Of a stretch of 64,000 bases of DNA, positions 1-64,000 are shown one piece after another. A program made the position numbers and the translations under genes. Every line of letters starts with the position of its first letter. Position 1 is the stretch's first letter. This DNA is from a virus (taxonomy: Duplodnaviria > Caudoviricetes), in the IMG/VR virus record IMGVR_UViG_3300036793_000065, positions 7,460 to 71,459 of that record. The stretch is one strand, 5' to 3'. The notes below the pieces were generated by a model. The model was not told where the DNA came from. It did no database searches and was given only the letters and a program-made list of their open reading frames with translations.

Positions 1-81
1 TACAGTCGGCGAAGGTCAGCACTCGGCTCCTATACCGGGACCTGGACCTGCTCCGCGCCGCACTGAAATAGGATTCTTGTC

Positions 82-243
82 ATGGACGATATTTCGCGGG
101 AGGAAGTCGCCAAGCTGGCGCGGGAGTACAGGAACTTTGCCGACAAGATGACGACCGATGCCTACCAGCGTCGTTGGCGAATTATCTCAGCTGCGTTGGA
201 TCATTTCAGTAAGCATTGTGTTGACACGTCACCCGGATCGTGA
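82..243 (+). CDS. hypothetical protein, 53 aa
   Basis: ATG82..TGA243 read by eye (MDDISREEVAKLAREY...), AGGA upstream; too short for the ORF track. Confidence 0.45.
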   Translation: MDDISREEVAKLAREYRNFADKMTTDAYQRRWRIISAALDHFSKHCVDTSPGS

Positions 244-249
244 GATAAA
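221..249 (+). promoter_or_regulatory. sigma70-type promoter
   Basis: TTGACA(221-226)-N17-GATAAA(244-249), upstream of the 287 gene. Confidence 0.55.
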
Positions 250-286
250 CCGACCGTGAGCCATCGCGGCTCCGGAGCATCACATC

Positions 287-1195
287 ATGAACATCGAACT
301 CAACGACAGCCTGGACGATCTAATTTTCCGCGCCGACGGCCCGGTGCGGGCGTCGCCCGTCGCGGCGCCATCCACCTATGTCCAGCCGACCTACACCGAG
401 GTTTGCGGCAAGTGCCGCGGTACCGGCCAGTACAGCCACTTCGGCCAATGCTTCGCCTGCAAGGGCAAGGGCAAGTTCCTGTTCAAGACGTCGCCAGAGG
501 TCCGCGCCAAGAACCGCCAGCGGGCGGCGGATCGCGCCGACCGTCGCCAGCAAGACGCTTGGACCGCATTCGCCGCCCAGCATCAGGCGGTGGCCGAGTG
601 GATCATCGCCAACCGTGCTCGCTTCGACTTCGCTGCCAAGTTGAATGAGGCGGTGATCCGGTTCGGCGACCTGACCACGGGCCAGCGCGAGGCCGTGGAG
701 CGCTGCATCGCCCGGGACGTCGCCAAGGCCACCGAGCGCGCCGAACGCGCCCAGCAGGCACCGCAGGCCGATACGGCCGGCATTGATCGCCTGAAGGTGT
801 CGTTCGATAGGGCGCGTGCCTATGCGGCCGAGAAGGGTCTAACCATGCGCACGCCGAAGATTACGATCGGTGGGGTGACCATCTCGCCGGCCAAGGCTGA
901 TGGCAAGAACCCCGGCGCGCTCTACGTGAAGGCGGGCTCGACCTACCTGGGCAAGGTGCAGAACGGCCGGCTGTTCGCCGCTCGTGAATGCACCCCGGAC
1001 CAGGAGAAGCAGGTCCTGGCCTTCATCGCCGACCCGGCCGAGGCCGCCAAGGTATACGGCCAGACCACCGGCGTTTGCTGCGTCTGCAATGCGACGCTGA
1101 GGTCGAAATGGAAACTCGCCGGCATCGGCCCGGTGTGCGCCGAGAAGATGGGCTGGGCGCCTCTGGCGCGCGACTTCGGTGGAGTGCCCGAGTGA
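287..1195 (+). CDS. Zn-finger protein with C-terminal DUF6011-like domain
   Basis: N-terminal CxxCxGxG..CxxCxGxG; C-terminal YGQTTGVCCVCNATL...GIGPVCAEKMGW; GGAG SD. Confidence 0.7.
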   Translation: MNIELNDSLDDLIFRADGPVRASPVAAPSTYVQPTYTEVCGKCRGTGQYSHFGQCFACKGKGKFLFKTSPEVRAKNRQRAADRADRRQQDAWTAFAAQHQAVAEWIIANRARFDFAAKLNEAVIRFGDLTTGQREAVERCIARDVAKATERAERAQQAPQADTAGIDRLKVSFDRARAYAAEKGLTMRTPKITIGGVTISPAKADGKNPGALYVKAGSTYLGKVQNGRLFAARECTPDQEKQVLAFIADPAEAAKVYGQTTGVCCVCNATLRSKWKLAGIGPVCAEKMGWAPLARDFGGVPE

Positions 1196-1419
1196 AGTTC
1201 TACAAGCTCCATCGCACCCACGAGGCTGGCATCAGTGCCGGCCTCGAATACTTCACCAGCCGCCGGGCTGCAGAAAGTGCGCTCTCGATATGGCGCAGGA
1301 ACAGCCCCGGCGACGTCGAAGACCAAACCGGAGAGATTGAGGTCATCGAGGTCGAACCAACTCGTGCGGGAATTCTTTCTGCCCTCAACAAGTACGCCAA
1401 TCACGCCGATAACGGATAA
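1192..1419 (+). CDS. hypothetical protein
   Basis: GTGA overlap with the upstream stop; coding-like ORF (KFYKLHRTHEAG...). Confidence 0.6.
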   Translation: MKFYKLHRTHEAGISAGLEYFTSRRAAESALSIWRRNSPGDVEDQTGEIEVIEVEPTRAGILSALNKYANHADNG

Positions 1420-1429
1420 GAGCATCACA

Positions 1430-1624
1430 ATGACCGATCTTTCAATCCAAACCCACGGCTCGATCGTCCTGCTGCGCGGGGAGACTGGGGTTGGCCGAGA
1501 CTGGATCGCGGAGAACATCTCTCCTGATTCGATGAGTTGGGCAGGCGCAATCGTGGTCGAGCATCGCTTCATCGGCGACATCATCTGCGGCGCAGTCGAT
1601 GATGGGCTGGAGGTCGAATCGTGA
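1430..1624 (+). CDS. hypothetical protein
   Basis: ATG1430 (MTDLSIQTHGSIVLLR...), tightly packed gene. Confidence 0.6.
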   Translation: MTDLSIQTHGSIVLLRGETGVGRDWIAENISPDSMSWAGAIVVEHRFIGDIICGAVDDGLEVES

Positions 1625-1893
1625 GCTACACCCCCATGATCAACCAAGAAACCGGCGAGATCGATACCATCGCTGTCGCCGAGCGTGCCGATCTGCGCGC
1701 ATGCCGCGAATGGGGTGGTTCTTCGCCGCCTCCAAGCTATATCCGGGACGCCGTCTCGTGGTGCTGGGATCGGGCCCGCAACGAGCGACTCGAATGGCGC
1801 CGTATGCGAGGATTGCCGGATGATTCGCCGGTCGAGATGATCTCCGTGCCTGCATGGGGATCGTCGGGCGATAATTTCGGGAGGGGTGCATGA
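1621..1893 (+). CDS. hypothetical protein
   Basis: 4-nt overlaps at both ends, GGAGG upstream. Confidence 0.55.
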   Translation: MSYTPMINQETGEIDTIAVAERADLRACREWGGSSPPPSYIRDAVSWCWDRARNERLEWRRMRGLPDDSPVEMISVPAWGSSGDNFGRGA

Positions 1894-2099
1894 CAGTCCA
1901 GTTCCAGGCCTATGCCATGGTGCATGACGGCGACGTCTTCTATCGTAACCCGATCGGCCAGCCGCTCCATAGCGAGGCCGCGGCATGGCAAGCGGCGCAC
2001 AATATCGCAATGCATTTCTGGCCGGATGATTCGCGGCGCCGATGGTCCTTCATCGAGCGCTGCGAGGTTACCTCAGTGACGCGCGTGGAGATCAACTGA
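1890..2099 (+). CDS. hypothetical protein
   Basis: ATGA overlap, GGAGG SD. Confidence 0.55.
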   Translation: MTVQFQAYAMVHDGDVFYRNPIGQPLHSEAAAWQAAHNIAMHFWPDDSRRRWSFIERCEVTSVTRVEIN

Positions 2100-2305
2100 T
2101 GTCGAAGCGGATGAGGGCAACGCAGCGCCGGCCGCCGGGGTCGCCGCCGGCCGCGGTCGAGATCGCATTGCTTTTGAAGCGTGACACCGGCATCGTGGTC
2201 GAGCCCAAGACCATCCACGATTTCATCGTCGGGAGGTTCTTGACGCTCTCGATTCTGGCCCATGAGATTTGGGAGCCGCACAAACAACCAGGGCATCCGC
2301 TGTGA
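2099..2305 (+). CDS. hypothetical protein
   Basis: TGATG coupling; similar in sequence to the 17739-17969 ORF (GIVVEPKTIHDFI vs GIEIHPEVLRNFI). Confidence 0.55.
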   Translation: MSKRMRATQRRPPGSPPAAVEIALLLKRDTGIVVEPKTIHDFIVGRFLTLSILAHEIWEPHKQPGHPL

Positions 2306-2469
2306 CCCGCGAGAACCGAAACTTCAAGATTGCGCAGATAATCGCCTTGGCGATCGGTGGCGTCATCGTCAGCATTGCGGTAGTGAACTATCCATGGATC
2401 GCTGGCGCCGCTGTGGTGATCGCGGTCATCGTGCTGTGCTCCACCATCAACGCGGGATCGTGGCCATGA
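2302..2469 (+). CDS. small membrane protein (2 TM)
   Basis: two hydrophobic stretches; GTGA overlap. Confidence 0.55.
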   Translation: MTRENRNFKIAQIIALAIGGVIVSIAVVNYPWIAGAAVVIAVIVLCSTINAGSWP

Positions 2470-2576
2470 AGGACCTGTCGACGATGCAGGGCTGCCTCGG
2501 TCTGGTGATCCTGGTGTTCGGCTCGATGTTCCTCGGTGCATTGGCGATCAAGCTGATTACCCAGGGTCACCTGTAA
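2466..2576 (+). CDS. small membrane protein (1 TM)
   Basis: MKDLSTMQGCLGLVILVFGSMFLGALAIKL; ATGA overlap. Confidence 0.5.
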   Translation: MKDLSTMQGCLGLVILVFGSMFLGALAIKLITQGHL

Positions 2577-2584
2577 GCAATTTG

Positions 2585-2613
2585 TTGATTTAGTTCGTGC
2601 CCGCTTCTATCTT
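2585..2613 (+). promoter_or_regulatory. sigma70-type promoter
   Basis: TTGATT-N17-TATCTT in an AT-rich intergenic gap. Confidence 0.5.
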
Positions 2614-2711
2614 GTCGTGATCTACTCTCGCGCCGAACAACGTGAGGGTATTGATGCGGCGGCCCCAGTTGGTGATGCTCCTGGGGCCGCATGCATCCAC
2701 CGGAGAAACCG

Positions 2712-2993
2712 ATGGACGATCCTGCCCGCCCCTACACCCAGCGATCGAAGCAGCATGAGCCCGATCACAGCTATCCGCAGGAAGTGCAGCTGCGGCTGGT
2801 GTGGACCGTCAATGGGCATGCCCGCATTCGGACGTCGAGCATCAGCGCTGACGAGTTTTTCGGTGTCGGCGGATCGGGCGCGCCGATCGAGGGCATCGCG
2901 ATCCTAAACCGGATCGAGCAGATGCGGCGCGCCGGCCCTCCGATCGTCGAGCAGAAGGGAAAGAAGCATGCCGTCCGCAAAACCAAACGCTGA
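2712..2993 (+). CDS. hypothetical protein
   Basis: GGAG SD before ATG2712. Confidence 0.6.
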   Translation: MDDPARPYTQRSKQHEPDHSYPQEVQLRLVWTVNGHARIRTSSISADEFFGVGGSGAPIEGIAILNRIEQMRRAGPPIVEQKGKKHAVRKTKR

Positions 2994-3531
2994 TGCGATG
3001 AAGATCGAGGAGTGGACGATCGCGCGCGTTAAGCCCTATGCGGCGAACGCCAAAATGCATCCTCCGGCGCAGGTGCTGAAGATCGTTGCATCGATCAACA
3101 AGTTCGGTTTCGTGAACCCGATCCTGGTCGACCATGGCGGGGTTGTTGTAGCTGGTCACGGACGATTGCAGGCCGCGCTGGAAATGGGATTGAAGAAGGT
3201 CCCCGTCATCAAACTGGGCCACCTCACCGAGGATGAAGCCAAGGCGCTGCGGATCGCGGACAACAGCATCGCCGAGAGCGGCACATCTTGGGATGCCGAC
3301 ATGCTGGAGGCCGAGCTGGCCGCGCTGAAGGCCGTCAAATTCGATCTGGAGCCCCTTGGGCTCGATTCCATCGAGCTGCCGGACCTGGAGGTCGATCCAA
3401 CGCCGCCCCCGCCCAGGGCCAACCGTAGCAAGACCACGATCTTTCTCTCCGTCAAGAATGCCGATGCCGAGAAGGCTCGCAAGACTGTCGCAGCGGCCCT
3501 CACCAAGGCTCGCATTGAGCATAATCTATGA
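2968..3531 (+). CDS. ParB/Srx N-terminal domain protein
   Basis: VKPYAANAKMH...SINKFGFVNPILVD...VVAGHGRLQAA...LRIADN: the phage ParB-like motif set; no fused methyltransferase. Confidence 0.85.
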   Translation: MPSAKPNADAMKIEEWTIARVKPYAANAKMHPPAQVLKIVASINKFGFVNPILVDHGGVVVAGHGRLQAALEMGLKKVPVIKLGHLTEDEAKALRIADNSIAESGTSWDADMLEAELAALKAVKFDLEPLGLDSIELPDLEVDPTPPPPRANRSKTTIFLSVKNADAEKARKTVAAALTKARIEHNL

Positions 3532-3722
3532 ACCGCTTCGCCCGCGAATTTGCGATTGGGTTTTGCGAGCGGGTCATCGCGGTCGCACCGCGCGTCATCC
3601 GCGCATTTTGCGGGTTCTTTGCTGGCTTGCTTTACTATCGCTACTATGGAGCAGCAGAGGCTCCTGCGGCATTGGCTGTAGCTGCCTTTACCGTTGCCCT
3701 TCTGGAGCTGTGGTGTACATGA
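3528..3722 (+). CDS. small membrane protein
   Basis: hydrophobic 64 aa ORF, ATGA overlap. Confidence 0.5.
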   Translation: MNRFAREFAIGFCERVIAVAPRVIRAFCGFFAGLLYYRYYGAAEAPAALAVAAFTVALLELWCT

Positions 3723-4123
3723 CCGATCCTCTCATCACCATCAACGGCCGCACCCTTAACGAGCCGCAGACCAAAAGCCTCATGTGGGCCGTGAAGGCAT
3801 TTCATGAGGTGGCCAAGATCATGGGGAGATCGTCCTCCGATGAGGAGTTGCGCATCCACGCAACCAATTACGATCGCCTGGAAGAGATTCTAGGCATCCT
3901 GGGGGCCACACCAACCGCCAGGGCTCCGGTCCGCGCGTCGTCTATCAGCGACACGATCAACGTGGTCCGCACCAATCGCATCCTGCAGCTGGCGGGCTTT
4001 GTGCCCGAGCAGGCCAACGCGGAAGCGCGGGCGCTGGCCGAGCGCTTCGCCGCGACCACCGAACCGATCGACGTTCTTGCAATGCGGCTGAGGAAAGCTG
4101 CTGTGGAGAGAGACCGATGCTGA
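3719..4123 (+). CDS. hypothetical protein
   Basis: ATG3719 (MTDPLITINGRTL...), GGAG upstream. Confidence 0.6.
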   Translation: MTDPLITINGRTLNEPQTKSLMWAVKAFHEVAKIMGRSSSDEELRIHATNYDRLEEILGILGATPTARAPVRASSISDTINVVRTNRILQLAGFVPEQANAEARALAERFAATTEPIDVLAMRLRKAAVERDRC

Positions 4124-4545
4124 AGCTGACCAGCGCCATTGACCGCACCTCGATCTTTATCGCGCCGGCCCACATCGTCGGGCTCATCTCCGTCAGCAAG
4201 GGCACTCAGGTTATCACCGTCGCCAGCTGGCAGCCGCACGTCCTGGAAACTCGCGACGAGATCATGGCCATGCCGCAGATGGCGCGGCACTTCATGCCGC
4301 TGGTGACGATGCCGCCTCTCTATGCGGGCGGGCCTTCCGCATCTGCCGACGGTTTGGCACATGAATTGACCAATGCGGGGTCCTACGAGGCGCTTCCCGG
4401 AATTGTCAATATTGTCGAATGGTCGGAGCCTCGCCAAGAGTGGGTGACAGTTCGGTCTGATAAATCATTGCGCTCACTCGGTGAATTTTCCGAGCAGGTG
4501 ATCGGCTATCTCCGTCCGTTCCCGTCTGGATTCTCCACGCCATGA
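4117..4545 (+). CDS. hypothetical protein
   Basis: GGAGAG SD; coding-like ORF. Confidence 0.6.
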   Translation: MLKLTSAIDRTSIFIAPAHIVGLISVSKGTQVITVASWQPHVLETRDEIMAMPQMARHFMPLVTMPPLYAGGPSASADGLAHELTNAGSYEALPGIVNIVEWSEPRQEWVTVRSDKSLRSLGEFSEQVIGYLRPFPSGFSTP

Positions 4546-4724
4546 GTGGTCGACATCCCATGAACATCGAGCGAGCCAGGGAGCTGAAGGCCAAGGGCCT
4601 CAAGTGGAAAGAGATCGGCGAGCGTCTCGCGGTCGAGGAGAGGCGGCCCATCCCCTACCTCGGCCGATCGGTCGAGAGGGCGGTGAGGTTGGCAAAAAGA
4701 GGGGTGCTTCATGACCAGAGGTGA
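4542..4724 (+). CDS. small HTH-like protein
   Basis: ARELKAKGLKWKEIGERL resembles an HTH. Confidence 0.5.
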   Translation: MSGRHPMNIERARELKAKGLKWKEIGERLAVEERRPIPYLGRSVERAVRLAKRGVLHDQR

Positions 4725-4899
4725 AATGCGGCAGGCCATCGCGATCATCCAGAATCGCTTTCTCCATGAGCGCAACAACGCCAAAACCAAGACCGATGAG
4801 GAGTTTGCCCAGCTGATCATCACCGGCATCGGCCTGATCGGGGAGATCGCCCTCGACATCAAGCGGATCGCTGATCAAGCCGGCGTACCGGAGGCCTAG
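4711..4899 (+). CDS. hypothetical protein
   Basis: GAGGGG SD; helical 62 aa ORF. Confidence 0.55.
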   Translation: MTRGEMRQAIAIIQNRFLHERNNAKTKTDEEFAQLIITGIGLIGEIALDIKRIADQAGVPEA

Positions 4900-5127
4900 A
4901 TGAACACCCCCACCATTGCCGAAGAGGTCATCGCCAAGAAGCTCGCCCTATGGCACGGCCAAGTCGCTCTCTATCGGGATGTGCATGGAACCACGATCAC
5001 CGTCGCTACGTCACGGACGGTCCCGCCAGATCGTGCCACCGGATGGGGGTGGGAGCTGGACCGCTACGTAGAGCGCCATTGGCGAGAGTACATCGCAGCT
5101 GCTCGCGAGATCATTGCGGATCGCTAA
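4900..5127 (+). CDS. hypothetical protein
   Basis: GGAGG SD; abuts the upstream stop. Confidence 0.6.
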   Translation: MNTPTIAEEVIAKKLALWHGQVALYRDVHGTTITVATSRTVPPDRATGWGWELDRYVERHWREYIAAAREIIADR

Positions 5128-5154
5128 TGATGGATGTCTGACTAAGGACTGACC

Positions 5155-5694
5155 GTGCCCGAACTTCGAAACCCCCGCCAAGAGGCCATGGCCCAAGCGC
5201 TGGCTCTCGGTAAGACCCAGCTCGCAGCCTATGCCGAGGCCGGCTACACCGGAGACCCTGTTGGATCGGCTGCCAAGCGCGCCAATCACCCCGACGTCAA
5301 GACCCGGGTGCACGAGATCATCGCTGAGCGCCATCAGCTGGAGCGTCGATCCAGCGAGAAGGCGGTTGAGGATGCTTCGATCGAGAAGGGCTGGATCGTC
5401 CGGCGGGCCAAGTTCATCGTCGACCGGGCGATTCGGGGCACACGGGCTGTCTACGATAAGGATGGTACTGTCAGCTGGATGCCACGCGCCGGGGACGATA
5501 CGGCCGCCATCAATGGCCTGAAGTTGCTGGCCCAGATGGGCGGCTATCTCGTCGAGAAGGTGGAATTTGGCCAGCCTGGGGACTTCGCCCGGCTGACCGA
5601 TGATGAGTTGGACAAGGAGCTGCTACTGGTGGCCGAATCTATCGGCATCTCGCCAGCTGCGGTTCAGAAGGCAATTGCAGGGAGATCGGAATGA
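5155..5694 (+). CDS. terS: terminase small subunit
   Basis: N-terminal LRNPRQEAMAQALALGKTQLAAYAEAGY HTH typical of TerS; upstream of terL. Confidence 0.75.
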   Translation: MPELRNPRQEAMAQALALGKTQLAAYAEAGYTGDPVGSAAKRANHPDVKTRVHEIIAERHQLERRSSEKAVEDASIEKGWIVRRAKFIVDRAIRGTRAVYDKDGTVSWMPRAGDDTAAINGLKLLAQMGGYLVEKVEFGQPGDFARLTDDELDKELLLVAESIGISPAAVQKAIAGRSE

Positions 5695-5975
5695 CGACGC
5701 CGCGCTACACCAACCGAGCCACCGTGACGGTGGAGGGTCAGATCATCAGGATCATCTTCCTGGAGCATCGAAAGGAAATCGACCGCCATCACGGCGATGC
5801 CTTGGTCCCTATGGTCGAGGGGGTTGCAGAGCTGATCCTGCCTCGGGAAATGGGGCCATTCCTCTCCCGCCTGATCGAGAGCCAGCTGGCCCTTTCTCCT
5901 GATCCGGCGAAGATAATGGGGGGCGCTGGTTACGATCCACATCAGTCCGACGGCGCGCACGGGGGTGGGGAATAG
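5691..5975 (+). CDS. hypothetical protein
   Basis: ATGA overlap, GGGAG SD. Confidence 0.55.
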   Translation: MTTPRYTNRATVTVEGQIIRIIFLEHRKEIDRHHGDALVPMVEGVAELILPREMGPFLSRLIESQLALSPDPAKIMGGAGYDPHQSDGAHGGGE

Positions 5976-5978
5976 GAA

Positions 5979-6797
5979 GTGACCAAGCTGCGCCAGATTC
6001 GGCCTATCGCTATCAGCGATCTGCGCCCGCTCGATCTCGGTGCTCGGCCGGTGATGGAGTGGCATCCCCCGACTGAGCTATGGGTCGACGACACCTACCA
6101 GCGGAATATGACGCGACAGTCCCAGGCACTGGTGGTGAAGGTTGCGCGCGGCTTCCGCTGGAATCGGATGAAACCGGTCGTCGTGGTCCGCACTGTAGAA
6201 GGGCAGCTTCATGTCATTGACGGCCAACACACCGCGATTGCAGCGGCATCGGCTGGGATCGATAGTATTCCGGTCTTCATCGTCGGAGCCAGCGAGATGA
6301 GCGAGCGCGCCCGCGCCTTTGTCGACCACAACAGGGATCGGACGCGGGTGACTTCGTTCACGATCTACAAGGCGCTGTTGGCGGCCGGCGATCCGGAGAC
6401 GGTGTGCTGCGAATCGGTGCTGCGGCGGGCCGGCGCCCGCCTCCGCCACCTGAACCAGACCGTAGAGGCCAATCCGGGCGACACCTCAGCGATCGGACAG
6501 GTGACGTCGCTGGTCAAGGTCCATGGTCCGATGCGGGCCCGCGTGGTGCTGGAGACGTTGGTGCAAGCGGATCGGGTGCCAATTACCGCTGACGAGATCA
6601 AGGCGGCCACCCAGCTGCTCTGGATCGATGATAAGCGAGTGGCGCCAGAGCAGCTGATCCCGGTGATCCAGGCGCTGGGAGATGACGGCCTGCGCACCGC
6701 CCAGGCCAACGCCAGAACGCAACGAACCCAGGTCTGGCGCGTCCTGGTCCAGCACTGGGGAATGAGAGCGAGATATGCCAAGGCAGCGGTCGCCTGA
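5979..6797 (+). CDS. ParB-like (DUF6551-type) protein
   Basis: LWVDDTYQR...HVIDGQHTAIAA ParB/DGQH-type motifs. Confidence 0.7.
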   Translation: MTKLRQIRPIAISDLRPLDLGARPVMEWHPPTELWVDDTYQRNMTRQSQALVVKVARGFRWNRMKPVVVVRTVEGQLHVIDGQHTAIAAASAGIDSIPVFIVGASEMSERARAFVDHNRDRTRVTSFTIYKALLAAGDPETVCCESVLRRAGARLRHLNQTVEANPGDTSAIGQVTSLVKVHGPMRARVVLETLVQADRVPITADEIKAATQLLWIDDKRVAPEQLIPVIQALGDDGLRTAQANARTQRTQVWRVLVQHWGMRARYAKAAVA

Positions 6798-7215
6798 ACC
6801 GATCATCACCGACGCCGATTATGTCGCTGCTCTGGAGCGCGACAACGACGAACTGCGCACGCGGGTCGCAATGCTAGAAGCGAAGCTTGGAAGGTTTTCA
6901 TCTAGTGACGAGGTGATGCTGACTGCACCGTCAGCCCGATTTGGTCTTTCCAGGACGGAGGGGCATATCTTCGCGCGGATCGCGGCTGCTGGCTACGCTA
7001 CCAGGGATGATTTGATGACGATCGCCAATGAGGGAGGCAGCAAGAACCTCGATCCCAAGATTCTCCATGTCTGGATCAACAAAATCCGCAACAAGCTGGC
7101 GCCGTTCGGAATCGTCATAGAAACTGCGCGCGGACGCGGCTATAAGATCGATGCCGAAGGGATGGCCAAGATCGCGGCGATCCAGTCCGGAACTGAGCCA
7201 GAGCATGCGAGTTAG
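6775..7215 (+). CDS. OmpR/PhoB-type winged-helix DNA-binding protein with N-terminal coiled coil, no receiver domain
   Basis: KILHVWINKIRNKL...IETARGRGY matches the Trans_reg_C recognition helix and wing. Confidence 0.8.
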   Translation: MPRQRSPEPIITDADYVAALERDNDELRTRVAMLEAKLGRFSSSDEVMLTAPSARFGLSRTEGHIFARIAAAGYATRDDLMTIANEGGSKNLDPKILHVWINKIRNKLAPFGIVIETARGRGYKIDAEGMAKIAAIQSGTEPEHAS

Positions 7216-7225
7216 GGACTGCATC

Positions 7226-7993
7226 ATGTCACGTTTCGACAGCATGCGAAGGGTGATGGGTGGCTTCGTGCCGAGGCCGCCCGAGCCGGTTCAAGTGGAA
7301 GTGCACGATAGGGCGACTGCTGCCGCGCTCCGTCGAGTCGAAGTCATCGGCAGGCTCATCCTTTCAAAACTGAAACAGCTGGAGAAGACGATGGCAGACC
7401 AGAACGTAACCGTTGCGGACATTCTCGCTGCAACCAAGGAACAGCAGACGGCCGTGGCGTCGATGGGCCAGCTGCTGCAGAAAATCCATGACCGGGTGAA
7501 CCAGTTGGTCGCCGGCCAGATCGATGCGCAGACCCAGGCCAACATCAATGAGGCCTTCGCCGAGATCAAGGGCAACACCAACGCGATCGCGGACGCGGTC
7601 ACGACCTACACCCCGGATGCGGGCTCGGATACGCCTGCGCCTCCGACCTTGGTGCCGACCAGCATCGACGCGACCAGCTCCAAGAACCCGGCGGCGCCCG
7701 GGGATGACGTCACCATGACGGCAACCGTCAACAAGGGTGGATCATCCCCCGAATCGATCACCGGCAGCGTGCTGTTCAGTGCATCGGGCGGGCTGCTGGC
7801 TCCGGCCGTCAATCTCGATTCGACCGGTGTTGCTGCGATCTCGACGTCGACACTCCCGGCCGGCGACAACTCGATCACGATCTCCTACAGCGGCGACGCC
7901 AACTTCGCTCCCTCGACCGGGACGTTCGTCCAGTCGATCGTTGCGCCTGCGGGCAACAGCCCGGCTCCGGCTGGACAAGCGCCCGCAGCCTGA
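7226..7993 (+). CDS. coiled-coil plus Ig-like (group 3) domain protein; strong internal start at 7391
   Basis: C-terminal GDDVTMTATV...GSVLF...LPAGDNSITISYSGDANFAPS is a bacterial Ig-like signature. Confidence 0.75.
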   Translation: MSRFDSMRRVMGGFVPRPPEPVQVEVHDRATAAALRRVEVIGRLILSKLKQLEKTMADQNVTVADILAATKEQQTAVASMGQLLQKIHDRVNQLVAGQIDAQTQANINEAFAEIKGNTNAIADAVTTYTPDAGSDTPAPPTLVPTSIDATSSKNPAAPGDDVTMTATVNKGGSSPESITGSVLFSASGGLLAPAVNLDSTGVAAISTSTLPAGDNSITISYSGDANFAPSTGTFVQSIVAPAGNSPAPAGQAPAA

Positions 7994-8039
7994 TAAGGTC
8001 GCCATCTTCGCAGGTGGAAAGCTGGACAACCACGCCCCA

Positions 8040-8076
8040 GCCCTCGCAGCAGCAATGTTGCGGGGGCTTTGGTTTT
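8040..8076 (+). terminator. intrinsic terminator
   Basis: GCCCTCGCAGCA-gcaa-TGTTGCGGGGGC hairpin followed by TTTGGTTTT. Confidence 0.55.
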
Positions 8077-8116
8077 GTGGCTATGGTCGACCGACCGCGT
8101 GCCGCGGTCGAGGAGA

Positions 8117-8347
8117 ATGCTGATGCCAGCCCAAAACATCAATGATGCCCTGCAGTGCTTGCGCAGTGCATTCCCCAAGACCCAGTTCTCCATCAAGGAT
8201 GGAAGCATCGTCGGCGGCGGCATCACCGTTGCTCCCGGCCTGCTGCAGGGCACTGCGCTTGCGATGGTGCGCATTGTCGGATCGCAGCTGAAGGCGATCG
8301 AGGACAAGGCGCTCGAAAAGGCCCAGCAGGACGCACAGGGCGCCTAA
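8117..8347 (+). CDS. hypothetical protein
   Basis: AGGAG SD; abuts the terL start. Confidence 0.55.
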   Translation: MLMPAQNINDALQCLRSAFPKTQFSIKDGSIVGGGITVAPGLLQGTALAMVRIVGSQLKAIEDKALEKAQQDAQGA

Positions 8348-10153
8348 ATGCTTCCGAAGCTGCGCTATGAGCCGGTGCGTGCGCGCCGGTTTATGAGCCA
8401 CGAGCGGCGCCCGCTGCCGGTGCGCGCCAACCGCCAGCCGTCGCGGCAGGAGATGGAGCGCTTCCTCGGGCTCGCGGCCGAGGTGCGCAAGCGCCGCGCC
8501 CGCGTCGAGCACAAGACCCGCGGCCATCGCGATGAGGACGGAGTATGGCAGGGAGGCCTGTTGAGCTTTGTCCGCTACTTCTGGCACATCCTGGAGCCAG
8601 GAACGACTTTCGTCGATGGGTGGGCTCTGGAGGCCGTTTGCGAGCACCTTGAGGCAGTCACCTTCGGCGAGATCACCAAGCTCCTGATCAATGTCCCACC
8701 CGGCTTCATGAAGTCGCTGCTGACGGACGTGTTCTGGCCGGCCTGGGAATGGGGGCCGATGGAGCTGCCGCATCTGCGCTATGTGGCCTTCAGCTATTCG
8801 TCGTCGCTGACCGAGCGCGACAACCTCAAATTCAAGGACCTGATCACCTCTCGGGAGTACCAAGAGCTGTACGGCACCACGGCGGCGAACAAGGACGATC
8901 AGATTGTCCATGTGCGGGCCACGGGCCAGAAGAAGGTCTCGAACTGGAAGCACGGCTGGAAGTTTGCGACCTCGGTCGGTGGTGTCGGCACCGGCGAGCG
9001 CGGCGACCGGGTCATCCTCGATGATCCGCACAACGTCAAGGAAAGCGAATCGGACCCGACCCGACAGGAAACCATCCGCTGGTTCCGGGAATCGATGTCG
9101 TCGCGCCTCAACAACATGGAGACCGGCGCCAAGGTCGTGATCATGCAGCGCGTCCATGAGGAGGATGTGTCCGGCACGATCATCACCGATCTGGGCGACT
9201 GGTGCCATCTGCTGATCGCCATGGAGTTCGTGTGGGGCGCCAACGACAATGGCGAGCCGATGGCGACCGCGATCGGCTGGAGCGACCCGCGCTGGCGCGA
9301 GGTGCCGGAAGACTGCGAGGGCGAGCTGGCGTGGCCGGAGCGCTTCCCTGAAGGCGTCATTCCGTCGATGAAGCGCGATGCCGGGCCCTACGCCTGGGCC
9401 GGCCAGTACCAGCAGACTCCGAAGGTCCGCGGTGACGCCATCTTCGAGCAGGAGTGGTGGCAACCATGGGAGCCGGCGGATCAGAAGTTCCCGCCGTTCA
9501 GCTATGTGGTGGCCTCGGTCGATTCGGCGTTCACCGAGGCCGAGCAGAACGACCCCAGCGCGATGGTTGTGGTCGGCATCTGGCAGCACGAGAGCGGCTA
9601 CAATCGCGCCATGCTGATGCATGCGTGGCGGCGCCGGCTGCGGTTCTCCTCGCCGAAGGTGCTACCAGAGCCCGGTGAGAAGGCGATGCAATTCCGGATG
9701 CGGCAGCAGAAATCATGGGGCCTGACTGATTGGGTCGCTCATACCTGCATCAGCTTCAATGTCGATCGCCTGTTGATCGAGGCCAAGGCGTCGGGCCACT
9801 CTGCGGCGCAGACCCTGCAGGATAGCCATCCCCGCGCCGGCTGGGGTATTCAGCTGGTCGACCCCAAGGGGCTCGACAAGGTATCCCGCGCGCTCGCGGT
9901 TCAGCCTTCATTCTCGCAGGGTATGATCTACGTCCCCTATCCACTGCGGGAATGGGGCGAGAAGACCTTGGAGGAAATGGCGGTGTTCCCCAAGGGCAAA
10001 TACAAGGACCTCACCGACGCCATGACCCAGGCGATCAAGCACCTGCGCGACAATGGCCTGCTGCGTTCGGATGATGAGGTGCGGATCGAGGAGCGCGAAG
10101 CGTTGGTGCCGAAGAAAAAGCAGAAAGCGCTTTACCCCACCGCGCGGGCATGA
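8348..10153 (+). CDS. terL: terminase large subunit
   Basis: LLINVPPGFMKS Walker A, VILDDPH Walker B, VVIMQRVHEED, YAWAGQYQQTP, SVDSAF and YKDLTDAMTQA nuclease motifs. Confidence 0.95.
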   Translation: MLPKLRYEPVRARRFMSHERRPLPVRANRQPSRQEMERFLGLAAEVRKRRARVEHKTRGHRDEDGVWQGGLLSFVRYFWHILEPGTTFVDGWALEAVCEHLEAVTFGEITKLLINVPPGFMKSLLTDVFWPAWEWGPMELPHLRYVAFSYSSSLTERDNLKFKDLITSREYQELYGTTAANKDDQIVHVRATGQKKVSNWKHGWKFATSVGGVGTGERGDRVILDDPHNVKESESDPTRQETIRWFRESMSSRLNNMETGAKVVIMQRVHEEDVSGTIITDLGDWCHLLIAMEFVWGANDNGEPMATAIGWSDPRWREVPEDCEGELAWPERFPEGVIPSMKRDAGPYAWAGQYQQTPKVRGDAIFEQEWWQPWEPADQKFPPFSYVVASVDSAFTEAEQNDPSAMVVVGIWQHESGYNRAMLMHAWRRRLRFSSPKVLPEPGEKAMQFRMRQQKSWGLTDWVAHTCISFNVDRLLIEAKASGHSAAQTLQDSHPRAGWGIQLVDPKGLDKVSRALAVQPSFSQGMIYVPYPLREWGEKTLEEMAVFPKGKYKDLTDAMTQAIKHLRDNGLLRSDDEVRIEEREALVPKKKQKALYPTARA

Positions 10154-10170
10154 TAAGCGTCATGCTTACT
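10154..10170. promoter_or_regulatory. palindromic site TAAGC-N5-GCTTACT (copy 1)
   Basis: inverted repeat right after the terL stop; second copy at 15883. Confidence 0.35.
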
Positions 10171-10322
10171 AAAGCTTCGACCCCGAGGCTGGGTAATCTC
10201 AGTCGGCGCGCGGCGCGTCGGTTGCTCCCAGAAAGGTTGCCTGCGGCCGGATTCGGGCCCCGAAAAGGGGAGTGATTCATACCGTTCAAGGCAATCGTCG
10301 CCGCATAAATTGGAGCATCACC

Positions 10323-10532
10323 ATGGCTAAGAAGACCGAAACTATCATCCACCCGCTCTCCGCGATTGATGCGCTGCAGGGCTATCACCAGGACGTTAGC
10401 CTCCTGATGGCCGCGGCGCAGTCGGCGCTGTTGTTCATGAGCGATAGGGACCTCGACGGTCGCAAGGTGTGCGACTCGGTGGGCCCGGAGCTACGGAGGG
10501 CGCTCGACCGCGCCAGACGTTGGTACGAATAG
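10323..10532 (+). CDS. hypothetical protein
   Basis: GGAG SD, ATG10323. Confidence 0.6.
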   Translation: MAKKTETIIHPLSAIDALQGYHQDVSLLMAAAQSALLFMSDRDLDGRKVCDSVGPELRRALDRARRWYE

Positions 10533-10541
10533 GAGGTGACG

Positions 10542-10871
10542 ATGACCCCTCTCCAGATCAACATCCTGCTGCACTACCACGTCACTGTCGCCAACGATTA
10601 TGCCCAGTGGGCGTTCAGGTGGAACGAGGACCATGCTCGCTCGCAAGCCGTTCGTGACGCAGTAGTGGGGTTTGCGTTAGATGGTCTGCTGCAGTTGGAC
10701 GGTAATGTTGACGTCGAGTATGCGGCGTTCGAGGCTGGAACAGCCCATGGCCTTCACGGCAGGAAGCCGTGGTTCTCCATCACCGACAAGGGCCGCGCCA
10801 TGGTCGAGCACCTGTGCGCGGTCAAGATTCCAGTCTGCAAATGGGTTCAGCCCGAAGGAGAAGTCTCGTGA
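10542..10871 (+). CDS. hypothetical protein (wHTH-like C-terminus)
   Basis: AGGAGG SD; FSITDKGRAMVEHL resembles a wing motif. Confidence 0.65.
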   Translation: MTPLQINILLHYHVTVANDYAQWAFRWNEDHARSQAVRDAVVGFALDGLLQLDGNVDVEYAAFEAGTAHGLHGRKPWFSITDKGRAMVEHLCAVKIPVCKWVQPEGEVS

Positions 10872-11176
10872 AGTCCAAGATGATCGCTGCATTCGTTTTG
10901 CTGGCCGCCGGTGCGATGGCCCACGCCGCCGAACCGGTACCCACTTCGCCGCCAGCACTCGCGCCAGCGGTCTCCGCAGCTCCGCCCAAGTACCATATCG
11001 AGCTGGAGGCTGCGGACATCGCCTCGCTCTCGGCGGCGCTGATGGAATTGCCCAAGCGTCTTGCCGATCCGTTGATCGAGAAGATCAACAAGCAGCTCCA
11101 GGCCGAGGAGCTGGCCCGCCAGTCGAGCATCTCTCCGCTCCCCAAGGACCAGAGCAAGCCGCCGGAGGCAAAATGA
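10868..11176 (+). CDS. small secreted protein
   Basis: Sec signal KSKMIAAFVLLAAGAMAHA|AE, Pro-rich linker, helical C-terminus. Confidence 0.65.
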   Translation: MKSKMIAAFVLLAAGAMAHAAEPVPTSPPALAPAVSAAPPKYHIELEAADIASLSAALMELPKRLADPLIEKINKQLQAEELARQSSISPLPKDQSKPPEAK

Positions 11177-11628
11177 TCAGCGACGCGCCCGTCTACGTCA
11201 GCCACAAGCGTGTCCAGGCGCTGGAGATCGTCTCGGTTGGCACTTACCACCCGGATCGCAGTGGCGTGCTGGTGAGGGATGTCGTCCTCAAGGGGCACGA
11301 AGGTGAGAATTTCGAGGTCTCGCAGGCACTGTTCGTCCGCTATGTGCCGGGGCCCGGTGACTTCCTGGTGCGTTACGCCGACGGCTATCTCTCCTTCAGC
11401 CCGCGCAAGGCGTTCCTGGAAGGTTACGCGCTCGCTAGCGACGGTAATGTGCTGATGGAGCGGCTGAGCGATCTGTCCCATGCGGGGCCCGGTGTGGCGC
11501 CGCTGTGGCTCCAAGGCGACGACTGGGTCCGGGAGATCGCCAAGGTCGCCCGTGAAGCCTACGTCACCATCAATTCCCTCAAATCCCAGCTGGAGAACCT
11601 CCAACGTGAAAAAGCCAACGATCTATAA
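11173..11628 (+). CDS. conserved phage protein (GDFLVRYADGYLSFSP motif)
   Basis: GGAGG SD; motif recurrent in phage small proteins. Confidence 0.65.
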   Translation: MISDAPVYVSHKRVQALEIVSVGTYHPDRSGVLVRDVVLKGHEGENFEVSQALFVRYVPGPGDFLVRYADGYLSFSPRKAFLEGYALASDGNVLMERLSDLSHAGPGVAPLWLQGDDWVREIAKVAREAYVTINSLKSQLENLQREKANDL

Positions 11629-11887
11629 TCCGAACGGCCAAGCAGCGACGACCTTGAGCCCGGCGCAGCAGGAATGCATCGACCTGCTGGAGATGGCGCT
11701 GGAGAGCGCCCGCAAGGGTGACATGAACGCTTGCGTCCTGGTCGCTGTGGGCGAGGGAGATTTCGGAGTGGCCATGGCCGGCTCCGATGCGCCGAAGCTC
11801 TACATGGGCTGCGCTGTGGCTCAGCGGACCATCCTGGAACGGACCTCGCCGTCGATCGGTGGTGGCCGCACTGTGCTGCATCGGTAG
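11606..11887 (+). CDS. hypothetical protein
   Basis: GGAG SD, GTG11606. Confidence 0.55.
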   Translation: MKKPTIYNPNGQAATTLSPAQQECIDLLEMALESARKGDMNACVLVAVGEGDFGVAMAGSDAPKLYMGCAVAQRTILERTSPSIGGGRTVLHR

Positions 11888-12169
11888 ATGCAAATGACCA
11901 AGTATCGAGACCTTGCCTTACAAATCATCCACGCTACCGGCGGCGACCCTAAGCGTGCCGATGAAGCCGCTAACGTGATCGAGGCCACTGTCAGTTTCTC
12001 CCCTCCCGCGCAGCCCGATCTCGTGACCTCAATTCAATTGCAAGCGCGTCCAGCGGATGGCGGCGATTGGGTCAATATCTTCCCCGCGCAGCTACAGGGG
12101 CTTGCAAAACATTGCGACGTGCGAGCGCTGGAATGCTCCCAAAGTGCCCATTCAGGAGAGACAAAATGA
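11888..12169 (+). CDS. hypothetical protein
   Basis: abuts the upstream stop. Confidence 0.5.
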   Translation: MQMTKYRDLALQIIHATGGDPKRADEAANVIEATVSFSPPAQPDLVTSIQLQARPADGGDWVNIFPAQLQGLAKHCDVRALECSQSAHSGETK

Positions 12170-12402
12170 AGCACGCCAGAGACGACTACAGCCGCATCCA
12201 GGACCCCGCCGGCCTCATTCCAGAGAATGAGCCCGTGTTCTTGCTCCGCGCTCAGGACAAGTTCGCCGCGGAGACACTTCGCTATTACGCCTATCTCGTG
12301 CGGCGCAGCCGAGACCCTGACGAACGCATCATCATCGCAACGGAAATGCAGGCGGCCCGGATGGCCGAATGGCCGAAGCACAAAGCGCCGGACATGCCAT
12401 GA
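12166..12402 (+). CDS. conserved phage protein (EPVFLLRAQD motif)
   Basis: AGGAGAG SD; recurrent phage motif. Confidence 0.7.
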   Translation: MKHARDDYSRIQDPAGLIPENEPVFLLRAQDKFAAETLRYYAYLVRRSRDPDERIIIATEMQAARMAEWPKHKAPDMP

Positions 12403-12890
12403 CTGACATTGTGGAGAGGCTGCGGGATCAGGGCAAGGACGCATTCTCGCGACACTACAGCCTTGGGACGTTCAAGCTGTGTGATGAGGCCGCCACCGAG
12501 ATCGAGCGTCTGCGCAATCAGCTTGTTAATAGCGGCTGGCAGCCGATCGAGACCGCGCCCCCCGTCAAGGAGTGGGGTAACCCGCCATCTGTCTTGCTGT
12601 GGGTAGCTGACGGCGGCGGTAAGGGCAGCGGGTGCCATGCCTTCGGGCGCGTCTACCGATACGAAGACGGCACCACTCGCGCCGTTGCCAGCGGCTTCTC
12701 TGGAAATTGGAGGACCACGCACTGGATGCCGCTTTCGGCGCCCCAAGCGCGTATTCAGGCGAAAAGGAGATTAAGGGGTGAAGCGAAATTTCGGTCTTCG
12801 GGACCGGGTCCAGCGCGTCGAGGCAATTGGAGCCGGCGCGTATCTCGTTTTCACCGTTGTGGTTCTCGTGCTATGGCTGCTCCTCGTTAA
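12399..12890 (+). CDS. DUF551-like protein
   Basis: GWQPIETAP...VLLW...THWMPL signature; C-terminal tail overlaps the next gene. Confidence 0.65.
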   Translation: MTDIVERLRDQGKDAFSRHYSLGTFKLCDEAATEIERLRNQLVNSGWQPIETAPPVKEWGNPPSVLLWVADGGGKGSGCHAFGRVYRYEDGTTRAVASGFSGNWRTTHWMPLSAPQARIQAKRRLRGEAKFRSSGPGPARRGNWSRRVSRFHRCGSRAMAAPR

Positions 12891-12897
12891 TTCCTGA
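12778..12897 (+). CDS. small membrane protein, 39 aa
   Basis: GGAG..AAGGG SD; YLVFTVVVLVLWLLLV TM segment. Confidence 0.5.
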   Translation: MKRNFGLRDRVQRVEAIGAGAYLVFTVVVLVLWLLLVNS

Positions 12898-12911
12898 CGA
12901 GGGCATGGCCG

Positions 12912-15395
12912 GTGACTGATACAGCGCTTGCGCAAGACAACATCCAGGTCGTGATCGAGGGTGATGACGGCGGGGTCCAGACCCTTCCTGATGGTAGCCT
13001 GATGGTCCCGGGTGATGACGGTGGCGTCATCGTCCATCTGAATCCGCCGCGCGCCGATCAGGCCGACGTCGACGATCCCGCCAAGTTTTACGCCAATCTC
13101 GTCGACAAGATCGGCGAGGGCGAGCTGATGGTGATCGCCAACGAGCTTCATGAGGCGATCTCGGCCGACGACCAGTCACGGGCCGAATGGCTGGCCAACC
13201 GGGCGGCCGGCATGGACCTGCTGGGCCTCAAGATGGAAGACCCCAAGAACAGCGACGGCGCCTCAGCGGTCGACGGTCAGTCGGTGGTGACCAATCCGTT
13301 GCTGCTCGACGGCGTGCTCCGTGGCTGGGCCAATGCCCAGGCAGAGCTTCTGCCGGCCAAGGGGCCCTGCAAGATCGCAGACTACTCCGATCTGCCGACC
13401 GCGCAGAAGGATGAGCTGGGTGAGGCGCTGCAGCGCGACATGAACTACTATTTGACGACGATCGCGACCGAGTTCGGTCCACAGACCTCGCACATGCTGT
13501 TGTGGGGCTGCTACTTTGGCGGTTCGGGCTTCAAGAAGGTCTACACCCACCCACTGAAGCAGCGGCCCTACAGCGAATCAGTGTCGCCCGAGCATCTGAT
13601 CGTGTCGGATGCGATGAAGGATTTCGACGCCTGCGAGCGCATCACGCATCAGATTAGCATGCGCCAGTCGGTGATGAAGCGATACCAGTTCAAGGGCATC
13701 TATCGCGACATCGTGCTGGCCCCACCGATCGGTGGCACCAACCAAGTCGACGAGGAGATCGCGGCGACCCAGGGCGTAGCGCTGCGCAAGGAGCGGCCCG
13801 AGGACATGCCGTACACGCTGTGGGAAACCCAGTGTGAACTCGACATGGATCAGTTTGCCCCGGCGCCCTACAAGGGCAAGGGCGTGCCGCTGCCGTACCT
13901 CGTGACGATGGACAAGGATTCGATGACGATCCTGTCGATCCGGCGCGACTGGAAACCGGAGGATGAGGACTGCGCCCGCAAGAAGATGTACGTGAAATAT
14001 CCGTATGTCCCGGGCCCCGGCTTCTACGGCACTGGCCTGCTCAACATTCTCGGCAATTCGTCGGCAGCGATGACCGCGGCGTGGCGGATCGCACTCGACG
14101 CCGGCATGTTCGCCAACTTCCCGGCCGGCCTGATCGACAAGCTGACCGGACGGCAGGTTACCTCGAACTTTCGTCTCTCGCCCGGTGAATGGCAGCCGAT
14201 CGAGACTGGTGGTCGCGACATCAACAAGGTCGTGGCCCAGCTACCCTACAAGGACGTCACCACTGGCCTGATGGCCATGATGGACAAGATCACCGAGCAG
14301 TCCAAGGCGGTCGGCGGCGCGCCGGATATCCCGGTCGGCGAGGGCGTGCAGAACGTCCCGGTCGGTACCATGCTGGCGCATATCGAGCAGGCCACCAAGG
14401 TGATGGCCGCGGCCCACAAGGGCCAGCATGCGGCGCTGGATGAGGAGCTGTCGCTCTACGCCGATCTTTTCCGCGAGAACCCGGAATCATTCTGGAAGGG
14501 CAACAAGACCCGTACCGCCAAGGAATACTGGACCGTCCAGAAGCTGCTCCAGGCGCTCGATGAGCGGACCTTGGTGCCGAAGTCGGACCCGAATGTCCCG
14601 AGCCACATCCATCGCGTCATGAAGGCGGTCGCGCTGGTGGAGCTGAAGTCGTCGCCGCTCGGTGCTCGCCTGGATGACGATGAGGTGCTGCGTCGCGTCC
14701 TGGGGGCGATGCGCGAGGACCCGACCGGGCTGATCCTGCCGAAGCCGACGGGCCAGCAGCCGCCTTCGCCAGAAATGCTCACGGCGATCGCCAAGGGCAA
14801 GGAGGCGGACGCCAAGACGCTTACGGCCCAGGTCAATGCGCAGGAGAACGCGCAGAAGCCGGAGCTGGAGCGCCTGAAGTCGGAGGGCTCGATCAAGGGC
14901 AAGACGATCGACCTCGCCAGGACCCTCGTAGGCCATGAGGGCGACCGCGAGGACGCGGCACATCAACGCCAGATGGACGTCGCTGGCCTTGCGATGGACG
15001 CCAAGAAGCATGCGCTGGAGGCGACCAAGCAAACCACCGACGTCATGAAGACGCACCAGGAGGCTGCCCAGGCCCAGGAAGAGCACGGCCTGACAAAGGC
15101 GCAGACCTTGCACAAGATGCAGCTGGAGCAGCGCCAGCACGGTCTCGCCGAGCAGCAGGCGCATCATCAGATGGCCCGCGAGGGCGCCCAGCATGGGCTC
15201 GCGGCCGCGCAATTCGGTCATCAGGTCGGAATGGATCAGAAGGATCGCGATCTGGCGGAGCGGGAGTTGACCTCGAAGGCGGCTGTTGAGGGCGAAAAGG
15301 TCGGGATCGCGCAACAGGACGCGGAGACGCGCCGGCACACTGCGCTGCACCCACCAAAGCCGACGGCGCCGAAGAAGCCGAAGGGCAAGAAGTGA
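12912..15395 (+). CDS. portal protein (P22-like) with long helical C-terminal barrel
   Basis: 827 aa downstream of terL; AELLPAKGPCK, GSGFKKVY, YVPGPGFYGTGL, NVPVGTMLAHIEQATKVM motifs; Q/H/A-rich C-terminus. Confidence 0.9.
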   Translation: MTDTALAQDNIQVVIEGDDGGVQTLPDGSLMVPGDDGGVIVHLNPPRADQADVDDPAKFYANLVDKIGEGELMVIANELHEAISADDQSRAEWLANRAAGMDLLGLKMEDPKNSDGASAVDGQSVVTNPLLLDGVLRGWANAQAELLPAKGPCKIADYSDLPTAQKDELGEALQRDMNYYLTTIATEFGPQTSHMLLWGCYFGGSGFKKVYTHPLKQRPYSESVSPEHLIVSDAMKDFDACERITHQISMRQSVMKRYQFKGIYRDIVLAPPIGGTNQVDEEIAATQGVALRKERPEDMPYTLWETQCELDMDQFAPAPYKGKGVPLPYLVTMDKDSMTILSIRRDWKPEDEDCARKKMYVKYPYVPGPGFYGTGLLNILGNSSAAMTAAWRIALDAGMFANFPAGLIDKLTGRQVTSNFRLSPGEWQPIETGGRDINKVVAQLPYKDVTTGLMAMMDKITEQSKAVGGAPDIPVGEGVQNVPVGTMLAHIEQATKVMAAAHKGQHAALDEELSLYADLFRENPESFWKGNKTRTAKEYWTVQKLLQALDERTLVPKSDPNVPSHIHRVMKAVALVELKSSPLGARLDDDEVLRRVLGAMREDPTGLILPKPTGQQPPSPEMLTAIAKGKEADAKTLTAQVNAQENAQKPELERLKSEGSIKGKTIDLARTLVGHEGDREDAAHQRQMDVAGLAMDAKKHALEATKQTTDVMKTHQEAAQAQEEHGLTKAQTLHKMQLEQRQHGLAEQQAHHQMAREGAQHGLAAAQFGHQVGMDQKDRDLAERELTSKAAVEGEKVGIAQQDAETRRHTALHPPKPTAPKKPKGKK

Positions 15396-15595
15396 GGCTG
15401 GTGGACGTCTACTGGACCTCCATGGTCAATCGCCTGAGGGTGGCATGCGACTGCGACCTTTCTATCGACGCGCCATCCAACGTCAGTGTCGTGAAGTGCC
15501 CGCGCTGCCGGCGTGCTGAGTTGTGGCACGGAGGTGATCCGGTTGTTCCGGGGTCGCCATGGGCGTTGCCGGTGATGCGGAACGAGGTGCGATAA
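15392..15595 (+). CDS. small Zn-ribbon protein
   Basis: CDC...CPRC motifs; GTGA overlap with the portal stop. Confidence 0.55.
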   Translation: MRLVDVYWTSMVNRLRVACDCDLSIDAPSNVSVVKCPRCRRAELWHGGDPVVPGSPWALPVMRNEVR

Positions 15596-15616
15596 TATCG
15601 AGCCGGAAGCGAAAGC

Positions 15617-15862
15617 CTATTCCAGCCAATCCGAAGAAGAGGCGGGAAAAGTAACCGATCGCTCCCGCGCTGCTTGCCCGAAGCCACATTCATCGTAGCA
15701 GGGATAGTTGACGCTGCAGCCGCAGATACTGCAGCGAGGGGTTATGTCAGGTCCCTGAATGGCTTCAACAATGGCGCCCAGCAGAGCCATGAAGCCAAAA
15801 AACATGCTGGCCACAGTGATCAGCATACTGGCTATGGTGATCAGCAGGGTGAGGATGGGCAT
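15617..15862 (-). CDS. membrane-anchored Cys-rich protein, 81 aa, antisense to the structural module
   Basis: AGGAGAG SD before ATG; N-terminal TM helix then CSICGC..YPCYDEC. Confidence 0.6.
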   Translation of the reverse strand: MPILTLLITIASMLITVASMFFGFMALLGAIVEAIQGPDITPRCSICGCSVNYPCYDECGFGQAARERSVTFPASSSDWLE

Positions 15863-15882
15863 CTCGGCTCTCCTTGGCCTCG

Positions 15883-15899
15883 TAAGCAGCGTGCTTACT
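15883..15899. promoter_or_regulatory. palindromic site TAAGC-N5-GCTTACT (copy 2)
   Basis: GTAAGCA-gcg-TGCTTAC inverted repeat between divergent genes. Confidence 0.35.
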
Positions 15900-16012
15900 C
15901 CACTACGGCCTACGTGTAAAGCGACTTGAGGGTGACGTCGTAGCGATTCCGTGCAATAAGGTGGAACCGCAAGACAAATAGCCCGGGCCGGGCGCATCCA
16001 AGGAGCCCAACA

Positions 16013-16708
16013 ATGGCGCATCCGTTCAACAAGTTCCGGCAGAGCAACGTCGAGCGTTCTCGCGTCGGCGAGATCACCAAGCAATACGCGCGCGGTGGTG
16101 GTGTTCATCCCGATGCCGAGCAGGACAAGAAGCTGATCAAGAAGATGATCGGCAAGGACTGTGGCGAGATCGGCGGCGTCAAGGCCGCGCAGCGGATGGA
16201 TCGGCCGCGCCGCGCCTCCGGCGGCAAGGTCAAAAAAGGCACGACCGTGGTCAACGTGATCACCGGTGGCCAGCAGCAGCCCCCGCAACCGGTTCCGGTG
16301 CCCATTCCCCCGCCAGCCGCTGCAATGCCTCCAGGGCCGCCTCCGGGACCTCCTCCGGGCGCCTTGCCGCCGGGCGGCCCGATGGCCGGGCCGGGCCCGG
16401 GCATGCCTCCAGGGCCGCCTATGCGGGCTCGCGGCGGCAGCGTGAAGGGCGCGAAGTCGATTGGAATGGACGTCGGCACTCCGGTCCAGCACGACAAGGC
16501 TAAGGCGGTCGACATCAAGAACATGAACCGGCCACGCGTGGTGACCTTCAATACGGGTGGCGGGGTGAAGTCGTTCCGCGCTTATGGCGGCGGCGTCAAG
16601 GGTGTGACCTTCAAGGGCGGCACGCCCGGCAGCGTCGCCCCGGCCACGAAGCTTCCCGGCGGCGCCGGTGGTGGCCTCGGCCGACTGAAAAAGGCAAAGG
16701 AATACTGA
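16013..16708 (+). CDS. basic, Pro/Gly-rich head-module protein with repeated AxGG motifs
   Basis: AGGAG SD; YARGG, RASGG, RARGG, RAYGG; poly-Pro centre. Confidence 0.75.
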   Translation: MAHPFNKFRQSNVERSRVGEITKQYARGGGVHPDAEQDKKLIKKMIGKDCGEIGGVKAAQRMDRPRRASGGKVKKGTTVVNVITGGQQQPPQPVPVPIPPPAAAMPPGPPPGPPPGALPPGGPMAGPGPGMPPGPPMRARGGSVKGAKSIGMDVGTPVQHDKAKAVDIKNMNRPRVVTFNTGGGVKSFRAYGGGVKGVTFKGGTPGSVAPATKLPGGAGGGLGRLKKAKEY

Positions 16709-16935
16709 TGCGAATCGCCGAGAAGGAGCCTGTGCGCGAGTTTGTCGGCGACCACCGATCGCTGGCGCGAAACCTTCTCGGCACGCTGCAGGCCGCGCGC
16801 GCTGCTGCGGTGGAAGAGCTAGCGACGATCGACTGCACGACCTTTGAGGACTATCGCCTGCGCAAGGGCAAGATCGAAGGGATCGACATCGCGATCAGTC
16901 TGTGCAAGGAAGAACAACGTAAGCTTGAGGCTTAG
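16708..16935 (+). CDS. hypothetical helical protein of the head module
   Basis: TGATG coupling; EDYRLRKGKIEGI motif. Confidence 0.65.
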   Translation: MRIAEKEPVREFVGDHRSLARNLLGTLQAARAAAVEELATIDCTTFEDYRLRKGKIEGIDIAISLCKEEQRKLEA

Positions 16936-16972
16936 CCATCCGCGCGGGGTGGTTTCAAATAGGGATGCACCC

Positions 16973-17326
16973 ATGACTTCGGCCACGCAGGTCGAGATTA
17001 CTGCGGCGCAGGCGCGCCTCGATGAATTTACGGCTGAATTTGAGCGGCGATTTGCTGGTCTTGTTTTCACCTACGAGGACGGGCAGCCAAATCCGCGGAC
17101 TGCGCCATCAGGCGATCTTTACGCCGAGTATATGTTCTTCGGGGATAGCGCTGATAATGTCCTCAACACCACCAAACTCCGACTGACGGATATCGCAGAT
17201 CGAGCGTCTGCTGAGGCCGCTACGCTGTATTGGCGAATTAGGCCAGAGATCGACCGGCATCCACATAAGGTGCTTTGGAAGACCTATTGTCGGTTCATTA
17301 TTTCCAACAAGCCAAGGAAGACCTGA
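16973..17326 (+). CDS. hypothetical protein
   Basis: AGGG SD, ATG16973; more AT-rich codons than neighbours. Confidence 0.6.
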   Translation: MTSATQVEITAAQARLDEFTAEFERRFAGLVFTYEDGQPNPRTAPSGDLYAEYMFFGDSADNVLNTTKLRLTDIADRASAEAATLYWRIRPEIDRHPHKVLWKTYCRFIISNKPRKT

Positions 17327-17739
17327 TGGCCCGTTCAAACGCGATCACCAAGATGCGCCAGATCGCCGAGTCCTCGACCGACCCCAAAGCCGCGATCCTG
17401 AAGGCGCTCGGCAAGCACGACACCAAGGTTTTTCACAGCAAGGTGCTGGTGGCCACCTATGTGCGGCCAGCGATGACCCGCGGTGGCGTCTACATGCCCG
17501 ACAAGGTGATCGAGGAAGATCGCTACCAGGGCACGGTCGGCCTCGTAGTGGCGCTCGGGCCCGGTGCCTTCAAGGACGACAACATTGCCCAGTTTCACGG
17601 TGACGGCCTGACGATCGGCGACTGGGTGATGTACGTCGCCGCCGACGGCATCTCAATGAACATCAACGAGGTGCCGTGTCGGCTATTTGAGGACACCCGC
17701 ATTCTCATGCGCGTGACTGATCCGGAGATTTACTTCTGA
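17326..17739 (+). CDS. groES: GroES-like co-chaperonin
   Basis: KVLV...TRGGVYMPD mobile loop, GLVVALGPGAF, IGDWVMY, CRLFEDTRIL; between portal and scaffold. Confidence 0.85.
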   Translation: MARSNAITKMRQIAESSTDPKAAILKALGKHDTKVFHSKVLVATYVRPAMTRGGVYMPDKVIEEDRYQGTVGLVVALGPGAFKDDNIAQFHGDGLTIGDWVMYVAADGISMNINEVPCRLFEDTRILMRVTDPEIYF

Positions 17740-17969
17740 TGTGCATCGGACCCTCGCAGTCAACGCTCCCGTCGGACCCGGCTGTAATTCTCGCTAGGGT
17801 CATCAACGATCGTCTCGGCATCGAAATCCACCCGGAGGTGCTGCGCAACTTCATCATCAACGAGTGGGACAATATCGCGGCTGCGGCCCACCGAATCCAC
17901 AGGCTTTCACCGAAGCGCCGGACCGGCGTGCTGCGCGACGTTATCGACGTCATGACCGGGAAGCCATGA
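17739..17969 (+). CDS. hypothetical protein
   Basis: TGATG coupling; similar to the 2099-2305 ORF. Confidence 0.5.
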   Translation: MCIGPSQSTLPSDPAVILARVINDRLGIEIHPEVLRNFIINEWDNIAAAAHRIHRLSPKRRTGVLRDVIDVMTGKP

Positions 17970-18277
17970 TGCGCCCTCTCGTGCAAATCATCCGCGCGGC
18001 GGAGCGTGGTGTACGCACTGAAGAGGGCGGCTATCTCGCCGAAACGATGAATGAGCTGCTGCCATTTTTGCGAATGATCGCGCGGCAGGATACGGCGTCG
18101 GCTCAGAAGTGCCTCGACGTCATGTTTGAGGTGCTGTCGATTGTTCATGCCGGCCGCGGTCCGAAGGATCGTGAGGACTGCATGGAATGGGCACGGCAGC
18201 AATTGTGCAAATCTGGAATTGAGGTGGTCCCGATGGGTTTGTCTCATGCGGTGATCAGGGAGGAAAACCATGGCTGA
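17966..18277 (+). CDS. hypothetical protein
   Basis: ATGA overlap. Confidence 0.55.
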   Translation: MMRPLVQIIRAAERGVRTEEGGYLAETMNELLPFLRMIARQDTASAQKCLDVMFEVLSIVHAGRGPKDREDCMEWARQQLCKSGIEVVPMGLSHAVIREENHG

Positions 18278-19259
18278 CGACGAAGTGATCATCAATCTGC
18301 AGGGTGACACCACCACAACGCAGGTAACCAAGGTCGAGCCCGGCGGCGCTGAGAGCGTCGACCTCAATGATGATGGGGGCGATCCTGTTGCCGATCTGAA
18401 GAAGCAGTTCACCGCCATGAGCAGCCAGCTCAGCGCGGTGGCCAAGACCACCCAGCAACGGCTGGATGACACCCAGCAGCGCCTACAGCGGGCCGAAGGG
18501 CAGGTCGTCACCAGCCAGCTCGACACTGTTGAGAATGGGATTGCCGCCACCGAGGCCGAGGCCCGCGGCGCCGAGCAGGCCTATGCCACAGCATTCGAGG
18601 CCGGCGATGGCCCAGCGATGGCTCGTGCTCAGCGTCTAATCGCTCGGTATGAGACCCAGCTCCAGCGCCTTACGGAGGCCCGTCAGGACCTCCAGGAGCA
18701 AGCAAAGGCCAAACCAGCCGATCAGCAACAGGGCCGCCAGCAGCCCTCCCAGGCCCGGCAGACGACCGATCCGGTCGAGCACCTCGCCGGCAGCATGACA
18801 CCGAAGTCTGCAGCATGGATCAGGGCACACCCCGAGGTCGCCACCGATCCAAGGGCCTACAACCGCATGCTTGCGGCGCACAATCTAGCGATCGCTGACG
18901 ATGTCGCCGTCGAGAGCGACGAATATTTCAAGCGGATCGAGGATGGCATCAAGGTGAAGAAGGTAGCGCAGGCCGATCCGAAACCAACCAACGGCACGGG
19001 CGACGGCCGACGGCCGAGTTCAGCGGCAGCAGCTGGCGGTGGTACCGGCGGGGGACTCAATGGCGGGGCAACCTCGGTGAAGCTGACCACTCGGGAGGCG
19101 GCGTCGGCTACCGACGGCACCCTTGTGTGGAACTATGACGATCCGACCGGCCAGAAGCGCTGGGTGAAGGGCGATCCGATCGGCCTCGCCGAGATGGCGC
19201 GCCGCAAGCATGAGGGCCAAAAGCAGGGCCTCTATGACAAAAACAGCTTCGAGGCCTGA
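18270..19259 (+). CDS. capsid scaffolding protein
   Basis: GGAGG SD; acidic N-terminus, long coiled coil, flexible C-terminus; upstream of the MCP. Confidence 0.7.
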   Translation: MADDEVIINLQGDTTTTQVTKVEPGGAESVDLNDDGGDPVADLKKQFTAMSSQLSAVAKTTQQRLDDTQQRLQRAEGQVVTSQLDTVENGIAATEAEARGAEQAYATAFEAGDGPAMARAQRLIARYETQLQRLTEARQDLQEQAKAKPADQQQGRQQPSQARQTTDPVEHLAGSMTPKSAAWIRAHPEVATDPRAYNRMLAAHNLAIADDVAVESDEYFKRIEDGIKVKKVAQADPKPTNGTGDGRRPSSAAAAGGGTGGGLNGGATSVKLTTREAASATDGTLVWNYDDPTGQKRWVKGDPIGLAEMARRKHEGQKQGLYDKNSFEA

Positions 19260-19261
19260 TC

Positions 19262-19990
19262 ATGGGCGCCGTCACCGACATTCTCGATGCCCAGCAGCTG
19301 CACGATCTCTGGGGCGCTGGCTACACGATCACGCTGCGGCCGCGCGATCCCTATGACGCTCTGCCGGCCGGGATGGTGCCGAAGGGCGTCTCCTATCAGT
19401 GGAATCCGATCGATCCTGATCCGCGCGTGATCACTCCTGGATGGACCCCGGTTCCCTACTCGCGGCACGAAGGCGTATTCGCACCGTGGGGCACATCTGG
19501 AGACGTCCAACTTGGCGGCCTCCAGCTGATGGAGAAGCCGTCCGAGGCCGTGCTGGAGCTGAAGCGGGGCGCCATCGATATGGCGCGCTGGCGCGAGGAA
19601 GACTGGGCCGCGCGCGCTGCGGCTAATGGCATCACCGGCAGCGTTCGTATCGCCACCCAGTCCAAGCCCGGAGAGCTGGGTGGCGACTTCGTGCGCGAGA
19701 TCGGCGGCGGGGCGACGGTGATCGAGGCCAATAAGACGATCGAGTCGATCAGCGCGATCCCAAGGGAAATGACGCCCCACATCAAGGCCATCTTCGCCGA
19801 GCGAGATCGCTTGGAAGGTGAAGTGGTGCGCAAGGACCGCACCCTTGCGCCGGGACCTATCGCCGATCAATTCTATACTGCCATCGATGTCGATAAGGGT
19901 GCGCCATGGTGGCCCACGCTCCGCGCCATCCTGCTGCCGATCGCAGTCGAGAATGTGCGCAAATCTCTGAAGGAAACCCCCGATGAATGA
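19262..19990 (+). CDS. head-module protein, paralogue A
   Basis: YQWNP...GWTPVPYSRH.G...GGLQLMEKP, shared with the next gene. Confidence 0.7.
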   Translation: MGAVTDILDAQQLHDLWGAGYTITLRPRDPYDALPAGMVPKGVSYQWNPIDPDPRVITPGWTPVPYSRHEGVFAPWGTSGDVQLGGLQLMEKPSEAVLELKRGAIDMARWREEDWAARAAANGITGSVRIATQSKPGELGGDFVREIGGGATVIEANKTIESISAIPREMTPHIKAIFAERDRLEGEVVRKDRTLAPGPIADQFYTAIDVDKGAPWWPTLRAILLPIAVENVRKSLKETPDE

Positions 19991-20702
19991 CCCGATGGGC
20001 GATGCCCCGCAGATCACTCGTATGCCGGCCAAGCGCAAGGGCACCCGGAAGCGCCGGGTCCAGACGGCAGCCAAGCCGCAGCCGCGCCAGCAGGCTCAGG
20101 CCTCTGCGCCGGTTCAGCGAGGCAATCCTCGCCCGGTGCCGCCACGCGCCGAGGCCGCGCGCGATGCGGCCCGCGAGAATCCGCGGGATGGTGCCGTCAT
20201 CGCCCTGGGTCGTGATGGCGCCCATCTGACGCGGCGGCGCGTCATGACCGGCGATCCGCTCGATGTGCCTGCGAACGAAATCCCGCATGGCTGGGACTAT
20301 CAGTGGAACCCAGTCACGATCCTCAACAAGGGGATCAATGAAATCCTGCAGGGCGACCTGCAGATGTACCAGAACGGCTGGCGTCCGGTGCCGTCAGCGC
20401 GCCATGCCGGCCGCTGGACCCCGGTGGGCTATGAAGGCGATGTCGTGGTGGGTGGCCTGCGGCTGGAGGAGCGTCCCACATCGCTCGGCGATGAGGCTCG
20501 GGCCGAGGATACGGCGCACGCAAAGGCCCAGCTGCGCGATCGCACCGACGCGCTGCGCTTGACCCAGAAGTCGCTACCCGGCGCCGAGGTGGCGCGCAGC
20601 CGCCGTAATGCCGGCAAGATCAACATCGACTTCAATGACCGCGGCGAAGACATCCCGCGCGCACAGCACATTGTCGAAGGTGATGCTGGGTTCGAGGAAT
20701 GA
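19983..20702 (+). CDS. head-module protein, paralogue B
   Basis: YQWNP...GWRPVPSARH.G...GGLRLEERP. Confidence 0.75.
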   Translation: MNDPMGDAPQITRMPAKRKGTRKRRVQTAAKPQPRQQAQASAPVQRGNPRPVPPRAEAARDAARENPRDGAVIALGRDGAHLTRRRVMTGDPLDVPANEIPHGWDYQWNPVTILNKGINEILQGDLQMYQNGWRPVPSARHAGRWTPVGYEGDVVVGGLRLEERPTSLGDEARAEDTAHAKAQLRDRTDALRLTQKSLPGAEVARSRRNAGKINIDFNDRGEDIPRAQHIVEGDAGFEE

Positions 20703-20959
20703 ACTGCGCACACAAGGATTTCTCCGCGCGGGTCGATGTGATTCGCTTGGAGGATACCGGCAGGTTCATGGCCGAGGTGACGGTTCACTGCACCGAATGC
20801 AAGAAGCCATTTCAGTTCCTGGGCGTTGAGACCGGCTTCAATTTCCATACCCCCACCGTCAGCATTGACGGCCTCAAGGTAAGTCTGCCGATCTCGCCGG
20901 AGGGTATGGAGCAAAGCCCATTCCAAAAGATGGTGCATGGCAAAAGGAGCACAAATTGA
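20699..20959 (+). CDS. hypothetical protein (CxxC)
   Basis: ATGA overlap, GAGG SD; HCTECKKPF. Confidence 0.6.
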   Translation: MNCAHKDFSARVDVIRLEDTGRFMAEVTVHCTECKKPFQFLGVETGFNFHTPTVSIDGLKVSLPISPEGMEQSPFQKMVHGKRSTN

Positions 20960-21049
20960 GACGCTCCTCAGCCATGCTGGTCTTCATCGCGGGTCACCAT
21001 CGATCGGTGCCCCGCAATCGCATCATCCTGCGTTTGAGGTTGCGCCGTT

Positions 21050-21766
21050 ATGGCTAAGGTCTTCGTGTTCGTCCCGGCGTTCGGTCGGCAGATCACCACC
21101 ACGACATTCGAGACAAGCCACGCGCTGATGAGCGCATTGATGGCGAAGGGAATCGCTGCCTCGATCGCCTCATTCTCGTGGCCCGACATCGAGGAAATCC
21201 GCAACATGGTGCTGTCGTATTGGTACGACGTCATGCCGGATTCGACGCACCTGCTGTTCCTCGATGCCGACGTTGGCTTTCCGCCCCAGGCTGTGCTCGA
21301 CATGCTGACATTCAACGAGCCGGTGGTTGGCGGCATTTACCCCAAGCGCACCTATCCGCTGGAGTGGGTCATCAGTGGCACTCCCGAGCCCGAGTATCGG
21401 CAGGGCTTCATCGAGGTCGATGGGCTCGGCGCGGGGTGCCTGCTGATTCGGCGAGACGCTGTGACGGCGATGATCGAGAAATTCCCCGAGCTGGTGCGCC
21501 CCTACATGACGATCCCGGATATGCGTTATGCTGGCGCCAAGCGCACCTTCGGTCTGTTCGATTGCCTGCGCGCGCCGGAAGGAAAGGTGAGTGAAGACAT
21601 CTCGTTCTGCCGGCGCTTTCGCGGGACTGGCGGCAAGGTGTGGGCATCGACCGCCTACACATTCACGCACGAGGGGCCGCACGCTTTCGTTGGTTGTTTT
21701 GCGAAGGATCGCACCGAGAAGCAGCAGAGTGAAGTTGCTACCAGTGGTGCGCAGGCCGCCGAGTAG
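21050..21766 (+). CDS. GT-A fold glycosyltransferase-like protein
   Basis: LLFLDADVGF (DxD), GGIYPKR, GLGAGCLLIRR, SEDISFCRR. Confidence 0.8.
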   Translation: MAKVFVFVPAFGRQITTTTFETSHALMSALMAKGIAASIASFSWPDIEEIRNMVLSYWYDVMPDSTHLLFLDADVGFPPQAVLDMLTFNEPVVGGIYPKRTYPLEWVISGTPEPEYRQGFIEVDGLGAGCLLIRRDAVTAMIEKFPELVRPYMTIPDMRYAGAKRTFGLFDCLRAPEGKVSEDISFCRRFRGTGGKVWASTAYTFTHEGPHAFVGCFAKDRTEKQQSEVATSGAQAAE

Positions 21767-21778
21767 CGTCACAAGATG

Positions 21779-21808
21779 TTGACAATATCGGAACTTCTGC
21801 TGTAGGGA
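21779..21808 (+). promoter_or_regulatory. candidate promoter for the capsid operon
   Basis: TGTTGACA -35 identical to those at 219 and 52706; -10 (TAGGGA) is poor. Confidence 0.4.
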
Positions 21809-21818
21809 TGATTTCGAC

Positions 21819-21936
21819 GCTGCAATCCGCAGCATGATCATTCCGCCGAAACGGCCTGAATGATCCGGCAGACGCCCTGCCACTCTACCGACCGCAGGCT
21901 GTGGTTGGACGAAACCCAGGCGTACATTCCAGCCAC
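21819..21936 (+). ncRNA. structured 5' leader of the capsid genes (4 hairpins)
   Basis: stems GCTGC/GCAGC, GATCATTC/GAATGATC with inner GCCG/CGGC, GGCAG/CTGCC, GTGGTTGG/CCAGCCAC. Confidence 0.45.
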
Positions 21937-21976
21937 GCGCGCTAGGAACGGCCTCCGAACATCGGAGCGATTTCTC

Positions 21977-22570
21977 GTGGCCAATACCCAGACGGCTTTC
22001 GGCTTCCGTCATATCGGATACACCTCCGGCGGAGCGCCCGACTACCAGCTCGCAACCGCGTCGATCCTGTCGACCAACACCACCAAGATTTTCCGCGGCG
22101 ACCCGGTCGTTTACGATCCGACCACGGGTAAGCTGCAGCAGGGCACCAGCGCGCTCACCACGATGCTGGCCGGCGTCTTCGACGGCTGCATGTATACGCC
22201 GGTCGGCGGGACCCCGCAGTGGTCGCCGTTCTGGCCCGGTGCCGGGGCCGCGGTCGATGCGACCGCCTACATCATCAACGCTCCGAACGCTCTGTTCATG
22301 GCCGCTGCCACGAACACGTCGGTTGTGACCGCCAACATCGGCGAGAACATCAACTTCACGATCGGCACCGGCAACACCGCCAACGGCTTCTCGGGGGCGA
22401 CGGTTGATGGTCTCACCACCGTTTCCACCGCGCCGTTCCGCGTCGTGGCGCCGGTGACCAGTTCCGGCAACTTCGGGGTTGTCGGCAACGGCAATGACCC
22501 CACCACGCCGTTCGGCTGGTGCATCGTCACCTTCAACAACGAGAACTTCAAGCAGCTGTTGGGCCAGTAA
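21977..22570 (+). CDS. capsid decoration/minor structural protein
   Basis: GGAG SD with GTG21977 (ANTQTAFGFR...); Thr/Gly-rich beta protein directly before the MCP. Confidence 0.7.
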   Translation: MANTQTAFGFRHIGYTSGGAPDYQLATASILSTNTTKIFRGDPVVYDPTTGKLQQGTSALTTMLAGVFDGCMYTPVGGTPQWSPFWPGAGAAVDATAYIINAPNALFMAAATNTSVVTANIGENINFTIGTGNTANGFSGATVDGLTTVSTAPFRVVAPVTSSGNFGVVGNGNDPTTPFGWCIVTFNNENFKQLLGQ

Positions 22571-22599
22571 GCCTGAGCCGGCACGATTAGGAGCTAAAA

Positions 22600-23514
22600 A
22601 TGCCTGTTGCACTTGCTAGTATCCGGTCGGAGCTGCTGCCGGGACTGTTCGACGTCCGTGGCTCTTATGAGATGATCCCGCGCCAGTGGGACAAGGTCTT
22701 CAAGACCCACAAGTCGGCGATGGCGGTCGAGCGCTCGACCCAGATGGCGTTCGTGGCGCTGCCGTTCCTCAAGGATGAGGGCGCGGCAACCCAGTTCGAC
22801 AACAACGCCGGTGAGCGCTTCACCTGGGCGTTTGTGCACATCGAGGTGGCGCTGGGCTACGCGATCACCCGCAAGGCGATCGACGACAACCTCTACAAGG
22901 CGCAGTTCAACCCGACCAACCTGAAGCTCCAGGAGTCGTTTGCGCAGTTCAAGGAAATCCAGGGCGCCAACGTCCTGAACCTCGGCAACGTCTACAACTC
23001 CAGCCAGATCGGCGACGGTCAGGCACTGTTCTCGACGGCTCATCCGTGGGATCAGGGCACGTGGGCCAATACGTCGGCGACGCCGAAGTCGCTCAACGAA
23101 TCGAGCCTCCTCGCCGTCATGGCGAATGTCCGCTCGAACTTCGTCAACGAACGCGGCCTCAAGATCATGGCCCGCGCGCGCCGGCTGGTCGTTCCGGTCA
23201 ATCTGCAGCCGGTGGCGATCCGCCTGCTGAAGACCGACCTGCGTCCAGGCACCGCGGACAACGACGTCAACGCCATCCTCACGACCTCCGGCGGCCTGCC
23301 GGAAGGCTTCCTGGTGATGGACTTCCTCACCTCGAACTTTGCGTGGTTCGTCACCACCAACATCGAGGGCCTGATCCACATGATGCGCATCCCGTATGAG
23401 AGCGACATGTGGGTCGACAACATCACCGACAACCTGCTGGTCAAGGCCTACGAGCGCTACTCGTTCGGCTACAACGACCCGCGCGCTGCATGGGGCGAGT
23501 ACCCGACGAGCTAG
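22600..23514 (+). CDS. major capsid protein
   Basis: AGGAG SD; 304 aa, strong codon bias; ALGYAITRKAIDDNLY, GDGQALFSTAHP, YERYSFGYNDPRAAWG. Confidence 0.9.
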   Translation: MPVALASIRSELLPGLFDVRGSYEMIPRQWDKVFKTHKSAMAVERSTQMAFVALPFLKDEGAATQFDNNAGERFTWAFVHIEVALGYAITRKAIDDNLYKAQFNPTNLKLQESFAQFKEIQGANVLNLGNVYNSSQIGDGQALFSTAHPWDQGTWANTSATPKSLNESSLLAVMANVRSNFVNERGLKIMARARRLVVPVNLQPVAIRLLKTDLRPGTADNDVNAILTTSGGLPEGFLVMDFLTSNFAWFVTTNIEGLIHMMRIPYESDMWVDNITDNLLVKAYERYSFGYNDPRAAWGEYPTS

Positions 23515-23547
23515 ATCGACGGGTTCAGCCTTCACTAGGAGCAAGAA

Positions 23548-24009
23548 ATGCCAGCACCGGGCACTCAATTCGCAGGTCCGATCATCTCAGGGCCGAACCA
23601 GTATGCCGGCACCAATCCGCCGGACAGCGGCTTGTGTGTCCTGACGCAGAAGGTCACGATTACGCAGAATGGCGCCAACAACGTCAGCGCCACCATGCGT
23701 ATTCCCGAGCACTGCCAGATCATGGATTTCCTGATCGACCGCACGGTAGCGTTCGATAGTGCGACCACGGCCGGTCTTACGATTGGCACCGCGGCTCTCG
23801 GCGCGCAGTATGCGACGTCGATCGACGTCAAGGCCGCGGCCGGTCGAACGATCGGGCCGGTGGCTCCAACCTTGGCACAGATGACCGCCTTGCTGGATAC
23901 CGGGACCAATAAGGATGTGGTATGCACCGTTGCAGTGGTGGGTGCGACCACGGCCGGCTCCGTCACCATCACCATGCGGTACGTCCAGACCGTCAACTGG
24001 CAGAGCTAG
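23548..24009 (+). CDS. minor capsid/cement protein
   Basis: AGGAG SD; TQFAGPIISG N-terminus, beta-rich, directly after the MCP. Confidence 0.65.
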   Translation: MPAPGTQFAGPIISGPNQYAGTNPPDSGLCVLTQKVTITQNGANNVSATMRIPEHCQIMDFLIDRTVAFDSATTAGLTIGTAALGAQYATSIDVKAAAGRTIGPVAPTLAQMTALLDTGTNKDVVCTVAVVGATTAGSVTITMRYVQTVNWQS

Positions 24010-24019
24010 GAGAGGCAAG

Positions 24020-24217
24020 ATGGCCGAGAAGGTTTCCGGTAACCCGAACGTCTTCAAGGAAGCGGCCGAGCGCAAGCGCGGTGGCAAGGTCAAGAAGCAC
24101 GGCAAGCCGGAAGGTGACATGGCGAAGATGCGCATGGATCGCCCGCGGCGCGCGCGTGGCGGCGGCGTCGGGGCGGACAAGAACCCGTTCTCGTCGGCCC
24201 ATCGCGCAGGCAAGTAA
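24020..24217 (+). CDS. small basic protein with KRGG/RARGG motifs
   Basis: AGGAGAGG SD; shares RMDRPRRAxGG and GGKVKK with the 16013 protein. Confidence 0.7.
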   Translation: MAEKVSGNPNVFKEAAERKRGGKVKKHGKPEGDMAKMRMDRPRRARGGGVGADKNPFSSAHRAGK

Positions 24218-24223
24218 GAACCC

Positions 24224-24424
24224 GTGGCGCGGCTCACGACATCGGATCGGAAGGCGCTGCCGGCGAAGGAATTTGCCGGCCCTGACCGTTCGTATCCAGT
24301 GCCTGATGCCTCCCACGCAAGGAACGCGCTGGCGCGTGTAAGTCAATTCGGAACGGCGGACCTCAAGAAGAAGGTTCGCGAGAAGGTCCACCGCAAGTTT
24401 CCGGGCATCGAGCAGGGCGACTGA
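24224..24424 (+). CDS. small conserved phage protein (DUF6582-like)
   Basis: RSYPVPDASHARNALARVSQ motif. Confidence 0.7.
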   Translation: MARLTTSDRKALPAKEFAGPDRSYPVPDASHARNALARVSQFGTADLKKKVREKVHRKFPGIEQGD

Positions 24425-24448
24425 GCGGTCTGAGAGGAGATCGCTCAC

Positions 24449-24784
24449 GTGATGCTCAACCACGATGTTCTGTACACCACGATCGGCACCAAGCCGTCGG
24501 TGGACTTCGATCCCTCCATCGCCCCATTCAATATGACGGTTGCCTGCACTGTGACCACCGGTCCGGCGGCCTATTCGATGCAGTTCACGATCGACGATTT
24601 CAGCGACCCGCTGAAGACTGACGCCACTGCGGCGTGGTTCGATAGCGTGGATATTCCGGTCGGTACCGCGACCAGCATGATCAGCATCGTCACCACGCCC
24701 ATCACCCGCGCGCGCCTTGTGATCGCCACCCTGACGGCGGGCTCGATCCGCTTTCAGACCCAGCAGGGCATGTCCACCAACTGA
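24449..24784 (+). CDS. structural protein (beta-sandwich)
   Basis: GAGGAG SD; YSMQFTIDD...PITRARLVI. Confidence 0.65.
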   Translation: MMLNHDVLYTTIGTKPSVDFDPSIAPFNMTVACTVTTGPAAYSMQFTIDDFSDPLKTDATAAWFDSVDIPVGTATSMISIVTTPITRARLVIATLTAGSIRFQTQQGMSTN

Positions 24785-24794
24785 GGAATGACGC

Positions 24795-26462
24795 ATGAGG
24801 GGGATTCTTGTGGCGCTGACGCTGCTCCTCTCATGCGCGTCGGCGTCCGCCCAGTGGAGCAACAGAATCGCTGGTCAGGTCACCAGCAAGATGACCGGTT
24901 CCATTTTCAGCGATGACACGCCGCCGGCAGTGATCCAGCGTCTTGCCGACAGGGTGCTGATCGGTGGCGCCGTCATCACGGATGGCAAGCGCTTTCCCGT
25001 GGTCTCGACGTGGGTAGCGAAGCAGGCCGCCGGCTACATGACCTACTTCGACAGCCGCTCCACCTTCGAGGTGGTGTCGCAGCGCGGCGCGACCGCCATT
25101 GCCGGAGGGTCCCGCACAAGCGATATGAACCCCACGGATACGGGCTCCATCGGCTTCCTGGGGTTTGCCCTCAACGACTATCTCAACGCCACCCAGGGCT
25201 CTCGTAGGTCAGCCTGGGGCAACTATACGCACGTCGTTCGGGCAGCCGACACCTCCACGACCGGCACCGGCGGCACCGGCGGCGTCGCCAGTACGACATT
25301 CACCTTCAATCCGATCCCGAGCACCGCACCAGTGGTCGGCAACGGCCTCACTGGCACCGGCGTCGCGCAGGGAGCGTGGATCACGGCCTACAACGGCGGC
25401 ACGGGGGTTGCGACGTTGTCAGAGACCTCGACCGTCGCGAACGGCACCACCGTGACTTACGGCGTATCGGGCGCCGCGATCGCTGGCGGCATCCAGGGCA
25501 TGGAGATGGACGTCGCCAATCTCGGGAGCGTCGTCAACACCGATCCGTATGGCGGAGGCACCTCGCTAACGGGCATGACGCTGGACCTGCTGCTCGGCTC
25601 CGGTGGCGAGACCGGGTTTGCCGGCGCATCCGTGAACCCGGCCAGCGCCGCGCTGATGATCGCGAACAACCATGGGAAATTCATGAAGGGCATCGTCATC
25701 GGTGCCAACGCCATCTGGGGGAATGACGGCGTCAACACCCCTGTAGCTCCGGCGCCAGCCCTCGTCATGGCGAAGGGACATGAAGTCCAATGGCGCTTCA
25801 GCGGCGGCGACACCACGCCGGCCTACTCGGCTGTGATCCGCGCCGACAACAACGCGCTCGGCACCTTGGTCAAGCAAATCTTCCGCACCAATGGCGTGGC
25901 GTTCACCGATCAGTTTGAGAACAACATCGGACGCTTCCAGCCGCCCGCCACGACGCAAGGCCAGACCACCAATTATCTTGCGTTCCTCGGTTCGATCGCG
26001 GGCAGCGGATTGCCTGCGCCGATCATTGCAGCAACTGGGACCGACGCCACCATCGGCATCGATTTCCAGACCACAGGGCGGGGCCAGTACAATTTCTATA
26101 ACCTAGCGCACACCCGGCTGCTCGCCCGCATCGCCGACATCGGAAGCCTCGCCGCGAACGGCAACGTCATCATCATCAATGGCAATGATGCTGGCGCATC
26201 TCCTTCGGTGGCCGCCGGTGGCGTCGACACCAACATCGACCTCACTCTCACCTCGAAGGGCACCGGATCGATCGTGGCCGGTGCGCCGCTAAAACTGAAA
26301 TCGTATACGGTGGCGACGCTGCCGACCTGCAACGCGGGCCTGCAGGATGCCATGGCAGTCGCCAGCGATGCGACGGCGCCGACCTACAATGGAGCCCTGA
26401 TCGGCGGCGGCGCGGTTCGCGTCCCGGTTTATTGCAACGGCGCGGCCTGGACCGCGCATTAA
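24795..26462 (+). CDS. fibre/appendage-like protein with Sec signal peptide
   Basis: MRGILVALTLLLSCASASA|Q; Gly/Thr-rich; C-terminal SYTVATLPTC...YCNGAAW fibre-tip motif. Confidence 0.75.
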   Translation: MRGILVALTLLLSCASASAQWSNRIAGQVTSKMTGSIFSDDTPPAVIQRLADRVLIGGAVITDGKRFPVVSTWVAKQAAGYMTYFDSRSTFEVVSQRGATAIAGGSRTSDMNPTDTGSIGFLGFALNDYLNATQGSRRSAWGNYTHVVRAADTSTTGTGGTGGVASTTFTFNPIPSTAPVVGNGLTGTGVAQGAWITAYNGGTGVATLSETSTVANGTTVTYGVSGAAIAGGIQGMEMDVANLGSVVNTDPYGGGTSLTGMTLDLLLGSGGETGFAGASVNPASAALMIANNHGKFMKGIVIGANAIWGNDGVNTPVAPAPALVMAKGHEVQWRFSGGDTTPAYSAVIRADNNALGTLVKQIFRTNGVAFTDQFENNIGRFQPPATTQGQTTNYLAFLGSIAGSGLPAPIIAATGTDATIGIDFQTTGRGQYNFYNLAHTRLLARIADIGSLAANGNVIIINGNDAGASPSVAAGGVDTNIDLTLTSKGTGSIVAGAPLKLKSYTVATLPTCNAGLQDAMAVASDATAPTYNGALIGGGAVRVPVYCNGAAWTAH

Positions 26463-26487
26463 TTTTTGAGTGATGTAGGGGGAAGAG

Positions 26488-28275
26488 ATGCGCTTTGTTC
26501 TGGCGGTTCTTGCAGGTCTCGTGGCCACGATGGCTGCGACAGTGACAGCCTCCGGTCAGGCGCAAACTGTTCGTCTGTGCGTCATGACCGGGACGATATG
26601 CGCTCCCATCACCGCGTCCAATCCTCTGCCCATTAGCGGAGGGGGCGGCGGCGGCGGAGGCGCGGTGTTCGGCCCAACTGCGGCCGGATCGCCTGCGGCC
26701 AATCCCCCGGTTCTCATGGGCGGCACTGTAGACGGCACCGCGGCGGGGAACGTCGGCGTGCTGAAGGTGTCGGGCGGCCTTGCCTTCATCAATTGCGCGA
26801 ACTGCTCGGGGTCAGGGGCGAGCGCTGCCGACGCCGCCGCATTCGTGGCTGGAACATCGTTGTTTGCTCCAAGTGGTGGCTTCTTCCAAACCACGGCTAC
26901 CACCAGTCCGCTGACAACGGGTCAGCAGGGTCTGGTGCAGATGACGGCGCAGCGCGCGTTCTTCGTGAATCTGCGCAATGCATCAGGTGCTGAGCTTGGC
27001 GTTGCCGCGGCGCCGGTCCAGGTCTCGTTGGCGAACACCGCAGCCAATGCGACGGCTCTGAAGGTCGACGGTAGCGCAGTGACGCAGCCGACATCTCTCG
27101 CGACCCTTCCCGCGCTGGTGGCCGGCTCGGCCATCATTGGCAAAGTAGGAATCGATCAAACGACGCCCGGCACCACCAATCTGGTATCGATTGGCACCAC
27201 CGGGACCGTCAATCCAACAACGGCATCGACTTGGGGTATCCTGCCTCTAAACTCGGCAACGTCTGGTCAGCTCGCTCGACTGGTCATGGGTGCGGTGACG
27301 AATGCTGCCCCCACTTATGTAGCAGCTCAATCCAGTCCGCTGTCCATCGATACGGGCGGAGGCCTGCGGGTGTCGCCCGCGGCTCCAGCCTTGTGGGGGA
27401 TCGGCACATCGACGCAGAACAGCGCCTCGATCGCCAATGGCGCGCTGATACTGGGCCAGTTTAACACGACGCCGACCACCATCACATCGGGCAATATGAG
27501 CCCGCTCCAGATGGACAATGCCGGCAATCTTCTGGTCAACATCAAGGCCGGAGCATCCTCCGGCGCTGTTGCTCAGGGCTCTACGACATCAGGCCAGACT
27601 GGTGGTCTCACGCAAGCCGCGGTGACCACGGGCGCCCCGACCTACACCACCGCAACCACCAACCCGCTTTCGATGGACACCTCTGGGTCCCTGCGCGTCA
27701 ACGTGACGTCGGCAACTGGCCTAGCGCAGGGGTCGACCACGTCAGGGCAGAGCGGCTCAATGGTTATGGGCGCGGTCACGACCGCCGCGCCCACCTACAC
27801 CACCGCGCAGACGTCGCCGTTGTCGATCGACGTAGGTGGAGCGCTTCGCACGCGCGATGCGGCGTCATCCGCCACCGGCGCTGCCCCGTCGGCCTCGGCG
27901 ATTTATGCTGGTGTCAATTCATCCGGAACGCTGCGCGGGCAAATCCAATGCGATAGCACGGCTGTCTATGATGCCTCGACGTCGGGGTCGACACAGCTCG
28001 TGGCGCTCACCTCGGGCCAGACCATCTATGTCTGCGGCTATGCGATCACCACCGGAGGCACCGCGACCAACGTCAAGTTGGTGTACGGCACCGGCACCAA
28101 CTGCGCGACGTCGCCCTCGAACATGACGGCGGCCTACCAGCTCTCCGCCAATAGCGGCATCGTTGACAGGGGCGATTTCTACACCGGCCTGAAGACCGCT
28201 GCGGCGAACGCGCTTTGCGTCAATGCATCGGCGGCGAACGCCGTGCAGGCCACCGTCTATTACACCAAGTTCTGA
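26488..28275 (+). CDS. repeat-rich fibre/appendage-like protein with signal peptide
   Basis: MRFVLAVLAGLVATMAATVTASG|QAQ; ~40 aa internal repeats; C-terminal beta domain. Confidence 0.75.
   Translation: MRFVLAVLAGLVATMAATVTASGQAQTVRLCVMTGTICAPITASNPLPISGGGGGGGGAVFGPTAAGSPAANPPVLMGGTVDGTAAGNVGVLKVSGGLAFINCANCSGSGASAADAAAFVAGTSLFAPSGGFFQTTATTSPLTTGQQGLVQMTAQRAFFVNLRNASGAELGVAAAPVQVSLANTAANATALKVDGSAVTQPTSLATLPALVAGSAIIGKVGIDQTTPGTTNLVSIGTTGTVNPTTASTWGILPLNSATSGQLARLVMGAVTNAAPTYVAAQSSPLSIDTGGGLRVSPAAPALWGIGTSTQNSASIANGALILGQFNTTPTTITSGNMSPLQMDNAGNLLVNIKAGASSGAVAQGSTTSGQTGGLTQAAVTTGAPTYTTATTNPLSMDTSGSLRVNVTSATGLAQGSTTSGQSGSMVMGAVTTAAPTYTTAQTSPLSIDVGGALRTRDAASSATGAAPSASAIYAGVNSSGTLRGQIQCDSTAVYDASTSGSTQLVALTSGQTIYVCGYAITTGGTATNVKLVYGTGTNCATSPSNMTAAYQLSANSGIVDRGDFYTGLKTAAANALCVNASAANAVQATVYYTKF
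27250..27852 (+). repeat. four ~40 aa protein repeats ending PLxxDxxGxLxV
   Basis: SPLSIDTGGGLRV, SPLQMDNAGNLLV, NPLSMDTSGSLRV, SPLSIDVGGALRT. Confidence 0.7.
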
Positions 28276-28283
28276 GGCTATAG

Positions 28284-29030
28284 ATGCTCGGTCGCTTTCT
28301 CGGTCTGGGTCTGATAGCGGCGGCGCTGATCTCGCCGCTTTCGGCCGCGACCAGGATGCAAATGACCGGCGCCGGCTCCGTCACCGGCGGCGGTCCGCCT
28401 CCGGGAACGCCAACCTGGGTACAGGGTAATGTGACCCTCGGAGGTGCGACATCGCGGACGTCGTTTTCCACGACACTCCCGGGCGCGGCCGGCGCTGGGG
28501 ACCTTGTCGTCGCTTCATGTGGCTCCGCTTCCGGCGCGGCCACCTTCACGTTCAGCGACGACAAGGGCAACGCCTACACCACGGTTGATTCGCAGACCAC
28601 GACGGGATTCTGGTACACCACCGGATATGCGCTGAACGTCGCCGGAGGCCCGACGGTCATTACCTGCACGTCAACGGCCGCTGGAACTTTCTGGGCCGTG
28701 GTCGCCGATGATTATTCCGGGGTGGCGCCCACGAGCGCGCTCGATCAGCACGTCATGGTGACCGTGAACGGAACCATCGGCACCAACGCCATTACGACCG
28801 GGAACGTCACAACCACCGCTGCCGGCGAGCTGATCTACGGCACGACGGTGAATGCCAGCGGCAATGGCACCATCGTCGCCGGCACCGGTTTCACCCAGCG
28901 CCAATCGTCTCCTTCGGCCTATATGACGGAAGATCAGGTTCAGTCATCCGCGGGCGCGATCGCCGCGACCTTCACGAGCAGCGCTCTGGACGACTGGATC
29001 GTGGCCATCTTGACATTCAAGCATCAGTGA
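28284..29030 (+). CDS. secreted beta-sandwich protein
   Basis: signal MLGRFLGLGLIAAALISPLSA|; Thr/Gly-rich extracellular-type domain. Confidence 0.7.
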   Translation: MLGRFLGLGLIAAALISPLSAATRMQMTGAGSVTGGGPPPGTPTWVQGNVTLGGATSRTSFSTTLPGAAGAGDLVVASCGSASGAATFTFSDDKGNAYTTVDSQTTTGFWYTTGYALNVAGGPTVITCTSTAAGTFWAVVADDYSGVAPTSALDQHVMVTVNGTIGTNAITTGNVTTTAAGELIYGTTVNASGNGTIVAGTGFTQRQSSPSAYMTEDQVQSSAGAIAATFTSSALDDWIVAILTFKHQ

Positions 29031-29032
29031 CG

Positions 29033-30832
29033 ATGAAAATTTCTCGCAGGCTGGCTCTCATTGGTCTCGCCTCGACGGCGATCACTCCAATCAATGCGCA
29101 GATCGTTCAGTTCTCCGGGGCCCCGCCTAGCGGTGGCGGAGGAGGTGCCCCGGTCGTTACATCGGCCACAATGACCACCTCGTCACCGGCGGTTTCTGGG
29201 GCGACGATCGGCACCGCTGTTGCGACCAACTCGCCGACCGGGTGGTCGATCATAGCCGGTGACCCGAACGGCAATTTCGCGATCAGCAATGCTGGTGTCA
29301 TCACCTACGCATCGCATGCGCCGACCGATTTTGATGGGGCCTTCCCGTTTCAGACGGCGGGTCTCACTGTGCAGGCCAGCAATGGGGCCGGATCGGGCTC
29401 GGCGACGATTACGATCAACATCTGGGCGGATGGAGCATTGAGCGCGCCAGTCATTGCGGCGGGCGCGCAATTCCCTACCGTCTTGAACGGCTATGGCGGG
29501 TTCAGTGCGCGGCGCTTCGATCAGCCGACATGGCAGCCGCCGTGGAAGGTGGCGGGCGTCGATTATCCGGTCGGCATCAACGATGCGGCCAAGCCGCTGA
29601 AGAACGTCCTGACACAGACGCTGCCGTCCGGGGTCTCCAGGTCGGGCAACTCGGTGACCATCACCGGCAACAATGTCACGATGGATGGCTGGGATTTCTC
29701 CGTAAGCGGCGGCGTGTCGCTCGTGGTCAATGGCAGCAACGCGATCATCCAGAACTGCCTCTGGGTGGCCGGCGCCGGCCTGGGATCGGACCTCGCCGTT
29801 CTGTTCAACGGTCCCGGAGGTCTGCTTCAGTATTGCGAGTTTGACGGCAACAGCGCGACCACCTCCAGCCAATGCGTCGCCCTGGAGAACACTACCGGTA
29901 CCTGCACCGTCCAGTACAACTACATCCACAACTGGAACGATGATGCGCTGCGCCTGCAGAATGACGTCACAGGCACGACGCCAGCGAATGTGCAGTGGTA
30001 CATCCGCTGGAATGCCTGCTTTTCCGGCGGCTATTCCGGCGTCCACTTCGACTTCCTGCAGACGGTTACGGCCTCCTATAACCTGATCGACTACGGGTTC
30101 AATTTCGTCGAGCAGCCCGCGGCTGTTGGTGGTGTCCCGACCGAGGCGACGTTCTTCCGCAATTCAGACTTCGGCGTCGGCGGGGTCGGCACCTATGTGG
30201 GCCAGAACAGCAACGTCCATCATTCGGTCTGCATCGGGCTCGGGACCGGTGCCTCGATGGCGTTCTCCCAGAGCCTCGTCTTCGCCGGCACCGGCGGCAC
30301 GGCGAGCAGCAGCAACGACAACTCCACCGCGCATGATCTCTATTTCGATTTCCACGGCAACCAGGGGCCCTCCTTCGACGGTCAAATCTTCTCATCGGCA
30401 GGACAGGCGACCAACGTCACCCAGTACGGCATCTGGGACATGACCCGGCTGAGTGCCACCAACGGCAACGCCGGATACGTGACGAATCAGCAGGTTTCTT
30501 CCAGCTTGGGCTTCGCGCAACCTCCGCGGCCCGCGGTCCCGACTTCGGTGACCGCAGTCAAGAGCGGCAGCAATGTCGCAGTAACGGGCACGGCGCCAGC
30601 CTCGAACGGCATTGCCGGAGGGTATTACGTCAACGTCTATGCCGTCGATCTGCCGTGGCCGGCGTGTCTGCTCAATCCAGGCCCGACCATGAACAGTGTG
30701 GCGGCCAGCGCCGGATTCTCATTCACGACCACCAAGGCACTTCCCGCCGGAACGCACAGCATTCAGGTATTTGTGGTAGATCAGAACTGGAATGCATCGC
30801 CGATGTCAGCGATCATCCAGGTGACGATCTAG
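29033..30832 (+). CDS. Tat-signal protein: cadherin-like, beta-helix and FN3-like domains
   Basis: MKISRRLALIGLASTAITPINA|Q; GNFAISNAGVITY; TVQYNYIHNWNDDA beta-helix rungs; PAVPTSVTAV C-terminus. Confidence 0.7.
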   Translation: MKISRRLALIGLASTAITPINAQIVQFSGAPPSGGGGGAPVVTSATMTTSSPAVSGATIGTAVATNSPTGWSIIAGDPNGNFAISNAGVITYASHAPTDFDGAFPFQTAGLTVQASNGAGSGSATITINIWADGALSAPVIAAGAQFPTVLNGYGGFSARRFDQPTWQPPWKVAGVDYPVGINDAAKPLKNVLTQTLPSGVSRSGNSVTITGNNVTMDGWDFSVSGGVSLVVNGSNAIIQNCLWVAGAGLGSDLAVLFNGPGGLLQYCEFDGNSATTSSQCVALENTTGTCTVQYNYIHNWNDDALRLQNDVTGTTPANVQWYIRWNACFSGGYSGVHFDFLQTVTASYNLIDYGFNFVEQPAAVGGVPTEATFFRNSDFGVGGVGTYVGQNSNVHHSVCIGLGTGASMAFSQSLVFAGTGGTASSSNDNSTAHDLYFDFHGNQGPSFDGQIFSSAGQATNVTQYGIWDMTRLSATNGNAGYVTNQQVSSSLGFAQPPRPAVPTSVTAVKSGSNVAVTGTAPASNGIAGGYYVNVYAVDLPWPACLLNPGPTMNSVAASAGFSFTTTKALPAGTHSIQVFVVDQNWNASPMSAIIQVTI

Positions 30833-30841
30833 GAGGATCGG

Positions 30842-31543
30842 ATGGCTAGCAGCGGCACGTATAATTTCAGTGTCTCGAATGGAGAAGTGGTTCTCGCGGC
30901 CTATGAGCGCATCAAGATTTTTGCGCCATCGATCCGCGTCGAGCACATGATGACCGCGCGGCGCGAACTCAACTTTCTGTTGGCCGAGGCAGCCAACAAG
31001 CAGGTTAACCTGTGGAAGGTGGACAAGGTCTCGACGCCGCTGGTCAACGCTCAATCCACCTACCCCGTCGACGCCAAGGCGGTGATGATTCTGGACGCCT
31101 GGATCACCACCGGACAGAATACACCGGCGTCGGCGAACGACATCTACATCACGCCAATTTCGCGCACCGAGTACGCTTCCTTTTCGAACAAGGACACGCC
31201 GGGACGGCCGACCTGCTACTGGTTTGATCGCCTGATCTCGCCGACGATCACGGTGTGGCCGGTGCCGGATCAGAGCAACAATTACACGCTGAATTATTAC
31301 CGCTGCATCCAGATGCAGGACGCCAACCTCGCTGGTGGCGAGACACCCGATCTGCCGTACCTGTGGCTGGATTGGTTCGTGGCCGGGATGGCGCATCGCC
31401 TGTCGCGGCCTTACGCCGATGCGGCAACGGAGGTGGTGCGCAAGGCGGATGCGGCCGAGGCTTGGACGATCGCGGCGACACAGAACACCGAGAATGTCCC
31501 CACCACGATCGCGCCGGGAATCAGCTCCTACTATCGCCGCTAG
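30842..31543 (+). CDS. head-to-tail adaptor (P22 gp4-like)
   Basis: AGGAGG SD; MASSGTYNF...AYERI...ARRELNFLLAE..N...NLW...GRPTCYWFDR. Confidence 0.7.
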   Translation: MASSGTYNFSVSNGEVVLAAYERIKIFAPSIRVEHMMTARRELNFLLAEAANKQVNLWKVDKVSTPLVNAQSTYPVDAKAVMILDAWITTGQNTPASANDIYITPISRTEYASFSNKDTPGRPTCYWFDRLISPTITVWPVPDQSNNYTLNYYRCIQMQDANLAGGETPDLPYLWLDWFVAGMAHRLSRPYADAATEVVRKADAAEAWTIAATQNTENVPTTIAPGISSYYRR

Positions 31544-31566
31544 ATGCTCGATGGTATGAGGGGACT

Positions 31567-31929
31567 ATGGCCTGGAGACCGCATCCCAAAGCAGCACGAA
31601 CCAACCCGCGAAGCCCGCGCGGTTGGGCGACCTGTCAGCGTTGCGGCTTCCAGTACAATCTGGTCGACCTCGAAGATCAGATGCAATGGGCCGGGCTCCG
31701 GCTGATCTCGCTCAACCTCCAAGTCTGTGACACCTGCCTCGACATCCCGCAGCGCCAGCTGGGCTCGATTGTGCTGTCGCCGGACCCGGAACCGTTGATG
31801 CGAGCCCTGCCGGAGCCCTACGCCATTGACGAATACTGGCCGCGTCTCGTCGAGGGCGGCCAGCCGCGCGTGCTGCAGGGTGGCCGGCCACGCTATCTGC
31901 AAGTCCTGAAATATTACGACACGCAGTGA
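31567..31929 (+). CDS. small Zn-binding protein of the neck module
   Basis: CQRCGF...VCDTCLDIPQ...DPEP; GAGGG SD. Confidence 0.65.
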   Translation: MAWRPHPKAARTNPRSPRGWATCQRCGFQYNLVDLEDQMQWAGLRLISLNLQVCDTCLDIPQRQLGSIVLSPDPEPLMRALPEPYAIDEYWPRLVEGGQPRVLQGGRPRYLQVLKYYDTQ

Positions 31930-31936
31930 GGGCATC

Positions 31937-32461
31937 GTGAGCGTCAACCCAGTCTTTCCGGTGGTGTTCAACGGCGGTCAGATGACCGACCTGCCGGCGT
32001 TCACCGGCACGCTCGATGGCACCGAGATCATGGAGATCGTGGCAGCTGGCGCCGGCCAACCCGTTGCCACCAATGGTGTCAATTATCAGATGACCACGAC
32101 GCAGTTGGCGGTTCTTCTGGTCGCGCTTTCCATCAAATCCGTGATCATCGTCGATGGGGAGCACACCGACCCCGGTGATCCCTACATTCCTCAGCAGCTC
32201 GATGGGCGCATCTACATCAACAAATCGATCGCCGAGCCGACCTACATCCAGTTTCAGGCAGCTGTGGCGTATTCGGTCGAGCCGCTGGTGCAGGATGTCG
32301 CCGGGACGGCTGATGGAGTGACCGGCATCATCACCTGCACGTTCTCGAACGGCGAGGTTGCGAACGGAAGTGTCGCCACCGTGCCAATTCAAACCCCGTT
32401 CGGGGGCTACATCTTCCGGCCGATCGCGGCCATTCATTCCTGGATTTTGGGGACCGCCTGA
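31937..32461 (+). CDS. tail-associated protein
   Basis: TDLPAFTGTLDGTEIMEIV fibre-type N-terminus; GAGGG SD. Confidence 0.6.
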   Translation: MSVNPVFPVVFNGGQMTDLPAFTGTLDGTEIMEIVAAGAGQPVATNGVNYQMTTTQLAVLLVALSIKSVIIVDGEHTDPGDPYIPQQLDGRIYINKSIAEPTYIQFQAAVAYSVEPLVQDVAGTADGVTGIITCTFSNGEVANGSVATVPIQTPFGGYIFRPIAAIHSWILGTA

Positions 32462-34398
32462 TGAAGTCGATTCGCGCGCTCTCATTCCTGGTCGGGCTGG
32501 GGCTGTCCATTCTTTTGCCGTCCGCAGCGCTCGCGCAGTGTGGTACCACGGCGCCCGGCAACCGGGTCTGTGGCAATGCGACGGCCTCGTCGGGCCTTGC
32601 TACCTGGATTACGATCCCGACGGGAGCGTTGACGCCGATCGGTGGCGGCACAGTGCTGGGCAACCCCACCACAGCTACGGCGGTACCGATCGCAACGAAT
32701 GCGCCGGTCCTCGGCATTTCCGGCACCTCGACGGGGCAGATTGGATTTGCCGGCATCACCTCTGGATTGGTCCGCCTGAGCGCTCAGGCGACCGCTGGGA
32801 GCGCCACGCTGTTGCTCCCTACTTCGTCCGGCACCTTGGTCGGGACCGCATCAGCGCCTCTCGCAATCAACGCTACCACTGGTCAGGTCTCGATCACAGG
32901 GCTGGCTGGTGGGGTTCTGGCGGGCGCTGGGCCGGCTTTCACCACCAGCCCGGTGCTTGGCGTCGCCGGATCGGTGGGCGGCTCCTTGAGCTTCTCAGGC
33001 TCGACCAGTGGCGCCGTGAGCATCTTCGCCCAGGCGGCGGCTGGTACCGGGTCCCTGACACTGCCGACGATATCTGGAACCGGGACCTTTGCGGTTAATG
33101 CGTCGGCGCCGATCGTCCTAAACGGCGTCACCGGCAACTTGACCTGTCCGACCTGCGTTACCTCGTCGGGTGGTGGAGCGGTCACTGGTGTCGCGCCGAT
33201 CTCGGTGAGTGGTGCCGGCGCTGTCTCGATCGATGCCCCCTATACGACTCTCATCGCCTCCAACGGCGGCATTGTTTATTCGGGAGCCGCTAACCTCGCG
33301 ATCCTGTCCGGCACCGCGACTGCGAATCAGATGCTGCGATCCGGCGCGTCTGCCGCGCCAGCGTGGTCCACTTCGACGTGGCCGGTCACGACCACGATCA
33401 ATCAGTTGCTCTATTCGTCGTCGGCAAATGCCGTTTCCGGTCTTGCGACAGTCAACGGCGGCATTCTCAACACCTCGGCGACTGGGGTCCCGTCGATCAG
33501 TGCGACCCCGCTCCTTGGTGTCGCGGGCACAACGATGGGCACGATCCGCCTGTCGGGCTCGACCTCGGGGATTGTGACGATCACTCCCCAGGCCGCGGCC
33601 GGTACGGTAACCCTTACGCTTCCCGCTATTACGGGCACGCTCGTTACCGATACCGGCGCGCAAACCTTGGCCAGCAAGACCATCAATGGCGCCAGCAATA
33701 CGCTGACGGTGCGGCTTGCCAGTGACGTCACCGGAAACCTGCCGGTCACCAACCTCAATAGCGGCACCGCTGCGAGCAGCTCGACATTCTGGCGCGGAGA
33801 TGGGACGTGGTCCACGCCAGCCGGCGGCGGCAACGTCACCGGCCCGGGATCATCCACCAGTACGGCTGCCGCCCGCTATAACGGCACGAGTGGCACGAGC
33901 ATTCAGGACAGCGCGCTGCTGATCGCAACCACGACTGGGGCGCTTTCTCGCTCTGGCGGAGGCGGCATTCCAATCCAGGGCACTAATACCAACAGCGGCG
34001 CGGCCGCCGGGGATGTTGGAGAGTTCGTTTCCAATAATGGCAGCGCCATCGCGCTGTCATCGGGGACCGCAGTCAACATAACGCAGATATCGTTGACGGC
34101 AGGTGAGTGGGACATCAATGGCGCCGTCATCTATGACGCGACTGGCGGCGCCCTATTCACCATTCGGGACCACTCTATCTCGCTCACCAGCGCCACGCAA
34201 ACCTCCGCTGCCGGACAATATTTCCTGGAAAGGCTACAGACCCCGAATAATTCGACCTCCACACTAGGAGGTGAGGAGGTGGGCCCGCTTCGGGTGCAGT
34301 TATCGACAACAACGACGTATTTTTTGGTCGCGCGGGGCTTTTTTACCGGTGGAACGGCAACGGCCACCGGCATCATTCGAGCAACACGAGTGCGTTGA
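32461..34398 (+). CDS. fibre-like protein with Sec signal peptide and three internal repeats
   Basis: MKSIRALSFLVGLGLSILLPSAALA|Q; PxLGxxGxxxGxxxxxGxTSGxV x3; ASSSTFWRGDGTW; GAAAGDVGEFVS C-terminal fibre motif. Confidence 0.75.
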   Translation: MKSIRALSFLVGLGLSILLPSAALAQCGTTAPGNRVCGNATASSGLATWITIPTGALTPIGGGTVLGNPTTATAVPIATNAPVLGISGTSTGQIGFAGITSGLVRLSAQATAGSATLLLPTSSGTLVGTASAPLAINATTGQVSITGLAGGVLAGAGPAFTTSPVLGVAGSVGGSLSFSGSTSGAVSIFAQAAAGTGSLTLPTISGTGTFAVNASAPIVLNGVTGNLTCPTCVTSSGGGAVTGVAPISVSGAGAVSIDAPYTTLIASNGGIVYSGAANLAILSGTATANQMLRSGASAAPAWSTSTWPVTTTINQLLYSSSANAVSGLATVNGGILNTSATGVPSISATPLLGVAGTTMGTIRLSGSTSGIVTITPQAAAGTVTLTLPAITGTLVTDTGAQTLASKTINGASNTLTVRLASDVTGNLPVTNLNSGTAASSSTFWRGDGTWSTPAGGGNVTGPGSSTSTAAARYNGTSGTSIQDSALLIATTTGALSRSGGGGIPIQGTNTNSGAAAGDVGEFVSNNGSAIALSSGTAVNITQISLTAGEWDINGAVIYDATGGALFTIRDHSISLTSATQTSAAGQYFLERLQTPNNSTSTLGGEEVGPLRVQLSTTTTYFLVARGFFTGGTATATGIIRATRVR

Positions 34399-34399
34399 G

Positions 34400-35689
34400 A
34401 TGAACGAAAAAATGTCGCCATCTGAATTGTTGACGCGCCGCACCCTGATCGCCGCGGTCGTTGCCTCGCCACTTCTTATCCAGGAAGCCTCGGCGCAGAC
34501 TCCACCAACTTATTCGACCCAGCCGGTTATCGTCGGCGATACGCCTGCTGGCGGCCCATCGGGCGCCAATATCCGCATTGGGTACATGAATGGACCCGTC
34601 ACCTATACCGTATCCCCGGTCACTGGAGTTGCCGCTTACGGCGCGACGGCGCTGGGCGCCCAATCGATGGGTGGGGACGCTGGATTTACTTGGAATGGTG
34701 CCTACTCGGTTGCCGTTGGATATTTGGCTGCTGGCGGATCATCGGGAGCCTATTGCCTCACTGCCGTCGGGCTGCGGGCCGCTTATGCAAATACAGCCAA
34801 CTATGTCACGGCACTGGGATGTGACACGCTATTGCATCATCAGACCGGCAGTAGTTTCGTTGCCGTTGGCGCGAAGGCTGGCCTGTATGACGTGACGGGG
34901 ACGGTATCCGTCATGATTGGCACCACCGCTGGATACAATGCGGTGTGCAGCATCGGTAATACCTTCGTGGGTGACAGCGCCGGCTATTCCGGCGTCTTCG
35001 ATGCCACCCATTCCGGAAACACCTTCATTGGAAACCGGGCCGGGTACGGCCTGCCGATCGGGTCTCAAAACACCTTCGTCGGACAAGACGCCGGGAACGT
35101 TGGTGGAGAGGTTGATTACTGCACTTTTGTCGGCCTTTCTGCTGGGGCGATGACGCCGGCCGGCGTCTCTCTTTCGACGGCGATCGGATTTAATGCCCAG
35201 GTCACCGGTTCGGGCCAGCTCCAGCTTGGCGATTCCAATCAGGCGCCGTACGCATTCTCGGCCCTGCAGGTACGGTCCGATGTACGCGACAAGGCCGATG
35301 TGCGCGATACCAGTTTCGGCCTCGATTTCATCTTGTCGCTACGTCCGCGCGAGTACCGCTTGGACCTGCGTGACGACTATGCGGAATCTGCCGTTCCATT
35401 GTCGACCGATCCGGAGTGGGAGAATCGGCGTCGATCCTGGTGGTCACGGCCGATCAAGGATGGGTCCAAGAAGCGCGCTCGGTTTCATCAGGGCTTGATC
35501 TATCAGGAGGTCGCACAGGTCGCACCTGAGTGGGCTGGGCTCAATGATCAGGCACTCGCCGGTGGGCTCGACGTCAAGTCGATCGGTTATGGCGAACTTT
35601 ACGCGCCGCTGATCAAGGCGATCCAGGAACTCCATGCGATCGCAACAGCGCAGGCCGCCGAGATCGCTGATCTGAAGAAGCGGAGTTAG
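34400..35689 (+). CDS. tail fibre with Tat-type signal and C-terminal S74 intramolecular chaperone
   Basis: LLTRRTLIAAVVASPLLIQEASA|Q; NTFVGxxAG repeats; SDVRDK..V....GLDFILSLRP..Y, HQGLIYQEV, YGELYAPLIKAIQEL. Confidence 0.85.
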   Translation: MNEKMSPSELLTRRTLIAAVVASPLLIQEASAQTPPTYSTQPVIVGDTPAGGPSGANIRIGYMNGPVTYTVSPVTGVAAYGATALGAQSMGGDAGFTWNGAYSVAVGYLAAGGSSGAYCLTAVGLRAAYANTANYVTALGCDTLLHHQTGSSFVAVGAKAGLYDVTGTVSVMIGTTAGYNAVCSIGNTFVGDSAGYSGVFDATHSGNTFIGNRAGYGLPIGSQNTFVGQDAGNVGGEVDYCTFVGLSAGAMTPAGVSLSTAIGFNAQVTGSGQLQLGDSNQAPYAFSALQVRSDVRDKADVRDTSFGLDFILSLRPREYRLDLRDDYAESAVPLSTDPEWENRRRSWWSRPIKDGSKKRARFHQGLIYQEVAQVAPEWAGLNDQALAGGLDVKSIGYGELYAPLIKAIQELHAIATAQAAEIADLKKRS

Positions 35690-35693
35690 GGGA

Positions 35694-36413
35694 ATGGCCG
35701 GTCTCACCTACAACACCTTCGTGCTGTCGTTGGCGAATATGATTACGGTGCCATCGAGTGATCCAGGCTATGTGCAGGCTCTGCCGAACATTATCGATGA
35801 CGCTGAGCAGCGGCTCTATCGCGAGCTTGATTTGCTCTCGACGGTGACCCGGCAGACAGGCACCCTCACTCCATTGCAGCGCACGTTCACGCTGCCGACC
35901 ATCTCGGGGAATCCATTCGTCGTTGTCGAGCAGATGAATATCATTGTGCCAGCGGGAACGGTCGACCCCGAAGTGGGAACGCGCGTCTCGATGCTCCCGG
36001 TGTCGAAAGAATATCTCGACATGACGTGGACAAGTTCGGCCAGCGCTGGGGTACCAAACTACATGGCTCCGATCAGCCAGCAGGACTGGATCATAGGGCC
36101 GTGGCCCGATGCGGATTACACCGTTGAAGTTGTCGGGACGATCCGGCCATTGCCACTGTCGGCGGCCAATCAGACCACGTTCCTTAGCCAGTATTTGCCG
36201 GATGTTTTCCTCGCTGCAGCACTGGTGTTCTCGGCTGGCTATCAGCAGAACTTCTCGTCGATGGGCGACAACCCCGCGCAGGCCATGACGTGGGAAGGCC
36301 ATGTCAAAACCCTGATCGACTCTGCTAGGATGGAGGAGATCAGGAAGAAGTTCGGCTCACAGGGCTGGTCATCGAAGTCGCCAGACCCGATCGCAACGCC
36401 GCCGCGTACTTAA
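35694..36413 (+). CDS. tail adaptor/tubular protein
   Basis: GGGG SD; LPNIIDDAEQRLYRELD, GVPNYM, IGPWPDADYTVEV, YLPDVFLAAAL. Confidence 0.7.
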   Translation: MAGLTYNTFVLSLANMITVPSSDPGYVQALPNIIDDAEQRLYRELDLLSTVTRQTGTLTPLQRTFTLPTISGNPFVVVEQMNIIVPAGTVDPEVGTRVSMLPVSKEYLDMTWTSSASAGVPNYMAPISQQDWIIGPWPDADYTVEVVGTIRPLPLSAANQTTFLSQYLPDVFLAAALVFSAGYQQNFSSMGDNPAQAMTWEGHVKTLIDSARMEEIRKKFGSQGWSSKSPDPIATPPRT

Positions 36414-36423
36414 GGGGTAGATC

Positions 36424-37455
36424 GTGGTCAATCCGCGCACAGTCAATTCCGGGCTTATCGTTCCGCTCACCGGCGCCGATGTCGATCTCTGGGGGCAGAA
36501 CGACGTCAATCCGAACATGGTTTCGGTAGATGGGTTGTTTGCCGGCGTGCAGACGATCGCGCTGACCAGCGGGCCCGTGACCCTCACTTCTCCAGCTGGA
36601 TTTACAGCAACTCCAGGTCCGGGTCCGACACAAGCGGAAAACCGGGTGTTGAGATTTACGGGGGCTCTGACCGGGAACGTCCTCGTTACGCTCCCTCTTC
36701 CCGGGTCGTATATCATCGAGAACCTCACGACCGGCGCCTTTGTTGTCCAGCTCGCCGGGGCGCTGTCGACGGTGGAGGTTATCGCCCCGCCGCAGGGTTC
36801 GTCTCATCTCATCTACAACGATGGGACCCACGTCCGATTCTCTGACTTGGGTAAGGTTGGAGAGTTGGAGTTCTGGGCTGGCATCAATACCATGCCGGCG
36901 TGGGTGTCCAGTTGCTCCATCCCTCCCTATCTGCTGTGCGACGGCGCAGCTTCCAGTATTGCAACATTTCCCTACTTGGGGGCGAGGCTTGGCGCTACGT
37001 TTGGCGGCAACGGTACTACCACCTTTGGGTCTCCGGACCTCCGAGGGCGCGTTCCGTTAGCCTTCGACGGCACTGGAGTCCGCATCACTATCGGCGGATG
37101 CGGTATCGATGGACGGACCATGGGAGCTGCGCTGGATACGCAGTACGTCAATCTCACCCAAGCCCAGATGCCGGTGCACTTTCACTCGGCCGGCATCTTT
37201 GATGCTGGGCACGTTCACTCGATGAGCTTGCCTTCACGCCAGTACGGCAATGCTGGGAGCAATTCCACGCCGGTATTCGTCGGCATCCAGCTCAACAACG
37301 GGTCTGACGGGAACGTTTTCGCCGCCCTTGCTTCCACTGGTGTCCGCGTCAACAGCACCAACGGCCTTGATACCACCTATAATGCTGGTAGCGGCTCTCT
37401 CCACAACAACGTGCAGCCATCGCAAGTGGCTGGAATTTGGGTCATCAAGACCTAG
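36424..37455 (+). CDS. tail protein with tail-collar domain
   Basis: YLLCDGAASSIATFPYL...FGGNGTTTFGSPDLRGRVP; HNNVQPS C-terminus. Confidence 0.85.
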   Translation: MVNPRTVNSGLIVPLTGADVDLWGQNDVNPNMVSVDGLFAGVQTIALTSGPVTLTSPAGFTATPGPGPTQAENRVLRFTGALTGNVLVTLPLPGSYIIENLTTGAFVVQLAGALSTVEVIAPPQGSSHLIYNDGTHVRFSDLGKVGELEFWAGINTMPAWVSSCSIPPYLLCDGAASSIATFPYLGARLGATFGGNGTTTFGSPDLRGRVPLAFDGTGVRITIGGCGIDGRTMGAALDTQYVNLTQAQMPVHFHSAGIFDAGHVHSMSLPSRQYGNAGSNSTPVFVGIQLNNGSDGNVFAALASTGVRVNSTNGLDTTYNAGSGSLHNNVQPSQVAGIWVIKT

Positions 37456-37470
37456 GAGGGGTCGCGAGTT

Positions 37471-39519
37471 ATGCCGTTCGGTGGCGTCAAGCTGATTCCC
37501 GGCGTTAACGTCGAGCGCACGCCGACGCTGAATGAGGCTGGCGTCGTGAAGAGCCAATTGATCCGGTATCGCGACGGTCTCGTTCAGAAGATCGGCGGAT
37601 GGGTGAACTTCTATCCGCTGGTGATCGGCGGAGTGCCACGTGATCTCCATGCATGGCAGGACCTCAATCAGGTAAACCGCCTTGCGGTCGCGACAACAAC
37701 GCAGCTCGGGGTGGTTACGGCCGGCAACCTCGCCGACATCACGCCGCAGGTTCTCACATCAGATTTTGCGCCGAACTTTTCGACCACCAGCGGCACCACC
37801 ACAGTGACCGTCGTCGATCCGAATATCACCAACGTGACGTCCTTCGATTCGATCTTCTTCAACACGCCGATCTCGGTGGGCGGTATCATCCTGTCGGGCC
37901 TGTATTCGATCGATTCCATCATTGGCGCGCATTCCTACCAAATCACTGCGGCGATGGCTGCCAGCGCGACCGTAGCCAATGGCGGCGCGGTTCCTGCATT
38001 CACCACGGCCGCCAACAGCGCGAACGTTTCGGTCCAGCTGAATAGCCACGGTCTACTCGCGGCAGCGCCAGAAAACACGATCGTCTTCCCGATTCCAACG
38101 ACCGCCAACGGTGTCACGATCGACGGCCTCTACACCGCGGCCACCATCACCGACGCAAACAACTTCATCATTCAGGCCAATACGCAGGCGACTGCCAATG
38201 GCACGTTCTCGATGAACGGAGGCAGTGCGGAGCTGGTCTATTACATCGCCGTTGGACCTTCGACTGGCGGCGTCGGCTATGGTCTTGGCGGCTATGGTCT
38301 TGGCGGCTATGGCACGGGCGTGACACCAGTCAATCAGATCGGCTCTCCGCTTCAGGCCGCCGACTGGACAACGGACAACTGGGGCCAGCTGCTGCTCGCG
38401 TGTCCGGAGGATGGCGGCATCTACTACTGGGACCCGACCGGCGGTTTCGCCAACATGAGCCTCATCGTCTCCGGGCCGCCATTCAACGCCGGCATGTTCG
38501 TGTCGACGTCGGCGCAGATCGTGATCGCCTACGGCTCGACCATCACCGAGCAGATCGGAGTGCTACAAGACCCTCTCCTCGTGCAATGGTGCGATAGCGG
38601 TAACTTCTTCGACTGGACGCCATCGGACACCAATCTCGCGCGCAATTTCCGCATCCCGCTGGGGTCGCGCATCGTCACCGGCATGGCCGTTTCGAACCAG
38701 AACCTGATCTGGACCGATCTCGATCTCTGGGTGATGAACTTCATCGGATTCCCGAATGTCTATGGCTTCAACAAGATCGGCGCCGGTGCCGGCGCGGCCT
38801 CATCCCACGCGGCGCAGCAGTTGCGTGGCGGCGTCTACTGGATGGGGTTCTCGAACTTCTATCGATACGCCGGCTCGGGCGTCGAAGTGATCCCGTGCCC
38901 GGTGTGGGATGCGGTGTATCAGAACCTCAATACCGCCTTCATCCAGAACGTGCGGGCAATGCCGAACACCGGGTTCAATGAGGTGGGCTGGCTCTATCCT
39001 TCGAAGGCGAGCGTCAACGGCGAGAACGACAGCTACGTCAAATTCAACATCACCGAGCAGGGCCAGCCCTGGGATTACGGGTTGCTGCCGCGGTCGGCGT
39101 GGATCGACCAGAGCGTGCTTGGGCCGCCGATCGCGGCCAATCCGGGCGGTGTCATCTACCAGCACGAGATCGGCAATGACGCGGCCGGCCAGCCGATCGC
39201 ATGGTCCTACACCACCGGATATTTCAAGATCGCCGAGGGGCAGGATTACGCCTTCGTCGACCAGTGGCGCCCGGACTTCATCTACGGCGAGTTCAATGGA
39301 TCGCCGACCGCGCAAATCCAGATGACGTTCAATGTCGCGAACTTCCCCGGCGACATGCCGAACACCTATGGCCCCTACACGGTGCAGCAGGGGACGGACT
39401 ACATCTCGACGCGCTTCCGCGGCGGGCTCGTCAGTATCACCTTCTCCGGGAATGATCTTGGTAGCTTCTCCAGATTGGGCTATGTGAGGTACCGCTATTC
39501 GGCCCAGGGGAGACAGTGA
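37471..39519 (+). CDS. tail nozzle/DNA stabilisation protein (P22 gp10-like)
   Basis: AGGAGG SD; IRYRDGLVQKIGGW, DNWGQLLLA, VQWCD, IWTDLDLW, VYWMG beta-propeller motifs; before the ejection genes. Confidence 0.75.
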   Translation: MPFGGVKLIPGVNVERTPTLNEAGVVKSQLIRYRDGLVQKIGGWVNFYPLVIGGVPRDLHAWQDLNQVNRLAVATTTQLGVVTAGNLADITPQVLTSDFAPNFSTTSGTTTVTVVDPNITNVTSFDSIFFNTPISVGGIILSGLYSIDSIIGAHSYQITAAMAASATVANGGAVPAFTTAANSANVSVQLNSHGLLAAAPENTIVFPIPTTANGVTIDGLYTAATITDANNFIIQANTQATANGTFSMNGGSAELVYYIAVGPSTGGVGYGLGGYGLGGYGTGVTPVNQIGSPLQAADWTTDNWGQLLLACPEDGGIYYWDPTGGFANMSLIVSGPPFNAGMFVSTSAQIVIAYGSTITEQIGVLQDPLLVQWCDSGNFFDWTPSDTNLARNFRIPLGSRIVTGMAVSNQNLIWTDLDLWVMNFIGFPNVYGFNKIGAGAGAASSHAAQQLRGGVYWMGFSNFYRYAGSGVEVIPCPVWDAVYQNLNTAFIQNVRAMPNTGFNEVGWLYPSKASVNGENDSYVKFNITEQGQPWDYGLLPRSAWIDQSVLGPPIAANPGGVIYQHEIGNDAAGQPIAWSYTTGYFKIAEGQDYAFVDQWRPDFIYGEFNGSPTAQIQMTFNVANFPGDMPNTYGPYTVQQGTDYISTRFRGGLVSITFSGNDLGSFSRLGYVRYRYSAQGRQ

Positions 39520-39743
39520 TGGCCGCCGACCTCGATACGATCAACTCGACGCAAACCGCGGGGGTTCAGTATCTCGGCCAGATTTATCAGGCGCTGCAGG
39601 CGGGACAGAAGCTGAACTTTGTCCCGGTGCCGGCTGCCGTCGGCTCCAATGGGACGCCGGGGCAGGTGGCAGCGACTACGGGTTTTTTGTACCTGTGTGT
39701 GGCGAACAACACGTGGCGCAGGGTGGCGCTCTCGACCTTCTGA
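39519..39743 (+). CDS. small tail-associated protein
   Basis: GTPGQV...YLCVANNTWRRVAL fibre-terminal motif. Confidence 0.65.
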   Translation: MAADLDTINSTQTAGVQYLGQIYQALQAGQKLNFVPVPAAVGSNGTPGQVAATTGFLYLCVANNTWRRVALSTF

Positions 39744-39752
39744 GGTGATGGT

Positions 39753-42700
39753 ATGCCGCTGCGTAAGGGCTCCTCGCGCGCAACGATCTCATCGAACATC
39801 CGAGAAATGGTCGAGGCTGGACATCCGCAAAATCAGGCGGTAGCCGCCGCGCTCCGGACTGCACGCCAGCATCGAGCAGCCGGTGGGGCTGTGGAGCGGT
39901 CGCGCGCCGAGGCTGCGTTGCCTCCGAATCACCGGCTCGGCATGGTGGTGCCTCGTGGCGGATCAAGTTGCGATAAGTGCAGGTTCTTGGCATCTCCGAC
40001 TACCTGCGGCAACAAGGGCTTTGTGAAGTGGAACGGCGGCGCGACATTGCCGGCGCCGGCTGATCGCTACTGCTGCGACCTCTACGAGATCGCCCACAAG
40101 CGCGCAGAGGGTGGCGCGGTCAGCTTCGACGATCGGTTTAGCGGAGAACCGTATCGCGAGACGGCGGACGATCTTGCTGCGCGCGCGCGGCTCTCACTGC
40201 GGGATCAGCCCGAGCGGCTCCGCGATACCCTGCCAGATGTCGGCCCCCCGCCGGTCGGAGATGGTGGCCAGTTCTCGCCCGGCCTGCCAGCGGTCAATCG
40301 TGCGGCCGACATTGGCTCCAGGTATGTCGGCAGCGTGGTGCCCGGTGCCGTGGAGGCGATCTCGACCCCGGGTGCGCTGATGAAGCCGAACCCATACCCG
40401 GCCGGGTCGGAGGAGGCGGCTTGGTACGACGACCAGCGCGATAAGACGGCCACCCAGTGGGGTCCGCCCATGGCCCTCAATACCATGGGCATCGGCATCC
40501 ATGGCGCACAGCCGGGCTCCGCAGGCATTTTTGGAGGCCGTCTGGCGCAGACCGCCGACCATGCCGCCCTGGCGCGCGCCGAGAAGATGGCGGCGGAGGG
40601 CGTGGCGCCGGAGGCGATCCACGCTGAGACCGGATGGTTCCAGGGCCCGGACCAACAGTGGCGCTTTGAGATTGGTGATCAGACCTCGAAGTTCCTGCCG
40701 GGTTACGATAGCCCCACGTCCGAATACCCGATCCGCACACCGCACTCGACGGATGTGGGTTCGGCCTATTCGCACCCGGAGCTGTATCGCGCCTATCCGG
40801 ACCTTGCTGAGTCCGGCCTGCAGTTCTCGCCGTCGGCCACCGAGGTGCGCGGCAGCTACCGGCCGCCGGGACAAGCTCATCCGGGTGATTTAATTCCCCC
40901 GCCGGGCGAGCAGATCAACCTCAACACCATAGCCCCGGGTTTGAATATGGACCGGGCGCGCTCGACCAGCCTTCACGAGCTGCAGCATGCCGTCCAGCAG
41001 CGTGAGGGCTTTATCCCCGGCAGCAGTCCCGAGGCCATGGAGAATGTCGTGAAAGCCGGCGCCGATGCTCGGCTGTTGCGCGAACTTGGCTCCATCGATT
41101 CCTTCAGGGCGATTGCTGGCCGAGACCCGCACCCGGCGGCACCGATGCTTGTGGAGAAGTTGACCCCAGAGCAGTTGGAAAAGGTCGCCACCGACCCATA
41201 TGAGGCCTATCGTCGCGTTTACGGTGAGGTCGAGGCGCGCAATGTGCAGGCGCGCCGCGATATGACGCCCGAGCAGCGCCGCAGAAATTTCCCTTTGTCC
41301 ACCGAAGATGTCCCGGCGGACCGTCAAATCATTGGAGCCCCAAATGATCGTGCAGCCCCGCGCCTCTCAGCAGACGTCACGCCACCAGGACAAGGAGCAG
41401 TCGCAGCAGCCGGAGAAGTGGGACCCGGAGGAGGAGGGGCGGTTGGAGCAAGAAGCCTACCAGAAGCACAGGCAGCGGCAGCGCGGTGGGCCGGTGACCG
41501 AAAGCCGCTAGAGGGCCTTCCGGGCGCGCTCAAGATCGGCGAGGAACATTTCGTTCCGGGTCCGATCGGGAAAATCCACGACGTCGCCGAAGACTATATG
41601 CGGACCGCTCATCCTGATCGTCCGTACACGCCGCCGACCCGCTATCATCCGCTCGACGCCGAGCACTCGAAAGCCATCGCGCAGGCTTACGAGGAGATGC
41701 AGCACACCCCCAACGACCCAGCGACCCGCGCCTCGTATGACGCCCTGATCAAGGAAACGGCTGATCAGTATCAGGCGATCAAGAAGACTGGCCTGAAGAT
41801 CGAGCCGATCCCGCCTGGGATGGAAGACCCGTATGCCGCAAATCCGCGGATGGCGGCGCGCGATGTCGCCGAAAATAATCATCTCTGGTTCTATCCTACC
41901 GAACAAGGATTCGGGACGGTCAACAAGATCAGCGACAACCCGATGTTGCGCAAGACCGGCGAGAAGATCGGAGATCATGACCTATTGGCCAACGACATGT
42001 TTCGCGTGGTGCACGACTATTTCGGGCATCTGAAAGAGGGGCATGGCTTCCGCGCTGCCGGCGAGGACAATGCATGGCGCACGCACGCGCAGATGTATTC
42101 GGACATCGCGCGGCCGGCGATGACCACCGAGACCAGGGGTCAGAATAGCTGGGTCAATTACGGCCCACACGGCGAGAAGAACCGAACGGCCTCGGCCGCG
42201 GACACCACTTATGCCGATCAGAAGGTTGGTCTGCTGCCCGAGTGGACGATGCGGGATCGCAACAGTCCGGCGCCGATCATGGTCTATCACGGCACGCCGC
42301 ACTCGTTCGACCGGTTCGACTACTCCAAGATCGGCTCGGGTGAGGGCAACCAAGCGTATGGCCGCGGGCTCTACTTCGCCGGCCACGAACCGGTCAGCGA
42401 ATGGTATCGTCATCAGCTCGCCACCCGACAGGACCCGGTGCTGAAGAAGTATAAGCTGCAGGAGGTCGGACACACGATCGGGGCGCAGCTCTCCGACGTC
42501 GGCGGCGACGCTGCGCAGTTGGCTGCGCAATATGCAGCGAAGCGCGACGAGTTGATCCGCAATGGGCCCGACGACAAGGCCACCGCGAACATGATCGACG
42601 AGTACGGTCGCCGCATGCGGTACCTCGCTGACCCGAAGCGCTCCAAGGGGCACATGTATCAGGTGGGCATGGAGGTAAACCCCGAGCACCTACTCGATTA

Positions 42701-43550
42701 CTCGGCGCCCTTCAGCCAACAGACCGGACACGTCCAGGAGCGTGTCGGGGGGCCAATGGAGCAATCGGCGCGCCAGCAGGCCGAGCAGATCGAGAAACTG
42801 CTCAATCGACCGCCGGAGGATCGATCGCGGCTGCAGCGCAAATATCCACAGCACGCCGGAAGCAGGGCGGCGCTGGAGGGGCGCTTACTGAGTCTCCGGC
42901 AGACGGGCCACACATCTTTCCCTGGAAGCGAGATTTATCAGCGAATGGGGTTGCCGGCGAAGGATCGTGTTGAAGCGGCGGTGCGCGCCTCGCAGCGCCT
43001 GAAGGACATGGGCGTGCCCGGCCTGCATTATCCAGACGCCGGCTCGCGCGCTCCCGGCCAGAAAGTGTCGAAGAACTACGTCATGTTCGGTGATGAGCCC
43101 CTGAAGATTCACCGCAAGTATGCCAGCGGCGGTGCGGCGATGCAGATCGCACGCAATCTGAAGCGCGCCCGCGGCGGCAGGATTCACGTCGGCCCAATCG
43201 TCGGCGACACCGGGGGGCGCGCAGACAAGGTCCCGATGGAAGTTCCGGACGGTGCCTACGTTCTGAGGGCGGATTTTGTGAGCGGGATTGGTGAGGGCAA
43301 TACCGACGCCGGCATGAAGAAGCTGGGCAGCATGTTTCCGGAAAGCAAGCCATCGAAGATGCGCGGCATGAAGGGAAGTCCGGTCCCTGTGCTGGTTTCT
43401 CACGGTGAATTCGTCGTATCCCCCGAATCAATCCGCGGCCGATGGGGTGATACGGATTCTGGTCATCGCGCGCTGGATGCGTGGCAGAACAGCGAGCGGA
43501 AAAAGCTCATCGAGACATTGAAGGACCTCCCTCCGCCAGCACAAGATTGA
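39753..43550 (+). CDS. large polyvalent virion protein (MPLRKG peptide, Cys-rich module, LPD23-like, zincin HExxH, HDxxGH domain, ART-PolyVal-like, duplicated C-terminal domain)
   Basis: AIHAETGWFQGPDQQWRFEIGD; HELQHAVQQREGF..GEVEAR; HDYFGH..GE; VYHGTPHSFDRFDYSKIGSGEG..AYGRGLYFA. Confidence 0.85.
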   Translation: MPLRKGSSRATISSNIREMVEAGHPQNQAVAAALRTARQHRAAGGAVERSRAEAALPPNHRLGMVVPRGGSSCDKCRFLASPTTCGNKGFVKWNGGATLPAPADRYCCDLYEIAHKRAEGGAVSFDDRFSGEPYRETADDLAARARLSLRDQPERLRDTLPDVGPPPVGDGGQFSPGLPAVNRAADIGSRYVGSVVPGAVEAISTPGALMKPNPYPAGSEEAAWYDDQRDKTATQWGPPMALNTMGIGIHGAQPGSAGIFGGRLAQTADHAALARAEKMAAEGVAPEAIHAETGWFQGPDQQWRFEIGDQTSKFLPGYDSPTSEYPIRTPHSTDVGSAYSHPELYRAYPDLAESGLQFSPSATEVRGSYRPPGQAHPGDLIPPPGEQINLNTIAPGLNMDRARSTSLHELQHAVQQREGFIPGSSPEAMENVVKAGADARLLRELGSIDSFRAIAGRDPHPAAPMLVEKLTPEQLEKVATDPYEAYRRVYGEVEARNVQARRDMTPEQRRRNFPLSTEDVPADRQIIGAPNDRAAPRLSADVTPPGQGAVAAAGEVGPGGGGAVGARSLPEAQAAAARWAGDRKPLEGLPGALKIGEEHFVPGPIGKIHDVAEDYMRTAHPDRPYTPPTRYHPLDAEHSKAIAQAYEEMQHTPNDPATRASYDALIKETADQYQAIKKTGLKIEPIPPGMEDPYAANPRMAARDVAENNHLWFYPTEQGFGTVNKISDNPMLRKTGEKIGDHDLLANDMFRVVHDYFGHLKEGHGFRAAGEDNAWRTHAQMYSDIARPAMTTETRGQNSWVNYGPHGEKNRTASAADTTYADQKVGLLPEWTMRDRNSPAPIMVYHGTPHSFDRFDYSKIGSGEGNQAYGRGLYFAGHEPVSEWYRHQLATRQDPVLKKYKLQEVGHTIGAQLSDVGGDAAQLAAQYAAKRDELIRNGPDDKATANMIDEYGRRMRYLADPKRSKGHMYQVGMEVNPEHLLDYSAPFSQQTGHVQERVGGPMEQSARQQAEQIEKLLNRPPEDRSRLQRKYPQHAGSRAALEGRLLSLRQTGHTSFPGSEIYQRMGLPAKDRVEAAVRASQRLKDMGVPGLHYPDAGSRAPGQKVSKNYVMFGDEPLKIHRKYASGGAAMQIARNLKRARGGRIHVGPIVGDTGGRADKVPMEVPDGAYVLRADFVSGIGEGNTDAGMKKLGSMFPESKPSKMRGMKGSPVPVLVSHGEFVVSPESIRGRWGDTDSGHRALDAWQNSERKKLIETLKDLPPPAQD

Positions 43551-43612
43551 TGGCAACATTTTGCTTACCGTGCTAAATGCCACGAAGGTGAGCAACTCAA
43601 TAGGACCAATCG

Positions 43613-43882
43613 ATGAAAAACGATGCGCAGGTGACATACGTCAACGAGCTGGAGGCTTCCGGCATAGTCAACGGAGTCATCAACATGGCATTCTCGACCT
43701 ATGCCTTTGTGCCGGAGTTGGTGCCGCTGGAGGACCAGATTGAAGGCGAACCCAAGGTGATTGTTGGGGTCTCCCCCGAGATCACGGTAAACATCCGGTT
43801 CGATCTGCGTCTTGCCCAGATCATGCGGGATCGGCTCGATGCCTTGATCGAGGCCAATACCAAGCCGAAGGTCACAAACTAG
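43613..43882 (+). CDS. hypothetical protein
   Basis: AGGA SD; coding-like. Confidence 0.6.
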   Translation: MKNDAQVTYVNELEASGIVNGVINMAFSTYAFVPELVPLEDQIEGEPKVIVGVSPEITVNIRFDLRLAQIMRDRLDALIEANTKPKVTN

Positions 43883-44362
43883 ATGACCCTCACGACACTG
43901 CCAGTTCGAAAGGCTCGTCTTGCTGATCGCGACGTGATCCTGGAGATGTGTGAGAAAAACTGGCAAGAAAACGGTCAGTTTTCGCTGGACATGGCGAAGG
44001 TGACGGCCATGGTCGATCGCGCCTTCGGCAAGAAGGACGCGATCATTGGTCTGGTGGGACAGAAGGATCGTGTTGAGGGCATGATCCTGCTCCTCATCGC
44101 TCAATTTTGGTATACCCAAGATTGGTGCCTCGAAGAAATCCAGAATTTCGTGCTGCCGGATTATCGGCGCTCGACGCATGCGAAAGATATGATCTCCTTC
44201 GGGAAGCGATGCGCTGACGAGATCGGCATCCCGCTCGTGATCGGTGTCGTAGCCAACGAGCGCACGAAGGCAAAGCTGGAGCTATATCGCCGCCAGCTTG
44301 GCGATCCTGTAGGCGGCTATTTCATTTACCCTCCGAAGCATGCTATTAGCGCTCACAGTTAG
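43883..44362 (+). CDS. GNAT-like protein preceding the ejection genes
   Basis: VRKARLADRD, EEIQNFVLPDYRRS acetyl-CoA-type motif; position typical of podovirus head-assembly GNATs. Confidence 0.7.
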   Translation: MTLTTLPVRKARLADRDVILEMCEKNWQENGQFSLDMAKVTAMVDRAFGKKDAIIGLVGQKDRVEGMILLLIAQFWYTQDWCLEEIQNFVLPDYRRSTHAKDMISFGKRCADEIGIPLVIGVVANERTKAKLELYRRQLGDPVGGYFIYPPKHAISAHS

Positions 44363-44439
44363 GGTGAGAGCGCCTCGATCCCATTGATCTTTCCTTCAGC
44401 CGTGCTGGCTTCATCTCCATCGATTGATGGGAGGCTAAA

Positions 44440-47400
44440 ATCGGCAAGGGGTCCAACACCACTTCGACGCAGTCAACTTCCTCTGCTGATCCGCAGGCCG
44501 CCGCGCTATACCGCGACATCCTCTCGCGCGCGCAAGGCGTCGCCTCTACCCCGTATCAGGCCTACACCGGCGATCTGACGGCGCCGATCAATTCGCAGCA
44601 GCAGGCTGGCATCGCGGGCATCAACGCCAATGCGGGCTATGCCAACCCGTACATTCAGCAGGCCGCGGGCTTGGCGGGATCGTCGACTGCGCCGATCAGC
44701 GCCAACGACATCTCGCAATATCTCAACCCGTACACCCAGAATGTGGTCGATGCGACCACCCAGCAAATGCAGCACGACAACGCCAGTGCGATGGCGTCGC
44801 TGCAGGGCAATCAGATCGCGCAAGGGGCGCTCGGGGGCAATGCGACGGGTGTCGCCAAGGGCATTCTCGCAGGCCAGCAGAATCGAACCAACGCCTCCAC
44901 GATCGCAGGCCTTTATCAACAGGGTTACACCCAGGCACTGGGCGCCGCGCAGCAGCAGCAGCAGACTGGGTTGGCCGGCGCGAATGCGCTCGCCAATTAC
45001 GGCATCCAGGGCCAGAACGCCGCGCTCGCCGGTGCGGGGGCCCAGCTCAATGCCGGAACGCTGCAGCAGCAGACCTCCCAGGCCGGCCTCGACGCGCAAT
45101 ATCAGCAGTACCTCCAGGCGCAGGCCTACCCCTATCAGCAGACCCAGTGGCTGGCCGGCCTCGGCACCGGCGTTGGCTCCAATCTCGGCGGTGTTTCGAG
45201 CGGATCGACCACCGGACCGGCGCCGAATCAGACCGCGCAGTATCTCGGCCTCGGACTGTCCGCGGCTGGCATGTTCCTGTCGGACCGTGACGCCAAGACC
45301 GACATCGAGAAGATCGGCGAGACCAACGACGGCCAGAACATCTACCGCTACCGCTACAAGGGATCGCCGCACACCCAGATCGGCCTGATCGCCCAAGAGG
45401 TGAAAGAGGATCACCCGGATGCCGTCGCGCGTGGCGTTGGCGGCATGCACTTCGTCGACCTGAAGGGTGCGACCGATGACGCGGTTTCGCGCGCTTCGGG
45501 CGGTGGCGTCGGCGGCACTCCGTATGCCGGCGTCAAGGGCTGGATTCCCGAGATGCAAATCCACGGCGGATCGGGCGCGCCTCATGCCAGCGCGCCGGGC
45601 CTCGGCAGCAGTGGGCAGCCATCCGCGCAGGACTTCAGCAAGGTCGCCAGCGGCATCACTGGTCTCGGCGGCAAGATGCAGGGCCTGGACTGGGGTGGCG
45701 CGCAGTCCGCCGGGTTCGGTGGTCTTAGCGGCGATGCCTGGGGCGGCGGTAGCTTCATCGGTGGGGGTGCCTATGGCGGATCGGGCGCGGCGCCGCTCGC
45801 GGGGCTCGATGCCTCGGATTACGGCATTGGGTTTGCCCGCGGCGGCGGAGTAGCCGGATATGCCGGCGGCGGCGCTCCCGAATTGCCGGAATGGCTGGCT
45901 GGGGACTTCAATCCGCTCGATGCACAGGCTGCGGCCGCGGAGGCCGATCGGCGGCGTGGTGTGATCCCGGGATCGCAAATGAACTTCGAGGATCGGGCAG
46001 CGCCTGCGATCGGAGCCATCGCCCGCGGCGATTTCGACCCCCAGGGCATCAACTCGACCACCTTCGAGGGAACTCCCGGGATGCAGCAGGCCAATGCCGG
46101 CTTGGTGCCGACGCCGCAACCGCGCCCGGACGCTGCCGGGCCGTCCATGGTGGCCTCGGCGGACGACGATGAGGAAATCCCCGCGGCGGCCGCGCCGGCC
46201 TCTGGGCGGGCTCCGCAGGGCGGCGCAATGGCCTTCCAGCCGGAAGGAGTGGCCGCCGCTCGCGGTTTGCCGCCGGCCATCACCCGCGCGCCGGGTTCCG
46301 AGCCGGGGTTTGGTCTGGGGCTATTGTCCCGGAACCAACAGACCGGCCTTCTGACAGCCGGGCTCAGCATGCTGGCGAATCGGTCTCCGTTCCTCGGGGT
46401 CGCGGCCGGTGAGGGCGGGCTAGCGGGCATGTCGGCCTATGGTTCGGCGCAGGAGGCTGATCGCAAGGCGGCACTGGAGGCCGAGAAGCTGTCGCGCGAG
46501 GCGCAGAACACGGCGTTCGAGCACGGCATGACGACCCGTAAGCAGGACGAGTCCGAGCGACACAACCGGGCGACCGAAAGCACCACGTTGAAGGGACTGG
46601 ACCGCACCAAGTTCGTTCCGGCTGGACAGTATATGGGCGCCGATGGTGTTTACCGGCCGGTGGCGATGGATTCCTCGACCGGGCGCCTGATCGATATGTC
46701 GAGCGGCGCTAGCGTCGGACCTGATGCCAAGGTCGAACTGAAGGGTAGCGGCAAGAATGGCGGCTTCACCGATGAAGACGCCGAGAAGCTCGCCAATCGC
46801 TACGTGAAATCCGGCGACCGCACCATTCTCCAGGGCCTCGGCACCTCGGGCGCTGCGAAGATCAAGGTCCAGCGCGCCATCGATCGCATCATGGAGCGCG
46901 AGAACATCGCGCCGGAGGATATGGCCCAGCGCACCATCGAGTTCGAGGCGCGTAAGGCCGGTTCGCGCACACTTGGCACCATGGAGGCGCGGATGGGCTC
47001 CGCGGCGTTCGAGGCCGAGGGCGCGATCAAGCTCATCCGCGGTGTCGTCGAGCGGCTTCCGCGTACTAGCTTCCTGCCGTTCAACCAGCTCATCGAGGGA
47101 TACAGCCGCAAGACGCTCAACCCGGATCAAGCTGAACTGGCTACCCGCGCGCAGGCTATCGTCAACACTTACGCGGCCGTCATGTCGCGCGGCGCCAACG
47201 TCACCACCGATTCGTCGCGCCACCATGCCGCCGAATTGCTCAATACGGCCTACGATCCAACGACCTTTAACCGCGTGCTCGACACCCTGCTCAACGAGAT
47301 CAATATGGCGAAGGGCTCGCCGGCTCGCATGCAGCAGTATTACCGCGAGCATTACGGGCCGAAGGCCGTCTCTGAGGGCACCGGCAGTGCCGGCTCCGTC

Positions 47401-47511
47401 CCGGTCCAGGGCGCCACTGCGCCCCCGCCTGGACAGCGGCAGGTCGGAACGATCTACGACACGCCGAAGGGTAAATTGAAATGGAACGGCGCCGGATGGG
47501 AGCGGCCATGA
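44440..47511 (+). CDS. DNA ejection/pilot protein, 1023 aa, with internal S74 domain; probable ATC start
   Basis: frame open from 44428; GGAGG(44430-34)-N5-ATC then GKGSNTTSTQST; Q/A/G-rich pilot region; FLSDRDAKTDI..IYRYRY..IGLIAQEV. Confidence 0.8.
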   Translation: MGKGSNTTSTQSTSSADPQAAALYRDILSRAQGVASTPYQAYTGDLTAPINSQQQAGIAGINANAGYANPYIQQAAGLAGSSTAPISANDISQYLNPYTQNVVDATTQQMQHDNASAMASLQGNQIAQGALGGNATGVAKGILAGQQNRTNASTIAGLYQQGYTQALGAAQQQQQTGLAGANALANYGIQGQNAALAGAGAQLNAGTLQQQTSQAGLDAQYQQYLQAQAYPYQQTQWLAGLGTGVGSNLGGVSSGSTTGPAPNQTAQYLGLGLSAAGMFLSDRDAKTDIEKIGETNDGQNIYRYRYKGSPHTQIGLIAQEVKEDHPDAVARGVGGMHFVDLKGATDDAVSRASGGGVGGTPYAGVKGWIPEMQIHGGSGAPHASAPGLGSSGQPSAQDFSKVASGITGLGGKMQGLDWGGAQSAGFGGLSGDAWGGGSFIGGGAYGGSGAAPLAGLDASDYGIGFARGGGVAGYAGGGAPELPEWLAGDFNPLDAQAAAAEADRRRGVIPGSQMNFEDRAAPAIGAIARGDFDPQGINSTTFEGTPGMQQANAGLVPTPQPRPDAAGPSMVASADDDEEIPAAAAPASGRAPQGGAMAFQPEGVAAARGLPPAITRAPGSEPGFGLGLLSRNQQTGLLTAGLSMLANRSPFLGVAAGEGGLAGMSAYGSAQEADRKAALEAEKLSREAQNTAFEHGMTTRKQDESERHNRATESTTLKGLDRTKFVPAGQYMGADGVYRPVAMDSSTGRLIDMSSGASVGPDAKVELKGSGKNGGFTDEDAEKLANRYVKSGDRTILQGLGTSGAAKIKVQRAIDRIMERENIAPEDMAQRTIEFEARKAGSRTLGTMEARMGSAAFEAEGAIKLIRGVVERLPRTSFLPFNQLIEGYSRKTLNPDQAELATRAQAIVNTYAAVMSRGANVTTDSSRHHAAELLNTAYDPTTFNRVLDTLLNEINMAKGSPARMQQYYREHYGPKAVSEGTGSAGSVPVQGATAPPPGQRQVGTIYDTPKGKLKWNGAGWERP

Positions 47512-50228
47512 ACCTCGCGGATCATATCGGCCAGCAGGTGCGGCGCGTCAATGTGCACCCGACCGAGGGCCAGAAACGCGCCGGCAATTACCAGAAGGGC
47601 CACATCCGCGTGCATGGGTTCGATATCACGATCGAGAACCCGAAGGGCTCCTGGCGCTCAGGATCGTCTCTGGACGGCAAGACGTGGCGCTCACAGTTGC
47701 CGCACCACTACGGTTACATCAAGCGCACCACTGGTGCCGATGGCGACCATGTCGACGTCTTCGTGGGGCCGCATCTCAAGAGCCCGCATATTTTCGTCAT
47801 CGACCAGCACAATCTGCATGGCGAGAAATCGTTTGATGAGCACAAGGTGCTGATCGGGTTTAGCTCCGTTGGGCAGGCTAAGCAGGCCTACGCGCGTGCC
47901 TTCTCCGACGGCAAGGGCCATCGCCGTGTCGGTCATCTCGCGCATCTATCGATTGACCAATTCAAGGATTGGCTACGCAACGGCAACACGCTGCGCGCGA
48001 TCAAGCGGCGTGCCGACGGCGGCAAGGTGCTGAGCGATGATGAGGTGTTCGGCAGTCCGTCGGTTATGAGCGATGCCGATGTGTTCGGCGCACCGGCAAA
48101 GCCGCCAGCGCCTGATGAAGGGAGGATCGATGCGGCGCTCCGCGGTGCGCGCGCCGGTGTGTCCATGAATTTCGGCGATGAGATCGCCGCGGCCCGCGCC
48201 AACGCTCCAAAGATTCCTGGGACCGAATTGAACGTCCCGGATTTCGTCGGCCCGATCCCGGTGCGGACGATCGCGGGCGCTGCGCGCACCGGCTACGGCT
48301 ACCTCACCGGTGACAAGGCCATCACCGACCCCTATGAGGCCGAACGCGACGCCCAGCGCAAGGCCGACGAGGCAGCCAAAGAGAATCACCCCTATCTCTA
48401 CGCCGGATCAGAACTTGCCGGTGCTATTCCAGCTATGGCGGCACTGCCGGAAGCCGGGGCAGCCAAAGCATTGGCCCCGGCGGCGCGAGGAATTGCCCGG
48501 TTCGGCGCGCGCGCGCTGGATTCGGCGATTGCTGGCGGCCAGTATGGTGCGCTCGCTGGCGCTGGCGAGGGCAAGGACGCGGCAGAGCGCGCAGTCAATT
48601 CGGCGACAGGGCTCGTCAGCGGCATCGTCGGTGGTGTCGGCGGCCACATCGTCGGGGAAGCGGTCGGTGCGCTAGGCTCGCGCTATCTATCTCCAGCCAT
48701 CAGCACGGTGCGTGGTTGGATGGACCCGAACGGAGAGGCGGCGCGTCGTCTCGCCTCCGCGCTGCGCTCGGATCAGGAGTTGATCGCCGCCGGCCGCGCG
48801 CAGGGCATGTCGCCGCAACAGTGGGCTGCTGCCCGCGCCAACGGCGAGCCAGTGACGCTGGCCGATCTCGGCTCGACCCGCACTCAGGCATTACTACGTT
48901 CCGCGGCGAACACTTCGCCAGAAGGGCGCGCGCAGCTGGAGCAGGTGCTTGAGCAGCGCTTCCTACAGCAAGGACCGCGTGTCGCGGAAACCGTGCGCAA
49001 TACGATTCCGGGCGGGCAGGCCAATGCTCGAAAGACGTCGGACGAGTTGGTGGCGGCATACGACCAAGGTCGGGTCCCAGCCTATCAGCAAGCCTATCAG
49101 CAGGGCGACCGGCCACTGATGTCCCCGGCGATGGAGCGGCTGATGGGTACTGACACATTCGTCGGCGCCATGAAGCGCGCGATCTCCAGCGGCAAGGATC
49201 GTGACGCGGTGCAGGGCCTCGGGGGCTTCAATCCGATGGTGAACGTCACTCCGGATGGCCGCATTGTTTTCAACAAGAATGCGCGCGGCATCCCGACCTA
49301 CCCCAACCTGCAATATTGGGATGCGGTGAAGCGCGAGCTAGACGCCTCGGCCAACATGGCAAAGCGCAGCGGCGACACATCGAGCACGGCGGGTCATATG
49401 GCGCGCATTCTCCGTGATGAACTCGACCGACAGGTCCCGAGCTACGCTAATGCGCGCGGCATCGCCGAGAAATATTTCGGCGAGAGCAACGCGTTGGAGG
49501 CCGGGCGCAAGCTCGCCGGCAAGAAGATGCCGGTCGAGGACGTCCAGGCCATCATGCGCAAGATGAAACCCGACGAGCGTGCGCTGTTTCAGGAGGGCTA
49601 CGCCTCCGACTACGCCGATCGTGTCATCGGCAATATGGCCGACACCACGAACATCACCAAGGGCCGCGGCATCATGGCGTCGCCCAATGAGCGGGCGATG
49701 GCGCACGCGATCTTTGGCCCCGGCGGCGCAGCGCAGCTGGATGCACGTATGCACCTGGAGCGCATCATGGATGGCGCGCGGCAGGCAATGGGCAATTCCA
49801 GCACGGCGCGACAGCTGATCGAGGCTGGGCTTGCCGGCGGCGCCGGTGCGATCATGGGCGGCACATCAAGTGGGTGGGACCCACTGAAGACGGCAGAAGG
49901 GTTCGGTGCCGGCGCCGGGATGCGGCTCGGGGCCTCGCACCTCCTGAAAGACGAACTCAAGGTCGGTGCAAAGCACCTCATCGGCAAGGTGGATGCACGC
50001 ACCGCTCGGCGCGTCGCCGAACTCCTCACCTCGAATGATCCGCGCGAGCTGCGCGCCGGCTATCAGATGGCTGCCAAGAGCAATGCGATCATGCAGGGGC
50101 TGCGATCCATCGCGAATCGTGTCGGCGTGGTAGGTTCGACCACCGCGCGCGAGCCGGCCTCGCAGGCCATGCGGGCGCTGCAAGGCCCAGTGAGCGCAGC
50201 CGCCGGCCAAGACCAGCAGCAGCCCTAG
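47508..50228 (+). CDS. ejection protein with N-terminal inorganic-PPase-like polyvalent domain
   Basis: GGGAG SD; IENPKGSWRSG..HYGYIKRTTGADGDHVDVFVG..FDEHKVLIGF, then RADGG and a helical Ala/Gly-rich body. Confidence 0.8.
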   Translation: MNLADHIGQQVRRVNVHPTEGQKRAGNYQKGHIRVHGFDITIENPKGSWRSGSSLDGKTWRSQLPHHYGYIKRTTGADGDHVDVFVGPHLKSPHIFVIDQHNLHGEKSFDEHKVLIGFSSVGQAKQAYARAFSDGKGHRRVGHLAHLSIDQFKDWLRNGNTLRAIKRRADGGKVLSDDEVFGSPSVMSDADVFGAPAKPPAPDEGRIDAALRGARAGVSMNFGDEIAAARANAPKIPGTELNVPDFVGPIPVRTIAGAARTGYGYLTGDKAITDPYEAERDAQRKADEAAKENHPYLYAGSELAGAIPAMAALPEAGAAKALAPAARGIARFGARALDSAIAGGQYGALAGAGEGKDAAERAVNSATGLVSGIVGGVGGHIVGEAVGALGSRYLSPAISTVRGWMDPNGEAARRLASALRSDQELIAAGRAQGMSPQQWAAARANGEPVTLADLGSTRTQALLRSAANTSPEGRAQLEQVLEQRFLQQGPRVAETVRNTIPGGQANARKTSDELVAAYDQGRVPAYQQAYQQGDRPLMSPAMERLMGTDTFVGAMKRAISSGKDRDAVQGLGGFNPMVNVTPDGRIVFNKNARGIPTYPNLQYWDAVKRELDASANMAKRSGDTSSTAGHMARILRDELDRQVPSYANARGIAEKYFGESNALEAGRKLAGKKMPVEDVQAIMRKMKPDERALFQEGYASDYADRVIGNMADTTNITKGRGIMASPNERAMAHAIFGPGGAAQLDARMHLERIMDGARQAMGNSSTARQLIEAGLAGGAGAIMGGTSSGWDPLKTAEGFGAGAGMRLGASHLLKDELKVGAKHLIGKVDARTARRVAELLTSNDPRELRAGYQMAAKSNAIMQGLRSIANRVGVVGSTTAREPASQAMRALQGPVSAAAGQDQQQP

Positions 50229-50278
50229 CGGGAACGGGATCAGTAGCCAGCAGGCTGCGAGCACGACGGAGAACGACA

Positions 50279-50941
50279 ATGGCAACAGTCCCGGCATCGA
50301 TCCGCTATAAAAATCCAGGCGCGATGTGGCCCGGTCCTCGTGCTACTAAGTGGGGATCGACCCACTGGGTGCAACTTATGGACAAGCAGCGCAACAAGAT
50401 CGCCGTGTTTGACGATTTTGTACACGGAGCCGCCGCGCAGTTCGATCTCTGGGCCTCGAACTACACCGGCATGACGCTGCAGGCCGCGATCAACAAGTGG
50501 TCCGGCGGCAACAGCCCCACCGCGTACGCGAACTTCCTGGAGCAGCGCACCGGCGCAAAGATCAGCGTGCCGGTGACGAAGGCGTTCCTAGCAAGCGACG
50601 CAGGATGGAAGCTGCTGAAGGCGCAGTCGCGCTGGGAGGCCGGTCAGGAAATTCCGATGACCGATGCCGAGTGGCAGCAGGCGCAGCAGCTGGTGTTTGG
50701 CGCTGGCGAGCACGATGATCCGAGCATCCCGATCCAGTCCACGGTCATCCGTCTCGGCGCGCGCGGGGAGGTTGTGAAAAAGATGCAGACCGCCCTCGGC
50801 TTCACTGGTAAGGATGCGGACGGCGTCTTCGGTCACGACTCACAGGTCGCGCTGAAGGCTGCGCAATTCACCCACGGGCTCACGAACGATGGCGTTTGCG
50901 GGCCGGCCAGCTGGGCCATGCTGAAAGTAACAGGAGCCTGA
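50279..50941 (+). CDS. endolysin candidate (lysozyme-like N-terminus plus PG-binding domain)
   Basis: SIRYKNPGAM..AINKWSGGN; C-terminal LGARGEVVKKMQTAL..DGVFG..LTNDGVCGPASWAML. Confidence 0.8.
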   Translation: MATVPASIRYKNPGAMWPGPRATKWGSTHWVQLMDKQRNKIAVFDDFVHGAAAQFDLWASNYTGMTLQAAINKWSGGNSPTAYANFLEQRTGAKISVPVTKAFLASDAGWKLLKAQSRWEAGQEIPMTDAEWQQAQQLVFGAGEHDDPSIPIQSTVIRLGARGEVVKKMQTALGFTGKDADGVFGHDSQVALKAAQFTHGLTNDGVCGPASWAMLKVTGA

Positions 50942-50942
50942 C

Positions 50943-51257
50943 GTGAACGACACGAACATTAAAAGCATTCTCACCCCCATCTTCGGCCTGATTGCCACCT
51001 ACCTCGCGACCAAGCTGAATTTTCTCGGCGTTGATCAGGCGACGTGGAACACCATCGTCGCCAGCGTCGGCTTCGGTATTGTCACCGTGATCCTGGGCTT
51101 TTTCACCAAGACCACGAATCTGATGAACACCGTGGGCGCGCAGCCGGGAACGACTGTCGTCACCACGTCGGCAAACGCCGCGGCACTTCCAGCTAATCCG
51201 GATGTTATCGCTGCAACGCCCGCTGTTGTGCAGGCGGTGAACGCTGCGAAGTCGTAG
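50943..51257 (+). CDS. holin-like membrane protein (2 TM)
   Basis: AGGAG SD; two TM segments directly after the lysin. Confidence 0.6.
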   Translation: MNDTNIKSILTPIFGLIATYLATKLNFLGVDQATWNTIVASVGFGIVTVILGFFTKTTNLMNTVGAQPGTTVVTTSANAAALPANPDVIAATPAVVQAVNAAKS

Positions 51258-51500
51258 GTGTTCACCTGGGCCGACATCATCCTGTCGGCGCTCAAGCTGA
51301 TCTCCGCGATCATCAACTGGGCGCACGACAACGGATTGATTGAACAGGGGCGGCAGCAAGAGATCGCTGCCGTCGCCGCCCAGATCGCGGACAAGGTCAA
51401 GATACGTGACCAGATCAAGGACGAAGTCGATGCGATGTCTGAGGATGAGGTGGACAAATCTCTTGCTGGCCTTGTCGATCCTCCTGCTGACAAGTCCTGA
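51258..51500 (+). CDS. i-spanin (Rz-like)
   Basis: N-terminal hydrophobic helix plus coiled coil in the lysis cassette. Confidence 0.55.
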   Translation: MFTWADIILSALKLISAIINWAHDNGLIEQGRQQEIAAVAAQIADKVKIRDQIKDEVDAMSEDEVDKSLAGLVDPPADKS

Positions 51501-51666
51501 ACAGTGCACACCGGAGCAAATCGACAGCTTCTGCGAGTTGTACACGCGGGTGATCATCAACAAGGGCGACGAGCAAATCAAAGCGTCGATCGCGGTCAAG
51601 AAGCGGCTGCTGGTGAATGAAACTCTGTTCCACAGGGTGTGCCCTGGTGGCTTGAAGAAGACTTAG
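51430..51666 (+). CDS. o-spanin (Rz1-like), overlapping; atypical lipobox
   Basis: overlaps the i-spanin 3' end; LLLALSILLLTSPEQC then DSFC..VC. Confidence 0.55.
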   Translation: MRCLRMRWTNLLLALSILLLTSPEQCTPEQIDSFCELYTRVIINKGDEQIKASIAVKKRLLVNETLFHRVCPGGLKKT

Positions 51667-51675
51667 GAATGGGCG

Positions 51676-51891
51676 ATGCTCTCACCGGAACTTTTCGAGG
51701 CGCTCAAGTCCGGCGGCGCCGCCCTGGTGCCTTTCCTCGGTCTGCTGTGGTGGATGGAGAGGGCCGAGCGGCTCAAGGAGCGCGAGGAGCACAAGACCGT
51801 AGCCAAGGACATGATTACGGCGATGGTCAAGACCGAGGCAACACTTGCGACGCTCGGGAAAATCTTTACAGCCGGGAAACTCGGCGAATGA
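51676..51891 (+). CDS. small TM plus coiled-coil protein
   Basis: AGGA SD; ALVPFLGLLWW. Confidence 0.6.
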   Translation: MLSPELFEALKSGGAALVPFLGLLWWMERAERLKEREEHKTVAKDMITAMVKTEATLATLGKIFTAGKLGE

Positions 51892-52112
51892 ATTTGTGGG
51901 CGCGGATCAAGGAAATATTCCTGCCGCAACGAGCTGACCCGACGGAGTCTCGGGAGGCCCGAGAGATTGCCCGTCGCATCGGCGAGCGCGCCGATCAGCT
52001 GAACGAGAACCTCCAAAAGTATCATCGATCCCGCGATCCATTTGCGGCAATGATGGCCGATCTCTACAACCGCGATCAGCTGTCGCGTACCTATCGAGGT
52101 CCAGACCGGTGA
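51888..52112 (+). CDS. hypothetical helical protein
   Basis: ATGA overlap. Confidence 0.55.
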   Translation: MNLWARIKEIFLPQRADPTESREAREIARRIGERADQLNENLQKYHRSRDPFAAMMADLYNRDQLSRTYRGPDR

Positions 52113-52531
52113 ACATGCAGTGGCGTCATGCGCTGGAGATCGGAAACGGGCTCTGGACGATTGTGGCGGCCTATCTCGTGGTGTTCATCGCCTACCATTT
52201 GATCGTTGTCGGGGCGCAGCGGCGCCTCAAGATCGGCGACTGGCTCAATCTCCCGCTTTCGATGCAGCTTGCGTTCGGCACATGGGTGGCCGGCGTCGGC
52301 GTGCTGATGACGCGCGCGGTGGTGTGGACCGCGCGATATTCCAACGACGGATTTTTGCAGCTTGACGATATCGAGACGGCGGTCTTCTCGCTGGGAATCT
52401 TCGTGGGGTTGGCTGGATTTTTATGCATCCTCCGCGTTGCCACCAAGCCGGTGCTTGGGCATTGGCCGTGGGTCAGCTGCCTGACCTGCTGTTCGTTCTA
52501 TCTGCTGTGGTCGCTGGCGCGGATAGGGTGA
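52109..52531 (+). CDS. 4-TM membrane protein
   Basis: four hydrophobic segments. Confidence 0.65.
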   Translation: MNMQWRHALEIGNGLWTIVAAYLVVFIAYHLIVVGAQRRLKIGDWLNLPLSMQLAFGTWVAGVGVLMTRAVVWTARYSNDGFLQLDDIETAVFSLGIFVGLAGFLCILRVATKPVLGHWPWVSCLTCCSFYLLWSLARIG

Positions 52532-52707
52532 TGCGGTGAGGCCGTAGTCATCCGGATTAATCCAGCGATCCAAATTGGCTATATCGCCAGCATGGTGGAC
52601 AGAGTGCCCTCATTCATGATCGGTGTGGTTGCGTTCGGCGTGACAATGTTCGCGTGCGCCATCTTGGCGCTGGTGCTCCACTAGGGAACGTTTCTGCAGA
52701 TGTCGTG

Positions 52708-52737
52708 TTGACATCGTGCTTACTCTGATCGTATAAG
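52708..52737 (+). promoter_or_regulatory. sigma70-type promoter of the RNA operon
   Basis: TTGACA(52708-13)-N18-TATAAG(52732-37). Confidence 0.75.
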
Positions 52738-52739
52738 CT

Positions 52740-53050
52740 CGACCCCATCGACCAATCGGGATTTCGCCGTGCAACATTTACGCACATATAGATCAGCCGC
52801 CATGCCGCTCAATCAGCGGACGTGGTCGTTTGCGTGCGAATCCGTGATCGATAGCCCCAAGGGGCGCAAAGACTAACCGGCAGCGGGCCCGCCCTCTGCC
52901 ACCCGGCAGAGAAAGACCCGCACAAAATCCCCCAGTGCGATCCTGCCAGAAGAATGCCGCTGACCGTCGCCGCGTATGCGCGTCCCGGCAGCTAGACCCG
53001 AGGTGTACGGTCGGCCATCTTGCCGAGCGTGGTTTCACAGGGTCGAAAAA
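52740..53050 (+). ncRNA. unidentified ~310 nt structured RNA heading the tRNA operon
   Basis: no credible ORF; stems CTCTGCC/GGCAGAG, GCTGACCGT/ACGGTCGGC, CCGCT/AGCGG, GCGGG/CCCGC, end pairing TCGACCC/GGGTCGA. Confidence 0.55.
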
Positions 53051-53060
53051 TGTTCTTCGT

Positions 53061-53132
53061 GCTGGCTTAGGTCAGTGGCAGACCGCGGCCCTTGTAAAGC
53101 CGATGTCCGGTGTTCGATTCACCGAGCCAGCA
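53061..53132 (+). tRNA. tRNA-Thr(TGT)
   Basis: GCTGGCT/AGCCAGC acceptor, loop CT-TGT-AA, TTCGA; 3' end CAA, not CCA. Confidence 0.9.
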
Positions 53133-53134
53133 CA

Positions 53135-53262
53135 AAGAGCATCCGCCAGCAACATCCTTCGCAGGTCCGGCCGGCCTCGAAACAATGCCCAGAGCACGGT
53201 TCGACTCCGTGGCCCCGCGGTGGTTGGGGTCCCCATTGGGGATGTTGCTGGCGAATGCTCTT
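53135..53262 (+). ncRNA. Y RNA (YrlA)-like element
   Basis: 22/23 bp terminal stem, GGCGAATG on the 3' strand, internal T-arm CACGG-TTCGACT-CCGTG. Confidence 0.5.
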
Positions 53263-53336
53263 GCCCCTGAAGCATTGTGACGATGCACCGCCTTCGTACC
53301 GCGGTGAGCCGGATTTGATTCCCGGCAGGGGCTCCA
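53263..53336 (+). tRNA. tRNA-Thr(CGT)
   Basis: GCCCCTG/CAGGGGC, loop TT-CGT-AC, T-loop TTTGA, CCA. Confidence 0.85.
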
Positions 53337-53406
53337 CGGATGAGACAGGCGTCAGCTCCGGCTGTTAGAGGGGTGGCAATCCTGTGCCGGTTACGACCGG
53401 TCCCCA
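53337..53406 (+). ncRNA. tRNA-sized structured element ending CCA, identity unclear
   Basis: ACAGG/CCTGT, CAGC/GCTG and CCGG-TTACGA-CCGG stems; no valid cloverleaf. Confidence 0.3.
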
Positions 53407-53410
53407 CAAT

Positions 53411-53484
53411 GCTGCAATCGTCCAGTGGCAGGGCACGGCTTTGGTAGGGCCGGGACCGGAGTTCGATCCTCCGTTGCAGCTCCA
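53411..53484 (+). tRNA. tRNA-Thr(GGT)
   Basis: GCTGCAA/TTGCAGC, loop TT-GGT-AG, CCA. Confidence 0.9.
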
Positions 53485-53485
53485 T

Positions 53486-53562
53486 GCGCGACTAGCCCAA
53501 CGGTAGAGGCAACGGTTTCAGAAGCCGTCCAGGTCGGGGTTCGAATCTCCGGTCGCGTACCA
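53486..53562 (+). tRNA. tRNA-Leu(CAG), short variable loop
   Basis: loop TT-CAG-AA, A73, CCA; ~6 nt variable region. Confidence 0.9.
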
Positions 53563-53566
53563 ATTC

Positions 53567-53643
53567 GCCCGAGTAGACCAACGGCAGAGTCCAGCCCTTC
53601 AAAACGGCTTAAGGTGCGAGTTCGAATCTCGCCTCGGGCACCA
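53567..53643 (+). tRNA. tRNA-Leu(CAA), short variable loop
   Basis: loop TT-CAA-AA, A73, CCA; ~6 nt variable region. Confidence 0.9.
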
Positions 53644-53644
53644 T

Positions 53645-53718
53645 GGTCCGTAAGCATTAAATTGATGCGCCAGTTTTACACGCTGGTGAAGGCGGGGAGG
53701 TACCGTCACGGACTACCA
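53645..53718 (+). tRNA. tRNA-Val(TAC), aberrant T-loop
   Basis: loop TT-TAC-AC; T-loop GGAGGTA; CCA. Confidence 0.85.
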
Positions 53719-53723
53719 ACAAC

Positions 53724-53798
53724 GCGCGCTTAGCTCAGCGGGAGAGCGCCGGCCCGACACGCCGGAGGCGGCAGGATCATCCCCTGCAGTGCGCACCA
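53724..53798 (+). tRNA. tRNA-Val(GAC)
   Basis: loop CC-GAC-AC; T-loop ATCATCC; CCA. Confidence 0.88.
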
Positions 53799-53802
53799 TC
53801 AT

Positions 53803-53876
53803 CCTTCCATAGCTCAATGGCAGAGCAATCGGCTGATAACCGATCGACCGCGGATCGTAACCGCGTGGAAGGACCA
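53803..53876 (+). tRNA. tRNA-Ile(GAT)
   Basis: loop CT-GAT-AA; T-loop ATCGTAA; CCA. Confidence 0.9.
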
Positions 53877-53889
53877 ACAGGAGAGACCT

Positions 53890-54015
53890 ATGGAAGCCCC
53901 AGAGAAGCTCCCTGACGGCGTTCACCGTCTCTCGGAGGAAAGTGCCGCCACCCTGGAGCGCGCTCACCAGCGGGCTCGGGAGGTCGAGGCGAAGCACCTC
54001 AAACCGCGGTCCTGA
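53890..54015 (+). CDS. 41 aa peptide inside the tRNA operon
   Basis: AGGAGAG SD; MEAPEKLPDGVHRLSEESAATLERAHQRAREVEAKHLKPRS. Confidence 0.55.
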   Translation: MEAPEKLPDGVHRLSEESAATLERAHQRAREVEAKHLKPRS

Positions 54016-54018
54016 TCT

Positions 54019-54093
54019 GGACCGCGAGTCGGATGGGAAGACGCACGCCTTTTAACCGTTGAGGACTCGGATCGAAACCGAGGCGGTCCTCCA
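54019..54093 (+). tRNA. tRNA-Lys(TTT), weak anticodon stem
   Basis: GGACCGC/GCGGTCC, loop CT-TTT-AA, T-loop ATCGAAA, CCA. Confidence 0.8.
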
Positions 54094-54094
54094 C

Positions 54095-54168
54095 GGACCA
54101 CAAGCATTAAGCTGATGCACCCGCCTCTTAAGCGGAAGAACACGGATGGTTACCGTGGTGGTCCACCA
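54095..54168 (+). tRNA. tRNA-Lys(CTT)
   Basis: loop CT-CTT-AA; T-loop ATGGTTA; CCA. Confidence 0.88.
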
Positions 54169-54173
54169 ATCAC

Positions 54174-54246
54174 GTCGCTGTACCCCAATGGTAGAGGGAT
54201 CAGGCCGAGAACCTGCTCAGTGGATGTTCGAGTCATCCCAGCGACA
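54174..54246 (+). tRNA. tRNA-Leu(GAG), short variable loop
   Basis: loop CC-GAG-AA, A73; 3' end CCG, not CCA. Confidence 0.85.
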
Positions 54247-54250
54247 CCGT

Positions 54251-54324
54251 GGTGCTATAGCTCAAAGGCAGAGCATCCGATTGTCAATCGGCAGACCGGG
54301 GATCGATACCCCGTAGCACCGCCA
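54251..54324 (+). tRNA. tRNA-Asp(GTC)
   Basis: loop TT-GTC-AA, G73, T-loop ATCGATA, CCA. Confidence 0.9.
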
Positions 54325-54328
54325 ATCA

Positions 54329-54374
54329 GGAGGCGTACCGTACAAGCGGATAACGGCGCCAGCCGGCCTCCACA
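54329..54374 (+). pseudogene. 46 nt truncated tRNA-like element (acceptor plus D-arm only)
   Basis: GGAGGC/GCCTCC-ACA with CCGT/ACGG D-like hairpin; no anticodon or T arm. Confidence 0.4.
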
Positions 54375-54375
54375 T

Positions 54376-54449
54376 CTGGGTGAAAGATTACGGCAGTCGG
54401 TGGGCCCTGGAAGCTCGCAGCGCGTGTTCGACTCACGCCACCCAGACCA
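54376..54449 (+). tRNA. tRNA-Pro(TGG)
   Basis: C1-G72, A73, loop CC-TGG-AA, CCA. Confidence 0.85.
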
Positions 54450-54453
54450 TTTT

Positions 54454-54540
54454 GCGTCATGCGATCCAGTAGATCGCGCTCCTGCGCGTGAGGTGCGCAC
54501 AGTAACGGCAAGAGGCTGGTGTCACGCACCGGGTCGACGC
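54454..54540 (+). ncRNA. 87 nt non-tRNA structured element
   Basis: closing GCGTC/GACGC; hairpin GCGATC/GATCGC; GGTGCG/CGCACC stem with inner pairing. Confidence 0.35.
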
Positions 54541-54548
54541 TCTCAATC

Positions 54549-54623
54549 GCGCTTCTAGCTCAACGGCAGAGCCCGCTGCTCATAACAGCTCAGATCGGCG
54601 TTCGAATCGCCGGAGGCGCACCA
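54549..54623 (+). tRNA. tRNA-Met/Ile2(CAT) 1
   Basis: loop CT-CAT-AA, TTCGA, CCA. Confidence 0.9.
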
Positions 54624-54982
54624 TGAAGATCATCGCGAAATACATCGCCGCTTTGGAGCCGCCGCTGCTGCAGCTCTGGATACACGACGCACCGCACCGG
54701 CGGATGCATCGAGCGGTGATCCAGCAATACCGGGTCGCGCTCTATGCGTCGATCGGCGCCGCGGCGAAGCTGGCGGGGGTGTCGCTGCCGATCGCACATG
54801 ATGTCGACCTGGATGTGCTGTTCGTCAACCCGGCCACTCCCGACCTTGGCAATGCCTATCTGGCGTTGGAGCAGGCCCTCGACGACAAGACGCTCACCAA
54901 GCCGGGCATCGTCATCGACGACAGTCTGATCCAGAAGGTCACGATGTCGAAATTTTTTCCGCAGGGTGAGCGGAAGCGATAA
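54623..54982 (+). CDS. RusA-fold protein (degenerate resolvase-like) inside the tRNA operon
   Basis: DVDLDVLF..PDLGNAYLALEQAL..GIVIDDSLIQKV; the second Asp and the Lys of RusA are missing. Confidence 0.7.
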   Translation: MKIIAKYIAALEPPLLQLWIHDAPHRRMHRAVIQQYRVALYASIGAAAKLAGVSLPIAHDVDLDVLFVNPATPDLGNAYLALEQALDDKTLTKPGIVIDDSLIQKVTMSKFFPQGERKR

Positions 54983-54983
54983 T

Positions 54984-55059
54984 GGTCCCCGAGTCGGATG
55001 GAAAAGACGGTGCTCTCCGAAAGCACAGATACGGCGTTCGAATCGCCGGGGGATCACCA
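54984..55059 (+). tRNA. tRNA-Arg(CCG)
   Basis: loop CT-CCG-AA, CCA. Confidence 0.9.
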
Positions 55060-55062
55060 AAT

Positions 55063-55151
55063 GGGCGAGAGAAGCGGAAGGGTTTCCGTCCTGGTCTCGA
55101 AAACCGCGGGTGCCTTTGGGCATGGAGTTCGAATCTACCCCTCGCCCGCCA
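55063..55151 (+). tRNA. tRNA-Ser(CGA)
   Basis: loop CT-CGA-AA, long variable arm GTGCC/GGCAT, G73, CCA. Confidence 0.88.
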
Positions 55152-55155
55152 ATTC

Positions 55156-55207
55156 CTGTTCGGCCGGATGTACGTCGACAGCGCGACCGAGTTCAAGCGG
55201 CGCACCA
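55156..55207 (+). pseudogene. minihelix-like tRNA remnant ending ACCA
   Basis: GCG..CCG-AGTTCAAG-CGG-CGC-ACCA plus an upstream imperfect hairpin. Confidence 0.3.
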
Positions 55208-55209
55208 AT

Positions 55210-55286
55210 TGCGGGATAGAGAAGTGGTCTATCTCACCAGCCTCATAAGTTGGAGAACGGGTGTTCGAATCGCCCTCCCGCAACCA
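55210..55286 (+). tRNA. tRNA-Met(CAT), initiator-like
   Basis: TGCGGGA.../CCCGCAACCA acceptor like fMet, loop CT-CAT-AA; lacks the three GC anticodon-stem pairs. Confidence 0.85.
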
Positions 55287-55291
55287 TCTTC

Positions 55292-55377
55292 GCCTCAGTA
55301 TCCCGCTAAGGACGCGGAGCCGCCTGTAAAGCGGAGGCCTTCGGGCTGGCCAGGATCGTTACCTGGATGGGGCACCA
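55292..55377 (+). tRNA. tRNA-Tyr(GTA)
   Basis: loop CT-GTA-AA, long variable arm GCC-TTCG-GGC, T-loop ATCGTTA, CCA. Confidence 0.88.
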
Positions 55378-55378
55378 T

Positions 55379-55452
55379 GCGGACAAAGGATTACGGCAGT
55401 CTCCCTCGTTGCCAACGAGGTGGCCCGCGTTCGACTCGCGGTGTCCGCGCCA
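55379..55452 (+). tRNA. tRNA-Gly(GCC), G73
   Basis: loop TT-GCC-AA, CCA. Confidence 0.9.
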
Positions 55453-55481
55453 ATTCAGTTGTGCGGAAATTCCGCATAGCT

Positions 55482-55557
55482 GCCCTGTTAGCAAATCTGG
55501 TGATTGCACCCGTTTGAAGCACGGAGGAGGCCTGTTCGAATCAGGCGCAGGGCACCA
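55482..55557 (+). tRNA. tRNA-Phe(GAA)
   Basis: loop TT-GAA-GC, CCA. Confidence 0.88.
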
Positions 55558-55562
55558 TTCCC

Positions 55563-55637
55563 GGGCCGCTAGTGATAACGGGAGCACACCGGTTTTGCAC
55601 TCCGGAGGACGGGTTTCGATTACCCGGCGGTCCACCA
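55563..55637 (+). tRNA. tRNA-Ala(TGC)
   Basis: G3:U70 wobble, loop TT-TGC-AC, CCA. Confidence 0.92.
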
Positions 55638-55644
55638 TCTTTGT

Positions 55645-55719
55645 TCTAGTCAACGCACATGGTGTGCGGCGTGCCTGTTAAGCATTGTGAGCGTGGTTCG
55701 ATTCCACGGACTAGAGCCA
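55645..55719 (+). tRNA. tRNA-Asn(GTT)
   Basis: U1-A72, G73, loop CT-GTT-AA, CCA. Confidence 0.88.
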
Positions 55720-55720
55720 T

Positions 55721-55794
55721 GCTGCTGTCGTCTAATGGAAGGATCGCGGTCCCTCAAACCGCAGGCACGGGGTCGGTACCCGTCAGCAGCTCCA
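55721..55794 (+). tRNA. tRNA-Glu(CTC)
   Basis: loop CC-CTC-AA; T-loop GTCGGTA; CCA. Confidence 0.88.
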
Positions 55795-55798
55795 TCAT

Positions 55799-55880
55799 GC
55801 ACACCTAGCCCCCTCGGCTACGAACCGAGAGCAAGGTAACCGGACTGAAAATCGGGGTTCGAATCCCCGGGTGTGCTCCA
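55799..55880 (+). tRNA. tRNA-Arg(ACG), D-armless with expanded variable region
   Basis: GCACACC/GGTGTGC, only 7 nt before the CTCGG-CTACGAA-CCGAG arm, ~23 nt variable region, canonical T-arm, CCA. Confidence 0.7.
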
Positions 55881-55881
55881 T

Positions 55882-55958
55882 CTGGGTATAGCTTAGTCCG
55901 GCAAAGCGCGTGCCTCGGGCGCACGAGACCGGGTGTTCGAATCACCCTACCCAGACCA
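55882..55958 (+). tRNA. tRNA-Pro(CGG)
   Basis: C1-G72, A73, loop CT-CGG-GC, CCA. Confidence 0.92.
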
Positions 55959-55963
55959 ATCAT

Positions 55964-56037
55964 GCCCGTCTCGTATAGTGGCAGTATGCCGCTCTCTGAA
56001 AGCGGAGGCCGTGGTTCGATTCCACGCACGGGTGCCA
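55964..56037 (+). tRNA. tRNA-Gln(CTG)
   Basis: loop CT-CTG-AA, G73, CCA. Confidence 0.88.
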
Positions 56038-56041
56038 ATAT

Positions 56042-56117
56042 GGTGAGGGGACAGGTCGGACCATGTCGCCGCCTGCAAAGCGGTCGTAAGCGGGTTCAAC
56101 TCCCGCCCTCACTTCCA
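56042..56117 (+). tRNA. tRNA-Cys(GCA)
   Basis: loop CT-GCA-AA, U73, CCA. Confidence 0.9.
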
Positions 56118-56118
56118 T

Positions 56119-56193
56119 GCCGTCGTCAGCCAACTGGAGAGGCCCTCGTCTTCTAAGCGAGGAACGGGGGTTCGAGTCCTCCCGACGGCTCCA
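56119..56193 (+). tRNA. tRNA-Arg(TCT)
   Basis: loop CT-TCT-AA, CCA. Confidence 0.9.
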
Positions 56194-56194
56194 T

Positions 56195-56271
56195 CTCGCC
56201 GTAGCTCAACTGGAAAGAGCCGCCGCCTCCTAAGCGGTGATGTCGGGGTTCGAGTCCTCGCGGCGAGGCCA
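56195..56271 (+). tRNA. tRNA-Arg(CCT)
   Basis: loop CT-CCT-AA, CCA. Confidence 0.92.
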
Positions 56272-56277
56272 ATTACT

Positions 56278-56366
56278 GGTGAGTTATGCGGGCGAGTGCC
56301 CGTCCTGCTTTGCTAAAGCAAGGGTGCCGGCAACGGCATGGGGATCGAGACCTCAACTCACCGCCA
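56278..56366 (+). tRNA. tRNA-Ser(GCT)
   Basis: loop TT-GCT-AA, long variable arm, G73, T-loop ATCGAGA, CCA. Confidence 0.85.
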
Positions 56367-56450
56367 CAACCTGCGGTAAATGATCCGAACCTGATCAAAA
56401 TCAGCTATGTTTGCAGTGTAAGTATTTGACGGATTAGGTGATCCGTTCAT

Positions 56451-56525
56451 GCGGGTATGGCGTACTGGTGTGCGTGCTTGGCTTCCAACCAAGCGGTGGG
56501 AGTTCGATCCTCCCTGCCCGCGCCA
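56451..56525 (+). tRNA. tRNA-Gly(TCC), G73
   Basis: loop CT-TCC-AA, CCA. Confidence 0.9.
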
Positions 56526-56526
56526 T

Positions 56527-56601
56527 GGACTACTGGTGCAATGGCTAGCATCCCGCTCCTTCAAAGCGGAGAAGACGGGTCGGAACCGTCGTGGTCCACC
56601 A
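56527..56601 (+). tRNA. tRNA-Glu(TTC)
   Basis: loop CC-TTC-AA; T-loop GTCGGAA; CCA. Confidence 0.88.
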
Positions 56602-56606
56602 ATTGA

Positions 56607-56677
56607 TGCGGCAGGTCTGGGACCCGACGGGCCTTTGAAGCCTGGAGAGCCCGGTTCGATCCCGGGTGCCGCTGCCA
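56607..56677 (+). tRNA. tRNA-Gln(TTG)
   Basis: loop CT-TTG-AA, unpaired 1:72, G73, CCA. Confidence 0.85.
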
Positions 56678-56678
56678 T

Positions 56679-56749
56679 CCCGATGCCTCCGGCGAGGAAA
56701 CGGCTTTCATACGGCTGTCAGGGCAGGTCGGCACTGCCCTTCGGGACCA
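56679..56749 (+). tRNA. tRNA-Met/Ile2(CAT) 3
   Basis: loop TT-CAT-AC; T-loop GTCGGCA; CCA. Confidence 0.75.
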
Positions 56750-56754
56750 TTTTT

Positions 56755-56831
56755 GCCGGTCATGCTCGATGGCAAGGGGCACGCGAACTGTGACTTCGTG
56801 GGACGGGGTTCGAATCCCCAGGCCGGTACCA
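56755..56831 (+). tRNA. tRNA-His(GTG), alphaproteobacterial type
   Basis: loop CT-GTG-AC; G1:U72, A73, no encoded G-1. Confidence 0.9.
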
Positions 56832-56835
56832 ATTT

Positions 56836-56909
56836 AGCGGTGAGAGCGTGGGCTTAGGCCGAACTCCAAATCCGGTATCTCGCAGGTTCGACTCCTGCCA
56901 CCGCTGCCA
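56836..56909 (+). tRNA. tRNA-Trp(CCA)
   Basis: loop CT-CCA-AA, G73, CCA. Confidence 0.9.
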
Positions 56910-56914
56910 AATAC

Positions 56915-56950
56915 AAAGCCCCGCGCCGACATCGGCAGCGGGGCTTTTTT
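56915..56950. terminator. bidirectional intrinsic terminator
   Basis: AAAGCCCCGC-GCCGA..TCGGC-A-GCGGGGCTTT-TTT between convergent units. Confidence 0.9.
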
Positions 56951-56979
56951 GTGCCCGAATTTGTGATGATTACGCGCAA

Positions 56980-57213
56980 TCAGCCGGCCTCTTCGAGGAC
57001 TTCGCTGAGCGCATCCTCCACGTCGGTGCCTTCGATATTCTCGTAAGCGACCACGGCCATGCGCCACATTGCCTCTTCCTGTGGGTGGGTGGCTTGATCG
57101 AACCGATAGCCATCCTTCACCTGATACCCCAGCAGGCAGTAGAACACGCGCGCCAGCGCGTTGGCGTCGGCCACGATTTGATGCGCCGTTCGGGGCTCTC
57201 GTTCATCGTCCAT
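56980..57213 (-). CDS. hypothetical protein
   Basis: AAGGAGAAG SD (MDDEREPRTAHQ...). Confidence 0.7.
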   Translation of the reverse strand: MDDEREPRTAHQIVADANALARVFYCLLGYQVKDGYRFDQATHPQEEAMWRMAVVAYENIEGTDVEDALSEVLEEAG

Positions 57214-57263
57214 GTTCTTCTCCTTCGTGCCGAAACTACTGATGTGCTGTGATGACAAGGAAA

Positions 57264-57392
57264 CTATAGGCCGGCGTCGAGCCAGCCCGCGTTCCAGTCC
57301 TTAAAGTCCTGCGTCTTCTGCGGATAGGGGTTGTCCATCCGGAGAATGCCGCGAAAGAACGCTCTACGGCCTTCGCTGTAAGCTGAGTTCAT
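57264..57392 (-). CDS. Rmf/CrpP-fold small protein, 42 aa
   Basis: AYSEGRRAFFRG...NPY...WNAGW pattern; GGGAG SD. Confidence 0.6.
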   Translation of the reverse strand: MNSAYSEGRRAFFRGILRMDNPYPQKTQDFKDWNAGWLDAGL

Positions 57393-57625
57393 TGATTTCT
57401 CCCAGTCTGCTGATGACCGAAAGGCCGCCAGTGCGTTGGCGTGTAGTAGACGTACATGCCGCCACCATCCGGCTCGGTGAACCAAAGGTTGCCCTTCCGC
57501 GTCAGTTTCGCCACGTTGCGCTCGCCGTGCTCGTCGTCAATTTTGGTCCAGACCTCCTCGTTCTCGGGAGCGGTCCACCGCTTAACGCTCGATGTTGCAG
57601 ATACGGTCGGTTGCCAGTCCATCAT
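57389..57625 (-). CDS. DUF551-like protein
   Basis: DWQP...YYTPTHWRP; AGGAGAG SD. Confidence 0.65.
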   Translation of the reverse strand: MMDWQPTVSATSSVKRWTAPENEEVWTKIDDEHGERNVAKLTRKGNLWFTEPDGGGMYVYYTPTHWRPFGHQQTGRNQ

Positions 57626-57661
57626 TTCTCTCCTGTCTTATTGCGCCACAGCAGAACAGAC

Positions 57662-58132
57662 TCAGCGCCGAAACTCTACCGGAGCCAGGAGGGTGCCTGC
57701 ACGGCCCTTGGGAGGCTCCTGAGTGTGGTAAGACGGAGGCGCTATCTGACAGCCGCCTTCCACGGAACCCACTTGTGCGGTCCGCGCAGCCTCATCCAGG
57801 CCATCTTCATGAGACACCGAGGCGTCGATGCCCTCCCGGATGGAAGCTTTCACCGCTCCAGCGATCGTGTCGTTGATCGAGAGCAGGCGCCCCAGCATGG
57901 TCGAGGCAATCGCCTGGAGCCTGATTCGGTCGCTGTCAGCTGTCTTCAGGTACTCGCGCAGCATACCGACCTCGGCCAGCAGGCCGGCATTGGTGGCGCG
58001 CAGCTCGGCATTGGTGGCGCGGAGCAGCTCAGCCTCACGTGCCATGACGTGGTAGTTGTCAAGTGCCTGCTGCAGTGGGTTCGGGTCCAGCTTCATCGCG
58101 GCGTGCAGTCTCAGGTCGGCTTCGGTCGGCAT
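57662..58132 (-). CDS. coiled-coil hypothetical protein
   Basis: GGAG SD before ATG58132; LRATNAE/LRATNAG duplication. Confidence 0.65.
   Translation of the reverse strand: MPTEADLRLHAAMKLDPNPLQQALDNYHVMAREAELLRATNAELRATNAGLLAEVGMLREYLKTADSDRIRLQAIASTMLGRLLSINDTIAGAVKASIREGIDASVSHEDGLDEAARTAQVGSVEGGCQIAPPSYHTQEPPKGRAGTLLAPVEFRR
57986..58021. repeat. 21 nt tandem duplication (in frame)
   Basis: GGCATTGGTGGCGCGCAGCTC followed by GGCATTGGTGGCGCG. Confidence 0.7.
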
Positions 58133-58358
58133 TGTGGTTCTCCAGGTTGAGGCTTTGGCGAAAAGCCTTCGCCGCGGCCATGCGGACATACATTGGGCGC
58201 AGCTCGCAGCCGGCGCGCTTGATGATACCGGTGGCCACGAACCGAGCCAGGACCGCTTCGGTGCGACTGCGGTGCCTGCGGAATCTCTCGTCGATGTCGC
58301 TGATGTAGCGACCTTCGCGCGGGATGAAATTGTAGATGGTGCGCTCAAGCCTACTCAT
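58059..58358 (-). CDS. small wHTH-like protein
   Basis: ATGA overlap with the upstream stop; TEAVLARFVATGII. Confidence 0.5.
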   Translation of the reverse strand: MSRLERTIYNFIPREGRYISDIDERFRRHRSRTEAVLARFVATGIIKRAGCELRPMYVRMAAAKAFRQSLNLENHNADRSRPETARRDEAGPEPTAAGT

Positions 58359-58969
58359 GGGAGCGCCCGCCATTCTTCCAGCGCCATATCGCGGGCCCTC
58401 ACGAGGCGATCCATATCGCCGCCGTTCATGTTTTCCCGGGCCTTGGTTTTAAACGCGTCGACGATGATGTCGCGGGTGATGGTGGCGGCTCCGGAGAGGC
58501 CAAGGATTGACCAGCAGCTCTCCGCTGGCGGTAGCGCAAGGAAGCCGTCGAAGGCTCGCTCCATCATCGTGCCGCCTCCGTGGCGCTCCATCTGGCGCAG
58601 ACCTTCGATCGCCATGGTGAGCGAGCGCATGTTGCCGATGATCGACCAGAACCGATCTTGGGCCATCACCATAGGCTTGCCGTTGCGCATGAAGTAGACG
58701 GCAACGCCGGTGTCTGGGATGTTGCGCTGTTGGGCATAGGGCTCGCCATCTTGCCGCAGCGGCATGTTGGTCGACACGGTAATCTGCGTACCACCGATTC
58801 GGCGCACCTCCTCGACGAGGCCGCGATAGACGCGATTCCACATGAATGTCGGACCATGGAAGCGGCGGTCGCTGTCCTGGGCGCCCTTGTGACGTGGCCA
58901 TCCTGGGGGCCATGCCAACGGGAATGCCTCGGCGCCTCCGACCTTGTCGCGGCTGTAGTCACCAGTCAT
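58355..58969 (-). CDS. phage J-domain-like protein lacking HPD
   Basis: AFPLAWPPGWPR..VSTNMPLRQDG..GVAVYF..AFDGFLALP..WSILG..GGDMDRLVRARD. Confidence 0.75.
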   Translation of the reverse strand: MTGDYSRDKVGGAEAFPLAWPPGWPRHKGAQDSDRRFHGPTFMWNRVYRGLVEEVRRIGGTQITVSTNMPLRQDGEPYAQQRNIPDTGVAVYFMRNGKPMVMAQDRFWSIIGNMRSLTMAIEGLRQMERHGGGTMMERAFDGFLALPPAESCWSILGLSGAATITRDIIVDAFKTKARENMNGGDMDRLVRARDMALEEWRALP

Positions 58970-58973
58970 TGCG

Positions 58974-59579
58974 TCATTTCCTGTCGTAAGGATCGGTGTA
59001 GGTGGGAAATTCTCCGAGATCGCGCAGATGGCGCAGGATCGCGAGCGCCTTGTGCGCGTCGGGCAGCGCGCTGTGGATGTCGCCGGGCACCTCGATCTTG
59101 AAGTGCTTCACCGCCTCCTCCAGCTTCGGCGCCTTCTTCTTGCCGTCGATAGTCCTGGCGTCCACGATCTTGCGGCAGCCCTGCATGGCGCAGATGTGGC
59201 GGGTCTGCATGAACCGATCGGGATAGCCCACATGGCGAAACTCGGCGCGCAGCAGCTTGATGTCGTGTGGCGCGTTGAAGGCACAGACGATGCGGCGGCT
59301 GTCGATCGCATCGCCGTACGCCCGCAGCGCTTCGCGGACGTCGACGCCTTCATCCATCAGCCGCTGCTGCGTCAAGCCGTTGATCTTGGCCGCGTCGCTA
59401 TTGTCGTCGAAGGTCCAACCATCGGGGCGGATCAGAAAACCATGCTCGGCCTCGATCTCCAGCTCGGGCCCGACCAGGATCATGCCGAAGCCGGCCATGC
59501 GAGGTTGCCCCGGTGCGTCGGCAGGTTTTTTGTAGTCGAAGATGCCGCTGCTCTCTGTGTCGATGATCGCGTAGTTCAT
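58974..59579 (-). CDS. DEDDh 3'-5' exonuclease
   Basis: IIDTESSG, AFNAPHD, HSALPDA. Confidence 0.9.
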   Translation of the reverse strand: MNYAIIDTESSGIFDYKKPADAPGQPRMAGFGMILVGPELEIEAEHGFLIRPDGWTFDDNSDAAKINGLTQQRLMDEGVDVREALRAYGDAIDSRRIVCAFNAPHDIKLLRAEFRHVGYPDRFMQTRHICAMQGCRKIVDARTIDGKKKAPKLEEAVKHFKIEVPGDIHSALPDAHKALAILRHLRDLGEFPTYTDPYDRK

Positions 59580-59755
59580 GTCGTGGGCTCCCTTGGCTGC
59601 TCGATCAGCTCGCGCTTGAAGTAGATGCGCAGTCTGCCGTCAGGCAGATCGCGCCACTGGATCGCCTCCCAGCCATCGCGGCCGAGGGCATTGAGCCGTT
59701 CGAGCACCTTGTCGTCGATCTCGAACAGGTAGGACTTGTATTCCCAGCGGGTCAC
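59576..59755 (-). CDS. DUF4177-like protein
   Basis: RWEYK...LNALGRDGWEA. Confidence 0.7.
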   Translation of the reverse strand: MTRWEYKSYLFEIDDKVLERLNALGRDGWEAIQWRDLPDGRLRIYFKRELIEQPREPTT

Positions 59756-59970
59756 GGTTGGATTTCCTCGATCTTCACGCGAACGCACTCCGCGAACCCT
59801 TCCTTGTGGAGATGCTCCCATGCGCGCTCGATCTGGTCGTCGCGAGCGCTGTTAGTGATCAGCATATTTCGATCGACCACGAGCCAATTGACCTTTGCTG
59901 CTCGCTCTGTCGGCGAGACGGTGCGCACATCGATTTCGCCGTGCTGCTTGATGGCGTAACCCTCTGTCAT
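59752..59970 (-). CDS. hypothetical protein
   Basis: ATGA overlap. Confidence 0.6.
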   Translation of the reverse strand: MTEGYAIKQHGEIDVRTVSPTERAAKVNWLVVDRNMLITNSARDDQIERAWEHLHKEGFAECVRVKIEEIQP

Positions 59971-60479
59971 GCCTCGCTCCCGGCCCTCTCCAGACGGCTG
60001 CGTTTGACGCGGATCAGCTCAGCCAGAGTGTCCAGCACATCGGTCTTGCTGCGCTGAAATTCGTCCTTGTTCATGGCCTTCACGGACTGCGATCGCGCGA
60101 TGAATCGCTTCACCACGTTCTCCTTGACCACAATCACCACACCCTCGGTGAAGCCCATGAAGGCGGCCACGGTGTGGGCCTGCTCCGGAGTGTCGCAAAC
60201 GATCGACGACTCGGTGCAATAGCCGTTGCGGATCAGGGCCCACTTCCGCAGCGCCTCTGGATTTGGGAATCGCCCATCGGTGTCGGGCAGATTATTCCAG
60301 GCCTCAGCTATGCAGGCGAAGTAGTGGTTGTGGCTGCGGATCGAGCGCTCTTCGTGGCGTTCGAACGATACGACCTCGCCCTCGCCGAACTCGGCATCGC
60401 AGAACTCAGCGAGCCGACCTTCGGGCACGAAGGTGCCATCACGCCAGATGAAACGGTAGAGGCGGGGTGGCTGGTTCAT
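59967..60479 (-). CDS. NinB-like recombination accessory protein
   Basis: ERSIRSHNHYFA..QSVKAMNKDEF pattern within the recombination module. Confidence 0.55.
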   Translation of the reverse strand: MNQPPRLYRFIWRDGTFVPEGRLAEFCDAEFGEGEVVSFERHEERSIRSHNHYFACIAEAWNNLPDTDGRFPNPEALRKWALIRNGYCTESSIVCDTPEQAHTVAAFMGFTEGVVIVVKENVVKRFIARSQSVKAMNKDEFQRSKTDVLDTLAELIRVKRSRLERAGSEA

Positions 60480-60712
60480 CCGCGGAACTCCTCAAGTCCG
60501 GCAGCCGTCAGCGTCACGGCGCGGTACATGATGTCCCGCCCCTTGGCGATGAAGGTGTTGTTGATGCCGGTGTCCTCGCCGCCAACCTGGGCGAGGCCCT
60601 TCGCGATCAGGCTGTCGAGCGTCTCGCCATGGCATTCGCCATACTGGCCGCCTTCTTCGCCGAGCCAATTCAGGAGATCGCGCTCCTGCTTCCCCAGAAC
60701 CAAATCGCTCAT
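60476..60712 (-). CDS. hypothetical protein (wHTH-like)
   Basis: GAGG SD; LIAKGLA..VTLTAAG. Confidence 0.55.
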   Translation of the reverse strand: MSDLVLGKQERDLLNWLGEEGGQYGECHGETLDSLIAKGLAQVGGEDTGINNTFIAKGRDIMYRAVTLTAAGLEEFRG

Positions 60713-61323
60713 GACATTGCCTCGATCTTCTTCACCATGGCGCGCAGCTCGACGTTGAACTGATGGACGGCGCCGCCGATCTCTCGGATGTAGTCCTCGG
60801 CCCGCTTCAGCCGTACCTTGAACAGAGGCAGAGCCGGCGAGGACCCGATGACGAGATCGGTCCACTGCCGCTCAGCCACCCACATCTCGCCGAAGCACTG
60901 TGGCAGATGATGCTTCGGAACCTCGTTGGCTAACAGGATTTCGATCATGACGTGTGGCGCTGCCGACTTGATCTGCACCATACCATCCTTGCCCACGAGA
61001 CCATCCGGCGAGCACCCACGGTCACCGTTGCGGATGAAGCCGACCGGCGTCACCTCCTGGTCGGTCTCGAACATGTAACGCGCCAAGATTTCCGGTTCCT
61101 GCATGATGCCGCGATCCATGTCGTCGTTTGTGTACGACTCCATCGGAATCTTGGTGATGATCTCTCCGGCCAGCTTGCGCATATAGCTGTTGCGCGTCTT
61201 GCTTTCGCCGCCGCCCTTGCCCGAGGCCATGACGGTGCCGAACATCGAGGCTGTCGGGATTCCTCGACGAACCTCGTACCACTCCTCGCTCCGCTGCGGC
61301 ATATCGAACATTTCAAAGGGCAT
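60709..61323 (-). CDS. YqaJ/lambda-exonuclease family recombinase
   Basis: QRSEEWYEVRRGIPTAS, GCSPDGLV, VQIKS, QCFGEMWV. Confidence 0.9.
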   Translation of the reverse strand: MPFEMFDMPQRSEEWYEVRRGIPTASMFGTVMASGKGGGESKTRNSYMRKLAGEIITKIPMESYTNDDMDRGIMQEPEILARYMFETDQEVTPVGFIRNGDRGCSPDGLVGKDGMVQIKSAAPHVMIEILLANEVPKHHLPQCFGEMWVAERQWTDLVIGSSPALPLFKVRLKRAEDYIREIGGAVHQFNVELRAMVKKIEAMS

Positions 61324-61747
61324 GACAGTCCTCGCGTTTTGGATAGCCGGTGCCGCGTCTGGGATCGAATGATCCGTTCACCCACCGGTGTATTGTTTGA
61401 TCGGAGACGCCGAAATGGTCGGCGGCTGCTTGGGCGCTCTCAAAGACGATGCCCTTGATGTTCCATCGCCTCGACGTCGTTCTGTTTCGAGCCTGCTGCC
61501 GCGGTGTGGCCCAGCGCACGTTGCCGGGCTCGTAACCCTTGGTGTTGTCGATTCTGTCGATCGTGGTCCCAGGTGGCCTTGGTCCGATGTGGCTGAAAAA
61601 CACCTCGAATGATTGCCGCCATTCAGGGCAAACCGCTATGCCTTTCGCGCCGTATTTGGGGTAGTCTTTCGCGCGCGGATTACAGCACCTGTTCAACATG
61701 GCGTTCCATGTTGAATATTCGCGGCTGTTTCTCATGCCGTGCTTCAT
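61313..61747 (-). CDS. HNH homing endonuclease
   Basis: YSTWNAMLNRC..YGAKGIAVC..TTIDRIDNTKGYEPGNVRWAT..QARN; C-terminal HTH. Confidence 0.9.
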   Translation of the reverse strand: MKHGMRNSREYSTWNAMLNRCCNPRAKDYPKYGAKGIAVCPEWRQSFEVFFSHIGPRPPGTTIDRIDNTKGYEPGNVRWATPRQQARNRTTSRRWNIKGIVFESAQAAADHFGVSDQTIHRWVNGSFDPRRGTGYPKREDCHAL

Positions 61748-62643
61748 CAGCGGTCTCCAGGAAAGGTATCGGCCTTGCGCTTCTGAGCCAGCTTGCGCTC
61801 CAGCTGCTTCTTGGCCTCGGCGAACTTGCTCTGGCGGATGTCGGCGAAGCTGTCGACGGACATGACGATGCAGAATTTCTCTTTGTCGGCACCGGCATCG
61901 TCGGCCAGCTTGATCAGCTCCTTCAGCTGTGCGGCGGTGATCGGGTCGTCCTTCGGGAAGCCATCATTGTCGACGTCGGCCGGCGCCTTGGTGACGATCT
62001 GCAGCAGTGCGATCATGTTGTAACGCATGCCGTACTGCATCGATGAGCCGGCACCTTGTTGGTTATTCTTGCCGCCGGTGGTGTCGAGCGTCATCGGGAA
62101 GCGCGAAGTCTTCGCCTTACCCTCGACGTGCTCCAAGGTGCTGACGACTTCGATCTTCCCGTCTAGGCCGGGTTCGACGAGGCTCCCCAAGGTGAAGCCA
62201 TGTCGCTTCATGATCGGCTTGCAGACATCATTGAGCGCCGGGAAGGTGGAAAACCGGGTCTTTAGCTTCTGATTGCCGCGCGCGGTGGTGCCTTCGCCAT
62301 GGTCGATCTTGCCGTCCTTGTCGATCGCCGGCAACTCGCCCTGCATCGCGTTGAAGGCGCGCGTCCAGGCCTTCTGGGCGTCGCGCTCCTCGATCCGCTC
62401 CTGCATATCGAGCAGGGCCTGCATCTTTCCGGTGTCGCAGCGTGGGTCCGTCGCGGCCGTCATTATGACTGCCAAGAAGTTGGCCGGGGCTGGCGGGCGC
62501 GGCTGATGGACTACGATTTGTTTGGCCGTTTGCGGCTTGGGAGCGATCGCCCTTTTGGCCACGGGCTTTTTCTTGCCGGGATTTTTTGCTTTGGCCGGCG
62601 CCGGGTCTTTCCTTCCAGCCGGTTGAACTTGCTCTTGAGCCAT
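61747..62643 (-). CDS. erf: ERF family ssDNA-annealing protein
   Basis: MQGELPAIDKDG..QQGAGSSMQYGMRYNMIALL..DVDNDG; next to the exonuclease. Confidence 0.85.
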   Translation of the reverse strand: MAQEQVQPAGRKDPAPAKAKNPGKKKPVAKRAIAPKPQTAKQIVVHQPRPPAPANFLAVIMTAATDPRCDTGKMQALLDMQERIEERDAQKAWTRAFNAMQGELPAIDKDGKIDHGEGTTARGNQKLKTRFSTFPALNDVCKPIMKRHGFTLGSLVEPGLDGKIEVVSTLEHVEGKAKTSRFPMTLDTTGGKNNQQGAGSSMQYGMRYNMIALLQIVTKAPADVDNDGFPKDDPITAAQLKELIKLADDAGADKEKFCIVMSVDSFADIRQSKFAEAKKQLERKLAQKRKADTFPGDR

Positions 62644-63035
62644 ATATCGGACCCCTTCGTGGTGACGGTGTGGGTGGCATCGGCCTTGCGGCCGGTGGTC
62701 TTCTGCTGATGCTCCCGAATAGGCCTGTAAAACAGGTAGTCCGGGTCATTGGCGTTCGGTTCAAACCATGCCGCCTGCGGCTTGCGCCGATCGGGCTTGA
62801 ATGGCCGCAGGATTAGCGCGGGGTCGTGATCTAGCTCCAGCGCGTCGCCCAGCACGCCACCAAGCGCATTGAGCAATTCGTCGAGGCGCTTCTTGCCGGA
62901 TAGTGCCAACGCCGCGCTCTGGTAGACCGGCCACCAGACCGACTGCAGCATACCGGCCGCGCAGGCGGCCTGCACCTGTCGCTCAGCGACCTCCAGGCGT
63001 GCGGAGATCGGAATGTAGGGGCGCGGCCGACGCAT
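62511..63035 (-). CDS. HNH-like protein with basic C-terminal tail
   Basis: MRRPRPYIP..LELDHDPAL..EHQQKT..SDI; overlaps the ERF start by 133 nt. Confidence 0.55.
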   Translation of the reverse strand: MRRPRPYIPISARLEVAERQVQAACAAGMLQSVWWPVYQSAALALSGKKRLDELLNALGGVLGDALELDHDPALILRPFKPDRRKPQAAWFEPNANDPDYLFYRPIREHQQKTTGRKADATHTVTTKGSDIWLKSKFNRLEGKTRRRPKQKIPARKSPWPKGRSLPSRKRPNKS

Positions 63036-63238
63036 TAGATCACCAACGTGGTGTGAGGCGAGTTGATGATGGCGTTCTTCTGGTCTCCGGTGACGCGCAG
63101 CATTACCCAAATGCCACCTTTCTCCGGATCGGCTGGCACAAACTGGATAATGTTGTCGCCCAGGTAATGATCGCTGACGAATCTGGTGGCCTCGTCCAAC
63201 CGGGCCATCCAGACGCCGATGCAATAGGGCGATCTCAC
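63035..63238 (-). CDS. hypothetical protein
   Basis: GGAG SD; coupled to neighbours. Confidence 0.55.
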   Translation of the reverse strand: MRSPYCIGVWMARLDEATRFVSDHYLGDNIIQFVPADPEKGGIWVMLRVTGDQKNAIINSPHTTLVI

Positions 63239-63480
63239 GGCTTGATCTCCAGCACCTCAAGATAGGCCCGCGTCAGGTGATCATACTGGCCGGCCCGACC
63301 CGAGAATTTCTTCCCGCCGTCGCCGTCCTTTTCGATCATGCGATCGGCTTCGGCAGCCTTCCATTTCTGGTCGCTGCCGCCGGCAGATCGGGCCAGCTCC
63401 AGGCGATACACCCGCTCCGAGATGGAGCGGATGTATTCCGGGGTGTGGACTGGCTTTTTCTCCTTTTTTGCCGTCATCAC
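63235..63480 (-). CDS. hypothetical protein
   Basis: GGGAG SD; basic N-terminus. Confidence 0.65.
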   Translation of the reverse strand: MMTAKKEKKPVHTPEYIRSISERVYRLELARSAGGSDQKWKAAEADRMIEKDGDGGKKFSGRAGQYDHLTRAYLEVLEIKP

Positions 63481-63824
63481 GTTCTCCCGTAGACGCCCTC
63501 AGCGATCTTCCTTGCGACGCCGTTGCGCACCAACTCATTGATCGCAACGCGCGCGCTGGTCTTGGCAAAACCATTGGCGGAAAACACTTTCTCCAGGTGT
63601 TCTATGGATGGGTGTCGACCGTCCAACTCCTTCAAGATCAGACTCTGCGCCGTGACACCTTTCGGGCGCTGGACCTCCTGCTTCTGGTGGACCCTTTTCC
63701 GCGGTGGCGGATTGGCGTCCACTACCTGGGTCATACTAATCAGGTCCGCGCTGTCCTTGACGACGTCGAGGACAGTGGTGAGGTTGTCGGCGTCCACCCG
63801 TAGGCGAACTTCGTAAACGCGCAT
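63477..63824 (-). CDS. DNA-binding protein (C-terminal wHTH-like)
   Basis: AAGGAG SD; SARVAINELVRNGVARKIAEGVY. Confidence 0.7.
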   Translation of the reverse strand: MRVYEVRLRVDADNLTTVLDVVKDSADLISMTQVVDANPPPRKRVHQKQEVQRPKGVTAQSLILKELDGRHPSIEHLEKVFSANGFAKTSARVAINELVRNGVARKIAEGVYGRT

Positions 63825-63838
63825 TGTAGCTCCTTGGG

Positions 63839-64000
63839 TTAACGGGTGACGCCGCGATTCCTAAAGCCGATCGCTGCGCCCGGCATCTGGGTGCGGTGAC
63901 CGGTGGTCTTCGCCCATCCCCGCAGAGCCTTCTCGATCTCGGCATCGGTGAAGAATGGGCGCAACATCTCCATGTCGACCTTGGAGCGGTCGATCAGCTC
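63839..64000 (-). CDS. partial CDS (3' end only)
   Basis: open frame ..FFTDAEIEKALRGWAKTTGHRTQMPGAAIGFRNRGVTR* entering from the window edge. Confidence 0.6.
   Translation of the reverse strand, partial: ELIDRSKVDMEMLRPFFTDAEIEKALRGWAKTTGHRTQMPGAAIGFRNRGVTR

What the first reader, a model, noticed from the sequence alone, without database searches (positions are those of the whole stretch)
52740..53050. Unidentified ~310 nt highly structured RNA transcribed first in the tRNA operon
Seen: directly downstream of TTGACA-N18-TATAAG and upstream of the first tRNA, with no credible ORF. Stems: 52805-09/52815-19; 52894-900/52905-11 nested in 52883-87/52917-21; 52959-67/53007-15 (9 bp); an alternative pairing 52919-23/52935-39 that competes with the nested stem; end pairing 52739-45/53040-46 (its 5' strand may partly precede the TSS). 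It does not match tmRNA, RNase P, SRP or 6S signatures that I can recognise. Established: phage tRNA clusters host large ornate RNAs such as GOLLD and ROOL. Inference: a new or divergent member of this class.
Basis: partly seen in the sequence, partly recalled or inferred. Interest (0 to 1): 0.7.

Follow-up and report, generated by a model that had tools for sequence, protein, structure and literature searches.

The report
Leader RNA with small ORF before phage tRNAs
The stretch in front of this soil phage's tRNA genes is a conserved leader not found in any known RNA family: a 35-codon reading frame followed by about 185 bases of folded RNA that runs up to the first tRNA, and it may let the phage tie tRNA production to translation.

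Summary

**Distribution.** Twelve further copies were found, all in related uncultured phages. Each sits behind a TTGAC-type promoter. Each is directly followed by tRNA-Thr, or separated from it by one inserted ORF in one copy. A complete related phage lacks both the element and all tRNAs.

**No known family.** None of 4227 Rfam families matches, here or in six homologues.

**The 5' third is a small ORF (52769-52876).**
- A GTG or ATG start sits at the same place in 13 of 13 copies, and none has an internal stop.
- Every indel is a multiple of three.
- Substitutions show little codon-position bias, and the nucleotide sequence is more conserved than the neighbouring gene. The frame is being kept, not obviously the peptide.

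**The 3' two-thirds is folded RNA.** Covariation is strong: 13 pairs show compensatory changes, and 0 of 500 shuffles reach the observed score.

Three hold up. The 9-bp stem and the end pairing are contradicted.

**Two further features.** The stop codon lies 2 nt before a pair of near-isoenergetic alternative folds. An invariant UGUUCUUC next to the tRNA is predicted to pair with GAAGAAUA and so close a three-way junction.

**Best reading (about 0.4).** A translation-coupled cis leader of the tRNA operon. No terminator was found.

The scan has flagged look-alike regions in another genome.

The parts
52708..52737 (+). Promoter-like element: TTGACA (52708-13), 18-nt spacer, TATAAG (52732-37)
   Evidence: Sequence read. 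TTGAC and GTA are invariant in alignment A2 while the spacer varies. The consensus scan does not call it. Whether it is used is inferred.
52741..52768 (+). 5' untranslated leader with a GGGA Shine-Dalgarno-like motif (52758-61). Its length and sequence vary between homologues.
   Evidence: A GGA or GAGA motif lies 3-11 nt before the start codon in 13 of 13 copies. The transcription start itself is inferred.
52769..52876 (+). Small ORF: GTG start, 35 codons, TAA stop inside the invariant GACTAA
   Evidence: Start codon (GTG or ATG) at the same site in 13/13. No internal stop in 13/13, while the other two frames have stops in 7/13 and 12/13. Lengths are 105 to 120 nt, always a multiple of three. 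All gap blocks in the nucleotide alignment A7 are 3 or 6 columns.
52781..52838 (+). Possible helices inside the ORF: CGCAC 52781-85 with GUGCG 52834-38, enclosing a long hairpin whose tip is 52805-09/52815-19
   Evidence: No covariation on the MAFFT alignment. Weak support on a model-fitted alignment: 3 double-change pairs, reached by 6 of 500 shuffles.
52854..52865 (+). Invariant small hairpin GCCC-CAAG-GGGC near the end of the ORF
   Evidence: 100% paired but never varies, so uninformative.
52879..52947 (+). Module with two alternative folds. Fold A: 52879-83/52896-900 (plus 52885-87/52892-94) and 52905-09/52943-47, enclosing 52919-23/52935-39. Fold B: 52879-83/52943-47, 52883-89/52915-21 and 52894-900/52905-11.
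   Evidence: The best structures of the two classes lie 0.4-2.4 kcal/mol apart in 9 of 11 copies. Helix 52883-89/52915-21 is 90.5% paired against 82.3% in shuffles (0 of 2000 reach it), with 3 of 7 pairs showing double changes. Neither fold exceeds the controls on the MAFFT or model-fitted alignments.
52949..52956 (+). GAAGAAUG, the 5' strand of the predicted closing helix (GAAGAAUA in the other copies of the window's subgroup)
   Evidence: Pairs with 53051-58 in the MFE fold of all 8 complete copies of the window's subgroup. Invariant within that subgroup, so there is no covariation.
52959..52992 (+). Hairpin arm: 52959-62 and 52964-66 pair with 52986-92, A52963 is bulged, and the tip helix is 52971-74/52979-82
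   Evidence: 7 pairs, 100% paired, 4 with compensatory changes (CUG/CAG, ACG/CGU, CCU/AGG; C-G to U-A).
52995..53044 (+). Second arm: 52995-99/53040-44, 53003-05/53036-38, hairpin 53007-15/53022-30, and the conserved internal-loop strand UGGUUU (53030-35)
   Evidence: helices 3 to 6 have 8 pairs with compensatory changes. The G-U pairs fit the + strand only.
53051..53059 (+). Invariant UGUUCUUCG, ending 1 nt before the tRNA. It is the 3' strand of the closing helix and resembles the first six bases of boxA.
   Evidence: Kept in 12 of the 13 copies, missing in L045. It is the only copy in the array. It matches GYUCUU of the consensus GYTCTTTAANA given in PMC5725501.
53061..53133 (+). tRNA-Thr(UGU), the first gene of the array. 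RNase P cleavage here would set the 3' end of the leader (inferred).
   Evidence: A tRNA-Thr (UGU or CGU) follows the element in every homologue that extends that far.

Best explanation
**What it is (confidence about 0.85).** A conserved leader of about 320 nt for the phage's tRNA operon. It is made by host-type RNA polymerase from a TTGACA promoter. It has three parts:
- a short translated ORF of 35-40 codons
- about 70 nt directly behind the stop codon that can adopt two competing folds
- a three-way junction whose closing helix uses the nine bases next to tRNA-Thr

It is a new RNA family, restricted so far to one group of uncultured phages from soil and other metagenomes.

**How it works (inferred, about 0.4).** It acts in cis.
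1. A ribosome that reads the ORF ends on a TAA only 2 nt before the first strand of the competing helices. It therefore covers that strand and decides which fold forms.
2. That choice sets how much transcript continues into, or is processed out of, the tRNA array.
3. tRNA output would thereby depend on how well the infected cell translates.

RNase P cleavage at tRNA-Thr would then release the leader with its 3' end held in a helix.

**Shown:** the conservation, the reading frame, the covarying helices, the alternative pairings, and the joint presence or absence with the tRNAs.

**Not shown:** transcription, translation, and any effect on tRNA levels.
For: **A family, always in the same place**
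- 12 homologues were found.
- Each lies behind TTGAC...GTA and before tRNA-Thr.

**The element and the tRNAs come and go together**
- A complete related phage has neither the element nor any tRNA.
- In two other relatives, opposite-strand genes follow the upstream 140-aa gene instead.

**Selection acts on the nucleotide sequence**
- The ORF is 88-94% identical in five of six copies (78% in L043), while the adjacent 140-aa gene is 70-78% identical.

**The reading frame is kept, but not obviously the peptide**
- 13 of 13 copies have a start codon at the same site, no internal stop, and a length that is a multiple of three, across at least 7 indel sites.
- The downstream part has lengths that are not multiples of three.
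- Differences are spread almost evenly over the three codon positions (522/452/582), and codon differences are 688 non-synonymous to 182 synonymous.

**The stop codon sits next to the competing helices**
- The stop lies 1-2 nt before the GGCAG strand in the 12 copies that keep that module.
- The two fold classes are within 0.4-2.4 kcal/mol of each other in 9 of 11 copies.

**The 3' half is folded**
- 92.8% of cells are paired against 80.5% in shuffles. 13 pairs have double changes. The covariation score is 0.40 against 0.17, reached by 0 of 500 shuffles. Slid controls stay at or below 0.08.

**Other points**
- The closing helix appears in every MFE fold of the window's subgroup.
- No known RNA family matches.
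Against: - No intrinsic terminator (hairpin followed by a U-run) lies on the + strand between 52740 and 53060. Classical attenuation is therefore not supported, and Rho-dependent control cannot be tested here.
- In L002 and L033 an endonuclease gene replaces the two-fold module, while the ORF and the 3' arms remain. The module can therefore be lost, at least for a time.
- L031 keeps the element although only two tRNAs remain.
- On ordinary alignments the two-fold module does not exceed the controls for either fold.
- The ORF has no run of regulatory codons. Rare codons at its start are strong only in the window's own copy.
- There is no expression data.
- All copies come from one phage group, so some of the conservation is shared ancestry.
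Confidence: 0.4

Rival explanations
1. It is a stable dual-function RNA that acts in trans. RNase P cleavage at tRNA-Thr releases a folded RNA of about 320 nt whose 3' end is protected by the closing helix. The RNA binds a host or phage factor and also encodes a micro-peptide. The tRNA array serves only as its transcription and processing context.
For: - Single-stranded linkers and loops are invariant (GCAAAGACUAA, UGGUUU, AGAAGAAU).
- The junction covaries and the closing helix encloses the 3' end.
- The element persists in L031 with only two tRNAs.
- Other structured RNAs sit beside phage tRNAs: GOLLD and ROOL (PMC12286853, listed).
- An attenuator RNA that also acts in trans is on record: rnTrpL (PMC6614838, listed).
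Against: - No complementary target of 9 nt or more was found for any linker within the window.
- The element is never found away from a tRNA-Thr gene.
- The 3' junction differs in sequence between the two subgroups, which is odd for a surface that binds a conserved partner.
Confidence: 0.25
2. It is an ordinary small-protein gene with a long structured 3' UTR. The 35-40-residue peptide is the functional product, and the downstream folds only stabilise the mRNA until RNase P cuts at the tRNA.
For: - Frame, start and stop are conserved in 13 of 13 copies.
- The C-terminal motifs QRTWSFA and IDSPKGRKD are widely kept.
- Some variable codons change only synonymously, for example CTC/CTA/CTT.
Against: - There is little codon-position bias, and non-synonymous to synonymous differences run at roughly the neutral ratio.
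- Third positions are invariant across the conserved blocks, although neighbouring genes have diverged to 64-81% amino-acid identity.
- L043 carries two Lys-to-Glu changes in the conserved C-terminal tail.
- Gene callers predicted the ORF on only two other contigs.
- About 185 nt of covarying RNA with invariant loops is more than mRNA stabilisation requires.
Confidence: 0.15
3. It is a processive antitermination leader. UGUUCUUCG is a boxA that loads NusB/NusE, and the folds help build a termination-resistant polymerase for the roughly 4-kb untranslated array, as in rRNA operons.
For: - The motif is invariant in 12 of 13 copies and is promoter-proximal in a long untranslated operon.
- GUUCUU matches the first six bases of the gamma-proteobacterial consensus GYTCTTTAANA (PMC5725501).
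- The RNA after the stop codon is C-rich (C 32, G 21 of 80 nt), which would suit Rho loading.
Against: - Only 6 of 11 consensus positions match, and the 3' half of boxA would lie inside the tRNA.
- The host, and therefore its own boxA, is unknown.
- L045 lacks the motif.
- The array holds no second copy.
- The motif is equally well explained as one strand of the closing helix.
Confidence: 0.1
4. It is a divergent member of the GOLLD/ROOL class of large ornate RNAs.
For: It lies beside a phage tRNA cluster and is multi-helical with covariation.
Against: - No match to either model at E<=10 in the window, or at E<=1 in six homologues.
- It is about 320 nt, of which 108 nt are an ORF.
Confidence: 0.05

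Closest known systems
Ribosome-mediated attenuators with a leader peptide (trpL, thrL, hisL; the Sinorhizobium trpL attenuator RNA rnTrpL also acts in trans, PMC6614838)
   Same: - A short ORF lies directly behind the promoter.
- Mutually exclusive helices lie next to its stop codon.
- It sits ahead of the genes it would control.
- The frame is conserved more than the peptide.
   Different: - No U-run terminator and no run of regulatory codons.
- The downstream genes are tRNAs, not enzymes.
- About 110 nt of additional covarying three-way junction follow.
- The nucleotide sequence of the ORF is itself almost invariant.
GOLLD and ROOL, large ornate RNAs found next to tRNAs in phages and prophages (PMC12286853)
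   Same: Phage context beside tRNA genes, several covarying helices, unknown function.
   Different: - No match to their models.
- Roughly half their size or less.
- Contains a conserved ORF.
- Always the first element of the operon, fused to the tRNA's 5' leader.
boxA/Nus antitermination sites of rRNA operons and other untranslated transcripts (PMC5725501)
   Same: A U-rich GYUCUU motif near the promoter of a long untranslated operon.
   Different: - Only the first six bases match.
- The motif abuts the tRNA and is predicted to be base-paired.
- No binding data, and the host is unknown.
Small stable RNAs encoded within the phage T4 tRNA gene cluster (recalled from memory, not checked here)
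   Same: Non-tRNA RNAs co-transcribed and co-processed with phage tRNAs.
   Different: No sequence comparison was possible. As far as I recall, those RNAs are shorter and no ORF is described in them.

Membership tests
GOLLD (Rfam) / ROOL (Rfam) | Match to the family covariance model | tested here: not met
   No hit at the gathering score, at E<=10 over 52500-57200, or at E<=1 in six homologues.
GOLLD / ROOL | Size of about 500-800 nt, non-coding | tested here: not met
   About 320 nt from promoter to tRNA, of which 108 nt form a frame-conserved ORF.
GOLLD / ROOL | Location beside tRNA genes in phage DNA | tested here: met
   Directly 5' of a 26+ tRNA array, in a 71-kb viral record with terminal repeats.
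Leader-peptide transcription attenuator | Short translated ORF just behind the promoter | tested here: met
   The ORF is conserved in frame, start and stop in 13 of 13 copies. Translation itself was not shown.
Leader-peptide transcription attenuator | Mutually exclusive helices overlapping or adjoining the ORF's end | tested here: met
   Two fold classes lie within 0.4-2.4 kcal/mol in 9 of 11 copies. The stop codon is 1-2 nt from the shared strand.
Leader-peptide transcription attenuator | Intrinsic terminator (GC hairpin plus U-run) as one of the alternatives | tested here: not met
   The terminator scan finds none on the + strand in 52740-53060. The hairpin at 53007-30 is followed only by GGUUUC.
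Leader-peptide transcription attenuator | Run of regulatory codons | tested here: not met
   No amino-acid run. Only the ACA-TAT pair is widely kept. Codon quality is low but not extreme.
boxA / Nus-factor site | Match to the consensus GYTCTTTAANA (gamma-proteobacteria, PMC5725501) | tested here: inconclusive
   6 of 11 positions match (GTTCTT). The host, and so its own consensus, is unknown.
boxA / Nus-factor site | Binding of NusB/NusE and resistance to Rho | not testable with these tools
   Needs biochemistry.
tmRNA, RNase P RNA, 6S, SRP RNA, T-box, Y RNA (YrlA) | Match to the family model or detector | tested here: not met
   ARAGORN finds no tmRNA. Rfam gives no hit in 52740-53060 at E<=10.
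Group I intron (considered because an endonuclease gene interrupts the element in L002) | Match to the intron model, and flanking exons of a host gene | tested here: not met
   No Rfam hit. The promoter lies directly upstream and a complete tRNA directly downstream, which leaves no exons.

The most novel reading that the evidence does not exclude
A phage gauges the host's translation with its own leader ORF. The ORF includes the conserved ACA-UAU codon pair, and tRNAs of the array read those codons. Ribosome progress to a stop codon set against a two-state RNA would then gate transcription or processing of the phage's tRNA array. That would be a feedback loop on tRNA supply, a form of control not described for any tRNA operon.
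Probability: 0.17. Interest if true: 0.8.

Novelty: new variant of a known kind. Interest (0 to 1): 0.6.

Why it matters
Phage tRNA arrays are common, and they are increasingly seen as tools for overriding host codon usage and for escaping tRNA-cutting defences. How their expression is controlled is almost unknown.

This leader couples a translated mini-ORF to a folded RNA, and it is gained and lost together with the array. That makes it a concrete, testable candidate for such control.

Even if it proves to be a trans-acting RNA, it adds a covariation-supported family, so far seen only in uncultured phages, to the short list of structured RNAs tied to phage tRNA clusters. It is also a caution: a region described as non-coding can hide an ORF whose frame is conserved.

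Tried and rejected
**Pattern scans**
- Most matches to the short-motif patterns were chance hits in AT-rich coding DNA: 15 of 18 (checked), plus L046 and L047 and L030 and L036.
- No match in cultured-phage records.
- No match in 185,579 prokaryote genomes.

**Identities considered and dropped**
- Group I intron, raised by the endonuclease gene in L002. Dropped: no model hit and no exons.
- RNase P, tmRNA, 6S, SRP, T-box and 5S resemblances. Dropped: by-eye likenesses only, with no Rfam support.

**Tests that gave nothing**
- Antisense targets of the conserved linkers within the window: only the trivial self-match.
- A second boxA-like motif within the array: none.
- Host inference from the endolysin: nothing found.
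- Homologues of the peptide: only two predicted proteins, both from contigs already in hand.

**Alignment limits**
- Deciding between the two folds of the central module on MAFFT or model-fitted alignments: neither exceeds the controls.
- A structure-aware MAFFT mode was not installed.

Full report
**Setting**

The window is bases 7460-71459 of a 71,459-bp IMG/VR virus record with direct terminal repeats. GC content is about 62%.

The record encodes tail fibre, virion and terminase-like proteins that are only distantly related to those of cultured phages of alpha-proteobacteria and cyanobacteria.

ARAGORN finds 26 tRNAs at 53061-56909, and Rfam adds a few more. The finding covers the roughly 320 nt between a promoter-like site and the first tRNA, tRNA-Thr(UGU).

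**Is it there, and is it more than chance?**

- TTGACA, 18 nt, TATAAG is present at 52708-37.
- Folding energy alone is unremarkable: the z-score is -1.8 on either strand.
- No Rfam family matches at E<=10, and ARAGORN reports no tmRNA.

The decisive evidence is comparative. Protein-anchored and pattern-anchored searches recovered twelve further copies from viral contigs, metagenomes and Logan assemblies: L002/L033, L008, L018, L031, L032, L037 (partial), L038, L039, L040, L041, L043/L044 and L045.

- Where the upstream DNA is held, nearly all keep TTGAC and a GTA motif at a fixed distance upstream (L045 read).
- Every copy that extends far enough is followed by tRNA-Thr.
- The element is better conserved than the protein gene next to it. 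The ORF part is 88-94% identical in five of six copies, against 70-78% for the adjacent 140-aa gene.
- Cultured-phage records and 185,579 prokaryote genomes hold no match.
- A complete related phage (70 kb, 71% identity in a 915-aa protein) has neither the element nor a single tRNA.
- In two further relatives, opposite-strand genes follow the upstream 140-aa gene instead.

Promoter, leader and tRNAs therefore behave as one cassette.

**The 5' third is a small ORF**

The frame 52769-52876 (GTG to TAA, 35 codons) is open in all 13 copies.

- A GTG or ATG sits at the same site in every copy.
- A GGA or GAGA motif lies 3-11 nt upstream of it.
- The other two frames carry stops in 7 and 12 of the 13 copies.
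- The start-to-stop distance takes five values (105, 108, 111, 114, 120 nt), always a multiple of three.
- Every gap block in the plain nucleotide alignment is 3 or 6 columns.
- Downstream of the stop, lengths are 175-210 nt with no such rule.

The peptide itself is not clearly under selection.

- Differences fall on codon positions 1, 2 and 3 as 522, 452 and 582.
- Codon differences are 688 non-synonymous to 182 synonymous. The ten closest copies give the same picture.
- The conserved blocks are invariant even at third positions.

So the frame matters and the nucleotide sequence matters. The amino-acid sequence perhaps does not. That is the signature of a regulatory leader ORF, or of a dual-function RNA.

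Codon quality is low (0.45-0.59, against a median of 0.68 for the phage's long genes). Only ACA-TAT is widely kept.

They show no covariation on MAFFT and only weak support on a model-fitted alignment.

**The 3' two-thirds is folded RNA**

In the nine copies of the window's subgroup (the interrupted L002 included), a structure of six helices over 52959-53044 is well supported.

| Measure | Observed | Shuffles |
|---|---|---|
| Cells paired | 92.8% | 80.5% |
| Pairs with compensatory changes | 13 | mean 7.0 (reached by 1 of 500) |
| Covariation score | 0.40 | 0.17 (reached by 0 of 500) |

Slid controls score 0.08 or less.

- The arm 52959-66/52986-92, with a bulged A, shows three fully different base triplets plus a C-G to U-A exchange.
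- The second arm is 52995-99/53040-44, 53003-05/53036-38 and 53007-15/53022-30. It carries a conserved UGGUUU internal-loop strand.
- The G-U pairs fit the + strand only.

GAAGAAUA (52949-56; GAAGAAUG in the window) is predicted to pair with UGUUCUUC (53051-58) in all eight complete copies of this subgroup. This closes the two arms into a three-way junction and ties up the bases next to the RNase P site.

In the second subgroup (L038, L041, L045) the arms differ in sequence. In L041 the 5' strand reads AGGACA and still pairs with UGUUCU, and L041's MFE fold keeps the closing helix with two arms. L038 and L045 fold differently. This is suggestive, not proof.

**The central module has two folds**

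Right behind the stop codon (1-2 nt) lie two copies of GGCAG and two of CUGCC. These allow two arrangements, which differ by 0.4-2.4 kcal/mol in 9 of 11 copies.

Its outer helix, 52883-89/52915-21, was tested with a fixed anchor rule. It is 90.5% paired against 82.3% in shuffles (0 of 2000 reach it), and three of its seven positions carry compensatory changes.

The competing local hairpin also keeps its pairing in all lineages.

On ordinary or model-fitted alignments, neither fold beats the controls, because most columns never vary. A switch is therefore plausible but unproven.

In L002 and L033 a 164-aa endonuclease gene (phrog_3322, E 5e-23) replaces this module. The module is therefore not indispensable.

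**Mechanism**

The most conserved block spans the end of the ORF, the stop codon and the first strands of the two-fold module. A terminating ribosome would cover those strands.

My preferred reading is therefore a translation-coupled cis leader of the tRNA operon.

Against it:
- no terminator is present
- the module can be lost
- the element survives where only two tRNAs remain

The rivals are a trans-acting dual-function RNA, a small-protein gene with a structured 3' UTR, and a boxA-type antitermination site. UGUUCUUCG shares only GUUCUU with the published consensus, and L045 lacks the motif.

**Novelty**

This is a new RNA family in a familiar neighbourhood. It works most like a leader-peptide attenuator, yet it fails that family's terminator and codon-run criteria. 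It also fails the GOLLD and ROOL models.

Notes from this scan show that look-alike regions heading a tRNA operon were flagged in another genome.

Noticed in passing
L002:6667-7161 (also L033): A 164-aa endonuclease gene (phrog_3322, E 5e-23, with weaker HNH and endonuclease VII hits) replaces the central module of the leader. It has its own GGAGG ribosome site, and its stop codon lies inside the next helix. It looks like a homing endonuclease that targets this conserved DNA.
   Followed up: partly
L045:1842-2047 (- strand): An ORF of about 70 codons has been inserted between the leader and tRNA-Thr. Its last codons overlap the 5' end of the tRNA, and the UGUUCUU motif is missing in this copy.
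   Followed up: partly
L031:1557-2144 (- strand): This relative keeps an intact leader but only two tRNAs (Thr and Trp), with a 133-codon ORF between them.
   Followed up: partly
window 53134-53262: A 129-nt insert lies between tRNA-Thr(UGU) and the next tRNA (53263-53333, found by Rfam only). In L002 and L008 the two tRNAs are about 10 nt apart. The Rfam YrlA model gives no hit here at E<=10, so the Y-RNA-like reading in another note is not supported by that test.
   Followed up: partly
window 55063-55147 (also L038:6220-6305): The Rfam tRNA-Sec model scores above its gathering cut-off (49.9 and 51.4 bits) where ARAGORN reports no tRNA. This may be a tRNA with a long variable arm rather than a true tRNA-Sec.
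   Followed up: no
window 53877-54173, 54624-54983, 56272-56450, 56602-56754: Several stretches of 150-360 nt inside the tRNA array have no detected tRNA. They could hold further RNAs or small ORFs.
   Followed up: no
window 52592-52684: A 30-codon, strongly hydrophobic ORF lies between the 140-aa membrane-protein gene and the leader's promoter. L002 has no room for it, since its promoter follows the gene's stop codon after 26 nt.
   Followed up: no
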